Shown here in pieces: positions 1-64,000 of a stretch of DNA of 64,000 nucleotides. Both the position numbers and the translations under genes were made by a program. The stretch is from Escherichia phage mogra. The stretch is from sequence record MN850579.1; one strand, 5' to 3'. The notes beneath the pieces were generated by a model. It was not told the origin of the DNA. It ran no database searches and saw only the letters and a program-made list of their open reading frames with translations. The first letter of the stretch is position 1; every line of letters starts with the position of its first letter.

Positions 1-2
1 CA

Positions 3-494
3 GCAGTAAACAACAAATCATCTAAGTGGTTTGTTGAAACAATTAAGAAAAGTGTAAAAGGTCATAAAGTAGTCAAGCCTACACCAGGCAAAATTTATAC
101 TTACGTGTATGATGCTAAACATAAAGATACTCTACCGTATTGGGACAGATATCCTTTGATTATTTATTTAGGATTAGGTAAACATAATTTGATGTATGGG
201 TTAAACTTGCACTACATCCCACCTAAAGCACGACAACAGTTTCTTGAAGAATTGCTGAAGCAATATGCTAGCACAACTACTATTACTAATAACACAAAGT
301 TGAAGATAGACTGGAGCAAGGTGAAAGGATTTCAAGGTGCTGACAAAATGATTAAAGCATACCTGCCAGGCCACATTAGAGGAACAATAACAGAAATAGC
401 TCCTAAAGACTGGGCTAACATAATCATGTTACCTACTCAGCAGTTTATGTCAAAAGGAAAACGTTTCTCTGCGAATACTGTTTGGAAATCTTAA
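3..494 (+). CDS. 3-prime part of a gene running off the window start; possibly gp2 (DNA end protector) by position
   Basis: Frame open from nt 3 with no stop to 494; sits upstream of gp3-like and gene 1 as in T4 order 2-3-1. Confidence 0.4.
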
Positions 495-588
495 TTCTAT
501 TCTCTTCCGTTCTTCTGTTGAACCAGATTAATGGAAGAGACCTAAAACCATTATACTGCATTTTTATTAAAGCGTTTTTGAGGTGCTT

Positions 589-1173
589 ATGACTCGTCCA
601 ACGAGACAGATTTTTAACCAAACAAATATAACAAACTTTGTTGTGGATATCCCAGATAGTACACGAACTTCAGGTTTTGTGCTCAATGCCCAAACGGCTC
701 CATTGCCAGGTGTGAGAATTCCTGTTGTTGAAACTGTGACAGGCACGATGGGGTTAGGACGTGCAATGCGTGCAGGCACCACATTTGAATACGACCCTTT
801 TGTTGTACGATTTATAGTTGATGAAGACATGACGTCCTGGATGAACATGTATAAATGGATGCTCAGCACTAATAACTATATAACCGGACATAATACGGCA
901 CACTCCGATGGTCCTGAGTTTGTTACTTTGCACATTTTAAACAACAATAAGACTGAAGTAGTTTTGACGGCGAATTTCTATAAACCATGGATTTCCGATC
1001 TGAGCGAAATTGAATTTAGTTACACTGAAGATTCTGACCCTGCCGTTACGTGCGTAGCAACTATTCACTACGCGTATATGACGATAGAAAAAGACGGCGA
1101 AGTCATTGTATCTCAACAACCACGTCAGGCGGCCGAATCTAAATCCATTTCTAGACACCCTTCCTTGCGTTAA
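589..1173 (+). CDS. 3: tail tube-associated protein, likely gp3 (tail completion / tube terminator)
   Basis: ATG at 589 after SD gaggtg; tail-tube-like sequence pattern; adjacent to gene 1 as in T4. Confidence 0.5.
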   Translation: MTRPTRQIFNQTNITNFVVDIPDSTRTSGFVLNAQTAPLPGVRIPVVETVTGTMGLGRAMRAGTTFEYDPFVVRFIVDEDMTSWMNMYKWMLSTNNYITGHNTAHSDGPEFVTLHILNNNKTEVVLTANFYKPWISDLSEIEFSYTEDSDPAVTCVATIHYAYMTIEKDGEVIVSQQPRQAAESKSISRHPSLR

Positions 1174-1226
1174 TCGCTTCTAGCTCCGTATGTTATAATC
1201 ACTCATAAATTATATGAGGAAAACCT

Positions 1227-1961
1227 ATGGAGCTAATCTTTTTAAGTGGCATCAAACGTAGTGGTAAAGACACTACTGCTGATTATATCAATTCAAACTT
1301 TAAATCCGTAAAATACCAATTAGCATATCCAATTAAAGACGCTCTAGCAATAGCCTGGGGACGTAGGCATGCTGAAGATCCTGATGTATTCACTGAGTTG
1401 AAATACGAATACTTTGAAGGCATTGGATACGACCGTGAAACACCATTAAATCTCAATAAGTTGGATGTTATTGAATTATTGGAAGAAGCGCTAATTTATT
1501 TGCAAAGCAAATATTTACCAATTAATAATGTTAAAGTATTATCATCGTTAGAAGGTGGATATTCGTATCTAGATATTAAACCATATGAAGCCATGCGTGA
1601 AGCTATAAATAATATCAACGACACATGGTCAATCCGCCGTCTTATGCAAGCCCTCGGTACGGATGTTGTCGTTAATTTATTTGACCGTATGTATTGGGTT
1701 AAGCTTTTTGCATTAAACTATATGGATTATATTGGAAGTGATTTCGATTACTATGTCGTAACCGATACACGTCAAGTCCATGAAATGGAAACCGCTAGAG
1801 CGATGGGTGCTACAGTTATTCATGTGGTTCGCTCTGGTACGGAATCCACCGATAAACATATTACAGAAGCTGGGTTGCCTATTGAAGAAGGCGATTTAGT
1901 TATTACAAACGACGGCTCTTTAGAAGAGCTTTATTCTAAAATTGAAACAATCTTAAGGTAA
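1227..1961 (+). CDS. 1: dNMP kinase gp1
   Basis: MELIFLSGIKRSGKDTTAD P-loop; near-identical to recalled T4 gp1 over N- and C-termini. Confidence 0.9.
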   Translation: MELIFLSGIKRSGKDTTADYINSNFKSVKYQLAYPIKDALAIAWGRRHAEDPDVFTELKYEYFEGIGYDRETPLNLNKLDVIELLEEALIYLQSKYLPINNVKVLSSLEGGYSYLDIKPYEAMREAINNINDTWSIRRLMQALGTDVVVNLFDRMYWVKLFALNYMDYIGSDFDYYVVTDTRQVHEMETARAMGATVIHVVRSGTESTDKHITEAGLPIEEGDLVITNDGSLEELYSKIETILR

Positions 1962-1965
1962 TAAA

Positions 1966-2651
<686 letters not shown>

Positions 2652-2664
2652 TTTTCACAAAACA

Positions 2665-2694
2665 GTTTACATAAGGATGTTGGTGTGATACTAT
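2665..2694 (+). promoter_or_regulatory. T4-type early promoter (GTTTAC -35, TACTAT -10) with flanking inverted repeat AGGATG/CATCCT
   Basis: GTTTAC at 2665; about 18 nt spacer to -10. Confidence 0.5.
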
Positions 2695-2730
2695 CATCCT
2701 ATCAAATCACAAACCAAACGGAAAAAACAA

Positions 2731-3042
2731 ATGAAAACTTATCAAGAGTTTATCGCTGAAGCTACTAAAGCCGATAAAAATTTTATTATTAACACCACCG
2801 GTCCGTTAGATGATGAATACGCTAATGCTATTATTAAGTCAATTTCTAATCAAGGCGTTGAAGTAACAAATTTCGAATATAAGAAAAATGATACTTATAT
2901 GATAATTAGTATCAAAAAAGGTTCAAAAGCCAAAATTAAATCTGCGTTTGGTGTTATGCGAGTTGACCAAATCGATAACCACGATTTTTCACAAACAGGG
3001 GTCAAACGCCAAAATACCATTTCTTCTAAAGGCATAAAATAA
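2731..3042 (+). CDS. internal protein with capsid-targeting sequence (IPI locus)
   Basis: N-terminus MKTYQEFIAEA matches the T4 internal-protein capsid targeting sequence; position after 57B. Confidence 0.7.
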   Translation: MKTYQEFIAEATKADKNFIINTTGPLDDEYANAIIKSISNQGVEVTNFEYKKNDTYMIISIKKGSKAKIKSAFGVMRVDQIDNHDFSQTGVKRQNTISSKGIK

Positions 3043-3085
3043 TTTACAACAAGATAGGACTATGTTATAGTAGTCCTATCAAAAC
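3042..3085 (+). promoter_or_regulatory. early promoter / stem-loop cassette (TAGGACTA..TAGTCCTA family)
   Basis: ATTTAC -35; inverted repeat flanking TGTTATAG. Confidence 0.5.
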
Positions 3086-3103
3086 AACCAAACGGAACCT
3101 AAA

Positions 3104-3367
3104 ATGAAAACTTTCAACGAATTCATCTCAGAATCATCTGGTGTGAAAATTAACAAAGCGGTCAATCAGGTTATTGCTGATATTCTTAATTTGTATAACA
3201 TTGACTTAACTCCGCATATCACGCTTGGTAACAAACGAAACTTTTTCATATTTGACACATCTGAACTTGATGAAAATCGGTTCAATAACATTCAACGTTT
3301 TGCGAATGATAAAGGTCTTCGACACGAGCCTGGTGGCTATAAAAAATACGCAATATATTTGAAATAA
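3104..3367 (+). CDS. internal-protein-like, variant CTS (MKTFNEFISE)
   Basis: CTS-like N-terminus; own promoter cassette upstream. Confidence 0.55.
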   Translation: MKTFNEFISESSGVKINKAVNQVIADILNLYNIDLTPHITLGNKRNFFIFDTSELDENRFNNIQRFANDKGLRHEPGGYKKYAIYLK

Positions 3368-3416
3368 AGGTATACAAGCCTATAGGGATATGTTATAGTA
3401 GTCCTATCAAAACAAA

Positions 3417-3623
3417 ATGAGTAAATGGAGAAATAAAATGAAACGCGCTGAACTGATTCGTAATGTTGCTGTAGTAATTGCTTCAATGGCTTTTAGTTTT
3501 TCGATGTTTGTAGGATTCATTTGTGGACTACTGACAACAACAGAAAATTCTATCTCATTGGTAGTAGCATTTCTAATCGGCTTAATCGCTATCGTTATGG
3601 ATAAAATTGCAAAAGGTGAGTAA
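3417..3623 (+). CDS. small membrane protein
   Basis: 68 aa, two hydrophobic segments. Confidence 0.5.
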   Translation: MSKWRNKMKRAELIRNVAVVIASMAFSFSMFVGFICGLLTTTENSISLVVAFLIGLIAIVMDKIAKGE

Positions 3624-3624
3624 A

Positions 3625-3987
3625 ATGAAATATCATGTATATGCTGATTTTGAAGCAAATCCTTCTAAAGACCCTGATTGTCGTTTGATACGCAGACCAT
3701 TTGATTCAGCAGCCCAAGCATGGGCTTGGATTAAAACTTGTACTCCTTCTTACACTTTCTTTGAAGTGGTAGATGATAACGGTGTTCTGCATCCAGAACC
3801 TACAGAAACTATTAATTTCCTTCTGTTTGCTGGTTATGACTGTTATCCTCTTGGTGGTATTGACGACCTTGTTGCTATAGGAAAAACTGTTGAAGCTCTT
3901 CGCGAAATTTATAAAAACGCGGAAGAAAATTTTGACTGGTATCATATCGTTGATGCTCATACCTTTGAAATGGTGGAACATTCATGA
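3625..3987 (+). CDS. hypothetical protein
   Basis: ATG 3625 overlapping upstream stop; 120 aa. Confidence 0.55.
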   Translation: MKYHVYADFEANPSKDPDCRLIRRPFDSAAQAWAWIKTCTPSYTFFEVVDDNGVLHPEPTETINFLLFAGYDCYPLGGIDDLVAIGKTVEALREIYKNAEENFDWYHIVDAHTFEMVEHS

Positions 3988-4274
3988 TTCTTTATGCTAA
4001 AGTATCGTCCATTGAGAACGGATATGAAAGCGACCAACGAGCAGCTAAAGCGTTAGTTGATGACTATGGTATTCTGACTATCTTTGAGGTTGAAAAGGTT
4101 TATATCGACCGTTCATCTTCACAAGTTAAATTACTCTGTGAAGACGTTAAATTTAACACAGTTAACTTTGATTTCTTTATTGAAACAGAAAAAGGCCCTC
4201 TTGAATATGATATTTTCAAGAACCCTTTGAAATTACGTTGCATTGAATATAACTACATTAATATGGTACGGTAA
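3984..4274 (+). CDS. hypothetical protein
   Basis: ATGA overlap with upstream ORF; 96 aa. Confidence 0.55.
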   Translation: MILYAKVSSIENGYESDQRAAKALVDDYGILTIFEVEKVYIDRSSSQVKLLCEDVKFNTVNFDFFIETEKGPLEYDIFKNPLKLRCIEYNYINMVR

Positions 4275-4370
4275 AACGTAATTTGCTTTAAGAATTATGT
4301 GTTATTATTAATCTACCCTCTATTACCAAAGGTGCTCCCTCAAGTGCCTTTCATAATAGAAAGTTATTTA

Positions 4371-4445
4371 GGCCCTGTAGCTCAATGGGAGAGCTGTCAG
4401 CTCATAACTGATAGGTAGCTGGATCGAAACCAGCCAGGGCCACCA
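4371..4445 (+). tRNA. tRNA, anticodon CAU (Met or lysidine-modified Ile), with encoded CCA
   Basis: Cloverleaf by hand: acceptor GGCCCTG/CAGGGCC, D-stem GCTC/GAGC, anticodon loop CTCATAA, T-stem GCTGG/CCAGC, 3-prime ACCA. Confidence 0.8.
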
Positions 4446-4545
4446 ATTCGCGGTGAGTACGCTCTTAGGTAGGTAAGTTGTTCGAATAAGGGTTAAAAGT
4501 AGAACCTACAAACGAGTAACCCTGAAACACCCAAAGCCGCATCAT

Positions 4546-4622
<77 letters not shown>

Positions 4623-4640
4623 ACTTCAAGTGAGGAAAAT

Positions 4641-4985
4641 ATGAAAGGCAATATTTATTTGGTAGTTCATGATTTAACGTTTTATTTTAACGAACAGGAT
4701 ACAGTTATTTCCGACCGGTTGATTAATTCGTTATATCAACACGCTGATTACGTTTATTTTAAAAATGAATTAGGACATTGGAAGTTTCTTAAAAACCGTT
4801 CCGGGTTAACTAGTTTTGAATACTTTGACCGTAAAGACCTTTTAAACGAAATTCCATTACAACATCGGTTCCAGAAACGCGAATCACTATACTATTGTCG
4901 CCATATACCAAATGCTGAATGTGTTTATGAAGCGATTAATCTATGGCGTCGACGTCGAGAGCAAATTGATGATATGCCAAAATAA
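4641..4985 (+). CDS. hypothetical protein
   Basis: ATG 4641 after SD gaggaaaa; 5-prime part of the listed ORF overlaps the tRNA and was trimmed. Confidence 0.5.
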   Translation: MKGNIYLVVHDLTFYFNEQDTVISDRLINSLYQHADYVYFKNELGHWKFLKNRSGLTSFEYFDRKDLLNEIPLQHRFQKRESLYYCRHIPNAECVYEAINLWRRRREQIDDMPK

Positions 4986-5271
4986 GAAGCCGGGTCGCTA
5001 CCGGCAAGTCGTCGGACTGATGTTCCCTGAGTAAGGACTGGTCTTAATAAATCTTTATGTTTTGTTAATATCCCCTTACATCACAGCAGAAACGGCGCAC
5101 CGAATTATCGATTCGAGGAAATATCTTTGCCGTAAGCCGAGTAGCGTTTTTGACGGAACGTTCGGATATGGTCGAGATATGGCCTTTTAAAAATATTGAG
5201 TAGCGTCAACTACTTAATAACCGGGTTCGAGTCCCGGCGTTTCGTACAAACACTTGCCTTAGCAGGTGGAA

Positions 5272-5296
5272 CCCCGACAAGGTTGGGGCTTTTTTT
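5272..5296 (+). terminator. rho-independent terminator
   Basis: Hairpin CCCCGACAAGGTTGGGG followed by T7. Confidence 0.7.
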
Positions 5297-5340
5297 GCAT
5301 AATAATAAATAGATAAGTTAATTAACTTAGGAAAAGCAAC

Positions 5341-5805
5341 ATGAAATCATACGCTGAATTTTTGACTGAACAATCTAGTTCAGATGTAAAAGCCGCTGCG
5401 ATTGCAGCAATTCAAGCAGGTAAATATTCTTACAAAGACGCCTCTGATGAAGAACGTTTCCGTTTTATTAGAGATTTTAAAGCCGAAGGTTTTACTAATG
5501 CTAATACTGTTAGCCGAGTTTTTAAAAGCCTAGCTGCATCAGGTGAATTGTTCCAGAAAGCTACAGGTAAAGCACCTGCACCAAAAGCGGACCCTAAAGC
5601 CGCTCAAGAAAAAAATATCGCCAAAGGAATTATTTCTAAGTATGAAGCAATTCTTAAAGAGCTTTTAGTAATCAAAACAGAAGGCCAGAAACTGGCACGA
5701 GCACATAGCTTCAAAGATAATCCTCACGCTCATAGCCTTGAGTATGTTGAAGATATCCAAAAACTTATTAAAGACCGTATCTGGTCTGCTAAACAAATTA
5801 AATAA
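5341..5805 (+). CDS. internal-protein-like, variant CTS (MKSYAEFLTE)
   Basis: CTS-like N-terminus; Lys/Ala-rich; flanked by terminators. Confidence 0.5.
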   Translation: MKSYAEFLTEQSSSDVKAAAIAAIQAGKYSYKDASDEERFRFIRDFKAEGFTNANTVSRVFKSLAASGELFQKATGKAPAPKADPKAAQEKNIAKGIISKYEAILKELLVIKTEGQKLARAHSFKDNPHAHSLEYVEDIQKLIKDRIWSAKQIK

Positions 5806-5811
5806 TAGAAT

Positions 5812-5838
5812 GCCCCTTCCTTACGGTTGGGGCTTTTT
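5812..5838 (+). terminator. rho-independent terminator
   Basis: GCCCCTTCCTTACGGTTGGGGC then T5. Confidence 0.65.
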
Positions 5839-5871
5839 GGTATCTAGGGCATAAAAATATTTCATAAAGAT

Positions 5872-5900
5872 GTTTACTTCTTCCCTAGATGTGTTACTAT
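5872..5900 (+). promoter_or_regulatory. T4-type early promoter
   Basis: GTTTAC 5872; TACTAT 5895. Confidence 0.5.
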
Positions 5901-5928
5901 AGACCTATCAAAACATGGGGAGAATATT

Positions 5929-6432
5929 ATGAGTCTTTACACTGAACTGAATAAAAAATCTGAAGAATCTGCTGAAACTATTTTTAAAAACGTGCAAAAG
6001 CGTATTTTAGAAAAGATGTATAACGCTGCAGCTAAAGGTGAAAAATCTTGCCGGTTTCCGATTAGGTGTTCTTCAGATTTATGCGCAAATACTATTGAAT
6101 GGCTGGAAAGTGAAGGTCTTACGGTAGAGAAAAACCCGGCGACTTCTATTGATAGCGAATCATATATTAGTATTTCTTGGGATAAATCAAGGGTAGAAGA
6201 GAAAGATGGTGATTGGGTTGTAGATGTTAAAACTTCTGATGGTGGACGTTCTGTTGAAGTTTCAGCTGTAGTTAAAGGTACCCACGAACAAAGGACTTGG
6301 GGTTGGGGTGGTGAAGAAAAAGAAATTGTTCTTAGTGTGATTGCCAGGTCAACTAGTAATAAAATTGCACAAAGCATCATTGACGCTGCAATTGCTGAAG
6401 CAGAAAAAATTTGCAAAATTAAAAATAAATGA
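5929..6432 (+). CDS. hypothetical protein
   Basis: 167 aa; promoter cassette upstream. Confidence 0.55.
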   Translation: MSLYTELNKKSEESAETIFKNVQKRILEKMYNAAAKGEKSCRFPIRCSSDLCANTIEWLESEGLTVEKNPATSIDSESYISISWDKSRVEEKDGDWVVDVKTSDGGRSVEVSAVVKGTHEQRTWGWGGEEKEIVLSVIARSTSNKIAQSIIDAAIAEAEKICKIKNK

Positions 6433-6491
6433 TGTACAAGCACCAAGGATGGTGATACTATAGACTTATCAACTACAGAGGAGTAAACAAA

Positions 6492-6656
6492 ATGACTACT
6501 TTAATTATTTGGTTCGATGAAAATGAAGAAACATACTGTGTGAATATTGGTGAAAGTCCAATGCCTGAATTTGAATCCTCAGATAAAAACTCTGTTGTAT
6601 CTTGGGCTGAAGGTTATAAAGCAGCTAAAGGTGACGTTGAAATAATTTACATCTAA
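6492..6656 (+). CDS. small hypothetical protein (54 aa)
   Basis: ATG after SD gaggag; below ORF-track length cutoff. Confidence 0.4.
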   Translation: MTTLIIWFDENEETYCVNIGESPMPEFESSDKNSVVSWAEGYKAAKGDVEIIYI

Positions 6657-6702
6657 GTAAGTTTATGTTATAGTAGTCCTATCAAATCAAGAGGAAAACA
6701 AA

Positions 6703-6930
6703 ATGGCTAAAGTTAGTATTGATGTCGTTGATTATGAATACACTGAAGAAGTTATTCGCAACCGTCACCCTGAAGTTCGTATCGATTCAGTCCAAGATTC
6801 CAAGTTCTGGACAACTGAGCTTAATCTGAGTGGTCCTTATGAAGCCGTTAAGAAGTTCATGGTTGAAGAATACTGTGAAGGCATGCACCCGGAAGACGCC
6901 AAGTTTTATGTCAATTTGATTAAAAAATAA
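6703..6930 (+). CDS. hypothetical protein
   Basis: 75 aa; SD gaggaaaa. Confidence 0.5.
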   Translation: MAKVSIDVVDYEYTEEVIRNRHPEVRIDSVQDSKFWTTELNLSGPYEAVKKFMVEEYCEGMHPEDAKFYVNLIKK

Positions 6931-6940
6931 TTTACAAACT

Positions 6941-6975
6941 CTTGAGAGCAGAGTATAATGCTCTCATTGGATAAT
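6941..6975 (+). promoter_or_regulatory. early promoter cassette, copy A of an identical 49 bp repeat
   Basis: TTTACA 6941, 17 nt spacer, TATAAT 6964; inverted repeat GAGAGCA/TGCTCTC; identical to 36843-36891. Confidence 0.6.
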
Positions 6976-7000
6976 AAACCACCAATTGAAAGGTAATAAT

Positions 7001-7594
7001 ATGAACACACTGAAGAAACTTGTTGAATTCATCCGCACTAAACTGGGTACTGCTATGGCTAAAAATCTGACTGTCGAAGAACAGTATAACGCAGCTGCAG
7101 ATAAGTTGATTACCCAAATCAAAGAACTAAAAACGGCTTCTGTTAAATCTATTAATGAAGAAAAACGTATTCGCGAACTTGTTAATGAAAAGAACAAGCA
7201 AGCCGCTTCTAAGGAACTTGAAATTCGTAAGCTCCTGGCTGAAGGACAAGATGTTACTATGCATGCTAAGCTTGGTCTTCTGTATCGTCGAACTGCCGAA
7301 CAACTTAATACAAAAGCTGACGGGTATGCCGCTATGCGAATTGAAATTGCTCGTAAGGTGGTTGAACTTGACGATGCTCGTCAGAACCTGGCAATCAAAC
7401 TCGAATACATTCGTGAAACTCGAGCAGCCAATGCCCTTGGTATCTCTACGGCCGATGATGTAATTGAAATCGCTGCACTGACTAAGGTTGATATCGAAGA
7501 CACTCTGACTCGTGTTGAAACGTTCAATGGCACTCCAGCCGGCGTCGAAACCACTTCTGCTGATGTACAAGAATATATTAACTCTTTGAAATAA
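7001..7594 (+). CDS. coiled-coil protein; weak PspA/IM30-like character
   Basis: Long heptad-rich helical sequence; ATG 7001 downstream of promoter cassette. Confidence 0.5.
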
Positions 7595-7602
7595 AATAAT
7601 AC

Positions 7603-7624
7603 GGAGGACTCCGGTCCTCCTTTT
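7603..7624 (+). terminator. rho-independent terminator
   Basis: GGAGGAC-TCCG-GTCCTCC then TTTT. Confidence 0.75.
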
Positions 7625-7643
7625 GGATAATAAAGGAGTTAAC

Positions 7644-8246
7644 ATGCGAAACCAAAATAATGATATTGACTCAATGTTCGAAGAGTTCCGAGATAAGGTA
7701 AATCCACCTACGTCTTTAGTTGATTCATTACGATATGTTGCAACTGGACGTAAATGGTACTGGTCGTCTTCTTATGAGACCACCGAGAAAACGGCTAGCC
7801 ATAGCAGAAAATCTTTATTAGCCCCAGGTATTATGATTCATGATATCGGAGCTATTGCTAAACTAGTTGCAGACCATGATATTAGATTCACTGATTTCGT
7901 TGCTCCTACGTGGTCTGTTTGTTGTTTAAACACTGAATGGGAATATATCAGCGAACGCTCTGAAGATTATTATGGCTTTAGAGATAAGCTTCTGAGGTCT
8001 AATATGTTTTATATCGATACAGAAGTTCTAGTCGATAATAAAAAATATTACTTTACGTTAATCATCGATTCTGAAACTATGTATGAAGGCAAGCCTTTGC
8101 TTAAGAGAGTTGATGCTTTAAGTGCTATTGATGCGCTTTATGAAACTATGGTTGTTAGTCCTAATTTCACTAATAATTTAATCCTTGAGCAATTTATTAT
8201 GGAATGTAGAGAATATGTCAAAGCCAACCCTATACATGCCAAGTAA
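7644..8246 (+). CDS. hypothetical protein
   Basis: ATG after SD aaaggag; C-terminus carries FIMECR motif. Confidence 0.5.
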   Translation: MRNQNNDIDSMFEEFRDKVNPPTSLVDSLRYVATGRKWYWSSSYETTEKTASHSRKSLLAPGIMIHDIGAIAKLVADHDIRFTDFVAPTWSVCCLNTEWEYISERSEDYYGFRDKLLRSNMFYIDTEVLVDNKKYYFTLIIDSETMYEGKPLLKRVDALSAIDALYETMVVSPNFTNNLILEQFIMECREYVKANPIHAK

Positions 8247-8610
8247 GCCCTGGGCGTATGAATACAAGCGTAAATTAATCCCAAATGAAGTATTATTTGG
8301 CCCTATTTTAGCTTTAGCATTTTTAATCTTTATGATTATAGGAGCTGTTTTAGATTCTAGTGAAGTTATATCGTCTGATGCAGCATTTTCATTAATGTTC
8401 GTCGCACCACTTATTGTACCGTTTTTATTAATGCCTATTAATTGGGTAGGATATTGGCACCAAGGCCGTCATCACAGAGCCCGATTAAGAGAATGGAAAG
8501 TTCAGTGCGCAAAAGCCCAAGCTCAGTATGATGAAGCTGTTAAAAAGTATGAATATGAAGAAGCTATGGAATTCGTTAAGGAAATAAGATGCAAAAGCCT
8601 CAACTCTTAA
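8215..8610 (+). CDS. small membrane protein
   Basis: Hydrophobic helices; overlaps upstream gene end. Confidence 0.45.
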   Translation: MSKPTLYMPSKPWAYEYKRKLIPNEVLFGPILALAFLIFMIIGAVLDSSEVISSDAAFSLMFVAPLIVPFLLMPINWVGYWHQGRHHRARLREWKVQCAKAQAQYDEAVKKYEYEEAMEFVKEIRCKSLNS

Positions 8611-8948
8611 CCGTATGGCCTTCTCTTGGTGAGAACATTCTAATTTTTATTATGAGTATTGGCATGGGATTTGCCTTTGGATTAGTTGGATTTCTTATTG
8701 ACGGCGTTGTGTTAGGATTTATAGGGAACACTGGTGGATTCACAGACCAATGGCAGGACTTACGGTATACCCAAGCCTTTGCATCCATCGCATCATTTTG
8801 TACTGTAGTCTATTTTTACTACGATTTTATAAACCATAACAAGAAAAATAAAAAGATTTACGCTTCTCAAATGATTAGTTATAATGAACTTCTAGCTAAA
8901 CGTGAAAATGAAACAATCGAAAACTTTATTAAGGAATGTAGAAAATGA
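8589..8948 (+). CDS. small membrane protein, C-terminal NFIKECRK
   Basis: SD aagga; TM segments; shared C-terminal motif. Confidence 0.5.
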   Translation: MQKPQLLTVWPSLGENILIFIMSIGMGFAFGLVGFLIDGVVLGFIGNTGGFTDQWQDLRYTQAFASIASFCTVVYFYYDFINHNKKNKKIYASQMISYNELLAKRENETIENFIKECRK

Positions 8949-9250
8949 GTAAGATTATTGAAATTAAAGTACCAGAGTTTAATGATGCCAAATCCGCTTC
9001 AGATGCAATTTATAAACTTCTGAATCAAGCTGAACGTATCGAAGAAGAAGCAACAAAGATCGCAGACCAATATGCCGTGTCATTTTCTGTAGGTGATTAT
9101 GGTAGCGGTCGTACTTATTATCCTAAGGGTGAAATCGTATCCCAGTGGATGAAAGATGAAATTGAAAATAATGGTGGCGATGTTAAGCGTGAAGGTAATG
9201 GTTACGTTATTACTGAAGGTGCTTGGGTTTCGTCTTCTGCGTTGTGCTAA
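8945..9250 (+). CDS. hypothetical protein, tandem paralog 1 (C-terminal GAWVSSSALC)
   Basis: ATGA overlap; shared C-terminal motif with the next two ORFs. Confidence 0.55.
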   Translation: MSKIIEIKVPEFNDAKSASDAIYKLLNQAERIEEEATKIADQYAVSFSVGDYGSGRTYYPKGEIVSQWMKDEIENNGGDVKREGNGYVITEGAWVSSSALC

Positions 9251-9259
9251 GGAATCATT

Positions 9260-9532
9260 ATGTCTAAAGAACAAACCGAACTGGCTGAAGCTGTAGCAAA
9301 AATCTATGCAGCTATTGAGGCTGCCAAAGAAATTGCTGATAAACAAAACACAACATTCAACTTGTACCCAGCTTATGGTATGGGTGGAACCTATCATTCA
9401 CCCAGACATCTTAAAGCCGATCTTGAACGTTGTACAAAAAACGGCTATGCTGAATGGGCTGACGTTTACCAATACGACTACAACCTGAGCCTCGAAACCG
9501 GTGGTTGGGTTGCATCTTCTCACACTTGCTAA
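9260..9532 (+). CDS. hypothetical protein, tandem paralog 2 (C-terminal GGWVASSHTC)
   Basis: SD aagga; shared C-terminal motif. Confidence 0.55.
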   Translation: MSKEQTELAEAVAKIYAAIEAAKEIADKQNTTFNLYPAYGMGGTYHSPRHLKADLERCTKNGYAEWADVYQYDYNLSLETGGWVASSHTC

Positions 9533-9541
9533 GGAAACAAT

Positions 9542-9739
9542 ATGTCTCGTGAATTAGATTGTGCTGTACGTACGGCAGTAGCTGCTCTGGAAAACCTGTT
9601 CCAAATTGCAACAGAAGAACGCGAAGAAGTTACATTATGGATTGAAGATAACGCAGGTCTGAATCTCCAGGACGCGATCTCATTATCCCACAATAGTATC
9701 ACTGTTCAAGGCTGGGTATCATCTAGTTATTCTTGCTAA
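9542..9739 (+). CDS. hypothetical protein, tandem paralog 3 (C-terminal QGWVSSSYSC)
   Basis: SD aagga; shared C-terminal motif. Confidence 0.55.
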   Translation: MSRELDCAVRTAVAALENLFQIATEEREEVTLWIEDNAGLNLQDAISLSHNSITVQGWVSSSYSC

Positions 9740-9743
9740 AACA

Positions 9744-9788
9744 GTTTACAACAAGATAGGGCTATGTTATAGTAGTCCTATCAAAAAC
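9744..9788 (+). promoter_or_regulatory. early promoter / stem-loop cassette (TAGGGCTA..TAGTCCTA)
   Basis: GTTTAC 9744. Confidence 0.5.
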
Positions 9789-9802
9789 AAATGGAGTCCA
9801 CA

Positions 9803-10042
9803 ATGATTTATTACGAAAGTATCGGAACCAAAGTGGTTGGTAAAACCATTACTCGTGAAAAGTTTGCAAAGATATTCGATATGCGTTATAAAAAATCTGA
9901 ACACAAAGGCATCCGATTCGAAGATGCGCACTGTACAATTTGCCCTTATAATGAAGACATAAACGGTACAATCGTTCCATTGGTAGAGGCTTCACACGAT
10001 GACCTCTGGGACGAATATAATATCGCATGTCGTGAAATTTAA
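9803..10042 (+). CDS. hypothetical protein
   Basis: ATG 9803 after SD tggag; promoter cassette upstream. Confidence 0.5.
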   Translation: MIYYESIGTKVVGKTITREKFAKIFDMRYKKSEHKGIRFEDAHCTICPYNEDINGTIVPLVEASHDDLWDEYNIACREI

Positions 10043-10070
10043 GTTAATGAATTAATCCGAGGAAAATATT

Positions 10071-11027
10071 ATGATGTTAGTTATTGGTTCTCGTGCACTT
10101 CACTATCACGGTCTTATTGATTCTAGCGCTATCAAAAATAGCGATTGGGACTTTATTGCGGACCAAGGTTCTTGGAATGCATTCAAAAATCAAATGATGG
10201 GTGTATATGTTCACCAAGATAACCCTGATGTCCAAGTTTTCAAATGCTTCCATAATGGACGCGAAACTCATTTTGAAGCATATATTGTTCCGGCAATCAC
10301 TAATGTCCGTGAATTAGTCGGTGAACTCACTCCTGAAGATTTCACGTCTTCTTATGACCTTTTAAAATACGCCAAGAAAAATTTGACTAAAGACCGTTTG
10401 AACGGGTTTTACTGGGCAACTCCTGAGATATGTCTTGCAATTAAGATGTCTCATCGTTTCAAGAAAAATAATCCATTCTTTTTAAAGACTATGAACCATA
10501 TTCAGTATCTTCGTGGTAAAGGTGTTACACTGAACGATGAACTTACTGAAATTATGCTGAAACGCCAGAAAGAAACCTTGAACTATGCTCACCCGGTTCT
10601 TGACACTTCTAAAAGTGCGTTCTTTAAAGATGACATCTATACATATGACCATGATACTATTCATGAAGCCATTGCACTAACAGACCGTCCGGCTTATACA
10701 TTTTATATGAAAGACGGTTCTGAAGTCATGACCTCACGCGAGAAGTTCGAATCGTTACCAGAAATGGTCAAATTGGCCGGTGTATATGAAGAATCATGTG
10801 TACTAGCATTAGAACGTTCTCAGATTCCTAATGACTTTAAAATTAACCCTGAAGCCAGTTTCATGATGGCATTAGAAAAAGTCTGCACAAGCATCACCTC
10901 CGGTTGGTTCCGTGAATACGCCTGGGAAAACTACAGCAAAGTAGTAAGTATGTACCAAAGCTTAGGACATAACGATTACGTCAAACGTTTCAAACAAAAT
11001 TTCCATATGGTAAAACCTTTCAAATAA
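10071..11027 (+). CDS. hypothetical protein; possible nucleotidyltransferase-fold N-terminus (GS...DWDF)
   Basis: SD gaggaaaa; motif resemblance only. Confidence 0.5.
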   Translation: MMLVIGSRALHYHGLIDSSAIKNSDWDFIADQGSWNAFKNQMMGVYVHQDNPDVQVFKCFHNGRETHFEAYIVPAITNVRELVGELTPEDFTSSYDLLKYAKKNLTKDRLNGFYWATPEICLAIKMSHRFKKNNPFFLKTMNHIQYLRGKGVTLNDELTEIMLKRQKETLNYAHPVLDTSKSAFFKDDIYTYDHDTIHEAIALTDRPAYTFYMKDGSEVMTSREKFESLPEMVKLAGVYEESCVLALERSQIPNDFKINPEASFMMALEKVCTSITSGWFREYAWENYSKVVSMYQSLGHNDYVKRFKQNFHMVKPFK

Positions 11028-11039
11028 TTTCGCAAAACT

Positions 11040-11084
11040 GTTTACACAATTATAGGACTATGTTATAGTAGTCCTACCAAAACA
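11040..11084 (+). promoter_or_regulatory. early promoter / stem-loop cassette (TAGGACTA..TAGTCCTA)
   Basis: GTTTAC 11040. Confidence 0.5.
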
Positions 11085-11097
11085 TGAGGAGAATATT

Positions 11098-11403
11098 ATG
11101 AAATTAGGCGAAACCAACCGAATTGGTCTTTTAACAATATTTGCATCACTTTTTTACGCAACTCTTTCTGTTGCAGTATTACAAAAGGCTTACAGTATGG
11201 ATGGTGTGCCTGGTTGTATATTCTTATCACCGTTTTTATTATTCGTCGGAGCTTTGTTATTATATGCCACGACTAGTTTCGACCATAATGTCTGGGTCAA
11301 TTATAAACGTAAATTGACCGAAGAAGAACACGCAGAAGCTCGTAAAAAAGCTATTGAATCTACCAATCTAGAAAATTTCATTAAAGAATGTCGAGGAAAA
11401 TAA
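11098..11403 (+). CDS. small membrane protein, C-terminal NFIKECRGK
   Basis: Two TM helices; shared C-terminal motif. Confidence 0.55.
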   Translation: MKLGETNRIGLLTIFASLFYATLSVAVLQKAYSMDGVPGCIFLSPFLLFVGALLLYATTSFDHNVWVNYKRKLTEEEHAEARKKAIESTNLENFIKECRGK

Positions 11404-11404
11404 T

Positions 11405-12091
11405 ATGAATAGTTCTAAAGTGTTTAATAGTCAAGCTCGTGCAATAGGTGGTTTTGCTCATGCGATTAAAAACGACCAGATTAAAAACGAGCCTATGTTC
11501 TTTAACTGCGATTTGAATTTTGCTTTTGATAATGGCGGCCCAATTACTCGTAGCTTTATCCAAAATCTCCCTGACGATTGGAAAGACTCGGATGTAGTAT
11601 TTGATTCACGAGTCCACATGCTGATGCCTGGTTGGTACCCTGCTATTCCTGGATATCACCATGACGATGTTCCACGCCCTGATATTCCAGTTGGTCAACA
11701 TTTTATTACTGCAGGACAACCTGATTATGACAATCCTCGCTATTTGTCTGAACATATTCTTGGTCTTGTTAACGCTGATGTGTGTCCTACTCATTTTGCA
11801 ACAGGAACTGCAGAGTTCAGTCAGATTCCTGATGGCGAACTTATCTATCGCCAGTGGCACAAAGAAGTCCTCGAAAAAATCGAAAAAGGCGAACTAGAGA
11901 AATGGGAAGCTCCAGACCGTACTCTTCTTCAGTTTGATTGGCAAACATGGCACACTGGTTCTCGTGCAATTAGTAATGGATGGCGTTGGTTCGGACGTGT
12001 ATCTCGTAATACAGACCGAGTTAAAAAGATTACCAATGAAATTCGTGTCAATGCCCAAGTTTATCTGGAATTCCCTATGGAAGGTTGGTAA
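11405..12091 (+). CDS. hypothetical protein (HHDD motif)
   Basis: 228 aa; function not assignable by eye. Confidence 0.5.
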   Translation: MNSSKVFNSQARAIGGFAHAIKNDQIKNEPMFFNCDLNFAFDNGGPITRSFIQNLPDDWKDSDVVFDSRVHMLMPGWYPAIPGYHHDDVPRPDIPVGQHFITAGQPDYDNPRYLSEHILGLVNADVCPTHFATGTAEFSQIPDGELIYRQWHKEVLEKIEKGELEKWEAPDRTLLQFDWQTWHTGSRAISNGWRWFGRVSRNTDRVKKITNEIRVNAQVYLEFPMEGW

Positions 12092-12582
12092 TGATTAACA
12101 AAACATATTGGTCTAATATAGACGATGGCAACGAAGGTATTTCGTATTATTCGGTAGATTGGACAGGATGTCCATCCTACTTAGTGAAACATATTTGCCA
12201 AGAATTTAAAATCTACCAGCCAGCAGGTATTATTGTGAACAGATACATTAATGGATATCAACCTATCGATGAAGTAATACGAACAACTCAAGCTGAGCTT
12301 GAAAAGTTTTTCAATAAGTGCCAATGGATAACAGGATGGATTATATTTGTACCGTCTATATGGTTTTTTAGTACTAAAGTAAGTGCCTTTGCTGTACTAG
12401 ATATTATCGCTATCTTATTAGCATCTACTATCGTAAGTATTATTGGTGGTATTATTGGTGGAGGTATTGTAGGCATCATTATTAATCTTATTAAAAGTAG
12501 TTTACAAGAACATAAAGACAAGATAAAAGCCAAGAATAATGAAGTTGAACGTTTTATTACCGAATGCAGGAATTTGAGATGA
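12085..12582 (+). CDS. membrane protein with glycine-zipper TM segment, C-terminal RFITECR
   Basis: GGIIGGGIVGII segment; shared C-terminal motif. Confidence 0.5.
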   Translation: MVMINKTYWSNIDDGNEGISYYSVDWTGCPSYLVKHICQEFKIYQPAGIIVNRYINGYQPIDEVIRTTQAELEKFFNKCQWITGWIIFVPSIWFFSTKVSAFAVLDIIAILLASTIVSIIGGIIGGGIVGIIINLIKSSLQEHKDKIKAKNNEVERFITECRNLR

Positions 12583-12815
12583 GTATAGCAATTTACATTA
12601 AATCAGAATCATGTGATAGTTATCTGTACACATACGATAAAGATGTGTCAGAAGAAAAAATCAAAGACGATCTTAATATGGACCTTGATATGTTCTGTCC
12701 TATTGCAGATTACAAACTTGCGGTCTCTAATAGTGAAAGTCCATCTAAAGAAACGCGCATCGAAGAATTTATGTCCGAATTAATGGCCAAATCATGGGAC
12801 CGAGATGATGAGTAA
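12579..12815 (+). CDS. hypothetical protein
   Basis: ATGA overlap with upstream ORF. Confidence 0.45.
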   Translation: MSIAIYIKSESCDSYLYTYDKDVSEEKIKDDLNMDLDMFCPIADYKLAVSNSESPSKETRIEEFMSELMAKSWDRDDE

Positions 12816-13263
12816 GAAAAATAAAGTGAAAGAACTATCAGCCGGTATTATTTTCCTTACCGAAGATAAAGAATTATTCATGGGGCGTGTAACTGGTTCT
12901 TGTCCTAAAGGTTCTTTAGCTCATAGGTGGGATATTCCTAAAGGCCGTGTCGAACCTGGCGAATCTTCTATTGAAGCCGCTATTCGTGAATGCGAAGAAG
13001 AAACTGGGTTTACACAATATGACCCTGCCTTCCTGAAAGACCTAGGTGAACATCGTTACTCAGACAATAAGAATATTCATCTGTTCCTATATGCCATCCC
13101 TGTAGAGCACGAGCAATTCAGAAACAGTGTTTGTAATTCCTATCATACATTCCCAGACGGACGACAGATTCCTGAATTTGATGCATTCGCTTTAATTAAA
13201 CCTTCTCAATGGGAATATGTGATGGGCAAATCATTATATAAGGTGCTCACTACCCTCCTATAA
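12805..13263 (+). CDS. nudE: Nudix hydrolase NudE
   Basis: Nudix box GRVEPGESSIEAAIRECEEETG; immediately upstream of e as in T4 e.1. Confidence 0.8.
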   Translation: MMSKKNKVKELSAGIIFLTEDKELFMGRVTGSCPKGSLAHRWDIPKGRVEPGESSIEAAIRECEEETGFTQYDPAFLKDLGEHRYSDNKNIHLFLYAIPVEHEQFRNSVCNSYHTFPDGRQIPEFDAFALIKPSQWEYVMGKSLYKVLTTLL

Positions 13264-13297
13264 GTAATAAATACCTCCTATAAACGTGGGAGGTATT

Positions 13298-13786
13298 ATG
13301 AATATATTTGAAATGCTTCGTAATGACGAAGGTCTTAGACTGACTTTATACAAAGACACTGAAGGCTTTTGGACGATTGGCATAGGCCATTTAGTAACAA
13401 AGAACCCGTCTTTAGCCGTAGCTAAAGCTGAACTTGACAGAATGATCGGTCGTAAATGCAACGGTACAATTACCCTTGATGAGGCTGAAAAGCTATTTAA
13501 TGAAGACGTTGATAAAGCCGTTCGCGGAATCTTGGGTAATGCTAAACTTAAACCGGTGTATGATTCTTTAGACGCGGTTCGTCGATGTGCATTGGTCAAT
13601 ATGGTCTTCCAAATGGGTGTAGCAGGCGTCGCTGGTTTTACTAATTCTCTTCGTATGCTTCAACAGAAACGTTGGGACGAAGCGGCAGTAAATCTAGCCC
13701 AATCTAAATGGTATCGTCAGACACCTAATCGCGCGAAACGCGTAATCTCAACATTTAAAACAGGAACTTGGAAAGCGTATATATGA
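13298..13786 (+). CDS. e: lysozyme (endolysin) gp e
   Basis: [23 protein letters not shown]; near-identical to T4 lysozyme; SD ggaggt. Confidence 0.95.
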
Positions 13787-14064
13787 AAACATACAATGAA
13801 TTTTTATCAGAATCTATTCTTAACGAAGCTACTGACACATTTGCAACTAAGCTAGGTGCAGCTTTGGTTGAAGCCGAAAGTCTATTAGCACGTATTTCTG
13901 AACTTGCTAGTAAGATAGATACTCGCAAATTTGAACGTACCAGCGATATCGTTAAGCTCGAAGCCTTGTTGCGTATGTGCGATAAACCGGAAGAAATCGC
14001 TAAGAACGGCTCGCTGATGAAACAACGTCTTGAAAAATATATTTCAGGCGCTTCAGAAAAATAG
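13783..14064 (+). CDS. internal-protein-like, variant CTS ([10 protein letters not shown])
   Basis: CTS-like N-terminus; ATGA overlap with e. Confidence 0.5.
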
Positions 14065-14065
14065 T

Positions 14066-14119
14066 GTTTACTTCCTCCAAGGACTTTGATACTATACATC
14101 TATCAACTACTTGGAGGAA
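14066..14119 (+). promoter_or_regulatory. early promoter inside a 10 bp perfect inverted repeat whose 3-prime arm is the denV SD
   Basis: GTTTAC 14066; arms TTCCTCCAAG 14072-14081 and CTTGGAGGAA 14110-14119. Confidence 0.55.
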
Positions 14120-14122
14120 ATT

Positions 14123-14536
14123 ATGACTCGTATCAATTTGACACTTGTTTCTGAACTGACCGACCAACATCTTATGGCTGAGTATCGTGAATTACCACGC
14201 GTATTTGGTGCAGTCCGTAAACATGTTCAAAACGGTAAACGTGTAAAGGATTTTAAAATCTCTCCAACATTTATCTTAGGCACAGGTCACGTAACATTCT
14301 TTTACGACAAACTCGAATTTTTACGTTTACGACAAATCGAGCTAATCGCTGAATGCTTGAAACGTGGTTTCAAAATCAAGGACACGACAGTCCAGGATAT
14401 TTCCGACATCCCTGCCGAATTTCGTAATAATTATGTCCCGTCTGAAGCGTCCATTGCGATAAGTCAAGCACGCTTAGATGAAAAAATTGCTCAACGTCCG
14501 ACTTGGTACAAATACTATGGTAAATCAATTTACTAA
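14123..14536 (+). CDS. denV: endonuclease V (pyrimidine dimer DNA glycosylase) DenV
   Basis: [32 protein letters not shown]; near-identical to T4 endo V. Confidence 0.93.
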
Positions 14537-14542
14537 GGAAAA

Positions 14543-14803
14543 ATGAAAATGTATCAAGAATTTATCGCTGAAGCAGATGCCAAAGGTCCTAAATTTAAAG
14601 TTAAAGCTTTCATTGGTGATGCCGAAGACTTTGGCTCATTAAAACGTAATGGGTATTCTTTCTTAGGTGGCGATGGTAAAGAAATCAACACCTATGCAAA
14701 ACGTAGTGAAATTGCTTATGTTGTAGCAAGTCCTAAAGTAGATGTTGACGATATTGGATACGATTTTAACAACTTCGGAATTATTTCTGGCGGTAAAGCT
14801 TAA
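14543..14803 (+). CDS. internal protein with CTS (MKMYQEFIAEA)
   Basis: CTS N-terminus; ipII/ipIII locus by synteny. Confidence 0.6.
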   Translation: MKMYQEFIAEADAKGPKFKVKAFIGDAEDFGSLKRNGYSFLGGDGKEINTYAKRSEIAYVVASPKVDVDDIGYDFNNFGIISGGKA

Positions 14804-14806
14804 ACG

Positions 14807-14836
14807 GTTTACGCTTAAGTATTAATATGGTATAAT
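14807..14836 (+). promoter_or_regulatory. T4-type early promoter
   Basis: GTTTAC 14807; TATAAT 14831. Confidence 0.5.
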
Positions 14837-14866
14837 TACTCTATCAAAACAAACAAGGAAACAAAA

Positions 14867-15445
14867 ATGAAAACGTATAAAGAATTTATCGCCGAGGCCT
14901 TTGCAGGAAAAGCTCAAGGCATTAATAAGGACGAGTGGAATTATCGTGGCGGAAACGGCTTTGACCCTAAAACTGCTCCACTTGAACGATATCTGGCCAC
15001 AAAAGCTTCTGATTTTAAAGCCTTCGCTTGGGAAGGACTACGCTGGCGTAACGATCTAAATATTGAAGTTGACGGACTTAAATTTGCTCATATTGAAGAT
15101 GTTGTTGCTAGTAACTTAGACGCAGCTTTTGTTAAAGCCGACAGTGACCTTCGTCGCTGGAATTTAAAACTGTTCTCTAAACAAAAAGGCCCGAAGTTTG
15201 TGCCTAAAGCAGGTAAATGGGTCATTGATAATAAATTAGCTAAAGCTGTCAACTACGCCGGTCTTGAATTTGCCAAGCATAAATCATCATGGAAAGGTCT
15301 TGATGCAATGGCTTTCCGTAAAGAATTTGCCGATGTTATGGCTAAAGGCGGCTTTAAGGCAGAAATAGATACAACTAAGGGCACGTTTAAAGACGCTAAT
15401 GTTCAGTACGCTTACGCCGTTGCTAATGCAGCCCGTAATTCCTAA
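14867..15445 (+). CDS. internal protein with CTS, IPIII-like size (192 aa)
   Basis: MKTYKEFIAEA N-terminus; Lys/Ala-rich. Confidence 0.65.
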   Translation: MKTYKEFIAEAFAGKAQGINKDEWNYRGGNGFDPKTAPLERYLATKASDFKAFAWEGLRWRNDLNIEVDGLKFAHIEDVVASNLDAAFVKADSDLRRWNLKLFSKQKGPKFVPKAGKWVIDNKLAKAVNYAGLEFAKHKSSWKGLDAMAFRKEFADVMAKGGFKAEIDTTKGTFKDANVQYAYAVANAARNS

Positions 15446-15486
15446 TAAAGCTAATACTCAGACCTATTTACATTTAAAGGAAACAT

Positions 15487-15789
15487 ATGAAAACATATCA
15501 AGAATTTATTACTGAAGCGCGAGTGAGTGCAGGTAAATTAGAAGCCGCTATAAATAAAAAGGCCCATTCATTTCATGATTTGTCCGATAAAGACCGTAAG
15601 AAACTTGTAAGCCTTTATATTGACAAAGAGCGTATTCTCGCTCTTCCTGGCGCTAATGAAGGTAAACAGGCCAAGCCTTTGAATGCTGTCGAAAAGAAAA
15701 TTGATAACTTTGCTTCTAAATTCGGTATGTCTATGGATGACCTTCAGCAAGCGGCTATCGAAGCAGCTAAAGTAATTAAAGGTAAATAA
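15487..15789 (+). CDS. internal protein with CTS (MKTYQEFITEA)
   Basis: CTS N-terminus; 100 aa. Confidence 0.65.
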   Translation: MKTYQEFITEARVSAGKLEAAINKKAHSFHDLSDKDRKKLVSLYIDKERILALPGANEGKQAKPLNAVEKKIDNFASKFGMSMDDLQQAAIEAAKVIKGK

Positions 15790-15902
15790 CAGTTTACTTT
15801 CTCCTAGAATTGTGATAGTATATTCATAATTACTTGGAGGGGTAAATACAGAAATGGACAATTCATGCGCCACGGAATGGCCCAACCTAAAAGAGAAACT
15901 AA

Positions 15903-16442
15903 ATGAGAACATTTTTAACTGGTCCTTATCTATCCCTGATGAATGCTTTTACACACCATTCTGATGCTAGAGTAGAAGAAATTTGTAAGAATGGTTATGT
16001 CCCACCATTTGAAGACGTACTCAAGCAGTACTGTACACTTCGTTTAGACGGTGGCAGACAATCAGGTAAATCGTCCGCAGTAACTAATTTTGCTGTTAAT
16101 TGGCTATACGATGGTGGAACAGTTATTGTTCTTTCTAATACTTCAGCTTATGCTAAAATTTCTGCTGGCAACATTAAAAAAGAATTTTCTCGTTATTCTA
16201 GCGATGATATTCGATTCCGTTTATTTACTGATTCTGTTCGTAGTTTTATTGGCAATGAAGGTTCTAAATTCCGTGGATTAACGCTTTCTCGTATTCTGTA
16301 TATAATTGACGAGCCTATTAAAGCTCCTGATATGGATAAGATTTACAATGTCCACATTAAAACAGTACAGCACTGCTGCAAAAGCAAATATTGCATCGGC
16401 GGTAATGCTCGTCCTCAATTTTTTGTGATTGGAATGCAATGA
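15903..16442 (+). CDS. P-loop NTPase, function unknown
   Basis: Walker A GGRQSGKSS; Walker B-like LYIIDEP. Confidence 0.55.
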   Translation: MRTFLTGPYLSLMNAFTHHSDARVEEICKNGYVPPFEDVLKQYCTLRLDGGRQSGKSSAVTNFAVNWLYDGGTVIVLSNTSAYAKISAGNIKKEFSRYSSDDIRFRLFTDSVRSFIGNEGSKFRGLTLSRILYIIDEPIKAPDMDKIYNVHIKTVQHCCKSKYCIGGNARPQFFVIGMQ

Positions 16443-16747
16443 TGACCACTATTGAAGTTTTTGAGTATTGTTATAACAGCCCAGTATGCAATAAAAGGGC
16501 TCTTGTAGAAAATTACGAGATTTACCATTTTAAACCTAAACGATATCGTTTGACTAAAGGTCCGTTCGCAGGGCAGCAGGTTCTTTGTACTGCTCCTAAT
16601 GCACGGTTGATGACTAGTATTCCACATTTCAAAATGGAATTTATTGATGGGCCATTTAAGGGATTAATCACTCAAAGTTTAATGGCGTTTAATTCCGACC
16701 CATTTTTGATTAAAGAAAAATCTTGGATAAATTTATTTTCTAATTGA
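16439..16747 (+). CDS. hypothetical protein
   Basis: ATGA overlap; 102 aa. Confidence 0.5.
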   Translation: MMTTIEVFEYCYNSPVCNKRALVENYEIYHFKPKRYRLTKGPFAGQQVLCTAPNARLMTSIPHFKMEFIDGPFKGLITQSLMAFNSDPFLIKEKSWINLFSN

Positions 16748-16753
16748 GGTTAT

Positions 16754-17116
16754 ATGAAAGCATATCAAATTCTTGAAGGTACACATAAAGGCACTATTTA
16801 TTTTGAAGACGGTACTCAAGCCCGGATTATCGTCTCTAAGACTTTTAAAGAAGACTCTATTGTAGACCCGGAAATTTTCTACGGTTTGCATGCCCGTGAA
16901 ATTGAAATTGAACATCAACCTAAAGTTAAAATTGAAGGTGGTCAACATCTGAACGTTAACGTTCTGCGTCGTGAAACTCTGGAAGATGCAGTTAAGCATC
17001 CGGAAAAATATCCGCAGCTGACCATCCGTGTATCCGGTTATGCAGTTCGCTTTAACTCTCTGACTCCGGAACAGCAGCGCGACGTTATCGCTCGTACCTT
17101 TACTGAGAGTCTATAA
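16754..17116 (+). CDS. autonomous glycyl-radical cofactor (GrcA/YfiD-like; T4 Y06I-type)
   Basis: C-terminus [33 protein letters not shown] is the pyruvate formate-lyase / GrcA glycyl radical motif. Confidence 0.85.
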
Positions 17117-17340
17117 TGGCTAAATTGATTATAGAAGGGTCTGAAGATGTTTTAAAATGTTTTGCCGCCTGGTTTAGTTGCTCAGGCGAGCAATCATTCA
17201 TTGAAGCATTTAGAACGGGTGATATTACTGGAAACTATCCGACAACTGATATCACTGTACGTGGATATGGTATTAATGAGCCTATCCAATTGGTCGAATA
17301 TGACCTTGCCACCGATGAGGAAATTCCTTATGTCGATTGA
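17116..17340 (+). CDS. hypothetical protein
   Basis: TAATG coupling to upstream gene; 74 aa. Confidence 0.5.
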   Translation: MAKLIIEGSEDVLKCFAAWFSCSGEQSFIEAFRTGDITGNYPTTDITVRGYGINEPIQLVEYDLATDEEIPYVD

Positions 17341-17596
17341 AGACATCAAAGGCTACAAGCCACATACCGACGATAAAATCAGTAAAGTGAACGCTATTAA
17401 AGATGCAGAAGTCCGTCTTGGATTGATGTTTGATGCTCTGATTGAAGAAGCATATATCTTTAAAGAAAATGAAACAGAGCAACAAACCAAAGAAGATATG
17501 GATGCAGTGCAGGCTCTTAAGTATGCTAAGCAACATCTAAAAGAAGCCAGCATGTGGGCATGTCGTGCAGTATTTCGACCTGAGGAAAAATACTAA
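17330..17596 (+). CDS. hypothetical protein
   Basis: Internal ATG chosen; the long N-terminal extension of the listed ORF overlaps the upstream gene. Confidence 0.45.
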
Positions 17597-17895
17597 TGGC
17601 TCAAATCCTATCAGGCTTTGGAACTCATTATGAAGCATCTAGACGCATAACTGAAAGCAATCCTTTTGGCCTTGTTCCGAAGCACAAGAAAATTCAAAGC
17701 CTTGATGACTTTGAGAACCGCCTATGGGCCCTCTTTAATGAGTACAAGGCATATCTGAAAGAAGACGCTGACTATTGTCTTGAAGAAGATGAGATTGCGT
17801 ATTACGAACAACGCCTTGAACAGCTCAAGAACTTCCGTCAGGTTCGTGACGAAGTATCTAAAGCAGTTAAAAAGTTAATTCCTTTCAAAGAGTAG
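17596..17895 (+). CDS. hypothetical protein
   Basis: ATG overlapping upstream stop; 99 aa. Confidence 0.5.
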
Positions 17896-17945
17896 TTTAC
17901 TTCTCCTCTAGTTGTGTTACTATAGACTTGTCAACTAGAGGAGAA
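17895..17945 (+). promoter_or_regulatory. early promoter inside a 14 bp perfect inverted repeat whose 3-prime arm carries the SD
   Basis: GTTTAC 17895; arms TTCTCCTCTAGTTG 17901-17914 and CAACTAGAGGAGAA 17932-17945; TACTAT in loop. Confidence 0.6.
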
Positions 17946-17951
17946 ATCAAA

Positions 17952-18410
17952 ATGACTATCAATTCGGAAGTTTTTATCCGCCGTAATAAACTCCGTCGAA
18001 TCTTTGAAACGGAGTTCCGCAAAATAAATGCCGGTATAAAAGATGCTGCAAAGTCTCTTGGACTACCAGGCTTTCATATCAAGTATTCTCAACATCTCTT
18101 AGATCGTGCCATCCAGAGAGAAATAGATGAGAATTACGTTTTTGAATTATTTCATAAAGTAAAAAATCATGTTAAAGAAGTTGCAGAATTTTTATCAATG
18201 CCGGCACGTCCGGATGTTGATGAAGATTTTGTCGAAGGTGTCGAATATCGCCCAGGCCGTTTAGAAATAACTGATGGAAATCTTTGGTTAGGACTTACAG
18301 TTTGTCGCGAAAATCCAGCATTCAAAATGAAGACTCTTCAATGCAGAATGGCTATTATTAACAGTAAACGACTACCAGGAAAAGCTTCTAAAGCAGTGAT
18401 TAAAATCTAG
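17952..18410 (+). CDS. possible RegB endoribonuclease
   Basis: 152 aa, T4 RegB-like size and position between the vs-region and SLT-like gene; no motif confirmation. Confidence 0.4.
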   Translation: MTINSEVFIRRNKLRRIFETEFRKINAGIKDAAKSLGLPGFHIKYSQHLLDRAIQREIDENYVFELFHKVKNHVKEVAEFLSMPARPDVDEDFVEGVEYRPGRLEITDGNLWLGLTVCRENPAFKMKTLQCRMAIINSKRLPGKASKAVIKI

Positions 18411-18418
18411 AGGTAAAC

Positions 18419-18961
18419 ATGAGAAAAGCACTACTCGCTGGTCTATTTGCTCTTTCGTTATCAGCACATAGCTCCGAGCATACTTTTAGTAATGTCCAAC
18501 TCGATAACTTGAATTATGCTTATCAGTTTGGGGAACAGTTTTCTAAGGATGGAAAATTTAAAACGCATGAAAATATGCATAAGAAAGGACTTGGATACAT
18601 AATGGCCGCAATACTATGGCAAGAATCATCTGCCGGTATTAATCTTAAAGATAAGAAAGGTCACCATGCGTATGGAATGTTCCAAAACTATCTACCAACA
18701 ATGAGGGCAAGAATTAACCAGCTTGGGTATAATATGACTGATGCCCAAATTAAGAAAATGCTATCTAAGCGGTCTAATTCAACCAGATGGGCTTATATCG
18801 AATTTTCTTATTGGTTAAATATACATAACGGGGATATAAGAAAAGCTATATCCTCATATAATGCTGGATGGAAGACAAGTGCTGGAAGTAAATATGCTTC
18901 TGAAGTCCTAGAAAAGGCTAATTACCTTAAATCAAATAAACTACTGGAAATAAAAGAATGA
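18419..18961 (+). CDS. secreted lytic transglycosylase (SLT domain)
   Basis: Signal peptide MRKALLAGLFALSLSAHS; SLT-like motifs QESSAG, GMFQ, SYNAGW. Confidence 0.6.
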   Translation: MRKALLAGLFALSLSAHSSEHTFSNVQLDNLNYAYQFGEQFSKDGKFKTHENMHKKGLGYIMAAILWQESSAGINLKDKKGHHAYGMFQNYLPTMRARINQLGYNMTDAQIKKMLSKRSNSTRWAYIEFSYWLNIHNGDIRKAISSYNAGWKTSAGSKYASEVLEKANYLKSNKLLEIKE

Positions 18962-19305
18962 CCAAAATGTTGGCTTTAATAGTTGGCTTGGTTTCATTTA
19001 ACGCTCTTGCTAATACTACATATACTGATGTAACGGAGTATACAAACAGAACGGCGTCTGATTATTGTGGTAAAAGTCAAGAGTGTAAAGTAGATTTTTC
19101 ACAAAAATTGTTATACGCTTATAAAGACGGAGAAAAAGATGGGGCGTCTAGTAGGTTCAAGGCGTCTACCTTAATTAAAAGATACTATAAAAAATGGCAA
19201 ATATTAGAATGCTCGGTGGCGGAACCTAAAGATAAGGCAGCATGCAATTCTATGGTGGACCGTCTAGTTGACTCTTATAATAGAGGACTTGCAGCAAGTG
19301 ATTAA
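18958..19305 (+). CDS. secreted protein, function unknown
   Basis: Signal peptide MTKMLALIVGLVSFNALA. Confidence 0.5.
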   Translation: MTKMLALIVGLVSFNALANTTYTDVTEYTNRTASDYCGKSQECKVDFSQKLLYAYKDGEKDGASSRFKASTLIKRYYKKWQILECSVAEPKDKAACNSMVDRLVDSYNRGLAASD

Positions 19306-19765
19306 AAACTATATCAAGGGCGATATTGTCGCCCTGTTTTCTAAAGGTAATAATATTGCTCATGGGTGTAATTGTTTTCATACAATGGGCGCTGGTGTGG
19401 CAGGGCAATTAGCAAAGGCTTATCCAAAAATTCTGGAAGCCGATAAACTTCAAACCGAATTCGGAGACAAGTCTAAACTCGGGACTTATTCGGTTTATGA
19501 AAAATATTTTAAGACCCATAAAGCTTATTGCTTTAATCTTTATACACAGTTTGAGCCGGGACCTAATTTTGAGTACTCTGCTTTAATGAATTGTATAATA
19601 GAATTAAATAAATTCGGAAAGAATAAGATAACAAAGCCTGTAATTTATATGCCAAGAATTGGTGCAGGTATTGGTGGTGGAAACTGGGATGTCATCGAAG
19701 AGATTTTAGATACGTATTCCACTAAACTAGAAATTGTGATTGTTGATTGGGAACCGTTATTATGA
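19298..19765 (+). CDS. macro-domain-like protein (tentative)
   Basis: NCFHTMGAGVAGQL and IGAGIGGG resemble macro-domain glycine motifs; start is GTG/TTG, no in-frame ATG near 5-prime end. Confidence 0.4.
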   Translation: MIKNYIKGDIVALFSKGNNIAHGCNCFHTMGAGVAGQLAKAYPKILEADKLQTEFGDKSKLGTYSVYEKYFKTHKAYCFNLYTQFEPGPNFEYSALMNCIIELNKFGKNKITKPVIYMPRIGAGIGGGNWDVIEEILDTYSTKLEIVIVDWEPLL

Positions 19766-19974
19766 ATATACATTATCCACATCCATATGATCCAAAGAAT
19801 AAGGCAGTAATTATTCGTCAATGGGAACGCATTTGTCGTACCAAATGTCCAATTAATAGTCCACATGATGTAGATAAAGACTACATCGGAACATTCGTTG
19901 AATATACCTTTATTGATAAGAAAGGCCGTAAACAACATGTAGAAGAATATTGCTTAAAGGTGACATGGCTATGA
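19762..19974 (+). CDS. hypothetical protein
   Basis: ATG overlapping upstream stop. Confidence 0.45.
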   Translation: MNIHYPHPYDPKNKAVIIRQWERICRTKCPINSPHDVDKDYIGTFVEYTFIDKKGRKQHVEEYCLKVTWL

Positions 19975-20177
19975 GTCAAACAAAAATTCTTACAGGTGCT
20001 AAATGCGAAAAATGCGAATGGCCTGTAGTTTTTGCTTTATGCAATGACGAAATGGCTTGTGATTTTGATTATTGGTGTTACTGTTCGAACAAAGGTTGTA
20101 GCAATCATAAAGGTGAAGGGTTTTACTCAGGATTTTACCCTTACCCAGATTTCGTTAAAGAAGGTGAACCTAAATGA
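19971..20177 (+). CDS. Cys-rich small protein (putative zinc-binding)
   Basis: CEKCEW..C..C..CYCSNKGC cysteine pattern. Confidence 0.5.
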   Translation: MSQTKILTGAKCEKCEWPVVFALCNDEMACDFDYWCYCSNKGCSNHKGEGFYSGFYPYPDFVKEGEPK

Positions 20178-20356
20178 AATTAACTAAAGAAGAGAAAGCT
20201 AAACTGTTCGAACTTATCCATGACCTATTGGATGAGCAAGCAGCCACCAATGCGTATGATGAATATGCTCCTTTGACGGACGAAGAATATCAAGCATTGT
20301 TGGAATCATTTGACAGGAAAGAACAAGAACTCATTGACTACGTGAATTCACTATAA
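20174..20356 (+). CDS. hypothetical acidic protein
   Basis: ATGA overlap; 60 aa. Confidence 0.45.
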   Translation: MKLTKEEKAKLFELIHDLLDEQAATNAYDEYAPLTDEEYQALLESFDRKEQELIDYVNSL

Positions 20357-20365
20357 GGGACTCTT

Positions 20366-20947
20366 ATGGCTAGTTTAATTTTTACCTATGCCGCTATGAA
20401 CGCTGGTAAGTCTGCTTCATTACTTACTGCCGCACATAACTATAAAGAACGTGGCATGGGTGTATTAGTTCTTAAACCGGCTATTGATACTCGCGATTCA
20501 AAAGGTGAAATAGTCTCTCGTATTGGTATTCGTCAGGACGCCAATATAATTACAAAAGACATGGATATCTTTGAATTCTATAAATGGGCTGCAGCACAAA
20601 AGGATATTCACTGCGTATTTGTTGACGAAGCTCAGTTCTTAACTACTGAAAAGGTGTATCAACTTAGTCGTATTGTTGACGTATACAATGTGCCGGTAAT
20701 GGCATATGGACTACGAACAGATTTTAAAGGTAATCTATTTGAAGGTTCTCAAGCATTAATGGCTATTGCCGATAAGCTTGTTGAACTTAAAGGGGTCTGT
20801 CATTGCGGTAAAAAGGCCACAATGGTAGCTAGAGTCACGGAAGACGGACTTCCAATTACAGATGGCAGTCAAATTGAAATTGGTGATACTGATAGATATG
20901 TGTCATTATGCCGGAAGCATTGGAACGATTTGACAGGGTTGTTATAA
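20366..20947 (+). CDS. tk: thymidine kinase
   Basis: FTYAAMNAGKSASLL P-loop; VDEAQF; C-terminal CHCG..C zinc site. Confidence 0.92.
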   Translation: MASLIFTYAAMNAGKSASLLTAAHNYKERGMGVLVLKPAIDTRDSKGEIVSRIGIRQDANIITKDMDIFEFYKWAAAQKDIHCVFVDEAQFLTTEKVYQLSRIVDVYNVPVMAYGLRTDFKGNLFEGSQALMAIADKLVELKGVCHCGKKATMVARVTEDGLPITDGSQIEIGDTDRYVSLCRKHWNDLTGLL

Positions 20948-20974
20948 ATACTAATATCTAACCAAGAGGTATAT

Positions 20975-21187
20975 ATGCAGCAATTAAACGAAAGACAACT
21001 TCGTAATCTTACTGTAACCCAATTGGATGAAATCCGAAGAGAATTAGGACATTCTATTTCTCATTTAAACGAGGATATCCGTCAAACTGGTTCTAAAGCT
21101 GATTATACACGCAAGCGCAAGCTGGAAAAATACCTCGCAGATGTTAAGGCCGTCCAAAGGCGAAAAATAAATACTGGCCAAAATTAA
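20975..21187 (+). CDS. hypothetical protein (rI.1 position)
   Basis: 70 aa between tk and rI-like gene. Confidence 0.5.
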
Positions 21188-21199
21188 CAGGAGGCCTAT

Positions 21200-21502
21200 A
21201 TGGCCTTAAGAGCGATAGCTGTCATGGCGATGCTGGGGTTTTTTGCAGCAACAACTCCTATCGTTGGTACTGCATATATCGACCCATATTTTGATAACTT
21301 TATGGAATCAGGGATTAAAAACGTATATACTTTGTTTGAAATTCAAAATGTCGAGAATTCTGAAAAATTCTATAAGTATATGGCAAAGCATTACAAAAAT
21401 AGTCCCTGTGATGATGCATTTGAATGTCATGAACAAGGCATAAAAACTGCCAGACAATTTGCCGAGTTCATGAAAATAAAATTAGAGCCTACATCTATCT
21501 AA
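21200..21502 (+). CDS. rI: lysis-inhibition regulator RI-like (antiholin)
   Basis: N-terminal signal-anchor MALRAIAVMAMLGFFAA; 100 aa; next to tk as in T4; resembles recalled T4 RI. Confidence 0.6.
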   Translation: MALRAIAVMAMLGFFAATTPIVGTAYIDPYFDNFMESGIKNVYTLFEIQNVENSEKFYKYMAKHYKNSPCDDAFECHEQGIKTARQFAEFMKIKLEPTSI

Positions 21503-21509
21503 TTTACTA

Positions 21510-21536
21510 GCCCCTTCCGAAAGGTCGGGGCTTTTT
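21510..21536 (+). terminator. rho-independent terminator after rI-like gene
   Basis: GCCCCTTCCGAAAGGTCGGGGC then T5. Confidence 0.7.
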
Positions 21537-21547
21537 GGCATCTATCA

Positions 21548-21599
21548 GTTTACTTCTCCTCAGGTTGTGTTATAGTAAACCTTACTTACTAGAGGAGAA
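21548..21599 (+). promoter_or_regulatory. early promoter with SD-containing inverted repeat (TTCTCCTC/GAGGAGAA)
   Basis: GTTTAC 21548. Confidence 0.5.
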
Positions 21600-21603
21600 C
21601 GTT

Positions 21604-21783
21604 ATGTCACGTAAAGAAAAAATTTCTAAGTTAATGTTTTTGATTGAAGAGTACGCTAATGCGGTATCTGATTGGGAAAATGCTCATGGTTGCGAAGATG
21701 GAGACATCGACATTAACAGAGCTATGAAAAAGATGGCCGACGCCCACACCGAATTGCAAATGTATGTTAACGAGATTATGTGA
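21604..21783 (+). CDS. hypothetical protein
   Basis: ATG after SD gaggag. Confidence 0.45.
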   Translation: MSRKEKISKLMFLIEEYANAVSDWENAHGCEDGDIDINRAMKKMADAHTELQMYVNEIM

Positions 21784-21790
21784 GGATATT

Positions 21791-22000
21791 ATGCTTTACG
21801 ATTATACTGGAAAATCTGAAGACGGTGTACTTGAACTTTTACCTGAAAGCGCTGAAGATGACGATATGGCGACGGTGATGTTTTGTAAAAATGGTCCCGG
21901 GGATAAGGGATGGATTTATCTTCGCCAAGAAAATGACCTAATTGTTTTAGACCCTAAACAAGTTGAAGAACTTTATCAACATTTAAAACACAATCGGTAG
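21791..22000 (+). CDS. hypothetical protein
   Basis: ATG after SD gtgagga. Confidence 0.45.
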   Translation: MLYDYTGKSEDGVLELLPESAEDDDMATVMFCKNGPGDKGWIYLRQENDLIVLDPKQVEELYQHLKHNR

Positions 22001-22043
22001 TTTACATCTTGGTAGGACTATGTTATAGTAGTCCTATCAAAAC
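22000..22043 (+). promoter_or_regulatory. early promoter / stem-loop cassette (TAGGACTA..TAGTCCTA)
   Basis: GTTTAC 22000. Confidence 0.5.
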
Positions 22044-22164
22044 GAACGGAGAACAAAATGAAACTTTTGCTTATCGCTTATGTTGTAGTACAATACAATT
22101 ATCCGATGTTTACTTATAACATGGTAAACGGCATAGTGAATCTTATTGAAACGAGTATGGTAAA

Positions 22165-22344
22165 ATGACCCGTGAACAAGCTAATAAATTGATGGACCTT
22201 ATCCGTGACCTACGTGAAGCCGATTCAGATTTGAATGATGTAGCTTATCATGCGGTAAATGATAACGGAGACTTTTATGAAAATCAGGTTGACGCTTGTC
22301 AGAAGGCTTTGGTGAATTTTGTTGAAACTTTAATTGGTGAATAA
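22165..22344 (+). CDS. small hypothetical protein (59 aa)
   Basis: Below ORF-track cutoff; stop-start coupling with neighbours. Confidence 0.4.
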   Translation: MTREQANKLMDLIRDLREADSDLNDVAYHAVNDNGDFYENQVDACQKALVNFVETLIGE

Positions 22345-22345
22345 T

Positions 22346-22876
22346 ATGAAAACTGTAATTGAAACAACCGAGTTGTTTGGCGATTTATGTATCGAAAAAC
22401 GTGGTTATGCTTACGTTCTGACACAAGAAGATGATGCTGTTACTATTCTTCCTATGGAACTGGACAAGATTTTGAAACTCAATCCGCCCGGCCATGCATC
22501 TGTAATTAACATTGATGAAGACCTTCAAGTTCGTTTTTATCACGGTCTTTATAGTGGGGTTAATATCGAAACAGAAGATGAATGCCTTTCTATCAATAAT
22601 TGGAAAACATTCGTCTCTAAGGTGAAAGAATTCATAGAATCTGAAACTGCCAAAAAGGCCAAACTTCAATGGGCTAAATGCCGTAATGCTTTTATTACAA
22701 ATCAGGACCGCCCTGACTATACAACAGTCCTAGGCGTTAATCCTTCTTATGAAGACGGTGATGTCGTAGTTATTCGCCAAACTGATGACCTTCGTCAACA
22801 TATCATTACATTAGACAAAGATGAAGCAGTTGCTCTTAAAGCTTATCTCGATTCTATTATCCCAACTTTGAAATAA
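22346..22876 (+). CDS. hypothetical protein
   Basis: 176 aa. Confidence 0.5.
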   Translation: MKTVIETTELFGDLCIEKRGYAYVLTQEDDAVTILPMELDKILKLNPPGHASVINIDEDLQVRFYHGLYSGVNIETEDECLSINNWKTFVSKVKEFIESETAKKAKLQWAKCRNAFITNQDRPDYTTVLGVNPSYEDGDVVVIRQTDDLRQHIITLDKDEAVALKAYLDSIIPTLK

Positions 22877-22885
22877 GGAATTATT

Positions 22886-23359
22886 ATGATTATCAATGAA
22901 AACTCTTGGCACTTTAAAATTTATGCCGCGTTCAATAGTACATGGAATCGCCCGAAAACGTTGTGTGCTTATTTTTGGAAAACGTTAATCCCGGTATTGG
23001 CTGTTTCAATTATTGGATTTGCGATTTTAGCAGCAGTCACAATCATTGGCCAGGAAATTTTAACTAAATTCTTTGTTTTTAGCAGTCTATGGACATTAGT
23101 TCCGGCCTCAATTGGTGTAGGCATTTTAATTGTAGCAGTCATGGCTTTTATTGCTACAGGGTTAGTAATTGGTCCGTCTTGGCTGTTAGACAAATATAAC
23201 GACAGAAAATATTATAAAGAAATTGAGCTCATTGCGCAAAACCAAGAACGAATTAAAAATGGACTTGAGCCTATTGAACGTAAGAAATCATTAATAGGCG
23301 AATACCTTAAAGCTCGTAAAGAAAAAGTCTGTCCTACTCTTGAATATAAGGCTAAATGA
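22886..23359 (+). CDS. membrane protein
   Basis: Several TM helices; SD aagga. Confidence 0.55.
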   Translation: MIINENSWHFKIYAAFNSTWNRPKTLCAYFWKTLIPVLAVSIIGFAILAAVTIIGQEILTKFFVFSSLWTLVPASIGVGILIVAVMAFIATGLVIGPSWLLDKYNDRKYYKEIELIAQNQERIKNGLEPIERKKSLIGEYLKARKEKVCPTLEYKAK

Positions 23360-24345
23360 TGAAAACAATTATGAAAGGCTACTTTGGTAGCCACCTTTAT
23401 GGAACGTCTACTCCTGAATCTGACGTCGATTTTAAAGAAATTTATGTCCCTCATGCTCGTGATATCTTGACCGGTAACGTTAAAGAACACATGAGCAAGA
23501 ACACGAATAACACATCTTCTAAGAACACAAAAGACGACGTGGACCATGAGTTGTATAGTCTCAAATATTTCTTTAAACTAGCTGCGGATGGTGAAACTGT
23601 CGCATTAGATATGCTTCACACTCCACAAAGTCTAGTAGTTAAATCTGATTTGCCTGATGTATGGAAGTATATTCAAGATAACAGGTCTCGTTTCTATACC
23701 ACTAACATGAAATCTTATTTAGGGTATGTCCGTAAGCAAGCTTCTAAATACGGTGTCAAGGGTTCTCGACTGGCTGTTCTTCGTCAAGCCCTTAAACGTT
23801 CTAATGAATGGGGACAATACTTTGATAATGGCGCAGTAATTCGTTTATCACATATGAAGAATGTTCTGCCTGTAGGTGAATTTGCTTCGTGGGTTGAAAC
23901 TGAAAACGAGAAAACAGGTAAGCAAACATTCTATAATCTGTTGGACCGTAAATTCCAAGACACATTAACCAATAAAGAGTTCAATGCCATCCTGGTTAAA
24001 CTAGAAGAGAACTATGGCGAACGTGCTCGTAAGGCAGAAGCTAACGAAGGTATTGACTGGAAAGCATTGAGTCATGCATGTCGTGGTGGACTTCAATTAT
24101 TGGAAATTTACAAAACCGGCGACCTGGTTTACCCACTTCAGGATGCTCCATTTATTCTCGATGTTAAGCTTGGTAAACATACGTTTAAAACTGTACAAGA
24201 ATTCCTAGAAGATATTGTTGACCAAGTTGAACAAGCATCAGAAAAAGCCGCTAAGAACGGTATGCAACAAAAAGTAGATATGAGTTTCTGGGACGACTTC
24301 CTTGAACAAGTCTATCTCGAAAATCATAATTCTTACTATAAATAA
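23356..24345 (+). CDS. nucleotidyltransferase-fold protein (Pol-beta superfamily-like)
   Basis: GSHLYGTSTPESDVDFK fits the GS...DxD NTase motif; C-terminal helical region. Confidence 0.55.
   Translation: MMKTIMKGYFGSHLYGTSTPESDVDFKEIYVPHARDILTGNVKEHMSKNTNNTSSKNTKDDVDHELYSLKYFFKLAADGETVALDMLHTPQSLVVKSDLPDVWKYIQDNRSRFYTTNMKSYLGYVRKQASKYGVKGSRLAVLRQALKRSNEWGQYFDNGAVIRLSHMKNVLPVGEFASWVETENEKTGKQTFYNLLDRKFQDTLTNKEFNAILVKLEENYGERARKAEANEGIDWKALSHACRGGLQLLEIYKTGDLVYPLQDAPFILDVKLGKHTFKTVQEFLEDIVDQVEQASEKAAKNGMQQKVDMSFWDDFLEQVYLENHNSYYK
24337..24344 (+). promoter_or_regulatory. candidate late promoter TATAAATA
   Basis: Exact octamer at the end of the upstream CDS, about 30 nt before ATG 24377. Confidence 0.35.
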
Positions 24346-24376
24346 ATAGATAAATAACCATTAACTTGAGGTAAAT

Positions 24377-24658
24377 ATGAAAAAATTAGTAATTGGTTTA
24401 TTCGCAGTAATGATGGCATTCTCTGTTGGTGCTACCACAGGTGCAACCGGCGGTAGTGCAGGAGCTGGTGGTAACCAGTCTTCTGGGCCTTCCAATGGTT
24501 CGGTAAATGCATCACATTCTCAGGGTATTGAGAATATCAGATCAAGCTATATTAATAGCACGGCCGGACAAGCAACTGAAGCATGGTCAAAGGGCCGAGT
24601 AGTTACTCGCTCCGTATTCTGTGATATGCCTAATTATGTTGCTAAGTGCGATAAGTAA
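24377..24658 (+). CDS. secreted Gly/Ser-rich protein
   Basis: Signal peptide MKKLVIGLFAVMMAFSVGA. Confidence 0.5.
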   Translation: MKKLVIGLFAVMMAFSVGATTGATGGSAGAGGNQSSGPSNGSVNASHSQGIENIRSSYINSTAGQATEAWSKGRVVTRSVFCDMPNYVAKCDK

Positions 24659-24663
24659 ATGTG

Positions 24664-24682
24664 GGGACCTTCGGGTCCCTTT
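24664..24682 (+). terminator. terminator-like hairpin
   Basis: GGGACC-TTCG-GGTCCC then TTT. Confidence 0.45.
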
Positions 24683-24776
24683 AGGGGGTTAAAATATTTT
24701 TAAAAAGTAGTGTACATGCTTTTAGGATATGTTATTATAGACCTATCGAAACGAAATGAGTAAATTGGAGAATAAA

Positions 24777-25757
24777 ATGTTCAACGTTCAAATCAAAAAA
24801 GGTATCTATCGTAATAACGAAATCTCTGGTTCTTATGTTGCCACAAAGACCTGGTTCCCGGCAAAGCTTAATCCTGAATGTTCCCACTTAGGTGATGGTA
24901 AAATTTTCGTTATGATTGATGGTTCTGAACGTGGAGTATGGGTCTTCAAATCAGACATCGTAATGGAAGGAGTTGAGACGTCACCAGTTGCAGTTATTGA
25001 AAGCACTGAAGATATGAAAACTCGTATCAACAAACGCTTTAAAGTAATGAACATGATGACGAATGGCATTATCGATGGCAAAATTCGTTCACTCATTATT
25101 TCAGGTGCAGCTGGTATTGGTAAGACGTATTCTCTGGATAAAGCACTTAATAATGCTAATGATAACGGTTTCATCAAATACAAAAGCATTAATGGTAAAA
25201 TCTCCGGTATTGGCCTTTACGAACAACTTTGGCTCAACCGTGATGCAGACAGCGTTCTCTTAATCGACGACGTTGACGTATTCTCAGATATGGACATCTT
25301 GAACCTTCTTAAAGCAGCATTAGATACCGGCGATAAACGCAAAGTTTGTTGGAGCACTGCGTCATCTTATCTCGAGGATAAGGGTATTGATAAAGAATTT
25401 GAGTTTGAAGGTACTATCGTTTTCATTACAAACGTTGATATCGATAAAGAGTTAGAACGGGGTTCGAAACTTGCTCCACACCTTCAAGCTTTAGTATCTC
25501 GTTCAGTGTATCTCGACCTTGGAGTACACTCTAATGAAGAGATTATGGTTCGAGTTGAAGATGTAATATTATCTACTGACATGATGCAGAAACGTGGCCT
25601 GACGGATGCAGAAACGTACAAAGCATTGTCCTGGATGAAGGCTAATGTATCTCGTCTTCGCAATGTATCATTACGTACCGCTCTTTATGTAGCAGATTTT
25701 ATTTCAACTGATAAAGATGGTTGGGAGGAAATCTCTGAAGTAACTTTACTGAAATAA
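24777..25757 (+). CDS. AAA-type P-loop ATPase
   Basis: Walker A GAAGIGKT; Walker B LLIDDVD; ATG 24777 after SD ggag. Confidence 0.6.
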   Translation: MFNVQIKKGIYRNNEISGSYVATKTWFPAKLNPECSHLGDGKIFVMIDGSERGVWVFKSDIVMEGVETSPVAVIESTEDMKTRINKRFKVMNMMTNGIIDGKIRSLIISGAAGIGKTYSLDKALNNANDNGFIKYKSINGKISGIGLYEQLWLNRDADSVLLIDDVDVFSDMDILNLLKAALDTGDKRKVCWSTASSYLEDKGIDKEFEFEGTIVFITNVDIDKELERGSKLAPHLQALVSRSVYLDLGVHSNEEIMVRVEDVILSTDMMQKRGLTDAETYKALSWMKANVSRLRNVSLRTALYVADFISTDKDGWEEISEVTLLK

Positions 25758-25894
25758 GCTTATAGGAAGTTCTGAGGTAACAAAAGCCATAAAGATGAAT
25801 AATCATATGGCTTACCTCAAAGAAGGACACCAGGAACCTACTGAGGGCATAGAAATATTTAAAATAATGATGTACAAATCAAAGAGGATATGTT

Positions 25895-26182
25895 ATGGAT
25901 TTTATGCAAAAAATTAAAGCCGCAGTCGAACTGTATGCTCATCGTATGGTTAGTTCTACGATGCAATATAGCGAGGAGGTTCGCCAGGACTCTTCCTTGA
26001 AAGGAAAAACTAAAGCCTTAATTACCTTAGATCGTTTGCAAAAGAATGCCATAGAGATGCTCCAGTACGACAAGGGTGTATATAAGAAAGAACAGGAAGA
26101 GAAACTTAAATCTGAAAAATTACAAAAAATCCCGAAGTCTGTTTGGTTCAGTGGAAAAAATACCGAAAAAAGTTTCTTTTAG
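25895..26182 (+). CDS. hypothetical protein
   Basis: 95 aa. Confidence 0.45.
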   Translation: MDFMQKIKAAVELYAHRMVSSTMQYSEEVRQDSSLKGKTKALITLDRLQKNAIEMLQYDKGVYKKEQEEKLKSEKLQKIPKSVWFSGKNTEKSFF

Positions 26183-26184
26183 TT

Positions 26185-26236
26185 GTTTACAAGGTCTATG
26201 GTTATGTTATTATAGACCTATCAACTACTGGAGGTA
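26185..26236 (+). promoter_or_regulatory. early promoter with inverted repeat GGTCTAT/ATAGACC
   Basis: GTTTAC 26185. Confidence 0.5.
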
Positions 26237-26240
26237 AAAC

Positions 26241-26768
26241 ATGAACGCTAAAGATATTTTCAACCTGGTAAATTATAACGACGGTAAATTTAAATCTGAA
26301 GCACAAAGTAAGTTCTTTAATGACATTGCTTATGGTAACGAGATTACCGTGGACGGAGGTCAGATTTTCAAATCTCGCTGGAATTGGATTGTTATCATCG
26401 ATTCAGTTGGAATTGTGGAAGTCTACAAAAACACTAACAAAAAACGTACATTATTCTGGTCTCGTGAAACTAACGAGAAGTACAAAAAGGATAAAGCATC
26501 TCGTTTATCCAAAGTAACCCAGGAAGATATCGAGTTTATCAAGAAAGATATCGAGATGTACGAAAATTTAATCGCTGAAGACCAGGCAGTACTCGATAAG
26601 TTTGATGAAATTAAAGCTTCTCTTGAAATCCCTGACTTCATGAAAGAAACAGTAAACGAACGATACGCTCTCACTTCAGAACGTATTGCAAACTATACAA
26701 AACAGAAAGCAGAACGTATTAGTACTCTTCGGAAATTTGAAGAACGTTTAAAGACGGTTCACGCATAA
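26241..26768 (+). CDS. hypothetical protein
   Basis: SD ggaggt; 175 aa. Confidence 0.5.
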   Translation: MNAKDIFNLVNYNDGKFKSEAQSKFFNDIAYGNEITVDGGQIFKSRWNWIVIIDSVGIVEVYKNTNKKRTLFWSRETNEKYKKDKASRLSKVTQEDIEFIKKDIEMYENLIAEDQAVLDKFDEIKASLEIPDFMKETVNERYALTSERIANYTKQKAERISTLRKFEERLKTVHA

Positions 26769-26771
26769 ACG

Positions 26772-26795
26772 CTTTACCCAAGGACGGGTTATAAT
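26772..26795 (+). promoter_or_regulatory. promoter (CTTTAC -35, TATAAT -10) for first coiled-coil paralog
   Basis: CTTTAC 26772; TATAAT 26790. Confidence 0.45.
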
Positions 26796-26830
26796 GGTTT
26801 TGAGTTCCAATTCAATCTGAGGAAATAGTT

Positions 26831-27826
26831 ATGAGCATTACATCTGATGCGGTAAAACATGAAATTAATGGTTTATGTGCTTCACAGATTAAAGTGTGGT
26901 TTAAAGACCATAACGATCGCAGAGCACTTAATTATGAGCAAATTGCTATCCAAGTTCATCAATTACTGGTTAGTAAATTTGATTTTCATATGCCGTCTGA
27001 AATCTATACTAATCTGCCGCGAGCACTTATTAAAGCGTGTAAAGGTTATGGAAAATCAATGGCTGATGGAATCTTCAGCGCGCTGAATAAACTTAACGTT
27101 CTGTCGATGATTAACTCTAACAACATCCTGAGTAATCTAGGACGTACTGATTTGTTCGGACGTGAACAGTGTAAAATGCCTTTGAAATGGATTGTTGCTC
27201 ATCTTAACGAGAACCAAACACGTTTTATGGCCGTAACAGCACGTTTACAAATGGGCCTAGATCGTCAGATGAACTTTAAAACTCATCCACGTTATTCAGG
27301 TTCAACTGACTTTTATAAATGTGAGCTTCAAAAGGTTGGTGGCAAAACTGTCTTAGTAGTTCGTGTAACGTTTGAAGGACGTCGTCAAGGATATTTTGAC
27401 ATAATCGGCTCTGGACTTAAACATTGTGGATTTATCGACGAAGTTGATATCAAGCGAGACGGCATTGGATACCGTATTGGGTATGTTTGTACTCTTAAAG
27501 AAGAGATTTCAGGACCAGCTCCAGGACTAAAAGACGTTAGATATAAAGACGAGCTCGTTGAAGAAATAAAAGAAGTTGAATATGATATCAACCAAGAAGA
27601 TGCTCTTAAAGACCTTATTGATGAACTGAACCAAGACGTTATTCCGGTTCAGAAATTTGAATCAAAACATGCTGAGCAAATCAAATACTTTGAAGCTTTG
27701 ATTAACGAACTTAATGTAACTATTCAACAGACTGACGATGAAATCTCACGATTAGCAGGCTTAAACGGTAAAAATAAAACAGAACGAGCTAATCTTATTC
27801 AAGTAGTAAAACTTCTTAAGGAATGA
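26831..27826 (+). CDS. hypothetical protein with C-terminal coiled coil (1 of 3 tandem)
   Basis: 331 aa; own promoter; SD gaggaaa. Confidence 0.55.
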   Translation: MSITSDAVKHEINGLCASQIKVWFKDHNDRRALNYEQIAIQVHQLLVSKFDFHMPSEIYTNLPRALIKACKGYGKSMADGIFSALNKLNVLSMINSNNILSNLGRTDLFGREQCKMPLKWIVAHLNENQTRFMAVTARLQMGLDRQMNFKTHPRYSGSTDFYKCELQKVGGKTVLVVRVTFEGRRQGYFDIIGSGLKHCGFIDEVDIKRDGIGYRIGYVCTLKEEISGPAPGLKDVRYKDELVEEIKEVEYDINQEDALKDLIDELNQDVIPVQKFESKHAEQIKYFEALINELNVTIQQTDDEISRLAGLNGKNKTERANLIQVVKLLKE

Positions 27827-27827
27827 T

Positions 27828-27855
27828 GTACAACCAAGGATGGTTGGAGTATAAT
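27828..27855 (+). promoter_or_regulatory. promoter (TGTACA -35, TATAAT -10) for second coiled-coil paralog
   Basis: Shares CCAAGGATGGTTGGAGTATAAT with the 28822 cassette. Confidence 0.45.
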
Positions 27856-27881
27856 AAATTTTTCAACATGAGGAATATAAA

Positions 27882-28817
27882 ATGGCTTTTATTACACGTA
27901 GAGAACTTATCAAAGAATTTACCTCGAACGCATATACTCCAGGACCTAATCCTATCCGTATGCCTGTAAAGACTCCTGAAGAGATTGAGGAAGTCTGTTC
28001 ATATTATGGGATTACTTCTCGTAAGTTTACTCAATTTGAATGCGTTACTAACACACCCGTTAAAGAGTTCATTAAAAATGGTGAGTTCAGCCGTTTATTA
28101 GCCAAACAGAAACTTCGTAATTTTTGTATTGGTGGTGAAGGACAATATTTCGCTAAGCAGTTCCGGAATAACCTTAACAATCTGATGGCCATTGCTTCTC
28201 GTATTCGTCCTCAAGCAATTAACATGAAACATTTGAAATATACTTACGATAAGTTAGAAATCATGGTTATCAGTGAGAATGAGTTCACTCTTACGTATAA
28301 ACCTAAGAATGATAACGTTGCTCGTGTATTCCACCAAGCGTTGGAAGTTTTAGGTGATAATATCCACCAGATTAAAGCAATTTATTCTCGTGAGCTTAAT
28401 ATTATCGACCCTATCAAGAATAAGGGCCATATCGCTATCCAGGCTCGTGTATCTATTGGTAAAAAGGTTCCTGCGCCATGGTGGCACAAAGACTCTGAAT
28501 ACTATCAAAATCTTAAAAAGGAAAATGCAACGTTCGAAGCGTCAATTACTGCAACCCCAATTGGCCATGCTGAAGTTCTAGGTGCATATTCTACTGCTCC
28601 ATCTATACACATTTCACCGTCGACTAAACTGGAAATCTCTAACGGTCTTCTTCCTGCCGAAGATTACCATTATAATCAAATCAAGGCCACTGTAGACCAA
28701 CTATCCGTTGAACTTGACAAAGCACAAGCTAAGCTTCGTGATGCTCAACAAGTAGTTACCAAGCTCCAGTTGCAGTACTCTAAACTTTTTAACGCAATGA
28801 ATGCATTAAAATCATAA
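27882..28817 (+). CDS. hypothetical protein with C-terminal coiled coil (2 of 3 tandem)
   Basis: 311 aa; own promoter; SD gagga. Confidence 0.55.
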   Translation: MAFITRRELIKEFTSNAYTPGPNPIRMPVKTPEEIEEVCSYYGITSRKFTQFECVTNTPVKEFIKNGEFSRLLAKQKLRNFCIGGEGQYFAKQFRNNLNNLMAIASRIRPQAINMKHLKYTYDKLEIMVISENEFTLTYKPKNDNVARVFHQALEVLGDNIHQIKAIYSRELNIIDPIKNKGHIAIQARVSIGKKVPAPWWHKDSEYYQNLKKENATFEASITATPIGHAEVLGAYSTAPSIHISPSTKLEISNGLLPAEDYHYNQIKATVDQLSVELDKAQAKLRDAQQVVTKLQLQYSKLFNAMNALKS

Positions 28818-28821
28818 ATCA

Positions 28822-28851
28822 GTTTACAACCAAGGATGGTTGGAGTATAAT
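28822..28851 (+). promoter_or_regulatory. early promoter for third coiled-coil paralog
   Basis: GTTTAC 28822, 18 nt spacer, TATAAT 28846. Confidence 0.55.
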
Positions 28852-28881
28852 GAGAACCTATCTTAACGAGAGGAAAATATT

Positions 28882-29832
28882 ATGACACGTTCACATTACA
28901 TTGAATACTTTGCCGGTCTTATCGCTAACGTTCATGCCCAACGTGCTTCTGGTTCATTAGGATTTGATGTTCCACACCGAGATGTAGTAAGTGGTATTCT
29001 TCGCGATTTTGGTACATACACAGGCCAAGAAAATCATATCTGTAAAGATACTCAAAATGCATATTCTCATTCACTAGGGACGCTGCTTCAATGGTTCAAA
29101 CGTTCTCGTTTATTATCTTCTACTGTAGCTCGCGATAACATTAAAAACTTTATGAAACCGAGCTTTATTAAATCTGTGACATCTAAAACCGATTTGGTTG
29201 AATTCACTATTGTTAATGATGTTAAAAAGACTCATTTGGCTGATTGGTTATCTACCATTCCTGAAACTAAATTTGCTGATAAATTTGCTTGTGAATTCAA
29301 TAAACAAGTGAATATGCTTTTTAAACATTCTCGTAAATTATTCACTGGCGGTGATGGCCGTACAAATAAAGTTCATGTTAAAGATTGGGTTACTGCAGTA
29401 TTCAAACCAACTGGTAATGGTAACGCATCATTATCAATTGATATCCAGGTTCCTTATTACTACTCACGTAATCTCGGCACCATGAAAGCCGAAGAAATTA
29501 ATAAGCACAACAAAACTATTCGTTCGTTGTCTTATAAACTTATTACATTGTTAGAGACTATGGATGTTGTTGAAACGTTCGACGAATCCGAAGATAACGG
29601 TTCAATGTTATATAGTTCTCGTACCCGAATTAAGTTGAAGAACCCTAACGAGTATAAACTTAAGACTATTAAAGAACCTAAAGTAGAAAAAGTTGACAAC
29701 TTGAGCGAAGAACGTGAGTACCTCAAATCTCGTCTGAAAGAAGTCGAAGCCCAGATTGCAGAACAAACTAAATCGTTAAAAGCTCTGAATGCGAAAGCGG
29801 ATGGTTTACGAAATGCCATTGAGGTGTTATAA
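28882..29832 (+). CDS. hypothetical protein with C-terminal coiled coil (3 of 3 tandem)
   Basis: 316 aa; own promoter; SD gaggaaaa. Confidence 0.55.
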   Translation: MTRSHYIEYFAGLIANVHAQRASGSLGFDVPHRDVVSGILRDFGTYTGQENHICKDTQNAYSHSLGTLLQWFKRSRLLSSTVARDNIKNFMKPSFIKSVTSKTDLVEFTIVNDVKKTHLADWLSTIPETKFADKFACEFNKQVNMLFKHSRKLFTGGDGRTNKVHVKDWVTAVFKPTGNGNASLSIDIQVPYYYSRNLGTMKAEEINKHNKTIRSLSYKLITLLETMDVVETFDESEDNGSMLYSSRTRIKLKNPNEYKLKTIKEPKVEKVDNLSEEREYLKSRLKEVEAQIAEQTKSLKALNAKADGLRNAIEVL

Positions 29833-30137
29833 TGAAACTACGTCTTTTAGAGGATATTGATATGAGCACTAATCATGGCTTGGTTAAGTTTATTGATGAT
29901 AGTTCAAAGATTGAATTTGTTCAGCGAGATAAAATCCACGGTGAAGAAAAGTTCGTTCCTCCGGCATGGAACGAAATAATGAAAATGGTTGAACGACGTG
30001 AAAATGCTGCCAAATCGGCAGCAAAACATCCATGTCCGGAATGTGGAACTATCCAAGTCCAACTGGTTAACTGGGCCAGTGATAACTTGAAATTGAAATG
30101 CCGTAAATGCTTCCACAAATTTGAGAGAACATTATAA
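29832..30137 (+). CDS. zinc-ribbon protein
   Basis: CPECG...CRKC; TAATG coupling. Confidence 0.5.
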   Translation: MKLRLLEDIDMSTNHGLVKFIDDSSKIEFVQRDKIHGEEKFVPPAWNEIMKMVERRENAAKSAAKHPCPECGTIQVQLVNWASDNLKLKCRKCFHKFERTL

Positions 30138-30544
30138 TGAGATATAGCCTTCGTTGTTTTATCGCAGCTTTAGTTTTTGCTATTATTCCATTCATTTGGA
30201 ACAGCCAGAATACTTACATGGAAACTAAAGTAATTCCTGTGGAGGTAGTGGAATTAATCTCAGGCCAATCTACAGGAAAATATTCTAAATTAGAATTTAT
30301 TGCAGTCTATAAAGATGAGCAAGGACGAGTTTTTGACAGGCGTGTATCACCTTCGTTTTATACGCTTCTGAATAAAGGTGATACGATAGCTATAGAAATT
30401 CGTGAGATGGATATCAAACAAACTACTAAAGATAACTTGATTTGGTTCTTTGGTACAGTGTTGTTGGTTTCTATCTGTATCACAGGTTTTATTACATGTA
30501 TTGTATTTGGCATTGCATATTTAATCGATGAAAGGAAAAAATAA
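30137..30544 (+). CDS. membrane protein
   Basis: N- and C-terminal TM helices; TAATG coupling. Confidence 0.5.
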   Translation: MRYSLRCFIAALVFAIIPFIWNSQNTYMETKVIPVEVVELISGQSTGKYSKLEFIAVYKDEQGRVFDRRVSPSFYTLLNKGDTIAIEIREMDIKQTTKDNLIWFFGTVLLVSICITGFITCIVFGIAYLIDERKK

Positions 30545-30807
30545 TGTTTAAAGTGTACGGGTATGACTCTACTATTCATAAATGCATTTATTGTGATAAT
30601 GCGAAACGATTGCTGACTGTTAAGAAACAGCCGTTCGAATTCATTAATGTTATGCCAGAAAAAGGTGTATTCGATGAAGAAAAAATTGCTGAGCTTCTGG
30701 CTAAGCTTGGACGTGAAACACATGTTGGATTGACGATGCCTCAGGTGTTTGCTCCTGATGGAACTTCGATCGGTGGCTTTGATCAACTGCGAGAATATTT
30801 TAAATGA
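30544..30807 (+). CDS. nrdC: glutaredoxin/thioredoxin NrdC
   Basis: CIYC active site; 87 aa; T4 synteny. Confidence 0.8.
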   Translation: MFKVYGYDSTIHKCIYCDNAKRLLTVKKQPFEFINVMPEKGVFDEEKIAELLAKLGRETHVGLTMPQVFAPDGTSIGGFDQLREYFK

Positions 30808-31160
30808 CATATTCATTAAATCTTAAAGATTTCCAAGATGTATACGAAGTTTGTGCCAATGAACTTGGTCCTGATGCTCCAACTATTATTGAAGTTTTAA
30901 ATGTGCTCCCTTCATCATTAGCTTACGAAGCCAAATCATGGGGTTGGAACGACACTGTCGTTCGTGATGACCTTTACGTCCTGATGAACGATATGATGGT
31001 TAAAAAGGCAGAACCGGTTGCACCAATGGTTACCATTACCGTTGAAGAATATAATCGCCTGCAAGCCATTGAAGAGCTTCTGTGGAACATTGAATGTGAC
31101 CTGCCGTCAGGGCTAGAATCCTGGATTGATTATGAAGAGCTCAATAAACTCCGGGGTTAA
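30804..31160 (+). CDS. hypothetical protein
   Basis: ATGA overlap; 118 aa. Confidence 0.5.
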   Translation: MTYSLNLKDFQDVYEVCANELGPDAPTIIEVLNVLPSSLAYEAKSWGWNDTVVRDDLYVLMNDMMVKKAEPVAPMVTITVEEYNRLQAIEELLWNIECDLPSGLESWIDYEELNKLRG

Positions 31161-31288
31161 GCCATGGTATTCGGCTCGATGGGAAACTGTCGAGCCAGAC
31201 GTCGAAACAGTTTACAACGACGAAGAAACGTGTTATGATGAACCTACAGTAAACGATATGATTGATTTGGAAATGGGAAGAGATTATT

Positions 31289-31459
31289 ATGCAAGTTAAA
31301 TTATTGTACCGTTTATTAAAAAATGGCAAGCATGATTGGTATTTGCTTATTAAAACCGATCCGAATTTTTTCTCCGGACGACCATTTACGGTTCGACCAA
31401 CTAAACGTCAGCTTCGCAAAGCGAAACGCACGCATCGCAACTTTTATAGAGGATATTGA
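31289..31459 (+). CDS. small basic protein
   Basis: 56 aa; Arg/Lys-rich. Confidence 0.4.
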   Translation: MQVKLLYRLLKNGKHDWYLLIKTDPNFFSGRPFTVRPTKRQLRKAKRTHRNFYRGY

Positions 31460-31460
31460 T

Positions 31461-31886
31461 ATGAATATTTCTGACACACATGGTAAATGGTTCAAGATTG
31501 TTAAAGAAGATGAAGAACTACAAGTCAAGTTTCCTGAATTAAAGAAAGATACAATCATCAAGGTAATTGGTACTACGACCGAAGATGGTTATGGCGACCA
31601 TGGCATTATTGAAGTGATGTTGAACACTGGTGAGAAACTTTGCATCTATGACCGTGATACTTCTCTTTGGTGCTTCTGGGAATCACATTCAATAGATGAA
31701 CTCGAAGAAATTGATTCGGCTGATATTGCGGGTGTGCTAGGTAGTAAACTTGGCGAATTCGAAGGTGAACGAATTTCTTATGCATTAGCTAAATTAGCCG
31801 GACAAGAAAATAACGACGGCTATGAAGGTAACCTGATGCAAGCAGCCGCAGAATACATTGAATATTTAGAAAGACGTTTAAGTTAA
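31461..31886 (+). CDS. hypothetical protein in the T4 pin position (possible Lon-protease inhibitor)
   Basis: Position between nrdC-region and gene 49 only; SD agagga. Confidence 0.35.
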   Translation: MNISDTHGKWFKIVKEDEELQVKFPELKKDTIIKVIGTTTEDGYGDHGIIEVMLNTGEKLCIYDRDTSLWCFWESHSIDELEEIDSADIAGVLGSKLGEFEGERISYALAKLAGQENNDGYEGNLMQAAAEYIEYLERRLS

Positions 31887-31921
31887 TAAATACCCTTATC
31901 TATTTAAGGTAAGGGTTTATC

Positions 31922-32395
31922 ATGTTATTATCAGGCGCAAAATATAAAGAAGAAAAACAAAAATTTTATGATGCACAGAACGGTAAGTGTCCTATTTGCC
32001 ACCGTGAATTAGACCCTGATGTTCAAGGTAACCATCTTGACCACGACCACGAATTAAACGGGCCAAAAGCTGGTAAGGTTCGTGGTTTACTATGTAACCT
32101 GTGCAATGCAGCAGAAGGCCAAATGAAGCATAAGTTCAACCGTTCTGGTCTTAAAGGTCAAAACGTTGATTACCTCGAATGGCTTGAATCTCTTCTTGCT
32201 TATTTGAAACAAGATTATTCTGATAATAATATCCATCCTAATTTTGTTGGAGATAAATCAAAGGAATTTTCTCGTTTAGGAAAAGAGGAAATGATGTCCG
32301 AGATGCTTCAAAGAGGATTTGAATATAATGAATCTGATACTAAAACACAATTAATAGCTTCATTCAAAAAGCAGCTTAGAAAGAGTTTAAAATGA
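31922..32395 (+). CDS. 49: recombination endonuclease VII gp49
   Basis: KCPICHREL..HLDHDHELNGPKAGKVRGLLCNLCN; near-identical to T4 endo VII. Confidence 0.92.
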   Translation: MLLSGAKYKEEKQKFYDAQNGKCPICHRELDPDVQGNHLDHDHELNGPKAGKVRGLLCNLCNAAEGQMKHKFNRSGLKGQNVDYLEWLESLLAYLKQDYSDNNIHPNFVGDKSKEFSRLGKEEMMSEMLQRGFEYNESDTKTQLIASFKKQLRKSLK

Positions 32396-34209
32396 AAATT
32401 GAAAAAGAAATTGAAGGATTAATTTATAAAACTAATAAAGATCTTTTGAACGAGAATGCTAATAAAGATTCTCGTGTTTTTCCAACTCAACGGGACCTTA
32501 TGGCTGGTATTGTGTCTAAGCACATTGCCAAAAATATGGTCCCGTCTTTTATTATGAATGCGCATGAAAGCGGAATCATTCACATGCATGATATTGATTA
32601 TTCTCCTGCTCTTCCGTTTACCAATTGCTGTTTAGTCGATTTAAAGGGGATGCTTGAGAATGGATTTAAATTAGGCAATGCTCAAATTGAAACGCCTAAA
32701 TCTATTGGCGTTGCTACTGCAATTATGGCACAAATTACCGCACAAGTTGCTTCACACCAGTATGGCGGAACTACATTTGCGAATGTCGATAAAGTTCTTT
32801 CTCCTTATGTTAAACGCACATACGCTAAACATATTGAAGATGCAGAAAAATGGCAAATCGCTGATGCGTTGAATTATGCTCAATCCAAAACAGAAAAAGA
32901 TGTCTATGACGCGTTCCAAGCTTATGAATATGAAGTAAATACTCTCTTTAGTTCAAACGGACAAACGCCTTTTGTAACAATTACATTTGGTACGGGAACT
33001 GACTGGACTGAACGAATGATTCAGAAGGCAATTCTTAAAAACCGCATTAAAGGTCTTGGTCGTGATGGAATAACTCCTATTTTTCCTAAACTTGTTATGT
33101 TTGTTGAAGAAGGTGTTAATCTTTATAAAGATGATCCAAACTATGATATTAAACAACTTGCGTTAGAATGTGCAAGCAAAAGAATGTATCCTGACATTAT
33201 TTCGGTTAAGAATAATAAAGCTATTACCGGTTCTTCAGTTCCTGTTTCTCCGATGGGTTGCCGTAGTTTTTTGAGTGTGTGGAAAGATTCGACTGGTAAT
33301 GAAATTCTTGATGGACGTAATAATCTTGGTGTTGTAACACTGAATCTTCCTCGTATCGCATTAGATTCTTATATTGGAACACAGTTCAATGAACAGAAAT
33401 TTGTTGAGCTATTTAACGAACGAATGGACCTGTGTTTTGAAGCCTTGATGTGTAGAATTAGTTCTTTAAAGGGTGTTAAAGCGACTGTTGCTCCTATTCT
33501 TTACCAAGAAGGTGCATTCGGTGTTCGTCTTAAACCTGATGACGATATAATTGAGTTATTTAAAAACGGTAGAAGTTCAGTGTCTTTGGGATACATTGGT
33601 ATTCACGAATTGAATATTCTTGTCGGTCGTGATATTGGGCAAGAAATTTTAACTAAAATGAATGCTCATCTTAAACAGTGGACTGAAAGAACCGGATTTG
33701 CTTTTAGTTTATATTCTACTCCTGCTGAAAACCTTTGTTATCGCTTCTGTAAACTTGATACAGAAAAATATGGAAGTGTAAAGGATGTTACAGATAAAGG
33801 CTGGTACACTAACAGTTTCCATGTTTCAGTAGAAGAAAATATTACTCCGTTTGAAAAAATTTCTCGTGAAGCTCCTTATCATTTCATAGCGACCGGCGGT
33901 CACATTTCTTATGTTGAACTTCCAGATATGAAAAACAATTTAAAGGGGCTTGAGGCCGTCTGGGATTATGCTGCACAACATTTAGATTATTTTGGTGTTA
34001 ATATGCCAGTGGATAAATGTTTTACATGTGGAAGTACCCATGAAATGACTCCTACTGAAAATGGATTTGTTTGTTCAGTTTGCGGAGAAACTGATCCTAA
34101 AAAGATGAACACAATAAGAAGAACATGTGGTTATTTGGGAAATCCGAACGAACGCGGATTTAATCTCGGTAAAAATAAAGAAATCATGCATAGGGTTAAA
34201 CACCAATGA
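32392..34209 (+). CDS. nrdD: anaerobic ribonucleoside-triphosphate reductase NrdD
   Basis: 605 aa; C-terminal glycyl radical motif RRTCGY and CxxC zinc site; uninterrupted (no intron). Confidence 0.93.
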   Translation: MKIEKEIEGLIYKTNKDLLNENANKDSRVFPTQRDLMAGIVSKHIAKNMVPSFIMNAHESGIIHMHDIDYSPALPFTNCCLVDLKGMLENGFKLGNAQIETPKSIGVATAIMAQITAQVASHQYGGTTFANVDKVLSPYVKRTYAKHIEDAEKWQIADALNYAQSKTEKDVYDAFQAYEYEVNTLFSSNGQTPFVTITFGTGTDWTERMIQKAILKNRIKGLGRDGITPIFPKLVMFVEEGVNLYKDDPNYDIKQLALECASKRMYPDIISVKNNKAITGSSVPVSPMGCRSFLSVWKDSTGNEILDGRNNLGVVTLNLPRIALDSYIGTQFNEQKFVELFNERMDLCFEALMCRISSLKGVKATVAPILYQEGAFGVRLKPDDDIIELFKNGRSSVSLGYIGIHELNILVGRDIGQEILTKMNAHLKQWTERTGFAFSLYSTPAENLCYRFCKLDTEKYGSVKDVTDKGWYTNSFHVSVEENITPFEKISREAPYHFIATGGHISYVELPDMKNNLKGLEAVWDYAAQHLDYFGVNMPVDKCFTCGSTHEMTPTENGFVCSVCGETDPKKMNTIRRTCGYLGNPNERGFNLGKNKEIMHRVKHQ

Positions 34210-34676
34210 ATTATGATAGATTTTATCCTTGCGATTTTGTGAATGGCCCTGGATGCAGGGTCGTTCTTTTCGTTACGGGTTGTTTGCATAAATGCGAAGG
34301 GTGTTATAATAAATCAACATGGAATGCTAGAAATGGTATTCCATTCACTGGTGAAACACTAGAACAATTAATTGAATGTTTGAATAATGATTATATAGAA
34401 GGATTAACTATAACCGGAGGTGACCCTCTCTATCCTGATAACCGAGATGTTATTCATTGCATTGTTCAAACAGTAAAAAATCTTTATCCCAATAAAAGCA
34501 TTTGGTTGTGGACAGGATATAAGTTTGAAGATATTAAACAACTAGAAATGCTTAAATATGTTGATGTTATTATTGATGGGAAGTATGAGAAAAATCTTCC
34601 GACCAAAAAGCTGTGGCGAGGATCAGATAATCAGCGGCTTTGGTCAAATACCGATGGGGTGTGGAAACATGATTAA
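34206..34676 (+). CDS. nrdG: anaerobic RNR activating protein NrdG (radical SAM)
   Basis: CLHKCEGC motif; ATGA coupling to nrdD. Confidence 0.88.
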   Translation: MNYDRFYPCDFVNGPGCRVVLFVTGCLHKCEGCYNKSTWNARNGIPFTGETLEQLIECLNNDYIEGLTITGGDPLYPDNRDVIHCIVQTVKNLYPNKSIWLWTGYKFEDIKQLEMLKYVDVIIDGKYEKNLPTKKLWRGSDNQRLWSNTDGVWKHD

Positions 34677-34782
34677 ATTGAATTACATTATGGATACTAT
34701 AAATGATATGATTTTTAATTTTGGTCCAGAATTTTATTCGCAATATAGTTTAATGCTTATCAATGCTTAATTAAGGGTAAAT

Positions 34783-34998
34783 ATGTATAAATTTCGTAAA
34801 GGTTTAGCTGATTTTCTTACAACTGTAACGTTCTTTTTGTTTATGGCAGTTGGAGCTATTTTTCTTATTCCTTTTACTGGCGTATTTTTCGTGATTAGTT
34901 TAATTTCTCCAGAAAAGGGTTTATCCTCCAGCGAATTCAATGAACGTTTGGACAAAATTACTAATAAACTGAATTCTGTTCTTGATAAAAAGGCTTAA
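34783..34998 (+). CDS. small membrane protein
   Basis: Two TM helices. Confidence 0.5.
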   Translation: MYKFRKGLADFLTTVTFFLFMAVGAIFLIPFTGVFFVISLISPEKGLSSSEFNERLDKITNKLNSVLDKKA

Positions 34999-35000
34999 TT

Positions 35001-35318
35001 ATGATTAGTTTTGAGCGGTATGTAGTAGAGAGTTGGAATGGTTTTGATATGTTCGGTAATGACTATTATTTCTATGAATGTAGTCTGAACCCAAGCTTCT
35101 GGGCTGGACGTGAACAAGACCTCGAAGAAATCAACGCTCGTGCCGATTTGTTAGGTGAACTGCCTACGGTTTATTTTACCTTTGATGAATCCGGCTTCGT
35201 TATCCAGGTTTATTTTCCTGAAGAAAACTCTGGTGAGGATTCTGTTAATCCTCCTTATTGGGCTTACCAAGGAATTATTTCTCGTGGAACAAAACTCGAA
35301 CTTAAAGAACAAGATTGA
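35001..35318 (+). CDS. hypothetical protein
   Basis: 105 aa. Confidence 0.5.
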   Translation: MISFERYVVESWNGFDMFGNDYYFYECSLNPSFWAGREQDLEEINARADLLGELPTVYFTFDESGFVIQVYFPEENSGEDSVNPPYWAYQGIISRGTKLELKEQD

Positions 35319-35607
35319 AATTTATGGCATCCCTGAAGAAGTTGGACGTTGTCCAGGATGTTATACTGTTACAAAACTTTTAAAGGAGCTCAATGCTCCT
35401 TATACATTTTATAAAGTCCTCACTAATAATGGTAAGATTGAATATGACCGTCCTTTAATCGTATCTCTTGCTAAACGTGCAGGATTCACTTCACTTAATA
35501 TTCGTTATCCTGTCATATTTTTAAATGATAAGAAACAAAAGAATATTGCAGAGTTTAAAAAGTCCTTGATTTCATTAGGATATGACTCTGATATCATAGA
35601 AGATTGA
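35284..35607 (+). CDS. glutaredoxin-like protein (NrdH-like), non-ATG start
   Basis: CPGC redox motif in IEIYGIPEEVGRCPGCY; no in-frame ATG; GTG at 35284 with SD aagga upstream; start uncertain. Confidence 0.5.
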   Translation: MEQNSNLKNKIEIYGIPEEVGRCPGCYTVTKLLKELNAPYTFYKVLTNNGKIEYDRPLIVSLAKRAGFTSLNIRYPVIFLNDKKQKNIAEFKKSLISLGYDSDIIED

Positions 35608-35630
35608 CCAGGTGCCGCCTGGTCTTCTTT
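35606..35630 (+). terminator. rho-independent terminator
   Basis: GACCAGG-TGCCG-CCTGGTC then T-rich tract. Confidence 0.6.
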
Positions 35631-35715
35631 ATCTCATTTCTAATATAATCCATTGGAATCTTCACTTCACTATCTCCTTGTGCCCCTCTCAAATCAAAAA
35701 TATTTTCATAAAACA

Positions 35716-35765
35716 GTTTACATCCTCAATAGATGTGTTAAGATTAAACCATCTACTATAGAGGA
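35716..35765 (+). promoter_or_regulatory. early promoter with inverted repeat TAGATG/CATCTA
   Basis: GTTTAC 35716. Confidence 0.45.
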
Positions 35766-35772
35766 AAATAAA

Positions 35773-35955
35773 ATGACAATTGAAGATAAAGAAATTAAGG
35801 TTGACCAGTACTATTCTGTCAATGGTAATGCCGTACAGATAACCAGAGTTTCAAGCCTGGATGTTTGGTACCGTTCAATCAAATATCCAGAAATTGGTGA
35901 AATGCTTTGTGACCGTGGTATCTTCTGTTCAATTGCGAAGGAAATTAAGCCATGA
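35773..35955 (+). CDS. hypothetical protein
   Basis: 60 aa. Confidence 0.45.
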   Translation: MTIEDKEIKVDQYYSVNGNAVQITRVSSLDVWYRSIKYPEIGEMLCDRGIFCSIAKEIKP

Positions 35956-36200
35956 TTAGTTTAGATTCAAAGAAAGTTGTTCTAACCCTTAAAGTTAATG
36001 ACGAGCGACCGGTATTCGTTACCATTTCCGATTTGTATGTTGAAATTGCTAATGGCGTTCGTACTTATCAAGCAAATAAAACTCATTGGGATTATATCCC
36101 GATGTTGACGCTTACTCAGCGTTTAGAATCAATCGGTCTTAAAGACCTTTCAGTAAGTGAAGTGAATTTTATCAAACGCATTGTATCAATCAACCTTTGA
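35952..36200 (+). CDS. hypothetical protein
   Basis: ATGA overlap. Confidence 0.45.
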   Translation: MISLDSKKVVLTLKVNDERPVFVTISDLYVEIANGVRTYQANKTHWDYIPMLTLTQRLESIGLKDLSVSEVNFIKRIVSINL

Positions 36201-36207
36201 GGTACTT

Positions 36208-36501
36208 ATGGGTAAAACATATCGTCGTAAAGATTTGAAAGTTCGTGATTACGACTATTTTGGTAAGCGTAAAGCTCCTGACGGTGTTAGCCACAAAGAC
36301 ATGGTTGAAAACATTTTCCGCTCAGATAAATGGAAACGTATGAAAGGCGTTGATTCTGAAGTCAAGAATGAAATGAATCGACAACTCCGCAAAGAAGTTC
36401 GTAAGTTGAAAAAAGATGTTTACAGTAAAGAAGAGTATGATTATAATACTTCTCATACTGAAGCCAAACGTAAAGCTAACGAATGTTATCGTTACAGTTG
36501 A
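36208..36501 (+). CDS. small basic protein
   Basis: Lys/Arg-rich. Confidence 0.45.
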   Translation: MGKTYRRKDLKVRDYDYFGKRKAPDGVSHKDMVENIFRSDKWKRMKGVDSEVKNEMNRQLRKEVRKLKKDVYSKEEYDYNTSHTEAKRKANECYRYS

Positions 36502-36508
36502 GGAAATT

Positions 36509-36643
36509 ATGAATATCAAACGAATGCTTTTTAAGCAGGGATTATATACTTTAAATGTTAATCCAAAGGGTGATACAACTAAATGGTCTGTAAATGACTG
36601 GATTAAGTTCATCGATGAAAATGGGGCCTGGAATATAAAATGA
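36509..36643 (+). CDS. small hypothetical protein
   Basis: SD gaggaaa. Confidence 0.4.
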   Translation: MNIKRMLFKQGLYTLNVNPKGDTTKWSVNDWIKFIDENGAWNIK

Positions 36644-36840
36644 ATCCTGAATCTATGTTATCTCAAAAACTTCGCGAAGAACGAGCTGAATTCTTTGCCA
36701 ATATGAAACTCAACGGCGTTGAGGATGAAGACTTCTTACGCTGGTTCTGGATTTACAAATACAAAGAATGCCAACACGCTGTGCTATTGACTTGCGCAGT
36801 TATGTACGAAGGCTGGAAAGGCGCTAAAAAGTTCGGATAA
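36640..36840 (+). CDS. hypothetical protein
   Basis: ATGA overlap. Confidence 0.45.
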   Translation: MNPESMLSQKLREERAEFFANMKLNGVEDEDFLRWFWIYKYKECQHAVLLTCAVMYEGWKGAKKFG

Positions 36841-36843
36841 CGA

Positions 36844-36878
36844 TTTACAAACTCTTGAGAGCAGAGTATAATGCTCTC
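36844..36878 (+). promoter_or_regulatory. early promoter cassette, copy B of the identical 49 bp repeat
   Basis: TTTACA 36844, TATAAT 36867; identical to 6940-6988. Confidence 0.6.
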
Positions 36879-36909
36879 ATTGGATAATAAAATAACCGAG
36901 GAAAATAAT

Positions 36910-37242
36910 ATGTCTACTAAAATCAAAAACGTAGTTAATTCTTTCGCTTTCGATAAAGTTGTTGCTCTTCTGGAATCCGGCAATATTGTTACTCCTCAAG
37001 TTCTTGACGCGTGGGAATTCCGTCTTTATGAAATCATGCAAAAACACGACCAGAAAATTGGACGTAATTCTATTCGCGAAATTCTAGTACAATATATTCT
37101 TTCTGAATTTGACGTTGCTGCATTTGGTGTTGAATCTAAAGCTTATCAGAAACATGAAATCTCTGAAAAGACTATCCGTCGTATGAAAAATCAACGTAAG
37201 AAAAAATTCGTTGATCTGAAAATTGTTAAGGCGGTAAAATGA
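36910..37242 (+). CDS. hypothetical protein
   Basis: Downstream of duplicated promoter cassette; SD gaggaaaa. Confidence 0.5.
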   Translation: MSTKIKNVVNSFAFDKVVALLESGNIVTPQVLDAWEFRLYEIMQKHDQKIGRNSIREILVQYILSEFDVAAFGVESKAYQKHEISEKTIRRMKNQRKKKFVDLKIVKAVK

Positions 37243-37466
37243 GCGTATTAACAGAAATTTTGATTAATGACCTGCGTCTAGCTGGTTACGAAGTTGGTAC
37301 AAATAGCCTAGGTCTTCCTCAGATTGAAGGTCCTGGATTTATTCTAGAATACGAATTCAAACAATGGTGGTTATATGCTACGGTTGACGATGCGTTGAAT
37401 ATTGATTTCGTTGACCAATTTGATTCGTTGGATGCTGCCTTATTTGCAGCAAAGGAAATAGAATGA
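37239..37466 (+). CDS. hypothetical protein
   Basis: ATGA overlap. Confidence 0.45.
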   Translation: MSVLTEILINDLRLAGYEVGTNSLGLPQIEGPGFILEYEFKQWWLYATVDDALNIDFVDQFDSLDAALFAAKEIE

Positions 37467-37555
37467 AACTATCTCGAATCACTATAACCGAAGAAAAGTT
37501 TGGTGAATTTTAAGTCGACAACTTTATAAAAGTTACGTATCTTTGATAGTATCTC

Positions 37556-37583
37556 GTGCTTTAAGATAGGTCTCTAAATATTA
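37556..37583 (+). promoter_or_regulatory. candidate middle (MotA-dependent) promoter for gene 55
   Basis: MotA-box-like TGCTTTA 37556-37562, then TATTAT about 15 nt downstream. Confidence 0.4.
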
Positions 37584-37621
37584 TGATATAATAGACCTAT
37601 GAATTGAGCCAAGAGGTACTT

Positions 37622-38179
37622 ATGACTGAACAAAAACCTAAAAATAACTATGTGAATAATAAAGAGCTTCTCGCCGCTATAATCGAGTGGAAAAAGGAGC
37701 TCTTAAATAATAAAGACCCAAACAAAATTATTCGTCAGAATGATACTATCGGTTTAGCAATTATGCTTATCGCCGAAGGCCTGTCCAAACGTTTCAACTT
37801 TTCAGGATATACCCAGTCTTGGAAGCAGGAGATGATTGCAGATGGGATTGAAGCCTCTATTAAGGGACTTCATAATTTCGACGAAACTAAGTACAATAAC
37901 CCACATGCATACATAACTCGAGCTTGTTTTAATGCTTTTGTCCAACGTATCAAAAAAGAACGTAAGGAAGTTGCAAAGAAATATAGTTACTTCGTTCATA
38001 ATGTCTACGACAGTCATGACGATGATATGGTAGCGTTGGTAGATGAAACGTTTATTCAAGACATCTACGATAAAATGACGCATTATGAAGAATCCGCTTA
38101 TAAAGCTCCTGGGGCTGAAAAGAAGGAAGTTGTTAGCGATTCGCCTAGTTTGGATTTTTTATATGAGGATGACAATTGA
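37622..38179 (+). CDS. 55: late-transcription sigma factor gp55
   Basis: 185 aa (T4 gp55 size); position upstream of gene 47; SD agagg. Confidence 0.75.
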
Positions 38180-38378
38180 CATCTCTAACTACTTAGAAGA
38201 ACCTTTTGACGAAGCAATCCCTTATTTGGTAAAACTGTTGGGTCGTGAATTTAAAATTAATTTTGACATCGACCCTTTGAACCCACATGACGTGTCATTT
38301 TCAATAAATGGGACTCCGGTTGAGTATGAGTTCTGTATTGAAGAGGATGGACGTTTTTATTTTAATTTAATGAGATAA
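38163..38378 (+). CDS. hypothetical protein
   Basis: Overlaps end of gene 55. Confidence 0.4.
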
Positions 38379-38379
38379 T

Positions 38380-38703
38380 ATGACTACCGAGATTATTGAA
38401 AATAAAGAAGCAGAAGATGCAGTAGCTAAAATGCTACAAGAAATCCAAAAGAAAAATGAAGCTGAAGCACGTAAAAAATCCGAAAAGATTCTTAAAAAGA
38501 ATCGTTTTGAACTAAACCGTCTTTATGCTCATGCTCAAGAAGCAGCAATTCAAAACAACTTCGAAGCTTACGAATATGCTATTAAGAAATCTCGGGATAT
38601 TCTACGACAACCATATAATGACAAGTTAATTAAAATCCAGTGGGTTACTACTCGTCAGGCTATTGAGGACATCATTAATGGCGCTAGTTCAAACAAAGTT
38701 TAA
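38380..38703 (+). CDS. hypothetical helical protein
   Basis: 107 aa. Confidence 0.5.
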   Translation: MTTEIIENKEAEDAVAKMLQEIQKKNEAEARKKSEKILKKNRFELNRLYAHAQEAAIQNNFEAYEYAIKKSRDILRQPYNDKLIKIQWVTTRQAIEDIINGASSNKV

Positions 38704-38884
38704 ACGTCTGAAGCTGAACGCAGGGTTCACCATTAAATTGGGTGGTCCTCTTTGTGTTAAAATTTCTGAAAAGGAATATCATGACGGTTCTATTACAGAA
38801 ATTTGTCCGCCTATTGTAAAGGCAGACCCAAAACAACTCGTGTGGGTTGATTCATTTCAAGTTAAGAAATGGTGGAAACAATGA
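38678..38884 (+). CDS. hypothetical protein
   Basis: Internal ATG; overlaps upstream gene. Confidence 0.4.
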   Translation: MALVQTKFKRLKLNAGFTIKLGGPLCVKISEKEYHDGSITEICPPIVKADPKQLVWVDSFQVKKWWKQ

Positions 38885-38923
38885 GAGAAATCGGTTTAGG
38901 TATTTTCTGAGAGGTGCTTATGC

Positions 38924-39097
38924 ATGACGAACATCCCGACTTCTGAAAATTTCGATAAAATCCGTAAAGGCAAAGCAGAAAGAATGAGACGTTTTAAAGA
39001 GTCTTATGATAAAGCTAAAGCCGAAGGAACTATTACATACAAGCCCATTCGATTTAAAAGTTCAAATGAGCCTCTGTACGGTGTACTATGTGGATAG
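38924..39097 (+). CDS. small hypothetical protein (57 aa)
   Basis: SD gaggtg; followed by a terminator. Confidence 0.4.
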   Translation: MTNIPTSENFDKIRKGKAERMRRFKESYDKAKAEGTITYKPIRFKSSNEPLYGVLCG

Positions 39098-39120
39098 GAA
39101 CTCTTCGGAGTTCCTTTTTT
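39097..39120 (+). terminator. rho-independent terminator upstream of gene 47
   Basis: GGAACTC-TTCG-GAGTTCC then T6. Confidence 0.75.
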
Positions 39121-39143
39121 GCTTTATAAACGGATGATAGAAT
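39120..39143 (+). promoter_or_regulatory. candidate middle promoter for genes 47-46
   Basis: TGCTTTA 39120-39126, 11 nt spacer, TAGAAT. Confidence 0.45.
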
Positions 39144-39166
39144 GAATTAACTAATGAGGAAATAAT

Positions 39167-40186
39167 ATGAAAATTTTGCACTTAGGCGACTTCCATATCG
39201 GAGTCAAACAAGACGACCCATGGGTTCAAGATATTCAACGTGATGGTATTCATCAAGCAATTGAATACTCTAAGAAACACGGGATTAAAACTTGGATTCA
39301 GTACGGTGATTGGTTTGACGTCCGTAAAGCAATAACACATCGTACAATGGAATTCAATCGTGAAATCGTTGATATGATTTCTAAAGCAGGCATTCACGTT
39401 CATGTCACGATAGGAAACCATGACATGGCGTTTAAGAATACAATAACACCTAACACTGTTTCTGAATTGTTAACTCAATTTGAAAACTTTACTATTTACG
39501 AGCATCCGACTACTGTAGATTTTGACGGATGTCTGATTGATATCGTTCCATGGATGTGTGAAGAAAATACAGGTGAAATCTTAGAGCACATCAAGACTTC
39601 TTCCGCAGCGTATTGTGTTGGGCACTGGGAACTGAATGGCTTTTATTTCTATAAAGGGATGAAGTCTCATGGGCTTGAACCTGATTTCTTAAAGACCTAT
39701 AAACAAGTCTGGTCCGGCCACTTCCACACAATCTCTGAAGCTGCTAACGTCAAATATATTGGGACACCATGGACCCTTACTGCAGGTGATGAGAACGACC
39801 CGCGCGGATTCTGGGTATTTGACACTGATGATGAACGTATGGAATTTATTCCTAATGAAACAACATGGCATCGACGAATCACTTATCCATTTAAAGGCAA
39901 AATCAATTATTCTGATTATACTAATCTAGCCGTACGTGTTATAGTATCAGAAATTGATTCAGAGTTGACTAAGTTTGAATCTGAACTTGAAAAAGTAGTT
40001 CACTCTCTTCGTATGGTTTCTAAAGTTGATAACAGTGTTGAATCTGATGACGACCAGGAAATCGAGATTAAATCACTTCAAGATATCATTAAAGAATATA
40101 TTGACGCGATTCCAGATATCTCAGACGAAGACAGAGAAGCGCTGGTCAAATATTCCAACGAACTTTATATTGAGGCAACACAATGA
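39167..40186 (+). CDS. 47: recombination nuclease subunit gp47 (Mre11/SbcD-like)
   Basis: MKILHLGDFHIG phosphoesterase motif; HD..GNHD; T4 synteny. Confidence 0.92.
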   Translation: MKILHLGDFHIGVKQDDPWVQDIQRDGIHQAIEYSKKHGIKTWIQYGDWFDVRKAITHRTMEFNREIVDMISKAGIHVHVTIGNHDMAFKNTITPNTVSELLTQFENFTIYEHPTTVDFDGCLIDIVPWMCEENTGEILEHIKTSSAAYCVGHWELNGFYFYKGMKSHGLEPDFLKTYKQVWSGHFHTISEAANVKYIGTPWTLTAGDENDPRGFWVFDTDDERMEFIPNETTWHRRITYPFKGKINYSDYTNLAVRVIVSEIDSELTKFESELEKVVHSLRMVSKVDNSVESDDDQEIEIKSLQDIIKEYIDAIPDISDEDREALVKYSNELYIEATQ

Positions 40187-40440
40187 CTTTAGATGAATTT
40201 AATAATGCTGGGCTCGGGCTTGAAGTCGAAATGGACGTTAAAGATGACGATGGATTCGAGAACACTATCAAGTATTGGATTGAGCCATTACGCGTTGAAT
40301 GCAATGAAGTTAAAGCAGTTCATGTCTGCACCGACTGGGCTATTGAATTTAGCTTTAATATAATGGACAACGATACTCCTGGCTCTATTCTTAAAATGGC
40401 TGAAGCGTGTATTGAGGATGCGTATAATGACGAAGACTGA
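40183..40440 (+). CDS. hypothetical protein
   Basis: ATGA coupling. Confidence 0.5.
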   Translation: MTLDEFNNAGLGLEVEMDVKDDDGFENTIKYWIEPLRVECNEVKAVHVCTDWAIEFSFNIMDNDTPGSILKMAEACIEDAYNDED

Positions 40441-40666
40441 TTATGAAATCCATCGTCATGAATTTAGTATTGGTGACGGTTATATTGGTATCGTTGAATG
40501 GACTGAGAATTACGAGGAATCAACTCCTCGTTTCTTTGGAACAATGTATGTTACCTGTGAGTATGCACCAGGTGTTGTTATGTATGCAGAACTAGATGAA
40601 TATTTTGCTGATAGAGATGACATGTTAAAATATGTAGAGGACTTCATTCGAAGAGAATACATATGA
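40427..40666 (+). CDS. hypothetical protein
   Basis: Overlap coupling. Confidence 0.45.
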   Translation: MTKTDYEIHRHEFSIGDGYIGIVEWTENYEESTPRFFGTMYVTCEYAPGVVMYAELDEYFADRDDMLKYVEDFIRREYI

Positions 40667-42351
40667 AATCATTTAAATTAAACCGTGTTCGTTATCAAAA
40701 CATCATGTCGGTAGGTGGGAATCCTATTGATATCCAATTAGATAAAGTCCAAAAGACATTAATCACTGGTAAAAATGGTGGTGGTAAATCTACGATGTTA
40801 GAAGCCATTACTTTCGGACTTTTCGGTAAACCATTTCGTGATGTTAAGAAAGGACAAATCATTAATAGCACGAACAAGAAAGAGCTCTTAGTTGAGCTTT
40901 GGATGGAATTCGATGATAAAAAATACTTCATTAGACGTGGCCAAAAGCCCAATATTTTCGAAATCTCCGTTGACGGTGTTCGTCTCGATGAATCTGCCAG
41001 CAGTCGTGACTTCCAAGAAGAATTTGAACGTAGCATCGGAATGTCATACGCGTCTTTTAAACAGATCGTTGTGCTTGGGACGGCAGGGTATACCCCTTTC
41101 ATGGCTCTTAGCACCCCTGCTCGTAGAAAACTTGTCGAAGACCTTTTAGAAGTCGGCACACTCGCTGAAATGGATAAAATCAATAAGTCTCAAGTTCGAG
41201 AACTTAATTCCCAGGGACAAGTTCTCGATGCCAAGAAAGATGGTGTTATCCAACAAATTAAGATTTATAACGAGAATATCGAACGTCAAAAGAAATTATC
41301 TGGTGATAATGTAGCGCGTCTACAGAATATGTATGACGACCTAGCCAAAGAAGCTCGTTCATTAAAAGCAGAAATCGAAGAAGCTAATGAGCGACTACTT
41401 AATATCGTTCTTGATGAAGACCCTACTGAGGCATTCAACAAGATAGGACAAGAAGCATTCTTGATTAAATCTAAAATTGACTCATACAACAAAGTTATTA
41501 AGATGTATCATGATGGCGGTACATGTCCTACTTGCGCATCACAGTTGCACCAGGGTGACCCTATTGTCTCTAAGATTACCGATAAGCTTCATGAATGTAA
41601 TCACTCATTCGAGCAACTTACCTGTCACAGAGATAATCTGAGTGTCCTAGTTGATGAATATAGAGCTAATGTTAAGACTAAGCAGGACCTTGCATCTGAT
41701 ATTCGTACCAAGAAACAAGCAATGATTGCCACTATTGATAAAGCTAAGAAAGTTAAAGCTGCAATAGAGCAAGCCTCAGCAGAATTTATCGACCATGCCG
41801 ATGAGATAGCTTTGCTTCAAAAAGAACTTGATAAAATCATTAAAACAAAATCGGATATCGTTCTTGAAAAATACCATCGTGGTATTATCACAGATATGTT
41901 AAAAGATTCTGGTATTAAAGGTGCTATCATTAAAAAATATGTGCCTCTGTTCAACAAGCAGATTAACCATTATCTTAAAATTATGGAAGCCGATTACGTG
42001 TTTTCTATTGACGAAGAATTCAATGAATCTATAAAATCACGTGGTCGTGAAGAGTTCAGTTATGCTTCATTTAGTCAAGGTGAAAAAGCACGTATCGATA
42101 TCGCGCTGTTGTTTACATGGCGAGATATTGCTGAAAAGGTTTCTGGTGTTAGAATTAATACATTAATTATGGACGAAGTCATGGATTCCGCGACTGATTC
42201 TGAAGGTATTAAAGCTATTTCAACAATTCTTAACTCTCTAACCGATGCAAACGTGTTTATAATTAGTCACAGAGACCATGACCCACAAGCTTATGGACAA
42301 CATCTTCAAATGAGCAAAGTTGGACGATTTACTGTGATGACTGTTTCATAA
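40663..42351 (+). CDS. 46: recombination endonuclease subunit gp46 (Rad50/SbcC-like ATPase)
   Basis: Walker A GKNGGGKST; coiled-coil middle; CPTC zinc hook; signature and Walker B near C-terminus. Confidence 0.93.
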   Translation: MKSFKLNRVRYQNIMSVGGNPIDIQLDKVQKTLITGKNGGGKSTMLEAITFGLFGKPFRDVKKGQIINSTNKKELLVELWMEFDDKKYFIRRGQKPNIFEISVDGVRLDESASSRDFQEEFERSIGMSYASFKQIVVLGTAGYTPFMALSTPARRKLVEDLLEVGTLAEMDKINKSQVRELNSQGQVLDAKKDGVIQQIKIYNENIERQKKLSGDNVARLQNMYDDLAKEARSLKAEIEEANERLLNIVLDEDPTEAFNKIGQEAFLIKSKIDSYNKVIKMYHDGGTCPTCASQLHQGDPIVSKITDKLHECNHSFEQLTCHRDNLSVLVDEYRANVKTKQDLASDIRTKKQAMIATIDKAKKVKAAIEQASAEFIDHADEIALLQKELDKIIKTKSDIVLEKYHRGIITDMLKDSGIKGAIIKKYVPLFNKQINHYLKIMEADYVFSIDEEFNESIKSRGREEFSYASFSQGEKARIDIALLFTWRDIAEKVSGVRINTLIMDEVMDSATDSEGIKAISTILNSLTDANVFIISHRDHDPQAYGQHLQMSKVGRFTVMTVS

Positions 42352-42405
42352 ACGCTTTAACATGATGTGGTTATAATGACCACATCAAATTAAATGGAGA
42401 ACAAC

Positions 42406-42594
42406 ATGGAGTATTCAACTGGACAACATCTTCTCGTTGTCCCTGAAATTAAAAAATATGTTTTGACCAATACGTTTTCAGGTGAAGAACATATTGTTAC
42501 TGAACAAATGCTCAAATCTGCTTTTAAAGATGAGTATAATAAAATAATGTCTAATCGCAATTCCGCATGGACAGTTACCGACTTCTACGAATAA
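42406..42594 (+). CDS. hypothetical protein
   Basis: SD tggag. Confidence 0.45.
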   Translation: MEYSTGQHLLVVPEIKKYVLTNTFSGEEHIVTEQMLKSAFKDEYNKIMSNRNSAWTVTDFYE

Positions 42595-42606
42595 GAGAGA
42601 AATAAT

Positions 42607-43023
42607 ATGTTTACTACTGCTAAAGGTTTTACCGCTGCTGATCTGAAAGTTACTTCTATCCGTACTGACGCTAACCCACATAACCATAATCGTGTTCGTA
42701 AAGCATGGGTCCTGCATTGTGATGACGCAAGTGCTAAAAAGCTTCAATCTCTTCCACAAGAAACTCGTTTCATGATTTATGGCTTTATTGATAACGATGT
42801 GTCTGATATGTGGATTCATTTGATGCGTAAGCATTATAAAGATTCTATCGAAGCAGGTGCTAAAATCGTTCTTGATAAAGACGGTTCTGAACGCCTTGAA
42901 GATTTTTACTGTGTTGATGCCGACGAACAACTAATTGCCGCTGGTGAAATTGTTGCTTCTAAAATTCCAGAATATATTGAATCACTGCCTGAAGCTATTA
43001 AAAAGCAGATGGTTGCTGCATAA
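42607..43023 (+). CDS. rpbA: RNA polymerase-binding protein RpbA (by position)
   Basis: Between gene 46 and gene 45 as in T4. Confidence 0.55.
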   Translation: MFTTAKGFTAADLKVTSIRTDANPHNHNRVRKAWVLHCDDASAKKLQSLPQETRFMIYGFIDNDVSDMWIHLMRKHYKDSIEAGAKIVLDKDGSERLEDFYCVDADEQLIAAGEIVASKIPEYIESLPEAIKKQMVAA

Positions 43024-43065
43024 TAAATTTGTTATAAACTTTGAATTGTCTTGAAAGGAAATAAA

Positions 43066-43752
43066 ATGAAACTGTCTAAAGATACTATCGCTATTCTGAA
43101 AAACTTTGCCTCTATTAACTCTGGCATTCTGCTGAGTCAAGGTAAATTTATTATGACTCGTGCAGTTAATGGCACCACTTATGCGGAAGCAAATATCTCC
43201 GATGAAATTGATTTTGACGTAGCACTTTATGATTTGAATAGCTTCTTAAGCATTTTGAGTCTAGTGTCTGATGATGCCGAAATTTCAATGCATACTGATG
43301 GCAATATTAAAATTGCAGATACACGTTCCACAGTTTATTGGCCTGCTGCCGACAAGAGCACCATTGTTTTTCCTAATAAGCCAATTCAATTCCCAGTGGC
43401 TTCTGTGATTACTGAAATTAAAGCTGAAGACCTTCAACAATTGCTTCGAGTTTCACGTGGACTTCAGATTGATACAATTGCTATTACAAATAAAGATGGT
43501 AAAATTGTTATCAATGGCTATAATAAAGTTGAAGATTCCGGACTAACTCGTCCTAAGTATTCTTTGACTCTTACTGATTATGACGGTTCTAATAACTTTA
43601 ACTTCGTAATCAATATGGCTAATATGAAAATCCAGCCAGGTAACTATAAAGTAATGTTGTGGGGAGCTGGTGATAAAGTTGCAGCTAAGTTTGAAAGCTC
43701 TCAAGTAAGTTATGTTATTGCGATGGAAGCCGATTCTACTCACGACTTCTAA
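43066..43752 (+). CDS. 45: sliding clamp gp45
   Basis: MKLSKDTIAILKNFASINSGILL; near-identical to T4 gp45; 228 aa. Confidence 0.93.
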   Translation: MKLSKDTIAILKNFASINSGILLSQGKFIMTRAVNGTTYAEANISDEIDFDVALYDLNSFLSILSLVSDDAEISMHTDGNIKIADTRSTVYWPAADKSTIVFPNKPIQFPVASVITEIKAEDLQQLLRVSRGLQIDTIAITNKDGKIVINGYNKVEDSGLTRPKYSLTLTDYDGSNNFNFVINMANMKIQPGNYKVMLWGAGDKVAAKFESSQVSYVIAMEADSTHDF

Positions 43753-43827
43753 GTCAAAGCTTTACGTTTATTGTGATACGATTATGGAGGAGAAATCCTC
43801 CAGTTTAATGATAATGAGGAAAATTAC

Positions 43828-44790
43828 ATGATTACTATCAATTCCAAAGAACACATTCTAGAACAGAAATATCGTCCTTCTTCCATTGACGAATGTATTC
43901 TGCCTGCGTATGACCATGAAACATTCAAGTCTTTAGTATCTAAAGGAAAACTTCCTCATATTATTTTGCACTCTCCTTCTCCTGGTACCGGTAAAACAAC
44001 CGTAGCAAAAGCATTATGTAACGATATCAACGCTGAAATGATGTTCGTCAACGGTTCTGATTGTAAAATTGATTTTGTACGTGGTCCATTAACTGCATTC
44101 GCTCGTTCAGTCTCAATGGAAGGCAAGCCTAAAGTTATTGTTATTGATGAATTTGACCGTAGTGGCCTCGCTGAATCACAACGTCACCTTCGTACATTCA
44201 TGGAAGAATTCTCTAGTAACTGTTCTATTATTATTACTGCCAACAACATCGATGGAATTATCGAACCGTTACGTAGTCGTTGTCGAGTTATCGAATTCGG
44301 ACGTCCAACCGAAGAAGATAAAATCTCAATGATGAAGAAAATGATTCATCGCATGGTTGAAATCTGTAAGAACGAAAATATCGAAATCGCTGATATGAAA
44401 GTTGTTGCAGCTCTGGTTAAAAAGAACTTCCCGGACTTTCGACGTACAATTGGTCAATTAGACCAGTACTCGTCTAAAGGTGTTCTTGATGCAGGTATTT
44501 TGTCGATTGTAACCAATGATCGTGGCACGGTAGATGATGTCATAGAAGCAATGAAAAATAAAGATATCAAACAGCTTCGTGCGTTAGCTCCAAAATATGC
44601 CGCTGATTATTCATGGTTCATCGATAAATTAGTTTCTGAGTGTTATGACAAAGTTGCACCAGGTAAAAGTATTATTTCGCTTTATGAAATTGCAGGCGAA
44701 AATAATAAGTTTCATGGATTAGCAAGTAATATTGAATTACATGTTATGTATATGCTTCTTCAACTGACCTGCGAACTGACTTGGAAATAA
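43828..44790 (+). CDS. 44: clamp loader large subunit gp44 (AAA+)
   Basis: Walker [11 protein letters not shown]; VIDEFD Walker B; T4 synteny. Confidence 0.93.
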
Positions 44791-44791
44791 T

Positions 44792-45355
44792 ATGAACTTA
44801 TTTGATGATGACGTCCAACTTAACGAGCACCAAATTGCATGGAAGTCTAACGACGCTGATGCGATTCAAAAATGTGCTGACATGTTTAAAGAAAAACCTG
44901 AGAATGAATTCTTTAAAATCATTAATGCTATTAATGAAAAGAAATCTATGTCAATTGCTCAGGTCGACTACTCAAAATTTATGGTTGAGAACTCATTATC
45001 CCAGTTCCCAGAATGTATGCCAGCCGTTTACATGATGAACTTAGTCGGTTCTGAATTAAGTGATGAAGCGCACTTCAACTATATGATGGCGGCAATTCCA
45101 CGTGGCCGACGATTCTCTAAATGGGCTAAACTAGTCGAAGACACTTCAGAGTTACTAGTTATCAAACTGTTGATGAAACATTACACAATCAACATGAATG
45201 ATGCTACCGAGTATAAGCGGCTCCTTGAAAAAAATAACAAGTTGCCAATAGTCCTTAAAGAACTGAAGGCCATGGTCACTGATGAGTTTCTCAAAGAAGT
45301 TACAAAAAATGTGAAAGAACAAAAACAATTTAAAAAATTAGCATTGGAATGGTAA
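44792..45355 (+). CDS. 62: clamp loader small subunit gp62
   Basis: 187 aa; directly follows gene 44. Confidence 0.8.
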
Positions 45356-45357
45356 AA

Positions 45358-45726
45358 ATGATCGAAATTAAATTGAAGAACCCCGAAGATTTTCTGAAAG
45401 TCAAAGAGACTCTGACCCGTATGGGCATCGCTAATAACAAGGATAAAGTTCTTTATCAGTCCTGTCATATCCTCCAAAAGCAAGGTAAATATTACATCGT
45501 CCACTTTAAAGAAATGCTGCGTATGGACGGACGTCAGGTTGATATTGATGGTGAAGACTATCAGCGACGTGATTCGATTGCTCAGTTGCTTGAAGACTGG
45601 GGATTGATTGTTATTGAAGACTCTGCTCGTGAAGATCTGTTTGGCCTGACTAATAACTTCCGTGTTATCTCTTTTAAACAGAAAGATGACTGGACTTTGA
45701 AAGCAAAATATACAATTGGTAATTAA
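45358..45726 (+). CDS. regA: translational repressor RegA
   Basis: MIEIKLKNPEDFLKVKETLTRMGIANNKDKVLYQSCHILQK; near-identical to T4 RegA. Confidence 0.92.
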   Translation: MIEIKLKNPEDFLKVKETLTRMGIANNKDKVLYQSCHILQKQGKYYIVHFKEMLRMDGRQVDIDGEDYQRRDSIAQLLEDWGLIVIEDSAREDLFGLTNNFRVISFKQKDDWTLKAKYTIGN

Positions 45727-45730
45727 AGCA

Positions 45731-45748
45731 ATGGGACTTCGGTCCCAT
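45731..45748 (+). terminator. stem-loop between regA and gene 43 (weak terminator or processing/regulatory hairpin)
   Basis: ATGGGAC-TTCG-GTCCCAT; only a short T run. Confidence 0.4.
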
Positions 45749-45807
45749 TTGGAGTATAATAAGTTCATCAACAAACAAAAGACAATAACTCGTCTAAAGG
45801 AAATTAA

Positions 45808-48519
45808 ATGAAAGAATTTTACTTAACGGTTGAACAGATTGGTGATTCAATTTTTGAACGTTACATCGATTCTAATGGCCGTGAACGTACTCGTGAAGTA
45901 GAATATAAACCATCACTGTTTGCTCATTGTCCAGAAAGTCAGGCTACGAAATATTTCGATATCTACGGTAAGCCGTGTACTCGTAAGCTGTTCGCTAATA
46001 TGCGTGATGCCTCCCAATGGATTAAACGCATGGAAGATATCGGACTTGAAGCACTTGGCATGGACGATTTCAAATTGGCGTATTTGTCTGACACTTATAA
46101 CTATGAAATCAAATACGACCATACAAAAATTCGTGTGGCTAACTTCGACATCGAAGTAACATCTCCGGATGGGTTCCCTGAGCCGTCACAAGCAAAACAT
46201 CCGATTGATGCTATCACCCATTATGACTCAATTGACGACAGGTTCTACGTATTTGATCTATTGAATTCTCCATATGGTAATGTAGAAGAATGGTCTATTG
46301 AAATCGCTGCTAAGCTTCAAGAACAAGGCGGTGATGAAGTTCCATCTGAAATTATCGATAAAATCATTTATATGCCGTTCGATAACGAAAAAGAATTGTT
46401 GATGGAATATCTCAACTTCTGGCAACAGAAAACTCCTGTCATTTTGACTGGATGGAACGTTGAGTCATTTGATATTCCATATGTGTATAACCGAATCAAG
46501 AATATTTTTGGCGAATCTACTGCGAAACGTTTATCGCCACATCGTAAAACTCGTGTTAAAGTTATCGAAAACATGTATGGTTCTCGTGAAATCATTACAT
46601 TGTTCGGTATCTCTGTTCTTGATTACATTGACCTTTACAAAAAATTCTCTTTTACCAATCAACCGTCGTATTCTCTGGATTACATTTCAGAATTTGAATT
46701 GAACGTTGGTAAACTGAAATATGACGGCCCTATTTCTAAACTTCGTGAAAGCAATCACCAACGATATATTTCTTATAACATTATCGATGTGTATCGTGTA
46801 TTGCAAATTGATGCTAAGCGTCAGTTCATCAACTTGAGTTTGGACATGGGTTATTATGCTAAGATACAGATTCAATCTGTGTTTAGCCCAATTAAAACAT
46901 GGGATGCTATTATTTTTAATAGCCTTAAAGAGCAGAACAAGGTGATTCCACAAGGTCGTTCTCACCCGGTTCAACCTTATCCTGGCGCTTTTGTTAAGGA
47001 ACCTATTCCAAATCGATACAAATATGTAATGAGTTTCGACCTTACATCTCTGTATCCAAGCATCATTCGCCAAGTGAATATTAGCCCAGAAACAATAGCA
47101 GGAACGTTTAAAGTAGCTCCATTACATGATTATATTAACGCAATCGCTGAACGTCCTTCAGATGTGTACAGTTGTTCTCCTAACGGCATGATGTATTATA
47201 AAGACCGTGATGGTGTAGTTCCAACTGAAATCACTAAGGTCTTTAATCAACGTAAAGAACATAAAGGTTACATGCTTGCAGCTCAACGTAATGGTGAAAT
47301 AATTAAAGAGGCATTGCATAATCCTAATCTTTCTGTTGACGAACCATTAGATGTTGATTATCGTTTCGACTTCAGCGATGAGATTAAAGAAAAGATTAAA
47401 AAGTTGTCTGCTAAATCTCTTAATGAAATGTTGTTTAGAGCTCAACGTACTGAAGTTGCAGGTATGACTGCACAAATTAACCGTAAATTGCTCATCAACT
47501 CACTTTATGGTGCACTTGGCAACGTTTGGTTCCGTTATTATGATTTGCGTAATGCTACTGCAATCACAACATTCGGGCAAATGGCTTTACAGTGGATTGA
47601 ACGTAAAGTTAATGAATATCTGAATGAAGTTTGTGGTACAGAAGGTGAAGCTTTCGTTCTTTATGGTGATACAGACTCCATTTACGTATCTGCGGATAAA
47701 ATTATTGATAAGGTTGGTGAATCTAAATTCCGTGATACTAACCATTGGGTAGACTTCTTAGATAAGTTCGCTCGTGAACGTATGGAACCTGCTATTGATA
47801 GAGGTTTCCGTGAAATGTGCGAATACATGAATAATAAGCAACATTTGATGTTCATGGACCGAGAAGCTATTGCTGGCCCTCCGCTCGGTTCTAAAGGTAT
47901 TGGTGGATTCTGGACTGGTAAGAAACGTTATGCATTAAACGTGTGGGATATGGAAGGCACTCGTTATGCTGAGCCTAAACTCAAAATCATGGGTCTAGAG
48001 ACTCAGAAATCTTCGACCCCTAAAGCAGTACAGAAAGCTCTTAAAGAATGTATTCGTCGTATGCTTCAAGAAGGTGAAGAATCATTACAAGAATATTTTA
48101 AAGAGTTTGAAAAAGAATTCCGTCAATTGAATTATATTAGCATCGCGTCGGTATCTTCTGCGAATAACATTGCTAAATATGATGTCGGTGGATTCCCTGG
48201 TCCCAAATGCCCGTTCCATATTCGTGGAATTCTGACGTATAACCGGGCTATCAAAGGTAATATCGATGCACCACAAGTTGTAGAAGGTGAAAAAGTATAT
48301 GTTCTGCCTTTACGTGAAGGAAACCCATTCGGTGATAAATGTATCGCATGGCCTTCTGGCACTGAAATAACAGATTTAATTAAAGACGACGTACTTCATT
48401 GGATGGACTACACTGTTCTCCTTGAGAAGACATTTATTAAACCACTTGAAGGATTCACATCAGCAGCGAAACTCGATTACGAGAAGAAAGCATCTCTGTT
48501 CGATATGTTCGATTTTTGA
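45808..48519 (+). CDS. 43: DNA polymerase gp43 (family B)
   Basis: 903 aa; exo motif FDIEV; pol motifs DxxSLYPS, KxxxNSxYG, YGDTDS; matches recalled RB69 gp43. Confidence 0.97.
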   Translation: MKEFYLTVEQIGDSIFERYIDSNGRERTREVEYKPSLFAHCPESQATKYFDIYGKPCTRKLFANMRDASQWIKRMEDIGLEALGMDDFKLAYLSDTYNYEIKYDHTKIRVANFDIEVTSPDGFPEPSQAKHPIDAITHYDSIDDRFYVFDLLNSPYGNVEEWSIEIAAKLQEQGGDEVPSEIIDKIIYMPFDNEKELLMEYLNFWQQKTPVILTGWNVESFDIPYVYNRIKNIFGESTAKRLSPHRKTRVKVIENMYGSREIITLFGISVLDYIDLYKKFSFTNQPSYSLDYISEFELNVGKLKYDGPISKLRESNHQRYISYNIIDVYRVLQIDAKRQFINLSLDMGYYAKIQIQSVFSPIKTWDAIIFNSLKEQNKVIPQGRSHPVQPYPGAFVKEPIPNRYKYVMSFDLTSLYPSIIRQVNISPETIAGTFKVAPLHDYINAIAERPSDVYSCSPNGMMYYKDRDGVVPTEITKVFNQRKEHKGYMLAAQRNGEIIKEALHNPNLSVDEPLDVDYRFDFSDEIKEKIKKLSAKSLNEMLFRAQRTEVAGMTAQINRKLLINSLYGALGNVWFRYYDLRNATAITTFGQMALQWIERKVNEYLNEVCGTEGEAFVLYGDTDSIYVSADKIIDKVGESKFRDTNHWVDFLDKFARERMEPAIDRGFREMCEYMNNKQHLMFMDREAIAGPPLGSKGIGGFWTGKKRYALNVWDMEGTRYAEPKLKIMGLETQKSSTPKAVQKALKECIRRMLQEGEESLQEYFKEFEKEFRQLNYISIASVSSANNIAKYDVGGFPGPKCPFHIRGILTYNRAIKGNIDAPQVVEGEKVYVLPLREGNPFGDKCIAWPSGTEITDLIKDDVLHWMDYTVLLEKTFIKPLEGFTSAAKLDYEKKASLFDMFDF

Positions 48520-48559
48520 TATAATGCCAAGGACGGCCAACTAATTAAATGAGAGAAAT

Positions 48560-49195
48560 ATGAAAACTACACCAATCACTATCGCTATTGACGCAATTGT
48601 AAAACAAGCTTCATCTCTTGCCACTATGGCTAAAGTAATTAGTCAAAACCATGCTCGTTATAATGCTATTCTAGAAACTCTTCGACGCCCTGGACTTAGT
48701 AATTATGAAAGCCGGGTAATTATTACAGGTGTTGGTAAGAATGCTAATATCGCAACTAAAGCTTCCGAGACTTTTGCTTCACTAGGTATTCCTAGCATGT
48801 ATTTGAATACCGGGCATTATTCTCATGGTGACGCAGGATTTATTGCACCTAATGATGTATTAGTTCACATCAGTCGTTCTGGTAAGACTGAAGAAATGAT
48901 AGGTGTTGCTAAACATCTTCGTATGATTCGTCCTCAGGTTAAACAGATTCTGTTACATTGTAACCCTGACATTCCACAAGAATACGAAGCTCTTTTTGAT
49001 TATACGTTCTGTACCGGTATCGCGGTAGAAGTTGACGAGAACTCTTTAGCTCCGACAATGTCTACTACATTGTTGTTAGCGCTTATCGATACGTTCGCTA
49101 TCAACCTTTCGTCTGAACGTGGATTTACCTCTAATGATTTCCTTAAGTTCCATCCAGGCGGTGCACTAGGTGCCATGTTACGAGGCGAACAATGA
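48560..49195 (+). CDS. SIS-domain sugar-phosphate isomerase, arabinose-5-phosphate isomerase-like
   Basis: ITGVGKNANIATKASETFASLGIP and ISRSGKTEE resemble KdsD/GutQ-type SIS motifs. Confidence 0.7.
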   Translation: MKTTPITIAIDAIVKQASSLATMAKVISQNHARYNAILETLRRPGLSNYESRVIITGVGKNANIATKASETFASLGIPSMYLNTGHYSHGDAGFIAPNDVLVHISRSGKTEEMIGVAKHLRMIRPQVKQILLHCNPDIPQEYEALFDYTFCTGIAVEVDENSLAPTMSTTLLLALIDTFAINLSSERGFTSNDFLKFHPGGALGAMLRGEQ

Positions 49196-49335
49196 AAGCA
49201 ATAACAATAGGACTTTTACTATTGATGCTTGCCATGACTATCTACTGGAGCTTAACGGCTCCGGTAATGATTCCAACACTTGTAATTGGATGGATTATGA
49301 TTGGACTACAAGCAAAGTATGAATGCTTTAACTAG
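49192..49335 (+). CDS. small membrane peptide (47 aa)
   Basis: ATGA overlap with SIS gene; one TM helix; not in ORF track. Confidence 0.35.
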   Translation: MKAITIGLLLLMLAMTIYWSLTAPVMIPTLVIGWIMIGLQAKYECFN

Positions 49336-49376
49336 AATAGTGTACAATACTCCTACTTACCAATGAGGACTTCAAC

Positions 49377-51062
49377 ATGAAAAAAGCTGTTATTCTTGGT
49401 GCTGGACTGGCAACTCGTTTGTATCCAATAACGCATCATATTCCTAAGGTGCTTGTGAACTATAAACAAGACACTATTCTGAGCAATTTGTATACAATTT
49501 ATTCTGACCTTGGCGCAGATGAAATTATTGTAGTAGTTCATTCAAAATTTGCTGAAACTGTTCGAGCTTATTGTGAGCAAGAAGGGTTCAATGTGACTAT
49601 TCGTACAGTTGATGAAGCGTATGGTTCTGCTTATGCTCTTGCTAAATTACACAAAGATTTAGACGGTCATAATGTAATTGTTAACTGGTGCGATATTATT
49701 CCTGATTTTGGTTCATGGTCTTGGAATGTTAACGCAATCTATGTTAAGGGTGATGAATGTCGATATAATTTCGACGGTGAAAATATCACTAACGTAGGTT
49801 CAACAGGTGGTAATGTTGTAGGAATTTATCAGTTCAAAGACTGGGAATTCTATATGGGTTCTACTGATGAGGAAATTCATGAATACTGCAAAGGACGTGA
49901 TTTCGTAGAATTCCTTTACAGCGCCGCATTCAATAAATCAGAGCTTATGAATCTAATTGATTTAGGTGATATGCCTAAACTTGAAAAGGCTCATGAAGTT
50001 CGTGAACTTAATCGTAGTTTTAACGCAGTTGAAATTGGTGAAGAAACTGTAACTAAATTCGCATTAACCGAACAGGGTCGAGCTCTTCAGAAAGATGAGA
50101 TTTCATGGTATTTGAAAGTGAAATCAGATTCAGTTCCTCAGTTAGTTTCTGTTAATGAAAATAACTTTGAAATGGAACGCATTAAAGGTAAGCCAGCATT
50201 TGAATATATTAAATCCAAATCAAGTCTTGCTCGTCCACAAATTGTTGATGCAATTTTAGATGCACTGAAATTCAGCACAGACACTTATTTTGTAAGTCCT
50301 GAAACTGTTCGTCGTGATTTCACTAAAGAATTCTATACGAAAGTTATTGATCGTTGTGAAAGCATTCAACCATTGATTGATTCATTTGGTAAAATCACGC
50401 ATGTGAACTACACTAAGATTGGACGTCTGAAGCCAATGCTGAAACAAGCTTTAGAACACCTTATTCGTTATCATAACCGTTCTCAGGGACAGTACTCTGT
50501 TATTCATGGCGACCCGAACTTCAGTAATACTATGATTACTGATAATGGCGAAGTCAAGTTTATCGACCCTCGTGGATATTTTGGTGAAACCAAGATTTAC
50601 GGGCCGAAATTGTACGACGAAGCTAAAGTGCTTTACGCTGTTTCAGGTTATGATGAATTCAACGCTAATCCGACCTGGGGGCAGTTTACTATTGATGAAA
50701 CAACTTGTAATGTGACTATTAACATCAATCCATTAGTTTACAAATATGGAAAGATGAGTTCGTTTAACGAGTATCATCATTTGGCAGTGGCAATTATCTG
50801 GATTGCATTAGGTGGTTATTTCAAGAATAATCCACTTAAAGCGGTAGCCGCATATTATAAAGGTATGGAACTTCTGACTAAGCAATTACGTAACATGGGC
50901 CGTGTACTTCAGGACGGCTCTATTAGTTATGACGTAGCAGAACCTGTAACGGCTACTCTGATTACAAAAAATCCTGGTAAGTGGGTACTAACTGATAAAG
51001 AAACTGGTGTTTCCTATCGTCCAATAGGTGGCGATATCACTCATCAATGGGAACGAATCTAA
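49377..51062 (+). CDS. bifunctional sugar-1-phosphate nucleotidyltransferase / APH-type kinase
   Basis: N-terminal ILGAGLATRL (GxGxR NTP-transferase motif); C-terminal HGDPNFSNTMI...IDPRGYFG (choline/aminoglycoside-kinase-like). Confidence 0.7.
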   Translation: MKKAVILGAGLATRLYPITHHIPKVLVNYKQDTILSNLYTIYSDLGADEIIVVVHSKFAETVRAYCEQEGFNVTIRTVDEAYGSAYALAKLHKDLDGHNVIVNWCDIIPDFGSWSWNVNAIYVKGDECRYNFDGENITNVGSTGGNVVGIYQFKDWEFYMGSTDEEIHEYCKGRDFVEFLYSAAFNKSELMNLIDLGDMPKLEKAHEVRELNRSFNAVEIGEETVTKFALTEQGRALQKDEISWYLKVKSDSVPQLVSVNENNFEMERIKGKPAFEYIKSKSSLARPQIVDAILDALKFSTDTYFVSPETVRRDFTKEFYTKVIDRCESIQPLIDSFGKITHVNYTKIGRLKPMLKQALEHLIRYHNRSQGQYSVIHGDPNFSNTMITDNGEVKFIDPRGYFGETKIYGPKLYDEAKVLYAVSGYDEFNANPTWGQFTIDETTCNVTININPLVYKYGKMSSFNEYHHLAVAIIWIALGGYFKNNPLKAVAAYYKGMELLTKQLRNMGRVLQDGSISYDVAEPVTATLITKNPGKWVLTDKETGVSYRPIGGDITHQWERI

Positions 51063-51448
51063 TGCACCGCGTAGAAAACATGCTTAATCTTTGTTTTGAT
51101 GTCGATGATTGTATAACAGAGTGGAATAACAATCGTGATTACGTGAACTTCAAGCCAGACGTCGAAATGGTGTCTGCCATTAATGCCCTGTATGATGCAG
51201 GGCATACCATAACGCTTTACACTGCTCGCGGTATGAAGTCAGTCGGTCCTGGTCGTATAGCAATTGACATTCTCCCAAGTCTGATTCAGAACTTGGCAAA
51301 CATTGGCTTGAAGTACCATAATTTGCTAACACATAAACCAGTATATGATTGGATTATCGACGACAAAGCTATGCGTCCTGACGAATTCAAAGCTCTTATG
51401 AATAAAGGCGAATTCGAAACATTTAAATCATATAAACCGAATCTATAA
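51062..51448 (+). CDS. HAD-superfamily phosphatase (small, capless)
   Basis: Motif I FDVDDCIT, motif II ITLYTAR, Lys and WIIDDKA motif IV; TAATG coupling to upstream gene. Confidence 0.6.
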   Translation: MHRVENMLNLCFDVDDCITEWNNNRDYVNFKPDVEMVSAINALYDAGHTITLYTARGMKSVGPGRIAIDILPSLIQNLANIGLKYHNLLTHKPVYDWIIDDKAMRPDEFKALMNKGEFETFKSYKPNL

Positions 51449-51508
51449 TAATTTAAGTAAGACCTGCAAAAAAAAACCATCGCATCAATTAACGCGAGAT
51501 GCAAAAAA

Positions 51509-52669
51509 ATGAATACTTTTAAAATCGGAACGAATTTTGATTTAGCTCTTCTTGATAAAATCGTAGAGCTCAATAAAACTTATCCTAATAGCTTGATAAA
51601 TGAAGTATACGGCTCTACAAGAGAAATGGCTTTTGTAGCAGCCAGACCTGATTTTAGGCTTCCTGACATTGACAAAAAGATGTTAGAAGATTATGTTAAA
51701 CGTTGTAACGAATTAGGTATTTGCTTTAACTATACACTCAACACGATAAATCCTGGTTCAAAAAGAGAACTAGTTGAGTGGAAGAAGAAAGCTATTCAGG
51801 ATTATGTTCAGTATCTTTGGTCAATAGGCGTATGGCGTATTACTATCGCTAACCCTGTTGTTATGGAAATTGTTCGTGAAGTCAATAAAGACATTGAGAT
51901 TGAAGTTTCAACAATTCTACATGTCGATGCTGTAACTCAAATCAAATACTTGCATGACCAGTATAATATCAAAAAGGTCTGCTGTGGAATTCATAAGAAC
52001 CGTTCAGTTTCTTTCCTGAAGCGTGCAGCAGAGTTTTGCAATAAGAACAATATAATATTTGAAGTTCTTGTAAATGAGTTCTGTTCTAATGCTGGTAAAG
52101 GGTATACAACACATTGTAGCTATCGTGACTCTTGCTATATTTTCCATAGTACTGATGTTACAGCTGATGATGCTAAATCCTTAAACGGATATCCAATGCA
52201 GCACTGTATTAAAGCTCGTGATACAGACCCATTTAACTGGTTGAGAACTCGTTTTGTTCGTCCTCAAGATTTGAAACTTTATAATGATATCGGTATCACT
52301 CAATTCAAAGTTTCAGGACGTACAGGTAGCACAGACTACATTTTGAAAGTTCTTGAAGCATACGCTTCTGAAAAGTTTGAAGGTAATTTGTTAGAACTGT
52401 GGAAGCCTTTAGAGACTATTTTCACTCTTGAAAACGAAACTGAGTTTTCACATACAGTAAATATTGAAACCTCTTTGTTAGATGGCTTTTTAGAAAAAAG
52501 GTGGTTCAGACATCCAGATTTCGATTGTGCTAATGAAATCTGCGGGACGACGTGTACATATTGTGAAAGATATTATAAACGTCAATTATCTAAAAACGGG
52601 TTAGCAGAAAACTCTATATCTATTATTGATATAACTAACTCTGATGACGCTTTGAGGTACCCGGAATGA
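51509..52669 (+). CDS. peptidase U32-family-like protein (family includes O2-independent hydroxylases)
   Basis: EVYGS, FVAARPDF..LEDYVKRCNELGICFNYTLN, NEFCSNAGKG..HCSY Cys-rich signature and FKVSGRTGS (compare KIEGR) resemble U32 family; by eye only. Confidence 0.35.
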   Translation: MNTFKIGTNFDLALLDKIVELNKTYPNSLINEVYGSTREMAFVAARPDFRLPDIDKKMLEDYVKRCNELGICFNYTLNTINPGSKRELVEWKKKAIQDYVQYLWSIGVWRITIANPVVMEIVREVNKDIEIEVSTILHVDAVTQIKYLHDQYNIKKVCCGIHKNRSVSFLKRAAEFCNKNNIIFEVLVNEFCSNAGKGYTTHCSYRDSCYIFHSTDVTADDAKSLNGYPMQHCIKARDTDPFNWLRTRFVRPQDLKLYNDIGITQFKVSGRTGSTDYILKVLEAYASEKFEGNLLELWKPLETIFTLENETEFSHTVNIETSLLDGFLEKRWFRHPDFDCANEICGTTCTYCERYYKRQLSKNGLAENSISIIDITNSDDALRYPE

Positions 52670-52905
52670 TTTCTAGAAAAACTTTTAACCACCGACTTAA
52701 TGAAGAGATTTTGACTATGAAACTGAACACTAATGAACAAATTCTTAAAAAGGCCCTGATGGGCCTGTTTGAAACTAAAGCGGCTAAAGTGATTAAAGAA
52801 CCTGTTCAATTGGAATACTACGCTGATGCATTTCTTCATAGTGTTCTTGGAAGTATCGATGCTGAATCTTTACGTTATATCAACATTGTCAAGAAATTCA
52901 AATAA
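52666..52905 (+). CDS. hypothetical protein
   Basis: ATGA overlap with U32-like gene. Confidence 0.5.
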   Translation: MISRKTFNHRLNEEILTMKLNTNEQILKKALMGLFETKAAKVIKEPVQLEYYADAFLHSVLGSIDAESLRYINIVKKFK

Positions 52906-52947
52906 GCTTTACGAATTGAGTATATAATAAATTGTATTGAGGTAAAC

Positions 52948-53664
52948 ATGGGAAAACATAACACAATGAAATATATCAAAGCCGCAGATTTTCAAACCGC
53001 ATTTAAAGCAGTCAATCGTGAAATTTTAGAAAACCCGGAATTCGTAACTGATTCTCGTATTGGACGTTGTAATGAAATTGGGTCTATGACAGTAGTTGTT
53101 GACACTCCATCATCATTCAAAATGACCGACCCACGTATTAACCGCATCTCTTATGAATATGCCGAAGACTTCTGGAAGTTTATGATTTCCGGTGGTACCA
53201 ACGCAGAAGAAGCGTTTAAGGCATATCCTAATGTCGCTAAATTTATTTCTAAACCAAAATCAGATGTTTTGCCGGCGAACTTCAACACTTTCTATGGTCC
53301 TCGCATTGCGGCCCAATTACCAGCTCTTCTAAAAGAACTTAAAGAGAAGCCTAACTCTCGAAGAGTTGTGTTCCAAATTCTAGAAAGTTCTGATCAGGCT
53401 TTGCTTGATTCGGACGAAACGCTTGAATATCCATGTACTGACTCAGTGACTTATTATATTCGTGATGGTAAGCTTTATACCCACTGTCATATGCGTTCTC
53501 AGAACTGTGCTGTTGTTATGCAGTTGGATTTTTATCTCCAAGGAAAATTACTTCATTATATCGCTAACGAATGTGGTGTAGAAGTTGGTGATTATACTCA
53601 TACCATGGTAAGTGCCCATGTGTTTGAACGTGATTTTGATTATGTTAAAGGATTCCTTGACTAA
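52948..53664 (+). CDS. 42: dCMP hydroxymethylase gp42 (thymidylate-synthase fold)
   Basis: TS-family motifs PNSRRVVFQ and EYPCTDSVTYY (catalytic Cys); position as T4 gene 42. Confidence 0.8.
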   Translation: MGKHNTMKYIKAADFQTAFKAVNREILENPEFVTDSRIGRCNEIGSMTVVVDTPSSFKMTDPRINRISYEYAEDFWKFMISGGTNAEEAFKAYPNVAKFISKPKSDVLPANFNTFYGPRIAAQLPALLKELKEKPNSRRVVFQILESSDQALLDSDETLEYPCTDSVTYYIRDGKLYTHCHMRSQNCAVVMQLDFYLQGKLLHYIANECGVEVGDYTHTMVSAHVFERDFDYVKGFLD

Positions 53665-54563
53665 TGGCTATTTTCCGCGTACCAATCTTGAGTATGCGGT
53701 CTTATGAAACTGGACAGTATGCTATCCTTAAGGATGGCAACTTCCAACTTCATTTGCACCGTGCTAATCCAGGCGATGTGATTACATATCCACGTAATGC
53801 ATCTGATATTAAAGAATGTGAACGTCTTTTCCCAGAATTTAAGTTTGTTCCATTATGGTATAAAGATAACGCGTATAACACTCGTAAATATTTCTGGTCC
53901 GAAAATGAATTTGTGGTTGATTCATTAATTGCTTATTATGATTGTGATTTTCTAATCACAGATATCACTGGATATAACGGCGCTTTTGATGTAGAATTCA
54001 ATTTCAATATCACGGCAGACCCTAATAAACCACGTTTTTATATTGGCGAATTCTTAAAAACCGATATGTTGTCAGTTAATAGTTCACTTCAAACTACTGT
54101 GTTGAATGAACGTCAAAAAGAAGTGCTGGTTAACGCAGGTGCAGATGGTAATAAGATTATCGTAACTCAGAAAGTTATACGTCCTTCCATCATGCAGCGT
54201 CTTGTAGGTGATTTGGCTCCTATTCATCTAGATGGTATTTTTCATCCATTTCGAATTAGTGACCCGTGCTATCGTTTTGAACAAGTGGTTGAATGTGCAA
54301 TTCAATTAGGCCAACCGCTTTATATAACCGATCCAAATAATAGCTTCGACAGAAATAAGTATCCTGAAGAAGCGCTGATTCGAATTTTTAAACCAACTAA
54401 AACTGAGTACTATCAAATTCTTAAAGGACGTCCGAAGATTCAATATTTCGAAAATCCTGAAGAAGTATTTCATCCAGGTCTTGGTGAGTTCATCTACTTT
54501 AATGCTTTAATTTCTTCGCCGTATAATATACCTAAATACGAAGATGTCGTAATCGAGGAATAA
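53664..54563 (+). CDS. hypothetical protein in the beta-gt position; candidate DNA sugar transferase
   Basis: TAATG coupling to gene 42; 299 aa; no resemblance to recalled T4 beta-gt. Confidence 0.5.
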   Translation: MAIFRVPILSMRSYETGQYAILKDGNFQLHLHRANPGDVITYPRNASDIKECERLFPEFKFVPLWYKDNAYNTRKYFWSENEFVVDSLIAYYDCDFLITDITGYNGAFDVEFNFNITADPNKPRFYIGEFLKTDMLSVNSSLQTTVLNERQKEVLVNAGADGNKIIVTQKVIRPSIMQRLVGDLAPIHLDGIFHPFRISDPCYRFEQVVECAIQLGQPLYITDPNNSFDRNKYPEEALIRIFKPTKTEYYQILKGRPKIQYFENPEEVFHPGLGEFIYFNALISSPYNIPKYEDVVIEE

Positions 54564-54564
54564 A

Positions 54565-55113
54565 ATGGCTAAAATTATTTTAGTAGATGGCCCGGATAAT
54601 GCCGGTAAAACAACTTTCATTAATGACATAATGGAAATTAGTGAAAGATATGTAAAGATTGATTTCCCTAAACGAACAGTTGATGGACGTTTCGATGTTA
54701 AGTCTCGAAATGAAGTTGGTTGTTTCGAAACGATGTTGAATTATTTAGACCCTACTAAGATTTATCTGTTAGACCGTGGATATATTAGTAACTGGGTTTA
54801 TGGACGTATTCGACAAGATGCGGACTCTGTTCTTGATGTTTATGAGCAGGATTATGTTCGTCTTTGCCAAAACCATGATGTGTTCACAATTATTTTAACA
54901 CGTAACGAAATGACTGAAAGTTTTGAAGACGACCTTATTACTTTGTCTTCATTCGGTTTTAATACAGTCATTTCACATTTTGAAGAGTTTGCAATTCATA
55001 ACAAAATCCAAACGTATCAATTACTTAATCATGATGGTGCTAACAAAGTTATAGGATTTAATGCAAGCGAACGTAATGGTTTGATTACAGAAATCATCAA
55101 ATGGGCTCGTTAA
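54565..55113 (+). CDS. P-loop kinase (nucleotide or sugar kinase-like)
   Basis: Walker A VDGPDNAGKTT; LDRGY (DRY-like) motif; 182 aa. Confidence 0.6.
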   Translation: MAKIILVDGPDNAGKTTFINDIMEISERYVKIDFPKRTVDGRFDVKSRNEVGCFETMLNYLDPTKIYLLDRGYISNWVYGRIRQDADSVLDVYEQDYVRLCQNHDVFTIILTRNEMTESFEDDLITLSSFGFNTVISHFEEFAIHNKIQTYQLLNHDGANKVIGFNASERNGLITEIIKWAR

Positions 55114-55133
55114 GAGCCATTTAAAGTTTTAAA

Positions 55134-55158
55134 TGCTGTATAACCCTTAGTATATAAT
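55134..55158 (+). promoter_or_regulatory. candidate middle promoter for uvsX
   Basis: MotA-box variant TGCTGTA, 12 nt spacer, TATAAT 55153. Confidence 0.4.
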
Positions 55159-55211
55159 CGTCTTATCTTTTAAACATGAGTAAAATATAATGATGCCTAT
55201 GGAAAAATACA

Positions 55212-56384
55212 ATGTCTGATTTAAAATCTCGTCTGATTAAAGCTTCTACTTCTAAAATGACTGCAGACTTGACTAAGTCTAAGCTGTTTAATAATCGTGA
55301 TGAAGTCCCTACTCGTATTCCGATGTTGAATATCGCACTAGGTGGTGCTCTGAATGCAGGATTGCAATCAGGCTTGACTATTTTTGCTGCACCTTCTAAA
55401 CATTTTAAAACATTGTTTGGACTGACCATGGTTGCAGCATATATGAAGAAATATAAAGATGCAATTTGTTTGTTCTATGATTCGGAATTTGGTGCTTCAG
55501 AATCTTATTTTCGATCAATGGGTGTTGATTTAGACCGAGTAGTTCATACTCCGATTCAATCTGTCGAACAACTTAAAGTTGATATGACTAATCAGCTTGA
55601 CGCGATTGAACGCGGCGATAAAGTTATTATCTTTATCGATTCAATCGGTAATACTGCATCTAAGAAAGAAACCGAAGATGCGTTGAACGAGAAAGTTGTA
55701 GGTGATATGTCTCGTGCTAAGGCACTTAAATCTCTTTTCCGTATTGTGACTCCTTATCTGACTATTAAAGATATTCCATGTGTTGCAATCAACCATACAG
55801 CAATGGAAATTGGCGGATTGTATCCTAAAGAGATTATGGGCGGCGGTACAGGTATTCTTTACTCGGCTAACACTGTATTCTTTATCTCTAAACGTCAGGT
55901 TAAAGATGGCACTGAATTGACCGGTTATGACTTCACGTTGAAAGCAGAAAAATCTCGCACAGTTAAAGAGAAATCTACTTTCCCAATCACAGTTAATTTT
56001 GATGGTGGTATCGACCCATTCAGTGGCTTGTTAGAAATGGCAACTGAAATTGGATTTGTTGTTAAGCCTAAAGCCGGTTGGTATGCTCGTGAATTCCTTG
56101 ACGAAGAAACAGGCGAAATGATTCGTGAAGAGAAATCGTGGCGTGCTAAAGCTACTGATTGTGTAGAATTCTGGGGACCGTTGTTTAAACACAAACCTTT
56201 CCGAGATGCAATTGAAACTAAATATAAACTAGGTGCTATCTCTTCTATTAAAGAAGTTGATGACGCTGTTAACGACCTTATTAATTGCAAAGCAACAACT
56301 AAAGTTCCTGTTAAAACTTCTGATGCTCCGTCTGCAGCAGATATAGAAAACGACCTTGACGAAATGGAAGATTTCGATGAATAA
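55212..56384 (+). CDS. uvsX: recombinase UvsX (RecA-like)
   Basis: 390 aa; P-loop FAAPSKHFKT; T4 synteny. Confidence 0.93.
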   Translation: MSDLKSRLIKASTSKMTADLTKSKLFNNRDEVPTRIPMLNIALGGALNAGLQSGLTIFAAPSKHFKTLFGLTMVAAYMKKYKDAICLFYDSEFGASESYFRSMGVDLDRVVHTPIQSVEQLKVDMTNQLDAIERGDKVIIFIDSIGNTASKKETEDALNEKVVGDMSRAKALKSLFRIVTPYLTIKDIPCVAINHTAMEIGGLYPKEIMGGGTGILYSANTVFFISKRQVKDGTELTGYDFTLKAEKSRTVKEKSTFPITVNFDGGIDPFSGLLEMATEIGFVVKPKAGWYAREFLDEETGEMIREEKSWRAKATDCVEFWGPLFKHKPFRDAIETKYKLGAISSIKEVDDAVNDLINCKATTKVPVKTSDAPSAADIENDLDEMEDFDE

Positions 56385-56718
56385 TCTCGTTGATTTAAAT
56401 CTAGAAATCGTTGATGAATCCCCTTCTTCGGAAGGGGAAGACATTCGCAAAGAACGAGTGTTTAATGAATCTCTTAAAATTGTCCGTTCAGCAATGGAAA
56501 ATGTCATTCAAGAGATTCTGATTACACTTGAAGACGGTTCCCATCATATAGTCTATATTACAAAACTAGACTGGGTTGATGGTAAAATCGTAATGGACTT
56601 TGCAGTTCTTGACCAGGACAGAAAAGCAGAACTTGCACCACATGTTGAAAAATGTGTTACAATGCAAGTACAACAAGCTTTTAATGAACGGACCAAGAAA
56701 AAATTTAAATTCTTTTAA
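56377..56718 (+). CDS. 40: gp40 head vertex assembly chaperone
   Basis: 113 aa; overlaps uvsX stop; between uvsX and gene 41. Confidence 0.7.
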   Translation: MNNLVDLNLEIVDESPSSEGEDIRKERVFNESLKIVRSAMENVIQEILITLEDGSHHIVYITKLDWVDGKIVMDFAVLDQDRKAELAPHVEKCVTMQVQQAFNERTKKKFKFF

Positions 56719-56727
56719 GGAGTTATC

Positions 56728-58170
56728 GTGGTAGAAATTATTTTGTCTCATCTCGTATATGACCAGGCTTATTTTTCTAAGGTCTGGCCTTATATGGATT
56801 CTGAGTATTTTGAGCGTGGACCGGCAAAAAACGTCTTTAAAATTATAAAGAGCCACGTTAACGAATATAATGCAATGCCATCTATCAATGCATTAAAGGT
56901 GGCTTTAGATAACAGTTCTTTAACTGAAGCCGAATATAAAGGAACTTCAGACCTAATTGAAAAATTGGCTGATACTCCTGAAGACCACGAATGGTTGGTT
57001 AAAGAAACTGAGAAATATGTCCAGCAAAAAGCGATGTATAATGCTACGTCTAAAATCATTGAGATTCAGTCTAATGCTGAACTACCTCCAGAACAACGTA
57101 ACAAGAAAATGCCCGACGTAGGAGCTATTCCTGATATTATGCGTCAAGCACTTTCAATTTCGTTTGATAGTTATATTGGGCATGACTGGATGGAAGACTA
57201 TGAAGCACGCTGGCTTTCTTATCTGAACAAAGCACGTAAGGTCCCGTTCAAATTAAACATTTTGAATAAAATCACCAAAGGCGGCGCAGAAACAGGTACA
57301 CTAAACGTTTTAATGGCTGGTGTTAACGTCGGTAAATCTTTAGGCCTTTGTTCACTTGCTGCAGATTATCTTCAAACAGGTCATAATGTTCTTTATATTT
57401 CAATGGAAATGGCTGAAGAAGTTTGTGCTAAGCGTATAGATGCAAACATGCTTGACGTATCACTCGATGATATTGATGATGGTAACGTATCTTATGCTGA
57501 ATATAAAGCCAAGATGGAAAAATGGCGTTCAAAAACAACATTAGGACGTTTAGTAGTTAAACAGTATCCTACTGGTGGAGCTAATGCTAATACATTTCGT
57601 GCATTGCTTAATGAGTTAAAACTTAAGAAGAACTTTGTGCCATCTGTAATCATGGTTGATTACTTAGGTATTTGTGGGTCTTGTCGTATCAGAGTTTACA
57701 CTGAAAATAGCTACACATTAGTTAAAGCTATCGCAGAAGAACTTCGTGCATTAGCAGTAGAATCTGAAACAGTTCTATGGACTGCAGCTCAAGTAGGACG
57801 TGCAGCATGGGATGCTTCAGACATGAACATGAGTGATATCGCAGAATCAGCAGGTTTACCAGCAACGGCAGATTTCATGTTGGCTGTAATTGAAACCGAA
57901 GAACTTGCACAAGCTGAACAACAACTTATCAAACAAATCAAATCACGATACGGCGATAAGAATAAGTGGAATAAATTCCTGATGGGTGTACGTAAAGGCA
58001 ATCAGAAATGGGTTGAGATTGAGCAAGAAGGCATGAACACACCTAACACAGTAAATGAAAACGCAGGTGCTCAGATGCGTCAGGCAGAGGTGAATCGTAC
58101 GGAACGCGTAGGTAAAGCCAAAGCAACACGTGCTGACCTAGATAGCTTAGCCAATGAGTTAAAATTTTAA
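56728..58170 (+). CDS. 41: replicative DNA helicase gp41 (DnaB-like)
   Basis: MVEIILSHL..DQAYFSKVWPYMDSEYFE matches T4 gp41; Walker A GVNVGKSLG; GTG start. Confidence 0.93.
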   Translation: MVEIILSHLVYDQAYFSKVWPYMDSEYFERGPAKNVFKIIKSHVNEYNAMPSINALKVALDNSSLTEAEYKGTSDLIEKLADTPEDHEWLVKETEKYVQQKAMYNATSKIIEIQSNAELPPEQRNKKMPDVGAIPDIMRQALSISFDSYIGHDWMEDYEARWLSYLNKARKVPFKLNILNKITKGGAETGTLNVLMAGVNVGKSLGLCSLAADYLQTGHNVLYISMEMAEEVCAKRIDANMLDVSLDDIDDGNVSYAEYKAKMEKWRSKTTLGRLVVKQYPTGGANANTFRALLNELKLKKNFVPSVIMVDYLGICGSCRIRVYTENSYTLVKAIAEELRALAVESETVLWTAAQVGRAAWDASDMNMSDIAESAGLPATADFMLAVIETEELAQAEQQLIKQIKSRYGDKNKWNKFLMGVRKGNQKWVEIEQEGMNTPNTVNENAGAQMRQAEVNRTERVGKAKATRADLDSLANELKF

Positions 58171-58175
58171 TAAAA

Positions 58176-58196
58176 AGGAGACTTCGGTCTCCTTTC
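58176..58196 (+). terminator. terminator-like hairpin after gene 41
   Basis: AGGAGAC-TTCG-GTCTCCT then TT. Confidence 0.5.
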
Positions 58197-58258
58197 GGGG
58201 TTTACATCTTCCTCTAGGCATGATATGATGTACTTACACAAACCAAGAGGAAAACATT

Positions 58259-58633
58259 ATGAATATGTCTCAAGCAATTTTTACTGCAATCACCGAAAAC
58301 ACAACTGTTGAAGTAGTTTCTCCGCTGGCAACTTACGTTATTCTTGCTCCTAAAACTATTGTATCTCGTATGGAAAACATGGGCAAACGTATCGTACAAA
58401 TTGTTGGAGCCGGAAATCAAAAACTTGATTATCTACGAACCATCAAAGCTTATGAACATTTCCAACTCGAAAAAGGTTCTCCTATCCAGGTAGAACTCGT
58501 AAATGGTGATATCGTTCGAGCAATGTTCCATCATTTCTATGCATTGAATGACCCATCTAAAGCGGTTCGTTTAATTGCATATGACGCAAACCAAAACGAA
58601 ATCAACGCGGATATATCTAAATTACGTTTTTAA
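58259..58633 (+). CDS. hypothetical protein
   Basis: 124 aa; insert between genes 41 and 61. Confidence 0.5.
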   Translation: MNMSQAIFTAITENTTVEVVSPLATYVILAPKTIVSRMENMGKRIVQIVGAGNQKLDYLRTIKAYEHFQLEKGSPIQVELVNGDIVRAMFHHFYALNDPSKAVRLIAYDANQNEINADISKLRF

Positions 58634-58684
58634 GTTTACTTCTCCAGTAGTTGTGTTATTATAGACCTATCAACTACTGGAGAA
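58634..58684 (+). promoter_or_regulatory. early promoter inside a 14 bp perfect inverted repeat whose 3-prime arm carries the SD
   Basis: GTTTAC 58634; arms TTCTCCAGTAGTTG 58640-58653 and CAACTACTGGAGAA 58671-58684. Confidence 0.6.
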
Positions 58685-58688
58685 CAAA

Positions 58689-59006
58689 ATGAAAACCATC
58701 GATTGTAAAGCAGAATTTAAGATTTTTTATCACGGTTCAAGTAGTTCAGCTAACATCGAAAACATGCTTTGTCCTCCTGAAGAAACAGGAGTTCTGTCTG
58801 AAACTGGACGTAAGAAAAACTTGGATCGTGTATTCTTTACTGAAGATATCGGTTTAGCAAAGATTTATGCAGGACGAGCAGCACGCTCTTATGGAGGTGA
58901 ACCACGTCTCTATCGAGTAATTTCTCCGGTAGATGTAGTTCAAATGAATGATACTAAAGGCGCTACAGTTTATCACGCTGAATGGGCATTTTGCGAGGAA
59001 ATATGA
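58689..59006 (+). CDS. hypothetical protein (YHGSSS motif)
   Basis: 105 aa. Confidence 0.5.
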   Translation: MKTIDCKAEFKIFYHGSSSSANIENMLCPPEETGVLSETGRKKNLDRVFFTEDIGLAKIYAGRAARSYGGEPRLYRVISPVDVVQMNDTKGATVYHAEWAFCEEI

Positions 59007-59191
59007 GCAAATTAACTAAAGTTACTTTTATCGGTTGGTTTAAAAGCGGTGAGATGTTCACTAAAGATATCATGTTATCAGGTGATCGCGAAGAAATCGA
59101 GTGGGTTACGGTACAACTTGCTGAAGTGAACAAAGCATTAGTTAAAGCATTTGTTAATGACGAGAAAGTTTTTGAAGCAGATTTTCGATAA
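59003..59191 (+). CDS. hypothetical protein
   Basis: ATGA overlap. Confidence 0.45.
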   Translation: MSKLTKVTFIGWFKSGEMFTKDIMLSGDREEIEWVTVQLAEVNKALVKAFVNDEKVFEADFR

Positions 59192-59204
59192 TTTTAAAAT
59201 AACT

Positions 59205-59234
59205 GTTTACAAGCACCACATACTGTGTTACTAT
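59205..59234 (+). promoter_or_regulatory. T4-type early promoter (lipoprotein gene)
   Basis: GTTTAC 59205; TACTAT 59229. Confidence 0.5.
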
Positions 59235-59262
59235 CTTTCTATCAACTACAGAGGAAATTGAA

Positions 59263-59631
59263 ATGAAAAAATTAATCGCTTTAGCAATGGTATTTGGATT
59301 AACCGGATGTGGTGCCCATGGCTTTATCCCTAATAACGTTGGCCAACTGATTTACAATCCGAATGTTAAACAGTACGACCAACCTAAAGTTGAAGTGGAA
59401 GACCCGGTTACTGTAGGTAATCGAATGATTCAAGCTGATGCTCATGCTCAACGTTATCGTGATTCTGATACTGTAGCATTGTCAAAAGAACAACGCGTTA
59501 AAGAACATTGTCTACAGGCTACTGAAATTGCATTCATTCGCTATGTTGAAACAACTGGTAAAGAGCCTACCCAGAAACAAATCGCGAATAACTACGTCCA
59601 GTGTATTGAACGTTTAAACAAATTTAATTAA
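59263..59631 (+). CDS. lipoprotein
   Basis: Signal peptide with lipobox LTGC. Confidence 0.6.
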   Translation: MKKLIALAMVFGLTGCGAHGFIPNNVGQLIYNPNVKQYDQPKVEVEDPVTVGNRMIQADAHAQRYRDSDTVALSKEQRVKEHCLQATEIAFIRYVETTGKEPTQKQIANNYVQCIERLNKFN

Positions 59632-59634
59632 TTG

Positions 59635-59664
59635 GTTTACACCAAAGTTAAAATAAGATACTAT
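59635..59664 (+). promoter_or_regulatory. T4-type early promoter
   Basis: GTTTAC 59635; TACTAT 59659. Confidence 0.5.
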
Positions 59665-59692
59665 AAACATAACAAATCAAGAGGAAATTAAC

Positions 59693-59941
59693 ATGGAATT
59701 ATTCGTAGCTAGTTCAGTAGCAGTTTTAATCGCAGGTATTGGTTCAATCATCATTTACATGTTGCCTTGGGTAATCGCACTTATTCGTGGCACAAAAAGC
59801 ACAACAGCAATCTTCTTTGTATCTTTACTCTTTAACTGGACGATGGTTGGTTGGATTGGAACTTTAATTTGGTCTATCGTTGCCGAAAAGAAATCTGCTC
59901 AGCAGCATCAACAAGTAATTATTATTCGCGAAAAAGAATAA
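59693..59941 (+). CDS. membrane protein
   Basis: Two TM helices. Confidence 0.55.
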   Translation: MELFVASSVAVLIAGIGSIIIYMLPWVIALIRGTKSTTAIFFVSLLFNWTMVGWIGTLIWSIVAEKKSAQQHQQVIIIREKE

Positions 59942-59944
59942 ACT

Positions 59945-59988
59945 TGTTTACATTATAGATGGACTATAGTATAGTAGTCCTATCAAAT
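59945..59988 (+). promoter_or_regulatory. early promoter / stem-loop cassette (GGACTA..TAGTCC family)
   Basis: GTTTAC 59945. Confidence 0.5.
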
Positions 59989-60004
59989 CAACTAAGGAGT
60001 TAAA

Positions 60005-60298
60005 ATGAAAAAGTTATCATTGGCAGCAATCTTACTTGCAGTATCATGTGCACCGGCTCCAGTTACGGCAGGTTATGATAAAGACCTCTGTGAGTGGTCA
60101 ATGACTGCAAATCAAGAAGATGTTGAACAACAAATCTTCTCTGATATCATGAACATCACTAAACGAGACCGTCCTAATATGGTTAATAAAGTTGTTGAAC
60201 AACTTAAGTCTGGCGGTATCATGCAGTACAACTATGTTTTGTATTGTGACCCTAATTTCGATAACAAAGATATCGTAACCGAAATCACAGGTGAATAA
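60005..60298 (+). CDS. secreted protein / probable lipoprotein
   Basis: Signal peptide with lipobox-like AVSC. Confidence 0.55.
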   Translation: MKKLSLAAILLAVSCAPAPVTAGYDKDLCEWSMTANQEDVEQQIFSDIMNITKRDRPNMVNKVVEQLKSGGIMQYNYVLYCDPNFDNKDIVTEITGE

Positions 60299-60299
60299 T

Positions 60300-60950
60300 A
60301 TGATTTATTATATACACAAAAATGCACCATTTAAATATGGTAAATTTCCTAATGCACAATGCTATAATATAACGCCGAATGAAAATAATAACGGATACCA
60401 TATTGGTGTAATTTTTGTAATTGTTAAAGATAACGAAATCGTTGCCTGGGCAGATTTTAAAGGTACAACATATGATGTTAATCCTGTGCCTTTCACATAT
60501 TACAATATAATGGATTTGGCATATGATTATAATTGGTTTAATCATGACACGTTGGCTCATATTGAAGGTGTAGGATTTGACATCTCTTATTCTAGCTATT
60601 CATTATGTCCTATGAGCCGAGCTCACGGTAAAGATGCATCGTATCTTTCAATTCGTAAACGTGTAAACTTCAAACGTAGTACAGAGTATGTTGGTGGACT
60701 CTTTGTTAAAGATAATAAAATAACCCGTATTAGTTATCCTTTAAGTGTGGGACAAAAAGATGTTGATGTCGATTTAGACTTAACTGAAAATAACATTAAT
60801 CGTATTGCTTCTGTATATTTTGATATCGATGAAAAAATTGTAGTGTGTGGATACGAATTACCACCTGAAGAAAAGGCTGAAGCAATTGAAGTCGAATTAG
60901 AAATTTCTGTTGATGACCAAATATTTAATGCATTTATGAATCGAGGTTAA
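60300..60950 (+). CDS. hypothetical protein
   Basis: 217 aa. Confidence 0.5.
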   Translation: MIYYIHKNAPFKYGKFPNAQCYNITPNENNNGYHIGVIFVIVKDNEIVAWADFKGTTYDVNPVPFTYYNIMDLAYDYNWFNHDTLAHIEGVGFDISYSSYSLCPMSRAHGKDASYLSIRKRVNFKRSTEYVGGLFVKDNKITRISYPLSVGQKDVDVDLDLTENNINRIASVYFDIDEKIVVCGYELPPEEKAEAIEVELEISVDDQIFNAFMNRG

Positions 60951-60951
60951 A

Positions 60952-61149
60952 ATGACTACTGCAATTTGCACTGGTTCTAAAATTAGTGTTTTTACAAGTT
61001 TTGAAGATTATGAAGTTGTTTCAAAACACCAATGCCATATTAGCGTAAAAGCTAATGACGGTGTAATTTGGAATATTCCACAGTATGAAGGCACTACATA
61101 TGAAGTCACAGATATAAATGGTGACAAAGCAATCTTTGTAATTGATTAA
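60952..61149 (+). CDS. hypothetical protein
   Basis: 65 aa. Confidence 0.45.
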   Translation: MTTAICTGSKISVFTSFEDYEVVSKHQCHISVKANDGVIWNIPQYEGTTYEVTDINGDKAIFVID

Positions 61150-61168
61150 ATATACTCAGGAGGTACCT

Positions 61169-61636
61169 ATGGGTATTATTAACACTGCAATAGATTCTGT
61201 TTATGCATATAAGTTTATTCGACTAATGCAAAAACCTTTTACCGAATGGAAAGCATATGAAGCCAAAATCATCGATGAACGTGGAAGTGTTCTTAAACGC
61301 CCTTCCACTCCTGAAGAGAAAGCGGCTTATACACCTTTTCATGCTTCAGTTCGTTCAATGAAGCGAATGATGAGCACTGTTCCAGGTCTTAATGGAATGG
61401 CCTCAATGATGTCTGCTTGGAGTGCTGTAGCTTCACGCTATAACATTACTGAAGAACAACAGAAAGAAATATTTAAAGAACTCCCTTTATTTGAGGATAT
61501 GGTTGCTGGCGATTCAGGTGGCAGCCCTCAAGCTATTGCATCAGGAACTACTACAGGTGCAATTGTAAATAAAGGTCCCGAACAAATTCCTTCCAAGAAA
61601 AGAAAGCGAATTAAAGTAAATATTAATAAGTTGTGA
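61169..61636 (+). CDS. hypothetical protein with basic C-terminus
   Basis: SD ggagg; C-terminal KKRKRIK. Confidence 0.5.
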   Translation: MGIINTAIDSVYAYKFIRLMQKPFTEWKAYEAKIIDERGSVLKRPSTPEEKAAYTPFHASVRSMKRMMSTVPGLNGMASMMSAWSAVASRYNITEEQQKEIFKELPLFEDMVAGDSGGSPQAIASGTTTGAIVNKGPEQIPSKKRKRIKVNINKL

Positions 61637-61675
61637 TAAGATGGCCTTATTAATTTAAGGCCTCTGGAGAATACT

Positions 61676-62698
61676 ATGGCTGAATGGATAGATAATGAAT
61701 TTGCTTATCGTGCGTTTTCTCACCTACCTCGTTTTAGACAAATCAATAATTCAAGCACATTTAAATTAACATTTCGATGTCCAGTTTGTGGCGACTCCCA
61801 GACAGATGCAATGAAAGCTCGCGGATGGTATTATGGCGGTACTCCTGGTAATGTGCATTGCTATAACTGTCAATACCACAATACAATTTCCGGATACTTA
61901 AAAGAGTATGATGAAGAGCTTTATCGCGAGTATCTAATGGAAGTTCGTAAAGAAAAAGCTAGAATGGAACCAAAGATTGAAAAGGTTCCTGAACATAAAC
62001 CAGAACCGGAGAAAAAGACTATAAATTCTTTGCCGTCTTGTTCTCGTCTGGACAAGCTGCCTGAAGAGCATCCTATTGTGAAATATGTTAAGTCTCGGTG
62101 TATTCCTAAAGAATCATGGAACAGATTATGGTTCACATTAGAATGGCCTAAATTGGTCAACAAGATTCAACCTGGTACGTATAAGAAAGAGATTCCTGAA
62201 CCGCGTTTAGTTATTCCTATTTTTAATAAAGATGGGAAGGCCGAGTCGTTCCAAGGACGTGCACTTCGTAAAGATGCTCCTCAGAAATATATCACTATTA
62301 AAGCATTTGAGTCTGCAACAAAAATTTATGGTGTTGAACGTGTTAAGGAAGGAGACGTCTGGGTAATGGAAGGCCCTATTGATAGTTTATTCATACCCAA
62401 TGCAATCGCTATTACAGGCGGCTCAATAGATTTAGATGTGGTACCATTTAAAGAACGTCGGGTATGGGTAATGGATAATGAACCTAGGCATCCGGATACT
62501 ATAGCTCGTATGAAGCGATTAGTTGATGCAGGCGAACGTGTCATGTTCTGGGATAGAGCTCCATGGAGTTCAAAGGATGTTAATGATATGGTAATGAAAG
62601 AAAATGCAACACCACAAGAAATTTTAGAATATATGAAACAGAATATTTCAAGTGGGTTGCATGCTAAAATGAGATTATCTCGTTATTCGAAGATTTAA
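61676..62698 (+). CDS. 61: DNA primase gp61
   Basis: Zinc ribbon CPVCGDS...CYNCQYH; 340 aa; downstream of gene 41. Confidence 0.85.
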   Translation: MAEWIDNEFAYRAFSHLPRFRQINNSSTFKLTFRCPVCGDSQTDAMKARGWYYGGTPGNVHCYNCQYHNTISGYLKEYDEELYREYLMEVRKEKARMEPKIEKVPEHKPEPEKKTINSLPSCSRLDKLPEEHPIVKYVKSRCIPKESWNRLWFTLEWPKLVNKIQPGTYKKEIPEPRLVIPIFNKDGKAESFQGRALRKDAPQKYITIKAFESATKIYGVERVKEGDVWVMEGPIDSLFIPNAIAITGGSIDLDVVPFKERRVWVMDNEPRHPDTIARMKRLVDAGERVMFWDRAPWSSKDVNDMVMKENATPQEILEYMKQNISSGLHAKMRLSRYSKI

Positions 62699-62892
62699 AC
62701 AAGCCCTATAACGGCAAAAGCTAGGTCAACTACAGTATCCAACGGAACAGAAGGAACCATAACACCATGGGCAACTAACAATGGTGCAATTCCGAAGTTC
62801 CATGAAATAATGCCACCTACAACTATTGCAGCGATAGCAGTTTTCTTTTTATTGCCTTTAATAGCATTGATTAACGATGGAAGTTTAAACAT
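62695..62892 (-). CDS. small membrane protein (only supported minus-strand gene)
   Basis: Lies in the 61-56 intergenic gap; strong SD aaggag 7 nt upstream on minus strand; TM helices. Confidence 0.55.
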   Translation of the reverse strand: MFKLPSLINAIKGNKKKTAIAAIVVGGIISWNFGIAPLLVAHGVMVPSVPLDTVVDLAFAVIGLV

Positions 62893-62981
62893 AATATCTC
62901 CTTAGTTACCTATTATTTATTACGCTTTATAAAATTAATGGTAGAATTAAACTCTCTTATACTGAATTGAAAGGAAAAATA

Positions 62982-63503
62982 ATGGCGCACTTTAATGAAT
63001 GTTCACAACTTATTTCTGGTGTTGATAAAGCAGAAGAAGCTTATTTTAATGCTCTGATTCACGAAGATAAAGACCCACTTCAGGTAATGCTTGATATGCA
63101 GAAATCTTTACAGGTTCGTCTGGCAAATGACAAGCCTGAACATAACAAACATCCTGATGAATTGGCTACTGCTGGTGATGTTGTTGATTGGCTGCGTAAT
63201 CAGAAAGATTATATTGATGATGAATTCCGTGAACTGTTGACTTCACTTGGTGGTATGAGCAATGGTGAAAAAGCCGCCAGCAGTGTATGGAAGCCTTGGA
63301 AAGCACAACATGCTGAATATCGAAATCGTCGTATCGATGAACTGTCTCCTGAAGACCAGCTTGAAATTAAATTTGAGATGATTGATATTCTTCATTTCGT
63401 TCTGAATATGTTCCAGGGTCTTGGTCTTACAGCAGAAGAAATCTTTAAACTTTACTACTTGAAAAACCAACACAACTTTGAACGCCAGGATAATGGTTAC
63501 TGA
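62982..63503 (+). CDS. 56: dCTPase-dUTPase gp56 (MazG-like)
   Basis: MAHFNEC..DPLQVMLDMQ..YYLKNQHNFERQDNGY matches recalled T4 gp56. Confidence 0.85.
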   Translation: MAHFNECSQLISGVDKAEEAYFNALIHEDKDPLQVMLDMQKSLQVRLANDKPEHNKHPDELATAGDVVDWLRNQKDYIDDEFRELLTSLGGMSNGEKAASSVWKPWKAQHAEYRNRRIDELSPEDQLEIKFEMIDILHFVLNMFQGLGLTAEEIFKLYYLKNQHNFERQDNGY

Positions 63504-63509
63504 TTAAGT

Positions 63510-63517
63510 TATAAATA
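63510..63517 (+). promoter_or_regulatory. late promoter TATAAATA upstream of soc
   Basis: Exact T4 late promoter octamer about 30 nt upstream of soc ATG. Confidence 0.6.
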
Positions 63518-63548
63518 CACCTGTAATTAAACAACAAAGGAGTTAATT

Positions 63549-63785
63549 ATGGGTGGTTATGTAAACATCAAAACCTTTACGCATCCTGCGGGTGAAGGCA
63601 AAGAAGTTAAAGGTATGGAAGTTTCTGTACCGTTTGAGATTTATTCAAACGAACATCGGATTGCAGATTCTCATTACCAAATCTTTCCATCAGAAAAGGC
63701 AGCTTATTCTGATGTCGTTTCTGATGCAGCAACTTGGAAAACTAAGAACGCTGCAATGTTTACCCCTACACCAGTAAGTGGTTAA
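63549..63785 (+). CDS. soc: small outer capsid protein Soc
   Basis: GYVNIKTF..HYQIFPSEKAAYS matches T4 Soc; TATAAATA late promoter upstream. Confidence 0.8.
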   Translation: MGGYVNIKTFTHPAGEGKEVKGMEVSVPFEIYSNEHRIADSHYQIFPSEKAAYSDVVSDAATWKTKNAAMFTPTPVSG

Positions 63786-63794
63786 ATAATTTAA

Positions 63795-63819
63795 GGAATC
63801 CTTCGGGATTCCTTTTTTT
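63795..63819 (+). terminator. rho-independent terminator after soc
   Basis: GGAATCC-TTCG-GGATTCC then T7. Confidence 0.8.
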
Positions 63820-63828
63820 GTTTCTACA

Positions 63829-63858
63829 GTTTACAACCACTAAAAACTGTGTTAAGAT
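63829..63858 (+). promoter_or_regulatory. T4-type early promoter
   Basis: GTTTAC 63829; TAAGAT -10-like. Confidence 0.45.
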
Positions 63859-63886
63859 ATTCTTACTTACTCAAGAGGAGAACAAT

Positions 63887-64000
63887 ATGTTAAATCGTTG
63901 GATTAAACCTAATAACACATTAGGTGCTTTGATTGCTCAAGAAGTTTCGTTGAAATACGGTCTTGGATATTATGATGATGTAGTCGTACACTCATTCATG
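63887..64000 (+). CDS. 5-prime part of a gene running off the window end
   Basis: ATG after SD gaggag; open to window end. Confidence 0.4.
   Translation, partial: MLNRWIKPNNTLGALIAQEVSLKYGLGYYDDVVVHSFM

Follow-up and report, generated by a model that had tools for sequence, protein, structure and literature searches.

Three predicted early promoters of an RB69-like (Mosigvirus) T4-type phage contain, in the spacer between their −35 and −10 elements, a perfect 10–14-nucleotide complement of the Shine-Dalgarno (SD) region of the next gene. The promoters precede regB (17895, site 1), orf105 (58634, site 2) and denV (14066, site 3) in the 64-kb stretch of DNA that was analysed, which is called the window below. 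The pairing of spacer and SD is real and is conserved across relatives of T4. We lean towards the view that this anti-SD blocks the SD and the RegB cleavage site in read-through RNA only, so that the downstream gene would be expressed essentially from its own transcripts.

Promoters nested in inverted repeats

The promoters at all sites have the pattern GTTTAC, 17–18 nucleotides, then TGnTAnnnT, and are predicted to be early promoters, GTTTAC being the −35 consensus of T4 early promoters (PMC1524935). Transcription start sites (TSS) were predicted 7 nucleotides after the −10, in the numbering of T4-like early promoters (PMC1524935). The initial annotation had described promoters nested in inverted repeats, with the −10 in the loop and the 3′ arm serving as the SD. 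This anatomy is seen at sites 1–3 (Table 1), and the coordinates assigned to all four sites of that annotation proved correct when checked against the sequence. The loop of site 1 comprises 17 nucleotides (17915–17931). Site 2 has the same geometry, and its arms differ from those of site 1 by a compensated change of TC/GA to AG/CT. The loop of site 3 is 28 nucleotides long. At the three sites, the upstream stop codon is positioned −1 to +1 nucleotides from the −35 and 5–7 nucleotides ahead of the 5′ arm. The ORF orf124 is present upstream of orf105 in some lineages only.

Table 1 Positions of promoter, hairpin and gene features in the window
Feature	Position	Strand	Remark
TAG stop codon of ORF upstream of site 1 (vs.3 orthologue)	17893..17895	+	Overlaps first −35 base; no terminator between stop and promoter
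−35 GTTTAC, regB early promoter (site 1)	17895..17900	+	T4-type early consensus
5′ arm (anti-SD) TTCTCCTCTAGTTG, site 1	17901..17914	+	Fills free part of 17-nt spacer; perfect 14-bp repeat; covariation
Extended −10, TGT + TACTAT (17918-17923), site 1	17915..17923	+	Within hairpin loop
Predicted TSS, regB promoter	17930	+	7 nt after −10, 2 nt ahead of 3′ arm; inferred from geometry
3′ arm CAACTAGAGGAGAA, SD + RegB motif GGAG (17940-17943), site 1	17932..17945	+	8/11 vs RegB/S1 consensus
regB, RegB endoribonuclease, 152 aa	17952..18410	+	ATG at 17952; Pfam REGB_T4 E=4e-69; 78% identity to T4 RegB; annotation transfer
Candidate middle-mode (MotA-type) promoter, T4 Pvs.7 position	16278..16306	+	CGCTTTC, 12 nt, TATAAT; MotA box imperfect
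TAA stop codon of ORF upstream of orf105	58631..58633	+	Adjoins −35
−35 GTTTAC, orf105 promoter (site 2)	58634..58639	+	Promoter scan
5′ arm TTCTCCAGTAGTTG, site 2	58640..58653	+	Perfect 14-bp repeat
−10 TATTAT, site 2	58657..58662	+	In 17-nt loop
Predicted TSS, site 2	58669	+	2 nt ahead of 3′ arm; promoter geometry
3′ arm CAACTACTGGAGAA, site 2	58671..58684	+	Includes SD
orf105, conserved T4-like phage protein, phrog_2110, function not known	58689..59006	+	Directly upstream of dmd
TAG stop codon upstream of denV promoter	14062..14064	+	1 nt before −35
−35 GTTTAC, denV promoter (site 3)	14066..14071	+	Promoter scan
5′ arm TTCCTCCAAG, site 3	14072..14081	+	Perfect 10-bp repeat
−10 TACTAT, site 3	14090..14095	+	18-nt spacer
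Predicted TSS, site 3	14102	+	8 nt ahead of 3′ arm; promoter geometry
3′ arm CTTGGAGGAA with denV SD, site 3	14110..14119	+	Arm variants in orthologues
denV, endonuclease V, pyrimidine-dimer glycosylase	14123..14536	+	Pfam Pyr_excise; annotation
Canonical intrinsic terminator, GCCCC...GGGGC + TTTTT	21510..21536	+	Directly upstream of site-4 promoter
Site 4, −35 to 3′ arm end	21548..21599	+	Decayed copy of site-1 cassette
Site 4 −35	21548..21553	+
Site 4 arms TTCTCCTC / GAGGAGAA	21554-21561, 21592-21599	+	8 perfect pairs only
Site 4 −10 TATAGT	21571..21576	+
DUF7438 ORF behind site 4	ATG 21604	+	Pfam
Terminator upstream of 5872 member	5812..5833		Real terminator
Weak extra member, arms TTCTTCCC (5878-5885) / GGGGAGAA (5917-5924)	5872..5931	+	One G-U pair; z −1.28
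Weak extra member, arms TTCCTCT (58209-58215) / AGAGGAA (58246-58252)	58200..58261	+	z +0.68; after gene 41 terminator

The claim that the same design recurs elsewhere was right for 58634 and 14066 but overstated for 21548 (site 4), where the member is weak, its loop spans 30 nucleotides and its fold is no better than that of shuffled sequences (z −0.69). The spacer of site 1 pairs over 12 bp with the leader of site 4. The upstream stop codon adjoins each of the three strong sites of the window and no terminator is present there, and the weak ones follow terminators. Within the subfamily that has the SD as an arm, the cassettes, taken from −35 to ATG, are 0.68–0.85 identical and constitute a repeated motif family. 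Cassette copies of one genome have arm variants in common, which indicates homogenisation within genomes. An Rfam search of the window at the gathering score matched two tRNAs only and assigned no family to the cassettes, and promoter features are absent from the GenBank and RefSeq records of T4 for this region.

Perfect inverted repeats with arms of at least 12 bp and loops of 3–45 nucleotides occur in the whole 64 kb only at sites 1 and 2. The two 14-bp repeats compare with 0.01 expected from 100 Markov simulations. Repeats of 10 bp alone are not rare (seven observed in the window, 3.6 expected); therefore, the case for site 3 depends on its position and conservation. The census of promoters used a T4-specific scan for early promoters of the GTTTAC type. 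Stems of at least 7 bp between spacer and SD were present in 6 of the 30 promoter-plus-gene pairs on the + strand, with 3% expected. Pairing of the spacer with the leader reached at least 7 bp at 14 of 30 promoters (7% in shuffles) and at least 10 bp at 4 of 30 (0.2% in shuffles). Of the roughly 30 early promoters in the window, three have strong SD stems, and the arms of a second, commoner class of hairpins flank the −10 only and leave the SD untouched. Since most of the promoters have hairpins that flank the −10, hairpins at these promoters do not serve in general to mask the SD. A generic sigma-70 scan (TTGACA/TATAAT) gave no enrichment over shuffles and failed to detect sites 1 and 3, since the −35 of T4 early promoters is GTTTAC.

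Conservation of the pairing at regB and denV

Orthologues of regB from 45 loci were compared. The stem between spacer and SD is kept with at least seven different distal sequences, including that of T4, in which it has 15 bp with two G-U pairs. At one locus (L044), CTCC/GGAG is switched to CCTC/GAGG and the stem is kept. Permutation of stem scores between own and other lineages gave a p of about 5e-5. Covariation was calculated from a gap-free alignment anchored on the CTCC/GGAG cores only, and the score of 0.393 compares with 0.154 for shuffles, none of 500 reaching the observed value, and 0.07–0.13 for slid registers. A MAFFT alignment of the regB upstream regions was structurally inconsistent, with the SD slid between lineages, and was replaced by the scoring of stems in each lineage. 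In denV orthologues, the pairing is kept across four arm variants, among them the T4 denV arms TCTCCTGTAG/CTACAGGAGA. The T4 denV cassette is nearly equal to the regB cassette of another lineage. The 3′ arm covers the SD in all regB and denV orthologues with the stem and ends 3–8 nucleotides before the ATG; several lineages of both genes have no stem.

Judged from these sequence comparisons, the pairing is under selection at regB and denV, because orthologues keep it with different arm sequences, and 11 of the 15 pairs in the regB alignment have changed on both sides. Some of the apparently compensatory events are replacements of whole cassettes and not independent double mutations, because the cassettes are homogenised within genomes. 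The internal non-Watson-Crick positions consist of three G-U and three A-C; therefore, the wobble pairs are no proof that the sense RNA folds. Stems of at least 9 bp were present at 35 of the 77 terminator-free junctions among the orthologue loci and at 1 of the 16 behind a terminator, an association with a naive Fisher p of 0.002 that is uncorrected for phylogeny. Long stems are thus located at junctions that read-through would be expected to cross. A rank test of stem length against the presence of a terminator was not significant (Mann-Whitney p = 0.12).

Predicted RNA structures and explanations for the hairpins

The initial annotation had claimed that read-through transcripts form a hairpin that buries the SD, and that transcripts from the embedded promoter contain only the 3′ arm and leave the SD free, and had proposed folding energies as a check. 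Structure prediction agrees with both claims. The read-through RNAs of sites 1, 2 and 3 have fold energies of −26.6, −25.0 and −22.0 kcal/mol, which are stable relative to shuffles (z −3.77, −5.05 and −3.70), and their SDs are predicted to be paired. RNAs that begin at the cassette's own promoter are predicted to be unstructured (z about +1); they would lack the 5′ arm, because the predicted +1 is located 2 nucleotides (sites 1 and 2) or 8 nucleotides (site 3) before the 3′ arm. The SD is predicted to be unpaired with a probability that increases from 0.21 in read-through RNA to 0.70 in own-start RNA at site 1, from 0.02 to 0.62 at site 2, and from 0.10 to 0.59 at site 3. From the same probabilities, a single-stranded RegB site is expected only in own-start RNA.

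Based on the conserved pairing and the predicted folds, the following mechanism can be proposed. The otherwise unconstrained spacer between the −35 and −10 of an early promoter would encode an anti-SD. In RNA from upstream promoters, produced by early read-through and later in the middle mode, the spacer-derived 5′ arm would pair with the SD and its GGAG, forming a hairpin of 10–15 bp with the −10 sequence in the loop. The hairpin would occlude the ribosome-binding site together with the single-stranded target needed by RegB/S1. RNA from the cassette's own promoter would start 2–8 nucleotides before the 3′ arm and have a short open leader without the 5′ arm. Genes with such cassettes, regB above all and also denV and orf105, would yield protein, and would be open to RegB, essentially from their own immediate-early transcripts alone. 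The selected structure is probably RNA and not DNA, and the hairpin presumably blocks both translation initiation and RegB cleavage. The T4 middle promoters Pvs.7 and PipIII, which have been mapped, are upstream of regB and denV. The candidate promoter at the Pvs.7 position of the window is likely to be the source of post-early read-through into regB, which we only infer, because its MotA box is imperfect.

The stem-loop may instead attenuate or terminate upstream transcription, as proposed for PeSL-type cassettes, in which case the cassette would be mainly a recombination substrate for modular shuffling and the SD pairing would be incidental. We regard this as unlikely, even though a stem-loop of RB49 reduced the expression of lacZ behind it as a strong terminator would, and PeSL cassettes are tied to indels (PMC2839356, PMC4122927). 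The repetition and mutual similarity of the cassettes in the window, their genome-specific arm variants and the second class of hairpins, in which stems flank the −10 as in published PeSL geometry, agree with this reading. However, the sequences after the stems of sites 1–3 (ATCAAAATG, CAAAATG and ATTATG) contain no U-tract, and therefore a terminator role fits these hairpins poorly. The terminator scan made no call at sites 1–3. True terminators in the window have a GC-rich stem followed by TTTTT and are positioned upstream of weak members, not strong ones; the identification of sites 1–3 as intrinsic terminators, which calls for a GC-rich stem with a U-run, was rejected. Furthermore, the covariation extends into the SD core, and the invariable position of the 3′ arm over the SD is needless for a terminator. 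Efficient termination would starve the downstream genes vs.1, vs and the tk cluster, because no early-type promoter serves these genes separately before 21548.

The position of the stop codons ahead of the 5′ arms at all three strong sites suggests another possibility, that ribosomes finishing the upstream ORF melt the base of the stem, and that translation of the downstream gene depends on upstream translation instead of being blocked. The footprint of a ribosome extends to about +15 nucleotides, counted from the P site. During termination at the adjoining stop codon, a ribosome could cover the first 4–5 nucleotides of the 5′ arm and transiently free part, perhaps most, of the GGAG, and thus the block may be leaky. 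Nevertheless, 9 or 10 bp would stay intact, among them the pair formed by the first G of GGAG. In hairpin-mediated translational coupling, for example in the RNA phage MS2, elongating ribosomes open the masking segment, which is located within the upstream ORF. The cassettes resemble that arrangement in that the downstream SD is masked by a segment further upstream in the RNA, but the segment lies after the stop codon, not within the ORF as in classical coupling, and coincides with the promoter spacer. The tight spacing of stop codon and −35 is general in this compact genome and is also found at promoters without SD stems. Coupling as the function of the hairpin is therefore improbable.

Control of RNA decay as the primary role appears distinctly unlikely. 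The hairpin would then shield the GGAG of polycistronic RNA from RegB/S1, so that only monocistronic RNA from the cassette's own promoter is cut and long transcripts that supply genes further downstream survive. RegB needs an 11-nucleotide single-stranded site, GGAGRAYARAA, and is inhibited by structure (PMC1702504). The site of orf105 (GGAGAACAAAA, from 58679) matches this RegB/S1 consensus at 11 of 11 positions, and cleavage by RegB at the SD of regB itself is proven in T4 relatives. Matches are lower in the 5872 member (9/11), in site 4 (8/11) and, counting against decay control, in the regB and denV sites of the window, both of which reach 8/11 only, with a disfavoured C at position 9 in regB. 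The GGAG of T4 denV is resistant to RegB for reasons of sequence, yet the hairpin is present, and the locus with GAGG in place of GGAG still keeps the stem. A role in RNA decay is compatible with the translational reading and not exclusive.

Finally, the complementarity might have no function in RNA. It could be neutral, the SD/+1 region having been copied into the spacer by quasi-palindrome templated mutation or gene conversion, or it could act in DNA through a cruciform or promoter melting. For quasi-palindrome templated mutations, T4 is the classical system. The spacer can otherwise vary freely, whereas the sequence of the 3′ arm is independently constrained, since it persists at two loci (L072 and L076) that have lost the −35 and the 5′ arm. 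The wobble pairs, as described above, are neutral regarding RNA. However, stems of 10–15 bp have persisted at orthologous sites through genus-level divergence with many distinct arms, and their association with terminator-free junctions is unexpected under neutrality. Loops of 17–28 nucleotides are unfavourable for cruciform extrusion, and reading the arms as a protein operator was ruled out, because their sequences vary between lineages. We consider an explanation without RNA function very improbable.

Relation to known systems

The logic of spacer and SD pairing is a variation on a long-known device of T4 late genes, here built on early promoters. In T4 e, soc, 49, I-TevI/II/III and segB, and in mobE of Aeh1, transcripts from upstream promoters hold the SD and/or AUG in a helix, and a promoter inside the structure-coding DNA produces transcripts without the 5′ strand, which can be translated (PMC3014915, PMC2988022). 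Sequestration of the SD combined with an internal promoter lowers the synthesis of T4 lysozyme about 100-fold (PMC3014915). The cassettes of the window share the pairing of the SD in read-through RNA (predicted stems of 14, 14 and 10 bp) and, by their geometry, the promoter located inside structure-coding DNA whose transcripts would have no 5′ strand. According to a review, T4 genes with a sequestered ribosome-binding site "are all late genes" (PMC2988022). Their promoters are gp55-dependent late promoters (TATAAATA), whereas those described here are sigma-70 early promoters, regB being immediate-early, and their own −35/−10 spacer provides the 5′ strand. The late-gene device delays expression, but the outcome here would be a restriction of expression to the first minutes. 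The full-text literature searched contains no early-promoter spacer pairing with an SD, and a description of the regB hairpin may exist in older literature outside the search.

We tentatively suggest that the cassettes represent a conserved T-even class in which the spacer acts as an anti-SD, and both the translatability of an mRNA and its sensitivity to RegB are set by the promoter of origin. If so, two mRNA populations would coexist, of which one is translated and sensitive to RegB and the other is silent and resistant to it. Synthesis of the RegB nuclease would be confined to the 2–3-minute life of its own promoter, and later regB RNA from middle-mode (Pvs.7-type) read-through would be silent and uncut. 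This would explain why RegB stays immediate-early despite upstream transcripts continually crossing regB, and the "early-only" switch would be the mirror image of the classical "late-only" switch of gene e. The spacers of T4-type promoters would carry information at the RNA level, with the same DNA serving as promoter element and anti-SD, and the conservation of sequence in some PeSL-like cassettes would have a selective rationale. A direct test is possible in the best-developed phage genetic system, because T4 has the structure at regB and denV. For the annotation and engineering of T4-like therapeutic phages, a gene moved without its cassette could change the timing of its expression.

The initial annotation had also noted that the GGAG in the 3′ arm is a RegB cleavage motif. 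This was borne out, since the motif of site 1 is in the SD of regB, which RegB is documented to cleave in its own mRNA in T4 and relatives (PMC3014915). The early promoter of regB is off by 2–3 min, and RegB output "must be tightly regulated" (PMC3014915). The hairpin would add a second layer to this autoregulation, since read-through regB RNA would be neither translatable nor sensitive to RegB. Accessible reviews of RegB autoregulation do not mention a hairpin between spacer and SD.

The match to PeSL cassettes that had been proposed for these elements holds for the broad kind. Cassettes of this type were described in RB49/phi1, PST/T4 and nt-1/KVP40 (Arbiol 2010; Comeau 2014; PMC2839356, PMC4122927). 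The two groups have in common the order of intergenic stop codon, early promoter, stem-loop, SD and ATG, and the repetition with high mutual similarity in early or hyperplastic regions. The match fails in the position of the stem. PeSL stem-loops are compact, and five positions are described for them: the upstream AT-rich region, the −35, the interval between the two boxes, the −10 and the segment directly before the TSS; those of PST/T4 immediately precede the promoter (PMC2839356, PMC4122927). The SD is a separate 3′ element in PeSL cassettes, and the proposed roles are those of a terminator or attenuator and in recombination (PMC2839356, PMC4122927). In none of the positions described for PeSL stem-loops does the SD form an arm, whereas the stems of sites 1–3 span the −10 and the predicted TSS and use the SD as the 3′ arm. 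The window hairpins that flank the −10 match the PeSL subclass "overlapping the -10".

Inverted repeats in early promoters

The early promoter of regB is nested in a perfect inverted repeat, the 3' arm of which forms the Shine-Dalgarno (SD) region; all coordinates in the initial annotation proved correct when the sequence was re-examined. The 14-nt 5' arm occupies the entire portion of the promoter spacer outside the -35 and extended -10 elements. The design recurs, as claimed, in the promoters of orf105 (58634-58684), which has an identical construction with arms differing by a compensated dinucleotide change, and of denV (14066), which has perfect 10-bp arms. Across the entire 64 kb, perfect inverted repeats of at least 12 bp with loops of 3-45 nt occur only at regB and orf105, and two 14-bp repeats were found where 0.01 were expected. 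Repeats of 10 bp are in themselves not unusual (seven observed, 3.6 expected), and the denV site therefore needs other support. A general inverted-repeat search placed regB and orf105 (I6, I7) and also denV (I4) among the top repeats.

A scan for T4-type early promoters with an SD and an ORF downstream yielded 30 sites, exclusively on the + strand. Stems between spacer and leader reached at least 7 bp in 14 of the 30 promoters, compared to 7% in shuffled sequences, and at least 10 bp in four, compared to 0.2%. The 3' arm lies over the SD in six promoters, strongly at 17895, 58634 and 14066 and weakly at 21548, 5872 and 58200. In a commoner class of about ten promoters, which is also a separate sequence sub-family, the arms merely flank the -10: the spacer supplies the 5' arm, the 3' arm directly follows the -10 (e.g. 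GATAGGACTAT/GTAGTCCTATC), the stems are 9-13 bp long, the 6-nt loop takes in part of the -10, and the SD is untouched. These hairpins fold well (z -2.1 to -4.5). Since transcription in both classes is predicted to start within or beyond the 3' arm, the hairpin would be confined to RNA arriving from upstream.

The cassettes at 6930-6977 and 36843-36890, 30 kb apart, are identical over approximately 48 nt (ATTTACAAACTCTTGAGAGCAGAGTATAATGCTCTCATTGGATAATAA), and this long direct repeat could mediate recombination. The early promoters of T4 (L002) ipII (start 7719, - strand) and ipIII (start 8416, - strand) contain strong inverted repeats flanking the -10, CCTAGAATTGTGA...TCACAATTCTAGG and GAATTGTGA...TCACAATT, respectively, to which the repeat of the window promoter at 15792-15854 (AATTGTGA/TCATAATT) is related.

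Gene names were carried over from the annotation of two relatives; Mosigvirus (RB69-like) coliphages, such as ATK47 and vB_EcoM_G53, are 98% identical to the 4-kb piece around the finding. According to this transfer, the T4 prereplicative genes lie on the + strand in their own transcription direction, in the order e, denV, vs.8 to vs.3, regB, vs, tk, nrdC, 49, nrdD/G, 55, 47, 46, 45, 44, 62, regA, 43, uvsX, 40, 41, two small ORFs, dmd, imm, sp and 61. An Rfam search of the window detected nothing beyond two tRNA genes.

Features of the phage mogra window
Feature	Position	Strand	Remarks
regB promoter -35, GTTTAC	17895-17900	+	sequence
regB promoter 5' arm, TTCTCCTCTAGTTG	17901-17914	+	directly after GTTTAC
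regB promoter loop, 17 nt		+	contains TGT and -10 TACTAT (17918-23)
regB promoter 3' arm, CAACTAGAGGAGAA	17932-45	+	GGAG 8 nt before ATG
regB	ATG 17952	+	Pfam REGB_T4, E=4e-69; 78% identity to T4 RegB
denV	ATG 14123	+	Pfam
orf105	start 58689	+	conserved 105-aa protein without known function, just upstream of dmd
-10-flanking arms, GATAGGACT...AGTCCTATC	3042, 9744, 11040, 22000
-10-flanking arms, GAGAGC...GCTCTC	6930, 36843
-10-flanking hairpins	3042-3104, 3370-3438, 9744-9803, 11040-11098, 22000-22058, 59946-60005, 2665-2731, 26185-26241
MotA-pattern examples	4284, 19579, 32304, 34549, 39120, 41813, 49324, 50629, 54503	+
Two tRNA genes	4371-4442, 4546-4619		Rfam; tRNA-Met and tRNA-Arg annotated in relative

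Folding and conservation of the spacer-SD stem

The hairpins predicted in read-through RNA, which enters from upstream promoters, have energies of -26.6, -25.0 and -22.0 kcal/mol at regB, orf105 and denV (z -3.77, -5.05 and -3.70), and none of the shuffled sequences folded as well. RNAs from the predicted +1 are unstructured in the folding predictions. On average, the SD is unpaired with a predicted probability of 0.21, 0.02 and 0.10 in read-through RNA and 0.70, 0.62 and 0.59 in RNA from the embedded promoter. At these three sites, the predictions agree with the initial proposal that the hairpin buries the SD in read-through RNA and leaves it free in own-start RNA. The design had also been ascribed to 21548, where only eight pairs form; the folds there (z -0.69), at 5872 (z -1.28) and at 58200 (z +0.68) were not separable from shuffles.

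Conservation is the strongest evidence. Among regB upstream regions from 45 viral contigs plus T4, those of T4 (15 bp, two of them G-U) and of no fewer than seven other lineages have the stem joining promoter spacer and SD. The loop-proximal portion of the arms has a lineage-specific sequence with complementarity kept (CTAGTTG/CAACTAG, CTTGACTG/CAGTTAAG, CTTTATG/CATAAAG, CTGTAAG/CTTACAG, CTTTTAGT/ACTAAAAG and CTGTAG/CTACAG), and in one lineage the core CTCC/GGAG has become CCTC/GAGG. The best partner of each lineage's spacer is its own leader (permutation p about 5e-5). In a gap-free alignment anchored on conserved cores only, both sides changed in 11 of the 15 pairs, and the covariation score was 0.393, compared to 0.154 in shuffles (0/500 as high) and 0.07-0.13 in slid registers; the wobble tally (three G-U, three A-C) does not tell whether the sense RNA is the selected species. 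The denV stem behaves likewise, with four arm variants, T4 denV among them. The long orf105 stem is specific to Mosigvirus, only a 5-6-bp core being kept elsewhere, and no stem is present in the regB lineages that diverge most, Aeromonas phage 44RR among them. The spacer/SD feature is real, non-random and evolutionarily maintained.

Proposed promoter-dependent masking of the SD

At the three strong sites, the stop codon of the upstream ORF touches the -35, and no terminator lies between. The weak sites 21548 and 5872 are preceded by canonical terminators, and 58200 by the gene 41 terminator. Among orthologue loci, 35 of 77 junctions free of terminators have stems of at least 9 bp, as does one of 16 junctions preceded by a terminator (naive Fisher p = 0.002, rank test p = 0.12; the loci are phylogenetically non-independent). 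Middle promoters were mapped upstream of T4 regB and denV, Pvs.7 at 64382 and PipIII at 66724 (PMC2988021); therefore, transcripts should continue across both genes after early-promoter shut-off. Window positions 16278-16306 are a plausible Pvs.7 counterpart. The MotA-box pattern (TGCTTNA, 10-13 nt, TANNNT) has 18 matches in the window against 4.7 expected, with 0/100 shuffles as high, as would be expected if phage mogra has a T4-like middle mode.

The best-supported reading is the one initially proposed, a predicted, promoter-dependent masking of the SD. In upstream-derived RNA, the anti-SD of the spacer would fold onto the SD and block 30S binding; in RNA from the embedded promoter, the stem could not form. 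Folding would also conceal the 11-nt single-stranded GGAGRAYARAA required by RegB/S1 (PMC1702504), a consensus matched at 11/11 positions in orf105 and 8/11 in regB. The early promoter driving regB has shut down by 2-3 min, and RegB cleaves its own SD (PMC3014915); masking would render regB synthesis strictly immediate-early. Shielding of GGAG from RegB may be a co-function, but it leaves T4 denV unexplained, as the GGAG there is RegB-resistant anyway.

A terminator or attenuator of the promoter-early-stem-loop (PeSL) type is disfavoured: the stems lack a U-tract and do not resemble the true terminators nearby, and it is the SD that the covariation follows. A less probable alternative to masking is translational coupling, in which a ribosome terminating at the abutting stop codon would lie over 4-5 nt of the arm. 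Neutral quasi-palindrome conversion is possible, as is a role at the DNA level, but neither sits well with so broad a conservation and such long loops.

The logic of SD masking is established for T4 e, soc, 49 and I-TevI, and sequestration cuts T4 lysozyme synthesis about 100-fold (PMC3014915). According to a review of T4 mobile elements, the genes that use an internal promoter together with sequestration of the ribosome-binding site "are all late genes" (PMC2988022), whereas the version in the window is on early promoters. We found no description of an early-promoter version in the accessible literature, outside which key older papers lie. The feature is directly testable in T4.

Relation to PeSL cassettes and variants in related phages

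PeSL cassettes are composites of promoter, stem-loop and SD. Their stem-loop may precede the promoter boxes, overlap them, sit between them or lie immediately ahead of the transcription start; in PST/T4 it precedes the promoter. The SD stands apart from the stem-loop in these cassettes, for which roles in termination and recombination have been proposed (PMC2839356, PMC4122927). The -10-flanking hairpins of the window fit this description in its "overlapping -10" geometry. The SD-arm elements, which had been matched to PeSL, are the same kind of cassette, but an SD serving as stem arm, the resulting geometry and the implied function are absent from the PeSL papers, so that the label is only partly apt for them.

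A caveat on the conservation evidence is that some arm changes are whole-cassette replacements, as cassettes within one genome tend to share arms. In contig IMGVR_UViG_641509422 (L037, L067, L116), the regB, denV and orf105 cassettes have the same arm variant, TCTCCTGTAG, and the T4 denV cassette (L002 7357-7416, - strand) differs very little from the regB cassette of that lineage. Both observations suggest homogenisation within genomes or transfer of cassettes, which agrees with the recombination idea for PeSL.

At two orf105 loci (L072, L076; upstream of position 401), a GC-rich terminator hairpin replaces the -35 and 5' arm, and the 3' arm sequence TATCAACTACTGGAGAA is nevertheless kept. 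The promoter +1 region and the SD therefore constrain the 3' arm independently, and it is apparently the spacer that evolves to fit. The denV lineages without the spacer arm (loci L125, L133, L134, L135, L137, L138, L140, L146) contain an alternative SD-occluding hairpin wholly downstream of the -10, approximately 30 nt ahead of the ATG, which is at locus position 401 (GTCCTCC...GGAGGAC in L135, GTCTTCC...GGAGGAC in L125). Because of this position, the SD would be masked in all denV transcripts of those lineages, and the denV ribosome site seems generally to be kept structured. In denV loci of 346-378-kb jumbo phage contigs (L136, L139, L144), the -35 TTGACT lies within a terminator-like hairpin, the T-run of which is the promoter spacer (e.g. 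AGGGTTGACTTCGGTCAGCCCTTTTTGCTATAAT), forming a compact terminator-promoter fusion.

What the first reader, a model, noticed from the sequence alone, without database searches (positions are those of the whole stretch)
18419..19765. Secreted lytic transglycosylase, a secreted partner and a macro-domain-like protein upstream of tk
ORF 18419 has a signal peptide and SLT-like motifs, so it is a periplasmic murein-cleaving enzyme distinct from endolysin e. It is followed by another signal-peptide protein and by an ORF with macro-domain-like glycine motifs that lacks an ATG start. A macro domain in a phage that uses ADP-ribosylation could erase ADP-ribose marks. The macro assignment is tentative.
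Basis: inference. Interest (0 to 1): 0.5.

Follow-up and report, generated by a model that had tools for sequence, protein, structure and literature searches.

The report
Known T4 genes vs.1, vs, tk.4
The interval holds this T4-like phage's copies of three known T4 early genes: an exported cell-wall-cleaving enzyme (vs.1), the small protein called the valyl-tRNA synthetase modifier (vs), and a macrodomain (tk.4/AdfM) that in T4 defeats the DarTG2 DNA-ADP-ribosylating defence, so the finding is real but mostly already known.

Summary
Window 18419-19765 carries three translationally coupled + strand genes, 99% identical at DNA level to sequenced Mosigvirus phages. Their proteins are 82%, 68% and 84% identical to T4 Vs.1, Vs and Tk.4.

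**The "secreted partner"** is gene vs, annotated as the valyl-tRNA synthetase modifier. It does carry a canonical signal peptide and four invariant cysteines, which conflicts with a cytoplasmic target.

**The macro assignment** is correct (Pfam Macro above threshold). The start is GTG 19298, homologous to T4's ATG. The protein belongs to the Gln-type SCO6735/Bt_1257 branch of TARG1/DarG-like macrodomains.

A 2025 preprint shows T4 tk.4 (renamed adfM) is needed to resist DarTG2. The marks erased are therefore most likely host-made ADP-ribose on phage DNA thymidines, not the phage's own protein marks.

Novelty is low. The open point is Vs: it is predicted to be exported, always follows vs.1 where present (also in an Acinetobacter phage), and in T4 transposon data shares a fitness signature with vs.1.

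The parts
17952..18410 (+). regB (context): site-specific endoribonuclease gene. Its stop lies 8 nt before the vs.1 ATG, and the vs.1 Shine-Dalgarno GAGG sits in TAGAGGTAAACATG.
   Evidence: Pfam REGB_T4 4.9e-69; annotated at the same extent in phage mobillu; junction sequence
18419..18961 (+). vs.1 orthologue: 180 aa precursor of an exported SLT/GH23 lytic-transglycosylase-like protein. The predicted mature protein is 162 aa, 18.7 kDa, pI 9.6.
18419..18472 (+). Predicted Sec signal peptide of Vs.1 (MRKALLAGLFALSLSAHS, cleavage after AHS)
   Evidence: Hydrophobicity and -3/-1 rule; N-terminus conserved in character but not in sequence across 33 homologues; low pLDDT (62-65) for residues 1-20
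18623..18625 (+). Codon of Glu69, the predicted catalytic acid/base of Vs.1 (motif W-Q-E-S-S)
   Evidence: Invariant in 33 homologues; read from the sequence
18958..19305 (+). vs orthologue ('valyl-tRNA synthetase modifier'): 115 aa with a predicted signal peptide (18958-19011, MTKMLALIVGLVSFNALA) and a mature 97 aa, 11.0 kDa four-helix protein with 4 invariant Cys (37, 43, 85, 96). Its start overlaps the vs.1 stop (ATGA).
   Evidence: 68% identical to T4 Vs; phrog_1256 1.8e-35; alignment; AF2 pLDDT 84.5 with residues 1-15 below 50; remote homologues keep the signal peptide and 4 Cys; molecular weights
19298..19765 (+). tk.4 / adfM orthologue: 155 aa single macrodomain with GTG start (SD GAGGA 9 nt upstream). 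It overlaps the vs stop by 8 nt. Key codons: Asn25 19370-19372, Gln84 19547-19549, Gly-rich loop G122-G128.
   Evidence: 84% identical over the full length to T4 Tk.4, which starts with ATG at the same position; Pfam Macro 28.8 bits, above cut-off 22; profile against PDB: Bt_1257 4.7e-18, SCO6735 5.4e-16, TARG1 1.5e-15, DarG 1.4e-11; invariant N25, G33, NxYTQ84, G122, G124
19317..19342 (+). Conserved G+C-rich hairpin (GGGCGAUAUUGUCGCCC) followed by a U-run, inside codons 7-15 of tk.4 and just after the vs stop. Terminator-like or attenuator-like; function not established.
   Evidence: Terminator scan; -13 kcal/mol, z -2.9; 26 nt identical to T4, and kept in Dhakavirus dhabil with the only change in the loop; annotated as a terminator in phage NBG1
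19762..19974 (+). tk.3 (context): DUF7202 protein. Its ATG overlaps the tk.4 stop (ATGA).
   Evidence: Pfam DUF7202 2.1e-38; junction; same extent in mobillu

Best explanation
The interval is the vs.1-vs-tk.4 segment of the conserved, translationally coupled early-gene block regB-vs.1-vs-tk.4-tk.3-tk.2-tk.1-tk of a T4-type (Mosigvirus-like) phage.

(1) Vs.1 is made with a cleavable Sec signal peptide and released into the periplasm. There it acts as a small GH23/SLT-type peptidoglycan lytic transglycosylase that uses Glu69 as its single acid/base catalyst. It is an accessory enzyme, separate from the holin-dependent endolysin e and non-essential in the laboratory.

(2) Vs, whose start overlaps the vs.1 stop, is the orthologue of the T4 protein named valyl-tRNA synthetase modifier. 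By sequence it is an exported, probably disulfide-bonded, four-helix protein of 11 kDa.

(3) Tk.4 starts at GTG 19298. It is a stand-alone macrodomain of the TARG1/DarG/SCO6735 (ALC1-like) class with the Gln-type active site (Gln84). Like its 84%-identical T4 orthologue AdfM, it most likely protects the phage from the host DarTG2 toxin-antitoxin defence by hydrolysing ADP-ribose from thymidines in phage single-stranded DNA.

Shown here: gene identities, motifs, predicted folds, start codon, synteny. Taken from the literature on T4: the DarTG2 phenotype, non-essentiality, and the vs phenotype in minimal medium. Inferred: enzymatic activities, export, and the DNA substrate for this phage.
For: Identity and synteny:
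- 99% DNA identity to sequenced Mosigvirus phages.
- 82%, 68% and 84% protein identity to T4 Vs.1, Vs and Tk.4, with the same order in T4, Dhakavirus and a Klebsiella phage.

Vs.1:
- Invariant E69/S71/G86/Q89/N90/Y147/N148/G150.
- SLT hit in 31 of 33 homologues.
- Confident model.
- Signal-peptide features.

Tk.4:
- Pfam Macro above its cut-off.
- PDB profile hits to Bt_1257, SCO6735, TARG1 and DarG.
- Invariant Gln84 aligns with SCO6735 Gln85 and TARG1 Lys84. Q85A abolishes removal of thymidine-linked ADP-ribose by SCO6735 (PMC9411070).
- T4 tk.4 was the single significant hit in a DarTG2 transposon screen, and its clean knockout is DarTG2-sensitive (bioRxiv 10.1101/2025.11.20.689424).
- PhiKZ AdfM removes ADP-ribose from DarT2-modified DNA in vitro (PMC13309987).

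All three genes are non-essential in T4.
Against: - No activity has been measured for any of the three proteins of this phage, and none for Vs.1 of any phage as far as the searched literature shows.
- Vs.1 itself scores below the Pfam SLT gathering threshold (19.4 against 21.3 bits). Sequence searches against the PDB find nothing meaningful.
- GH23 also contains hydrolytic g-type lysozymes and a chitinase, so the reaction type is inferred only.
- Signal peptides were judged by simple rules and conservation, not by a trained predictor.
- The AdfM work is a preprint on T4, not this phage, and the T4 enzyme's activity on DNA was proposed there, not shown.
- Tk.4 lacks the Lys of DarG/TARG1.
- For Vs, predicted export contradicts the cytoplasmic function implied by its name.
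Confidence: 0.78

Rival explanations
1. Vs.1 and Vs form a two-part periplasmic module. Vs is exported, its four cysteines are oxidised, and it binds, regulates or targets the lytic transglycosylase Vs.1 (or the same cell-wall substrate). Its textbook role as a cytoplasmic valyl-tRNA synthetase modifier would then be a wrong ORF assignment, an association formed after cell breakage, or a second function.
For: - A canonical signal peptide with variable sequence, plus 4 invariant Cys, in every homologue, including an Acinetobacter phage homologue (hhalign 90.7% probability, E 1.2e-6).
- Wherever a Vs homologue was found it directly follows vs.1: the reading frames overlap in this window, T4 and Acinetobacter phage Berthold and abut in Dhakavirus and the Klebsiella phage. 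GenBank annotators of Berthold flagged periplasmic secretion signals on vs.1, the Vs-like ORF, two further ORFs and rI.
- In T4 transposon data, vs and vs.1 insertions have roughly 7- to 29-fold lower counts than flanking genes after growth in LB (26.6 and 22.6 against 178.6, 289.6 and 652). Both drop further in M9 and on strain CFE299, whereas regB and tk.4 do not.
- The mature size of 11.0 kDa fits the roughly 10 kDa recalled for the classical factor (from memory, not checked).
- N-terminally tagged full-length T4 Vs is insoluble in the cytoplasm (PMC8076793).
Against: - The classical literature, recalled and cited second-hand, reports that the vs product binds host valyl-tRNA synthetase and changes its properties. 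The primary papers could not be read.
- vs.1 occurs without any Vs-like neighbour in Aeromonas and Slopekvirus phages and in many more phage records (2060 against 795), so Vs.1 does not need Vs.
- The shared fitness signature could be a polar effect of vs.1 insertions on vs.
- No complex prediction or fold match was obtained for Vs.
Confidence: 0.35
2. One reading: Tk.4 reverses protein (or RNA) ADP-ribosylation installed by the phage's own transferases (Alt, ModA, ModB), tuning or erasing those marks during infection.
For: - T4-type phages do carry such transferases (general knowledge; PMC9503650).
- SCO6735 and TARG1, relatives of Tk.4, also act on protein substrates.
Against: - In T4 the only condition found in which tk.4 mattered was the presence of DarTG2. 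It was dispensable on plain K-12 in LB and M9, where Alt/Mod act.
- Tk.4 homologues occur in 2840 phage records of many families, including Felixounavirus-size and Pseudomonas phages. That is wider than would be expected for Alt/Mod partners, although co-occurrence was not tested.
Confidence: 0.1
3. The legacy annotation: Tk.4 is a small-molecule 'phosphatase' (ADP-ribose-1''-phosphate phosphatase like yeast Poa1p) or an O-acetyl-ADP-ribose deacetylase, clearing NAD-derived metabolites rather than macromolecular marks.
For: - PDB hits to Poa1p (6lfu, 1.2e-8 with the single sequence; 5.2e-12 with the profile).
- Named 'phosphatase' in PHROG 335 and in RefSeq T4.
- A1pp match reported in 2006 (PMC1524935).
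Against: - Closer matches are Bt_1257 and SCO6735, with the SCO6735-type invariant Gln.
- The genetic phenotype in T4 is specific to DarTG2.
- No Tpt1/KptA-type source of Appr-1''-p was looked for or seen.
Confidence: 0.07

Closest known systems
Phage T4 Tk.4 = AdfM (anti-DarT factor, macrodomain)
   Same: - 84% identical over all 155 residues.
- Same position between vs and tk.3.
- Same invariant Asn25, Gly loops and Gln84.
   Different: GTG instead of ATG start, and an 8-nt instead of a 4-nt overlap with vs. The function has been tested only in T4.
SCO6735 (Streptomyces coelicolor) / Bt_1257 subclass of ALC1-like macrodomains; DarG and human TARG1
   Same: - Same fold class by profile (E 5e-16 to 1e-11).
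- Gln at the position of SCO6735 Gln85, which is essential for removing thymidine-linked ADP-ribose.
   Different: - Not a toxin-antitoxin component: no DarT neighbour and no C-terminal DarT-binding domain.
- Lacks DarG Lys80 / TARG1 Lys84 and TARG1 Asp125 (Gly here).
- The loop after Gln84 is shorter than in Bt_1257 and SCO6735, which carry a 5-6-residue insertion in the profile alignment. SCO6735 Lys89/Lys93 were not mapped onto Tk.4.
Family 1 lytic transglycosylases (Slt70, MltC, MltE, MltF catalytic domain, EtgA), GH23
   Same: - E-S, G-x-x-Q and Y-N-x-G motifs.
- Periplasmic location.
   Different: - Only about 160 residues, with no superhelical, LysM or lipid anchor modules.
- Very divergent: below the Pfam SLT threshold and 14-19% identity to solved structures.
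- Encoded as an early phage gene and exported by Sec independently of the holin.
Phage T4 Vs (valyl-tRNA synthetase modifier; PHROG 1256, Pfam PF26829)
   Same: - 68% identical.
- Same length, cysteines, signal-peptide-like N-terminus and position after vs.1.
   Different: Nothing substantive. The oddity (export signal against a cytoplasmic target) applies to T4 Vs as well.
T4 spackle and RI (known Sec-exported or periplasmic T4 early proteins)
   Same: Small early-gene products with N-terminal export signals. Both are encoded in this window and both were picked up by the same crude rule.
   Different: No sequence relationship. Spackle inhibits gp5 lysozyme and RI senses superinfection; no such role has been shown for Vs.1 or Vs.

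Membership tests
SLT / GH23 family-1 lytic transglycosylase (Pfam PF01464) | Catalytic Glu followed by Ser (E-S motif) | tested here: met
   W-Q-E69-S-S; E69 and S71 are invariant in 33 homologues
SLT / GH23 family-1 lytic transglycosylase (Pfam PF01464) | Second and third signature motifs (G-L-M-Q-like and A-Y-N-x-G) | tested here: met
   G86-M-F-Q89-N90 and S-Y147-N148-A-G150, invariant at G86, Q89, N90, Y147, N148 and G150
SLT / GH23 family-1 lytic transglycosylase (Pfam PF01464) | Score at or above the Pfam gathering threshold | tested here: not met
   19.4 bits against a cut-off of 21.3 for this protein. However, 31 of 33 family members hit SLT at E <= 0.01, best 1.3e-7.
SLT / GH23 family-1 lytic transglycosylase (Pfam PF01464) | Lysozyme-like all-helical GH23 fold | tested here: met
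SLT / GH23 family-1 lytic transglycosylase (Pfam PF01464) | Cleaves MurNAc-GlcNAc bonds and forms 1,6-anhydroMurNAc | not testable with these tools
   Needs a zymogram and HPLC/MS of sacculus digests with the mature protein and an E69Q control
Sec-exported periplasmic protein (Vs.1 and Vs) | N-terminal signal peptide: basic n-region, 10-15 uncharged hydrophobic residues, small residues at -3/-1 | tested here: met
   Rule-based only. The pattern is conserved with variable sequence in homologues. The same rule recovers spackle and RI. No trained predictor was available.
Macro domain (Pfam PF01661), ALC1-like / TARG1-DarG-SCO6735 class | Pfam gathering threshold, plus the N-x(5,6)-G-x-G and G-x-G-x-G ADP-ribose-binding loops | tested here: met
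   28.8 bits against a cut-off of 22; N25, G31, G33, G122 and G124 conserved; PDB profile hits at E 4.7e-18 to 1.4e-11
Macro domain, SCO6735/Bt_1257 Gln-type subclass | Gln at the position of SCO6735 Gln85 (essential for ADPr-thymidine hydrolysis) | tested here: met
   Invariant N-x-Y-T-Q84 aligns with N-M-I-G-Q of Bt_1257 and SCO6735 in the profile alignment. The role of Gln85 comes from PMC9411070.
DarG antitoxin / TARG1 | Catalytic Lys (DarG K80, TARG1 K84), TARG1 Asp125, and for DarG a partner darT gene and a DarT-binding C-terminal domain | tested here: not met
   Gln84 replaces the Lys and Gly replaces Asp125. The protein is a 155 aa single domain, and the neighbours are vs and tk.3.
AdfM (phage anti-DarT2 macrodomain) | Orthology to T4 tk.4 | tested here: met
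   84% identity over the full length, with the same synteny
AdfM (phage anti-DarT2 macrodomain) | Confers resistance to DarTG2 and removes ADP-ribose from DarT2-modified DNA | not testable with these tools
   Genetic evidence exists for T4 only and biochemical evidence for PhiKZ AdfM only
Vs, valyl-tRNA synthetase modifier (PHROG 1256 / PF26829) | Sequence membership | tested here: met
   phrog_1256 1.8e-35; 68% identical to T4 Vs; homologues carry PF26829
Vs, valyl-tRNA synthetase modifier (PHROG 1256 / PF26829) | Binds and modifies cytoplasmic host ValRS, which requires a cytoplasmic location | tested here: inconclusive
   Binding cannot be tested here. The predicted signal peptide and 4 invariant Cys argue for export, which conflicts with the named function.

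The most novel reading that the evidence does not exclude
The protein that has carried the name 'valyl-tRNA synthetase modifier' (Vs) since the 1970s-80s is really a Sec-exported, disulfide-bonded periplasmic protein. It works together with the adjacent exported lytic transglycosylase Vs.1 as a conserved two-gene cell-envelope module, found in Tevenvirinae and in Acinetobacter Twarogvirinae. The ValRS link would then be a mis-assigned ORF, a post-lysis association or a side activity. The minimal-medium defect of T4 vs mutants would be an envelope phenotype.
Probability: 0.3. Interest if true: 0.6.

Novelty: already known. Interest (0 to 1): 0.3.

Why it matters
As filed, the finding mainly re-discovers annotated T4 genes.

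- The SLT-like nature of vs.1 and the A1pp/macro nature of tk.4 were reported by 2006.
- The anti-DarTG2 role of tk.4 (AdfM) was reported in 2025.

The practical value is in annotation:
- The tk.4 start is fixed at GTG 19298. Some GenBank records truncate the protein at Met30, which removes the active-site Asn.
- Tk.4 can be placed in the Gln-type SCO6735 subclass, which predicts a catalytic mechanism different from DarG.
- Several database names are shown to be wrong ('endoribonuclease' for vs.1, 'valyl-tRNA synthetase' for vs, 'ABC transporter' for tk.3).

The one point that could matter more is Vs. A classical T4 protein with a cytoplasmic function on paper looks in every homologue like an exported partner of a periplasmic murein enzyme, and it shares that enzyme's fitness signature in T4 transposon data. 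Resolving this is cheap and would either correct a textbook assignment or reveal an unusual dual localisation.

Tried and rejected
- **Vs.1 against PDB sequences.** The single-sequence search found nothing. The profile search gave only chance hits to metacaspase and Sgm methylase (E 0.13-0.7). The fold search was needed instead.
- **Vs against solved structures.** Foldseek on the Vs model gave no match better than E 0.6. The PDB sequence search gave one chance antibody hit. The local Pfam copy has no Vs family.
- **Remote Vs homologues.** The profile search of 1.84 billion representatives gave only 7 hits, all the same small family. No link to any characterised protein emerged.
- **Promoter scan of 17000-21600.** 15 sites against 16.1 expected from shuffles, so uninformative.
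- **Primary literature on vs and the T4 genome review.** Not held. Searches for a signal peptide on Vs found nothing relevant. Two literature searches failed on term length.
- **TTG 19268 or TTG 19289 as the tk.4 start.** Rejected. T4 has an in-frame TAG immediately before its ATG at the position of GTG 19298. The SD GAGGA is 9 nt from the GTG and 0 nt from TTG 19289.
- **Met30 start (as annotated in phage NBG1).** Rejected. Residues 1-29 are conserved at protein level and contain the invariant G23 and N25.
- **SAR (signal-anchor-release) domain for Vs.1.** Considered unlikely because the h-region is only about 13 residues and is followed by an A-H-S site. Not tested further.
Full report
**What the window is.** The 2.5 kb around the finding is 99% identical to sequenced Escherichia phages of the T4 type (F27, mobillu, NBG1, mar005P1; genus Mosigvirus where classified). 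It matches 657 phage records in all. Compared with the annotated mobillu record and with T4 itself, the + strand gene order is regB, vs.1, vs, tk.4, tk.3, tk.2, tk.1, tk, rI.1, rI. The finding's coordinates 18419-19765 run exactly from the vs.1 start to the tk.4 stop.

**Observation check.** The three ORFs exist. Their proteins are 82%, 68% and 84% identical to T4 Vs.1, Vs and Tk.4. The junctions show tight coupling:
- The regB stop is followed by GAGG and the vs.1 ATG.
- The vs ATG overlaps the vs.1 TGA (ATGA).
- The tk.4 GTG overlaps the vs TAA.
- The tk.3 ATG overlaps the tk.4 TGA.

A crude signal-peptide rule (K/R near the N-terminus, 10-15 uncharged hydrophobic residues, small residues at -3/-1) hits only 7 of 129 ATG ORFs of 60 aa or more on this strand. 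These include vs.1 and vs, and also the known periplasmic proteins RI (21200) and spackle (60005), which validates the rule. Endolysin e is a separate gene at 13298-13786.

**Vs.1.** On its own the protein only grazes Pfam SLT (E 7.8e-4, 19.4 bits against a cut-off of 21.3). This is the same marginal result reported for T4 and five relatives in 2006 (PMC1524935). Stronger evidence comes from several directions:
- In an alignment of 33 homologues down to 38% identity, the residues of the three family-1 lytic transglycosylase motifs are invariant: E69 and S71, G86/Q89/N90, and Y147/N148/G150.
- 31 of the 33 homologues hit SLT individually.
- An AlphaFold2 model is confident (pLDDT 89.7).

The N-terminal 18-20 residues are hydrophobic in every homologue but not conserved in sequence, as expected of a signal peptide. 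Homologues occur in 2060 phage records, well beyond T4-like phages. No experimental work on Vs.1 was found. In T4 it is non-essential.

**Vs.** The "secreted partner" is gene vs: PHROG 'valyl tRNA synthetase modifier' at 1.8e-35, with homologues carrying PF26829.
- The family is small. There are 8 clusters in the 5.8-billion-protein set and 7 representatives among 1.84 billion, found in 795 phage records.
- Every member has a canonical signal peptide (for example ...SFNALA|N here and ...SASASA|D in T4) and four invariant cysteines arranged CX5C and CX10C.
- The model is a four-helix bundle with the cysteine pairs at the two hairpin turns and an unstructured N-terminus. No structural relative was found.
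- The mature protein would be 11.0 kDa.

This picture of an exported, disulfide-bonded protein conflicts with the cytoplasmic target implied by its name. The classical papers could not be read. They are cited second-hand as showing binding to host ValRS. That same study found N-terminally tagged full-length Vs insoluble.

Two further observations link Vs to Vs.1.

First, wherever Vs was found it directly follows vs.1: in this window, T4, Dhakavirus, a Klebsiella phage, and Acinetobacter phage Berthold of another subfamily. The reading frames overlap in this window, T4 and Berthold and abut in the other two. The Berthold Vs-like ORF is a remote homologue (hhalign probability 90.7%, E 1.2e-6). 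The GenBank annotators of Berthold flagged periplasmic secretion signals on vs.1, the Vs-like ORF, two more ORFs and rI.

Second, in the T4 HIDEN-SEQ supplementary tables:
- After competition in LB, vs and vs.1 insertions have mean counts of 26.6 and 22.6, against 178.6 (regB), 289.6 (tk.4) and 652 (vs.3).
- From LB to M9, vs drops with log2FC -2.19 (adjusted p 0) and vs.1 with -0.87 (p 0.0055, adjusted 0.155).
- On strain CFE299, vs.1 drops with -1.20 (adjusted p 0.015) and vs with -1.04 (not significant).

Polarity of vs.1 insertions on vs cannot be excluded. Against an obligate partnership, Aeromonas and Slopekvirus phages have vs.1 with no Vs-like neighbour. I keep the textbook name as the identification but treat the localisation conflict as unexplained.

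**Tk.4.**
- *Start codon.* The ORF has no ATG before Met30. T4 has ATG exactly where this phage has GTG 19298, with an in-frame TAG just upstream. The first 29 residues are conserved and include the invariant G23 and N25. GAGGA lies 9 nt upstream. The start is therefore GTG 19298. The TTG that opens the ORF and the Met30 start used in phage NBG1 are both rejected.
- *Domain.* Pfam Macro is above threshold (28.8 against 22 bits). With a profile of 32 homologues the best PDB matches are Bt_1257 (4.7e-18), SCO6735 (5.4e-16), TARG1 (1.5e-15), Poa1p (5e-12) and DarG (1.4e-11).
- *Active site.* The invariant motif N-x-Y-T-Q84 aligns with the Gln of Bt_1257 and SCO6735 and with Lys84 of TARG1. TARG1 Asp125 is Gly here. 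SCO6735 removes DarT-made ADP-ribose from thymidine in DNA, and its Q85A mutant is dead. That Gln distinguishes its subclass from DarG and TARG1 (PMC9411070).
- *Function in T4.* A 2025 preprint found tk.4 as the single significant hit when a T4 transposon library was grown on a DarTG2 host. A clean deletion was DarTG2-sensitive, and the gene was renamed adfM. Hydrolysis of DNA-linked ADP-ribose was proposed there, not shown.
- *Related enzyme.* A DarG2-like macrodomain protein of phage PhiKZ, also named AdfM, removes ADP-ribose from DarT2-modified TNTC DNA in vitro (PMC13309987). It was not compared with Tk.4 here.

The macro assignment is therefore solid. The most likely substrate is host-inflicted DNA ADP-ribosylation rather than the phage's own Alt/Mod marks. 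In T4, tk.4 was dispensable on plain K-12 in LB and M9. The old 'phosphatase' label reflects similarity to Poa1p and is the less likely activity.

**Comparison with known systems and novelty.** All three genes are known, named T4 genes, and near-identical copies are in GenBank. The SLT and A1pp/macro similarities were published in 2006 and the AdfM function in 2025. What this analysis adds:
- the fold-level confirmation of Vs.1;
- the placement of Tk.4/AdfM in the Gln-type SCO6735 subclass, so it is not a DarG-type Lys enzyme and not a DarG antitoxin (no DarT neighbour, no C-terminal domain);
- the start-codon correction;
- the documented conflict over Vs.

**Side observation.** A stable hairpin followed by a U-run lies at 19317-19342, inside tk.4 codons 7-15 and 12 nt after the vs stop.
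- It is identical over 26 nt in T4.
- It is kept in Dhakavirus dhabil, where the only change is in the loop.
- It is absent in a Klebsiella phage whose protein sequence differs there.
- It is annotated as a terminator in NBG1.

It may end or attenuate regB-vs.1-vs transcripts before tk.4. This was not tested.

**Verdict.** The feature is real but already known, so interest is low. The one modest exception is the open question of whether Vs is a periplasmic partner of Vs.1.

Noticed in passing
window 19317-19342 (+), inside tk.4 codons 7-15: G+C-rich hairpin GGGCGAUAUUGUCGCCC plus a U-run, terminator-like, 12 nt after the vs stop. It is identical over 26 nt in T4, including synonymous sites. 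It is kept in Dhakavirus dhabil with the only change in the loop, and it is absent in Klebsiella phage kv_tblp2. It could terminate or attenuate transcription between vs and tk.4.
   Followed up: partly
L003 (MH243438.1, phage NBG1) 1608-2066; window 19298-19384: Some GenBank records start tk.4 at Met30 and annotate the hairpin as an intergenic terminator. This cuts off 29 conserved residues, including the invariant Asn25. Other records use the GTG.
   Followed up: yes
L001 (MN850622.1, phage mobillu) and many hits: Propagated mis-annotations: vs.1 and several vs.x genes are named 'endoribonuclease RegB', tk.3 is named 'putative ABC transporter ATP-binding protein', and vs is named 'valyl-tRNA synthetase' or 'valyl-tRNA ligase' rather than modifier.
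   Followed up: no
T4 data: supplementary file 7 of bioRxiv 10.1101/2025.11.20.689424 (orthologues of window 18419-19305): Transposon insertions in vs.1 and vs have roughly 7- to 29-fold lower counts than those in flanking regB, tk.4 and vs.3 after growth in LB. Both fall further in M9 and on strain CFE299. The preprint discusses only vs.
   Followed up: partly
L006 (NC_049490.1, Acinetobacter phage Berthold) 1438-3284: A run of five consecutive genes with predicted secretion signals: vs.1, a remote Vs homologue, two unknown ORFs and rI. This suggests a periplasmic gene cluster in which vs.1-vs sits next to the lysis-inhibition sensor. tk.4 is not adjacent there.
   Followed up: partly
window 24377-24658 (+) and 59263-59631 (+): Two further small ORFs with export signals and no known function. 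The first is a 93 aa Gly/Ser-rich protein (phrog_2243). The second is a 122 aa protein with a lipobox-like LTGC (phrog_1754), lying about 370 nt upstream of the spackle orthologue at 60005-60298.
   Followed up: no
window 16754-17116 (+): Orthologue of T4 vs.6, a GrcA-like autonomous glycyl-radical cofactor (motif RVSGYAVRF), four genes upstream of regB. Seen only through the annotations of T4 and mobillu.
   Followed up: no

Follow-up and report, generated by a model that had tools for sequence, protein, structure and literature searches.

Three consecutive genes in the tk–nrdC interval of a Mosigvirus genome most likely form a diversified array for anti-defence, whose proteins have variable heads and conserved tails that would oligomerise. 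Taken as a whole, we explain the locus as the Mosigvirus form of an nrdC.6/nrdC.5/(nrdC.4)/nrdC.3 paralog array that functions in counter-defence and is organised in PeSL-type cassettes, and we assign a probability of about 0.6 to this explanation. The window, i.e. the whole 64,000-nt stretch of DNA that was analysed, comes from an RB69/JS09-like phage of the Mosigvirus group. The three genes are consecutive, all on the + strand, and are present exactly where the earlier note had placed them:

26831..27826, + strand: ORF1, 331 aa, NrdC.6 family (phrog_2257, precomputed Pfam PF26899)
27882..28817, + strand: ORF2, 311 aa, NrdC.5 family (Pfam DUF7235, phrog_2351)
28882..29832, + strand: ORF3, 316 aa, NrdC.3 family (phrog_1435, precomputed Pfam PF26897)

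Locus and gene families

The genes had been assigned to the tk–nrdC interval from the sequence alone, and this location was verified by finding the surrounding genes in the window:

20366-20947: TK
21200-21502: antiholin rI
30544-30807: NrdC glutaredoxin, the true nrdC and, compared to the three ORFs, the only Glutaredoxin match
31922-32395: endonuclease VII

Many GenBank records label ORF1–3 as thioredoxin. None of the three has a thioredoxin-fold match in Pfam or NCBIfam; the label derives, by propagation, from their being named nrdC.x. Scanning the region from 24 to 33 kb for Rfam families and tRNAs gave no matches.

ORF1 is the ortholog of T4 nrdC.6, ORF2 of nrdC.5 and ORF3 of nrdC.3. For ORF1, we found a full-length HMM match to phrog_2257 (E=2e-126) and 29-31% identity to T4-type NrdC.6 over the full length; its family is present in 741 phage records (tblastn). 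The tail of ORF1 is ~60% identical to that of T4 NrdC.6. However, ORF1 has 331 aa whereas the protein has 295 aa in most Tequatroviruses, and in the T4 reference NrdC.6 has 275 aa as a frame change removes the tail, unlike in ORF1.

ORF2 matches PF23882 (DUF7235) at profile positions 1-307 of 307 (E=5.8e-117, 391 bits, with a gathering cut-off of 30 bits). T4 NrdC.5 is detected by the same Pfam model with 420.6 bits and by the same PHROG model (phrog_2351). The two proteins also share the position after nrdC.6, the head-linker-tail architecture and a C-terminal ...KL.NA.NAL(K/N) ending, and both are encoded by early genes, each with a putative promoter of its own. Nevertheless, their identity is just 23%, and the anti-Dsr1 activity has been published for the T4 protein only. 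The slot of ORF2 between nrdC.6 and nrdC.4/nrdC.3 is conserved in the gene orders of T4, VR7, Bp7, RZ, moha and the window, and the Mosigvirus subtype of NrdC.5 to which ORF2 belongs was found in only 132 phage records. ORF3, lastly, matches phrog_1435 over its full length (E=4.7e-102) and is a 56% identical ortholog of T4 NrdC.3 over 316 aa; phrog_1435 also contains NrdC.4, which is a clear paralog of NrdC.3.

When comparing the window to T4, the array genes are 23-56% identical, whereas NrdC.11, NrdC.10, NrdC.8 and NrdC are 78-88% identical. The membership of the array varies across genera, and deletion remnants can be seen: the NrdC.4 gene is absent from the window phage, Gaprivervirus and Dhakavirus have NrdC.4 without NrdC.3, and T4 has both. 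The conserved neighbour NrdC.8, used as an anchor to retrieve more distant arrays, occurs in no genera beyond the same four, and locus retrieval from IMG/VR yielded just 7 close loci.

Protein architecture and relationship among the three proteins

The earlier note had described a globular region followed by a heptad-rich tail in each protein. This layout is found in all three and can be refined to a head of ~220-250 aa, an indel-rich or disordered linker of 20-40 aa and a tail of 45-55 aa. Heptad-rich stretches, detected with a crude score for a/d positions, comprise residues 281-310 of ORF1, 259-311 of ORF2 and 269-316 of ORF3. The tails, and a part of the ORF1 head that is compared to other families below, are located as follows:

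27599..27823, + strand: ORF1 tail, aa 257-331, helical, heptad-rich, ends ...ERANLIQVVKLLKE
28656..28814, + strand: ORF2 tail, aa 259-311, heptad-rich, ends ...SKLFNAMNALKS
29686..29829, + strand: ORF3 tail, aa 269-316, heptad-rich, ends ...DGLRNAIEVL
27053..27244, + strand: ORF1 residues 75-138, helical core common to the NrdC.4 and NrdC.5 families, KSMADGIFSALNKLNVLSMINSNNILSNLG ... NENQTRFMAVTAR

AF2 predicted a single long terminal helix at residues 275-315 of ORF3 (block pLDDT 66-81) and terminal helices at 281-309 and 316-330 of ORF1. All sub-threshold Pfam matches in the tails are to coiled-coil families, and the tails end in a common L-x-x-[AV]-[ILMV]-x-[ALV]-L-K motif. Furthermore, the tails of NrdC.3, NrdC.4 and NrdC.5 are more similar in register than after heptad-preserving shifts. 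Within families, tails are better conserved than heads; for instance, ORF1 and its NrdC.6 orthologs are 58-60% identical in the tail and 22-28% in the head.

As the AF2 models have low confidence (pLDDT 46.7 for ORF1 and 51.3 for ORF3), no fold was assigned. The two models nonetheless have a similar order of elements, with a helical N-terminal part, a beta-hairpin/helix/beta-hairpin, a linker and a long C-terminal helix. When the ORF2 and ORF3 families were aligned jointly with MAFFT, the motifs of the heads were mis-aligned, so AF2 was run without this alignment. Searching BFVD with Foldseek and the low-confidence ORF3 model was uninformative, as apart from the ortholog of ORF3 itself it gave noise. 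A 370-aa protein of Serratia phage PS2 was listed in this search with a probability of 0.97 and 15% identity. PDB sequence and profile searches, NCBIfam and PADLOC gave no meaningful match.

Pairwise BLASTP among the three proteins gave no match. Likewise, hhalign detected no relationship with shallow profiles built from alignments of a word-indexed protein search, because these profiles had a Neff of ~1.2. With deep profiles of the NrdC.3, NrdC.4, NrdC.5 and NrdC.6 families, built from 21 phage loci, hhalign aligned NrdC.3 to NrdC.4 (98%, E=2.9e-13) and NrdC.5 to NrdC.4 (95.5%, E=1.5e-8) over the full length. The earlier note had proposed a diversified paralog array and had made this proposal depend on a relationship beyond the coiled coil. 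Such a relationship was found by comparing profiles of the heads only, which supports the proposal, with the link to ORF1 being probable rather than proven. Without the tails, NrdC.3 and NrdC.4 aligned with a score of 90.0 (98%, E=4e-13), and NrdC.5 aligned to the combined NrdC.3 and NrdC.4 profile with a score of 49.4 (91%, P=1.2e-6; profile probability 91-96% overall). In controls for the heads-only comparisons, column shuffling, which is a liberal null, gave mean scores of 13-14 and never more than 20.5. As the direct comparison of NrdC.5 and NrdC.3 heads is not significant (19%, P=0.0013), the link between ORF2 and ORF3 is transitive via NrdC.4. We conclude that the evidence is strong that ORF2 and ORF3 are paralogs, linked only through NrdC.4. 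In addition, when 1.84 billion proteins were searched with an HMM of the ORF3 family, an NrdC.4 protein was matched (library-wide E=5.4e-6). The exhaustive search with this HMM gave 5 matches only, and thus there is no wider ORF3 family.

These results bear on an explanation by which three unrelated ORFans were assembled by cassette shuffling and resemble each other through an artefact of coiled coils or AT-rich coding. Such an origin would fit the missing BLASTP matches and the assignment to three separate Pfam families. However, the tail-free profile comparisons are significant and far above the shuffles, NrdC.3 and NrdC.4 are already merged in PHROGs, and the library-wide HMM match spans residues 3-243 and thus not the tail. 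We consider this explanation highly improbable, and for ORF2 and ORF3 it is largely refuted.

For ORF1, the relationship is more distant. The NrdC.6 heads aligned to the combined NrdC.4 and NrdC.5 profile with a score of 38.5 (66%, P=5.5e-5) over a core of ~65 residues; among 150 column shuffles (mean 13.0, sd 2.1, max 20.1), a null that is liberal here as well, 0/150 reached this score. ORF1 is thus probably a paralog of ORF2 and ORF3. It is somewhat unlikely that only the NrdC.5/.4/.3 genes are paralogs and that ORF1 is an unrelated ORFan that acquired its tail and cassette by PeSL shuffling or convergence. Against single families, the NrdC.6 heads reached only 31% (NrdC.4) and <1% (NrdC.5 and NrdC.3), NrdC.6 is without the N-terminal M-x-T-R-x-x-Y-I-x-x-F motif common to NrdC.3, NrdC.4 and NrdC.5, and the in-register similarity of its tail is marginal. 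On the other hand, the score of 38.5 equals that of the direct heads-only comparison of NrdC.5 and NrdC.4 and lies ~12 sd above the shuffles, and the core that aligned falls on those motifs that are best conserved in the other families. Size, head-linker-tail layout and the order of predicted secondary structures are common to all of them, and the same C-terminal ...LLK ending and CCAAGGA hairpin promoter are also found.

Promoter-hairpin cassettes and gene loss

Each ORF had been proposed to have its own promoter, with a motif common to two of them. Matches to promoter consensus sequences bear out the former, with the site before ORF1 being of the middle type and not early. The common motif was confirmed and turned out to be a perfect 27-bp direct repeat that brackets ORF2. 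The predicted cassettes are:

26771..26795, + strand: cassette before ORF1, with GCTTTA at 26771-26776, hairpin at 26776-26789 and -10 TATAAT at 26790-26795
27827..27855, + strand: cassette before ORF2, with -35 TGTACA at 27827-27832, GGAG at 27846-27849 and -10 TATAAT at 27850-27855
28823..28851, + strand: cassette before ORF3, with -35 TTTACA at 28823-28828, hairpin at 28827-28842 and -10 TATAAT at 28846-28851

The predicted sigma70-type site of ORF2, TGTACA-17-TATAAT, agrees with the consensus at 10/12 positions, and that of ORF3, TTTACA-17-TATAAT, at 11/12, which made it the top of an 11-kb scan. The repeat, TACAACCAAGGATGGTTGGAGTATAAT, is located at 27829-27855 and 28825-28851. It includes CCAAGGATGGTTGGAGTATAAT, of which the 64-kb window contains exactly 2 copies, one at 27834 and one at 28830, whereas shuffles predict 0. 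Before ORF1, no -35 was found at 17 bp from the TATAAT; GCTTTA is situated 13 nt upstream instead. By its consensus, GCTTTA at 26771-26776 resembles the MotA box of T4 middle promoters, and the ORF1 promoter is thus predicted, by consensus, to be a MotA-box-like middle promoter.

The hairpin between -35 and -10 is the MFE structure. Before ORF2, it consists of CAACCA-AGGA-TGGTTG (27831-27846), and before ORF1 of ACCCA-AGGA-CGGGT, with the same CCAAGGA core as in the other cassettes. Across 16 variants, which are not phylogenetically independent, the hairpin was 85% paired compared to 59% in shuffles (0/500). Changes on both sides affected 4/6 pairs, and slid registers were only 20-42% paired. 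In other genera, NrdC.6 genes are likewise preceded by the conserved ORF1 element, the arms of which show compensatory changes. We also considered the hairpin as an intrinsic terminator. With a 6-bp stem, -6.9 kcal/mol (z ~0) and no U-tract, it was not called by the terminator scan, and a role as terminator or attenuator is doubtful because the hairpin is short, weak and without a U-tract.

Of the PeSL (promoter-early stem-loop) and PmSL cassettes known from T4-type phages (Arbiol et al. 2010, PMC2839356; Comeau et al. 2014, PMC4122927), a PeSL comprises an early sigma70-like promoter and a stem-loop, commonly located between -35 and -10, and directly precedes a non-essential ORF in a hyperplastic region. 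Their copies are repeated, and recombination between copies deletes the intervening gene. Judging from the features that they share with these elements, i.e. putative promoter, hyperplastic region, stem-loop and repeat-mediated gene loss, the ORF2 and ORF3 cassettes are PeSL-type elements. The T4/PST-type promoter consensus of PeSLs, TTTACW-N17-TAYWAT, fits. The stem-loops differ: RB49 PeSLs have a G-tract/C-tract stem-loop and an AGNA...TCNT stem-loop is quoted for PST/T4, whereas the window has a covarying N5-6/AGGA/N5-6 hairpin. Furthermore, a terminator function has been shown for the RB49 PeSLs, in contrast to the doubtful one of the window hairpin.

Comparative evidence for gene loss comes from phage ESCO47, from which ORF2 is missing and whose cassette is chimeric, its breakpoint falling within the hairpin; the deletion junction maps into the element at 28823..28851, before ORF3. 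This pattern indicates that recombination within the PeSL-type cassette removed ORF2 from ESCO47. The repeated promoter-hairpin cassettes are the sites where genes of the array are lost by recombination. ESCO47 is a natural case of cassette loss mediated by PeSLs in a coliphage, the hairpin being well defined and covarying, and such loss helps to explain host-range differences among near-identical T-even phages.

A putative role in counter-defence

Septu, OLD and Lon are countered by genes neighbouring the array; among these neighbours, NrdC.1 has been identified as anti-Septu (bioRxiv 10.1101/2025.11.20.689424) and Gp49.2 as anti-OLD (PMC13096335). Within the array, T4 NrdC.5 counteracts the defence-associated sirtuin (SIR2 NADase) Dsr1 (Srikant, Guegler & Laub 2022, PMC9391042), and nrdC.5 of T4 provided in trans restores plating of the deletion mutant on dsr1+ cells (PMC9391042). 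As T4 NrdC.5 counters Dsr1 and the neighbours counter Septu, OLD and Lon, an anti-defence function is the most likely one for the three proteins. At just 23% identity to T4 NrdC.5, ORF2 may not have retained the specificity for Dsr1.

According to this explanation, the array would consist of clade-restricted tandem paralogs with early or middle expression from individual promoter-hairpin cassettes. The fast-diverging head would bind and neutralise a host immune protein, and the coiled-coil tail would oligomerise the inhibitor. ORF2 is the ortholog of the NrdC.5 by which T4 overcomes Dsr1, and ORF1 and ORF3 would target other defence proteins or alleles. PeSL-type cassettes would allow each gene to be transcribed individually. 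They would also supply the short homologies for losing or swapping cassettes, which would account for the different array membership between genera. In this explanation, we infer promoter activity and oligomerisation as well as any action of the three proteins of the window against defence.

It is also conceivable, and we consider it unlikely, that the genes form a paralog family with a role in host take-over or housekeeping. They might modulate host transcription, nucleoid or metabolism, and the effect of NrdC.5 on Dsr1 would be indirect, through NAD metabolism or timing. A direct interaction of NrdC.5 and Dsr1 is unreported, the published evidence being genetic rescue only (PMC9391042). In addition, the early non-essential genes of T4 mostly have heterogeneous roles, and no similarity to a known anti-defence fold was found in the PDB, NCBIfam and PADLOC searches. 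However, the rescue is specific to dsr1 cloned into MG1655 (PMC9391042), proven anti-defence genes surround the locus, and fast divergence of heads together with presence and absence among close phages resembles arms-race genes, not housekeeping genes.

The relationship among these genes places T4 NrdC.5, the one characterised member, in a family of three to four tandem paralogs, of which the others are without an assigned function and separated in Pfam. NrdC.3, NrdC.4, NrdC.6 and the divergent Mosigvirus NrdC.5 are thus candidates for new anti-defence specificities, and they occur in hundreds of therapeutic-type T-even phages. It also suggests a domain logic, a variable head on a constant oligomerising tail, that is directly testable. 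As a working analogy only, the phage protein DSAD1 is an inhibitor of DSR2 (PMC10981675, PMC11087589). It is similar to the proposed role in that a phage protein binds and blocks a SIR2-type NADase defence, whereas it differs from ORF1–3 in having no sequence relationship to them and in coming from a different phage group. To our knowledge, neither a paralog array nor a coiled-coil tail is known for DSAD1.

A more speculative possibility, which we regard as quite improbable, is that the paralogs co-assemble via their tails into a homo- or hetero-oligomeric coiled-coil stalk with different heads, i.e. a modular, multi-headed early decoy for several immune receptors. The conserved tails with their L-x-x-A-h-x-x-L-K ending would allow paralogs to co-assemble, and the heads could occupy the sensor domains of host receptors before the real triggers appear. 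Candidate targets would be the TPR sensors that Dsr1 and Avs7 have in common and by which the major capsid protein is recognised. Heads would then be exchanged between phages by means of PeSL cassettes.

Genomic context of the array and its families

The three open reading frames reported in the earlier note are real and their coordinates are exact. The DNA of the region is 96-98% identical to Mosigvirus phages (e.g. pEB20, APCEc01, JS09 and ATK47), and the window thus derives from an RB69/JS09-like T-even phage. The placement in the tk-nrdC interval was also correct, since thymidine kinase and the antiholin gene rI lie upstream and the true NrdC glutaredoxin, endonuclease VII and NrdD lie downstream.

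Genes of the array and its borders
20366-20947, thymidine kinase, upstream of the array
26831-27826, plus strand, ORF1, 331 aa
27882-28817, plus strand, ORF2, 311 aa
28882-29832, plus strand, ORF3, 316 aa
30544-30807, true NrdC glutaredoxin, downstream of the array

ORF1 falls into phrog_2257 (precomputed Pfam PF26899); its T4 counterpart is NrdC.6, to which it is about 29-31% identical along the full length. ORF2 matches DUF7235 of Pfam over its whole length (E=5.8e-117) and is a member of phrog_2351; T4 NrdC.5 matches the same two models (E=5.3e-126), and the two proteins share only 23% identity. ORF3 falls into phrog_1435 (PF26897), and its identity to T4 NrdC.3 is 56%. We reject the "thioredoxin" label that these proteins have in many GenBank records as propagated from the name "nrdC.x", since Pfam and NCBIfam searches gave no thioredoxin-fold match for any of the three. 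In ESCO10 (OM386655.1), the GenBank product names are shifted relative to the genes; for instance, "endonuclease II" sits on the NrdC.5 homolog, "dihydrofolate reductase" on nrdC and "aerobic NDP reductase small subunit" on the NrdC.4 homolog. Automated transfers could be misled by this offset, which is an artefact of annotation.

T4 contains four consecutive genes of the same size class, and the content of the array differs between phages.

Content of the array (nrdC genes)
Tequatrovirus:.6,.5,.4,.3
Mosigvirus of the window:.6,.5,.3
Mosigvirus ESCO47:.6,.3
Gaprivervirus and Dhakavirus:.6, (small ORF),.5,.4

The small ORF (62-71 aa) lies between NrdC.6 and NrdC.5 in moha (locus L018, 4699-4899), Gaprivervirus and Dhakavirus (e.g. 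5733-5948 in the VR7 locus L012, with equivalents in L013, L014 and L017), and there is none in the window. In the phage collection, the array families and the neighbour NrdC.8 are restricted to these four genera, and an exhaustive HMM search with the ORF3 family against 1.84 billion representative proteins resulted in five matches only. More distant array members may exist beyond the four genera. With the low-confidence ORF3 model, Foldseek detected A0A023W506 in BFVD (prob 0.97, E=6.5e-4, 299 columns), an uncharacterised 370-aa protein of Serratia phage PS2, a more distant T4-like phage; furthermore, phrog_26858, 33957 and 12512, which are of similar length, match T4 NrdC.4 and NrdC.5 weakly.

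Relationship among the array proteins

Pairwise BLASTP among ORF1, ORF2 and ORF3 found nothing, and profiles limited to close homologs (Neff about 1.2) were negative for a relationship among the three. We therefore built deeper, non-redundant family alignments from the arrays of 21 phage and IMG/VR loci (NrdC.6, n=9; NrdC.5, n=12; NrdC.4, n=9; NrdC.3, n=16). Over the full length, hhalign linked NrdC.4 to NrdC.3 (98%, E=2.9e-13, 232 columns), NrdC.5 to NrdC.4 (95.5%, E=1.5e-8, 200 columns), NrdC.5 to NrdC.3 and NrdC.4 combined (95.6%) and NrdC.3 to NrdC.4 and NrdC.5 combined (95.4%). As coiled coils might result in spurious similarity, we cut off the heptad-rich C-terminal tails and repeated the comparison with the globular heads, adding column-shuffle controls.

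Heads-only profile comparisons
NrdC.3 and NrdC.4: score 90.0; 97.9%; shuffle max 20.5
NrdC.5 and NrdC.3+NrdC.4: score 49.4; 90.8%, P=1.2e-6; shuffle max 19.5
NrdC.5 and NrdC.4: score 38.6; 65.4%, P=5.9e-5; shuffle max 19.2
NrdC.6 and NrdC.4+NrdC.5: score 38.5; 66%, P=5.5e-5; shuffle mean 13.0, sd 2.1, max 20.1 (0/150)

The direct comparison of the NrdC.5 and NrdC.3 heads was not significant (19%, P=0.0013). The ORF3-family HMM also detected P0061, an NrdC.4-family protein that is 43% identical to T4 NrdC.4, with a library-wide E=5.4e-6 over residues 3-243, which correspond to the head. In the raw sequences, two core motifs are common to the families: S-R-L-L-S...R/K-D-x-I-L-x-N-F, present in ORF1 as ALNKLNVLSMINSNNILSNLG, and F-R-x-x-x-x-x-I-L-x-x-A-S-R/K, present in ORF1 as NQTRFMAVTAR. 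An N-terminal M-(K)-T-R-x-x-Y-I-x-x-F is common to NrdC.3, NrdC.4 and NrdC.5 and is missing from NrdC.6. The suggestion of a paralog array thus holds to different degrees. With heads-only profiles well above the shuffles, although pairwise BLASTP was empty, sequence comparison argues firmly that ORF2 and ORF3 are paralogs, linked via NrdC.4, which is missing from the window phage; ORF1 probably belongs to the same family at a greater distance, for which we estimate a chance of roughly two in three.

The architecture proposed in the earlier note was examined by a crude a/d heptad score, which gives heptad-rich stretches at residues 281-310 of ORF1, 259-311 of ORF2 and 269-316 of ORF3. The AF2 models of ORF1 and ORF3 have low confidence (mean pLDDT 46.7 and 51.3); they yielded no fold assignment and the BFVD search was uninformative in this respect. 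In both models, the predicted elements follow one another in the same order: the N-terminal part is helical, and then come a beta-hairpin/helix/beta-hairpin unit, a disordered indel-rich linker and long terminal helices; confidence is highest in the predicted ORF3 helix 275-315 (pLDDT up to 81). In every family, the proteins close with the same motif (...LIQVVKLLKE, ...LFNAMNALKS, ...LRNAIEVL(K) and, in T4 NrdC.4, ...LEQALQLIK). When the last 28 residues are compared without gaps, the similarity of NrdC.3, NrdC.4 and NrdC.5 peaks in register (9.7-19.4) and is lower at heptad-preserving offsets; the in-register signal of NrdC.6 is marginal. Within families, identity is higher in the tail than in the head (NrdC.6, 58-60% vs 22-28%; NrdC.4, 58-64% vs 42-48%; NrdC.3, 66% vs 55%).

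Promoter-hairpin cassettes and gene loss

The 22-mer that the earlier note found at two of the promoters lies within a perfect 27-bp direct repeat flanking ORF2 (27829-27855 and 28825-28851). By consensus match, both copies contain a good sigma70-type promoter (TGTACA or TTTACA, 17 bp, TATAAT) with a hairpin, CAACCA-AGGA-TGGTTG, between -35 and -10. Upstream of ORF1, a GCTTTA box lies 13 nt before TATAAT, with the hairpin after GCTTTA; by consensus, this site resembles a T4 MotA-box middle promoter. In each of the four genera, array genes are preceded by the N5-6/AGGA/N5-6 element, whose arms differ and stay complementary (AGCCA/TGGCT, CCACA/TGTGG, TACCA/TGGTA, ACCCA/TGGGT, TTCCA/TGGAG and ATCCA/TGGAT). 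Among 16 distinct variants, 85.4% of cells pair compared to 59.3% in shuffled data (0/500); changes are double-sided in 4/6 hairpin pairs, and pairing drops to 20-42% at slid registers. This covariation carries the case for conservation of the hairpin, and the variants are phylogenetically non-independent.

The same anatomy is known from the PeSL/PmSL cassettes of T4-type phages, where a stem-loop, in many cases placed between -35 and -10, accompanies an early promoter; these cassettes lie in hyperplastic regions and mediate modular shuffling (PMC2839356, PMC4122927). We conclude that the element upstream of the array genes is a PeSL-type cassette. A terminator role has been shown for RB49 PeSLs; it is doubtful for the window hairpin, which folds weakly (-6.9 kcal/mol, z about 0) and has no U-tract.

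The AGGA-loop hairpin core is present at two further promoter-like sites: 6438-6457, where it is flanked by TGTACA and TACTAT and precedes a 54-aa ORF (6492-6656, phrog_5461), and 48522-48541, where it directly follows TATAAT and precedes a 211-aa arabinose-5-phosphate-isomerase-like gene (48560-49195). In the ORF2 and ORF3 cassettes, GGAG (27846-27849 and 28842-28845) lies directly 3' of the hairpin and before the -10 box, as in most NrdC.3 and NrdC.4 cassettes of other genera (...GGAGTATAAT). As GGAG is the target of the T4 RegB endoribonuclease, read-through transcripts might be processed at these candidate sites.

In ESCO47, ORF2 is absent and a single cassette is left, which matches the cassette of ORF2 on the left side of the loop (TACAACCAAGGA) and that of ORF3 on the right side (CGGATGGA). 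The deletion junction thus lies inside the hairpin, and, judged from the sequence, ESCO47 presents a natural example of cassette-mediated shuffling. C-terminal remnants are found in ACG-C40 (NrdC.5 stub and NrdC.3 tail; L003, 3805-4213), Pinarejo (NrdC.6 tail only; L004, 4001-4135), Manna (NrdC.4 tail only; H230) and TH54 (NrdC.5 tail only; H190), and internal deletions are therefore frequent in the array. In T4 (NC_000866.4, L002), nrdC.6 (5567-6394, minus strand) encodes 275 aa and is shorter than the 295-aa Tequatrovirus orthologs (cf. L008, 3961-4848). The conserved tail that it lacks (...SSKAKSEREKLIKIVDLLKS) is readable in another frame beyond the stop codon, so the allele of the lab strain seems to have lost its tail by a frameshift.

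Divergence and probable role

The array genes diverge fastest in the block, with 29% (ORF1), 23% (ORF2) and 56% (ORF3) identity to T4 compared to 78-88% for NrdC.11, NrdC.10, NrdC.8 and NrdC. We found no relative of the array proteins among solved structures, NCBIfam or PADLOC. A T4 deletion clone no longer plates on ECOR17 or on MG1655 with ECOR17 dsr1, and nrdC.5 in trans restores plating (Srikant, Guegler & Laub, eLife 2022, PMC9391042). Dsr1 is a SIR2 NADase whose TPR sensor is reported to recognise the phage major capsid protein (preprint PMC12803255). Among adjacent genes, NrdC.1 counters Septu (bioRxiv 10.1101/2025.11.20.689424), Gp49.2 counters OLD (PMC13096335) and, by annotation, Pin counters Lon. 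A role in an arms race would fit the fast heads, conserved tails, presence/absence variation and deletion remnants. We infer, as the best-supported model, that the array encodes paralogous anti-defence proteins: the inhibitor would use its variable head to bind a host immune protein and its constant coiled-coil tail to form oligomers. ORF2, at only 23% identity to the tested T4 NrdC.5, would be the anti-Dsr1-type member.

The T4/RB69 orthologs, the PeSL-type cassette and the anti-defence role of one family member are already known. The superfamily link of NrdC.5 with NrdC.3, NrdC.4 and NrdC.6 appears not to be curated, since Pfam treats them as three separate families. The same appears to apply to this particular covarying hairpin and to the cassette loss documented at it.

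Gene order between 29832 and 30544 is unlike T4: an nrdC.7-like membrane protein gene (30137-30544, 41% identical to T4 NrdC.7) follows nrdC.2, and in T4 it precedes nrdC.6. No NrdC.1 or NrdC.4 homolog was found among the window ORFs compared (22334-32395). NrdC.8 (26241-26768, 175 aa, 83% identical to T4) is a highly conserved upstream neighbour whose last 30 residues (146-175) are heptad-like with weak coiled-coil Pfam matches; Pfam search and heptad comparison revealed no homology to the array proteins. A DRT1 paper lists T4 nrdC.8 as down-regulated and names it a reductase, a name that is probably another name-based misreading. Further upstream, NrdC.11 (23356-24345) is an RlaP-type nucleotidyltransferase (PF10127, E=7e-13) and NrdC.10 (24756-25757) a P-loop AAA/STAND-like ATPase that may have an HTH at its C-terminus, each 78% identical to T4.
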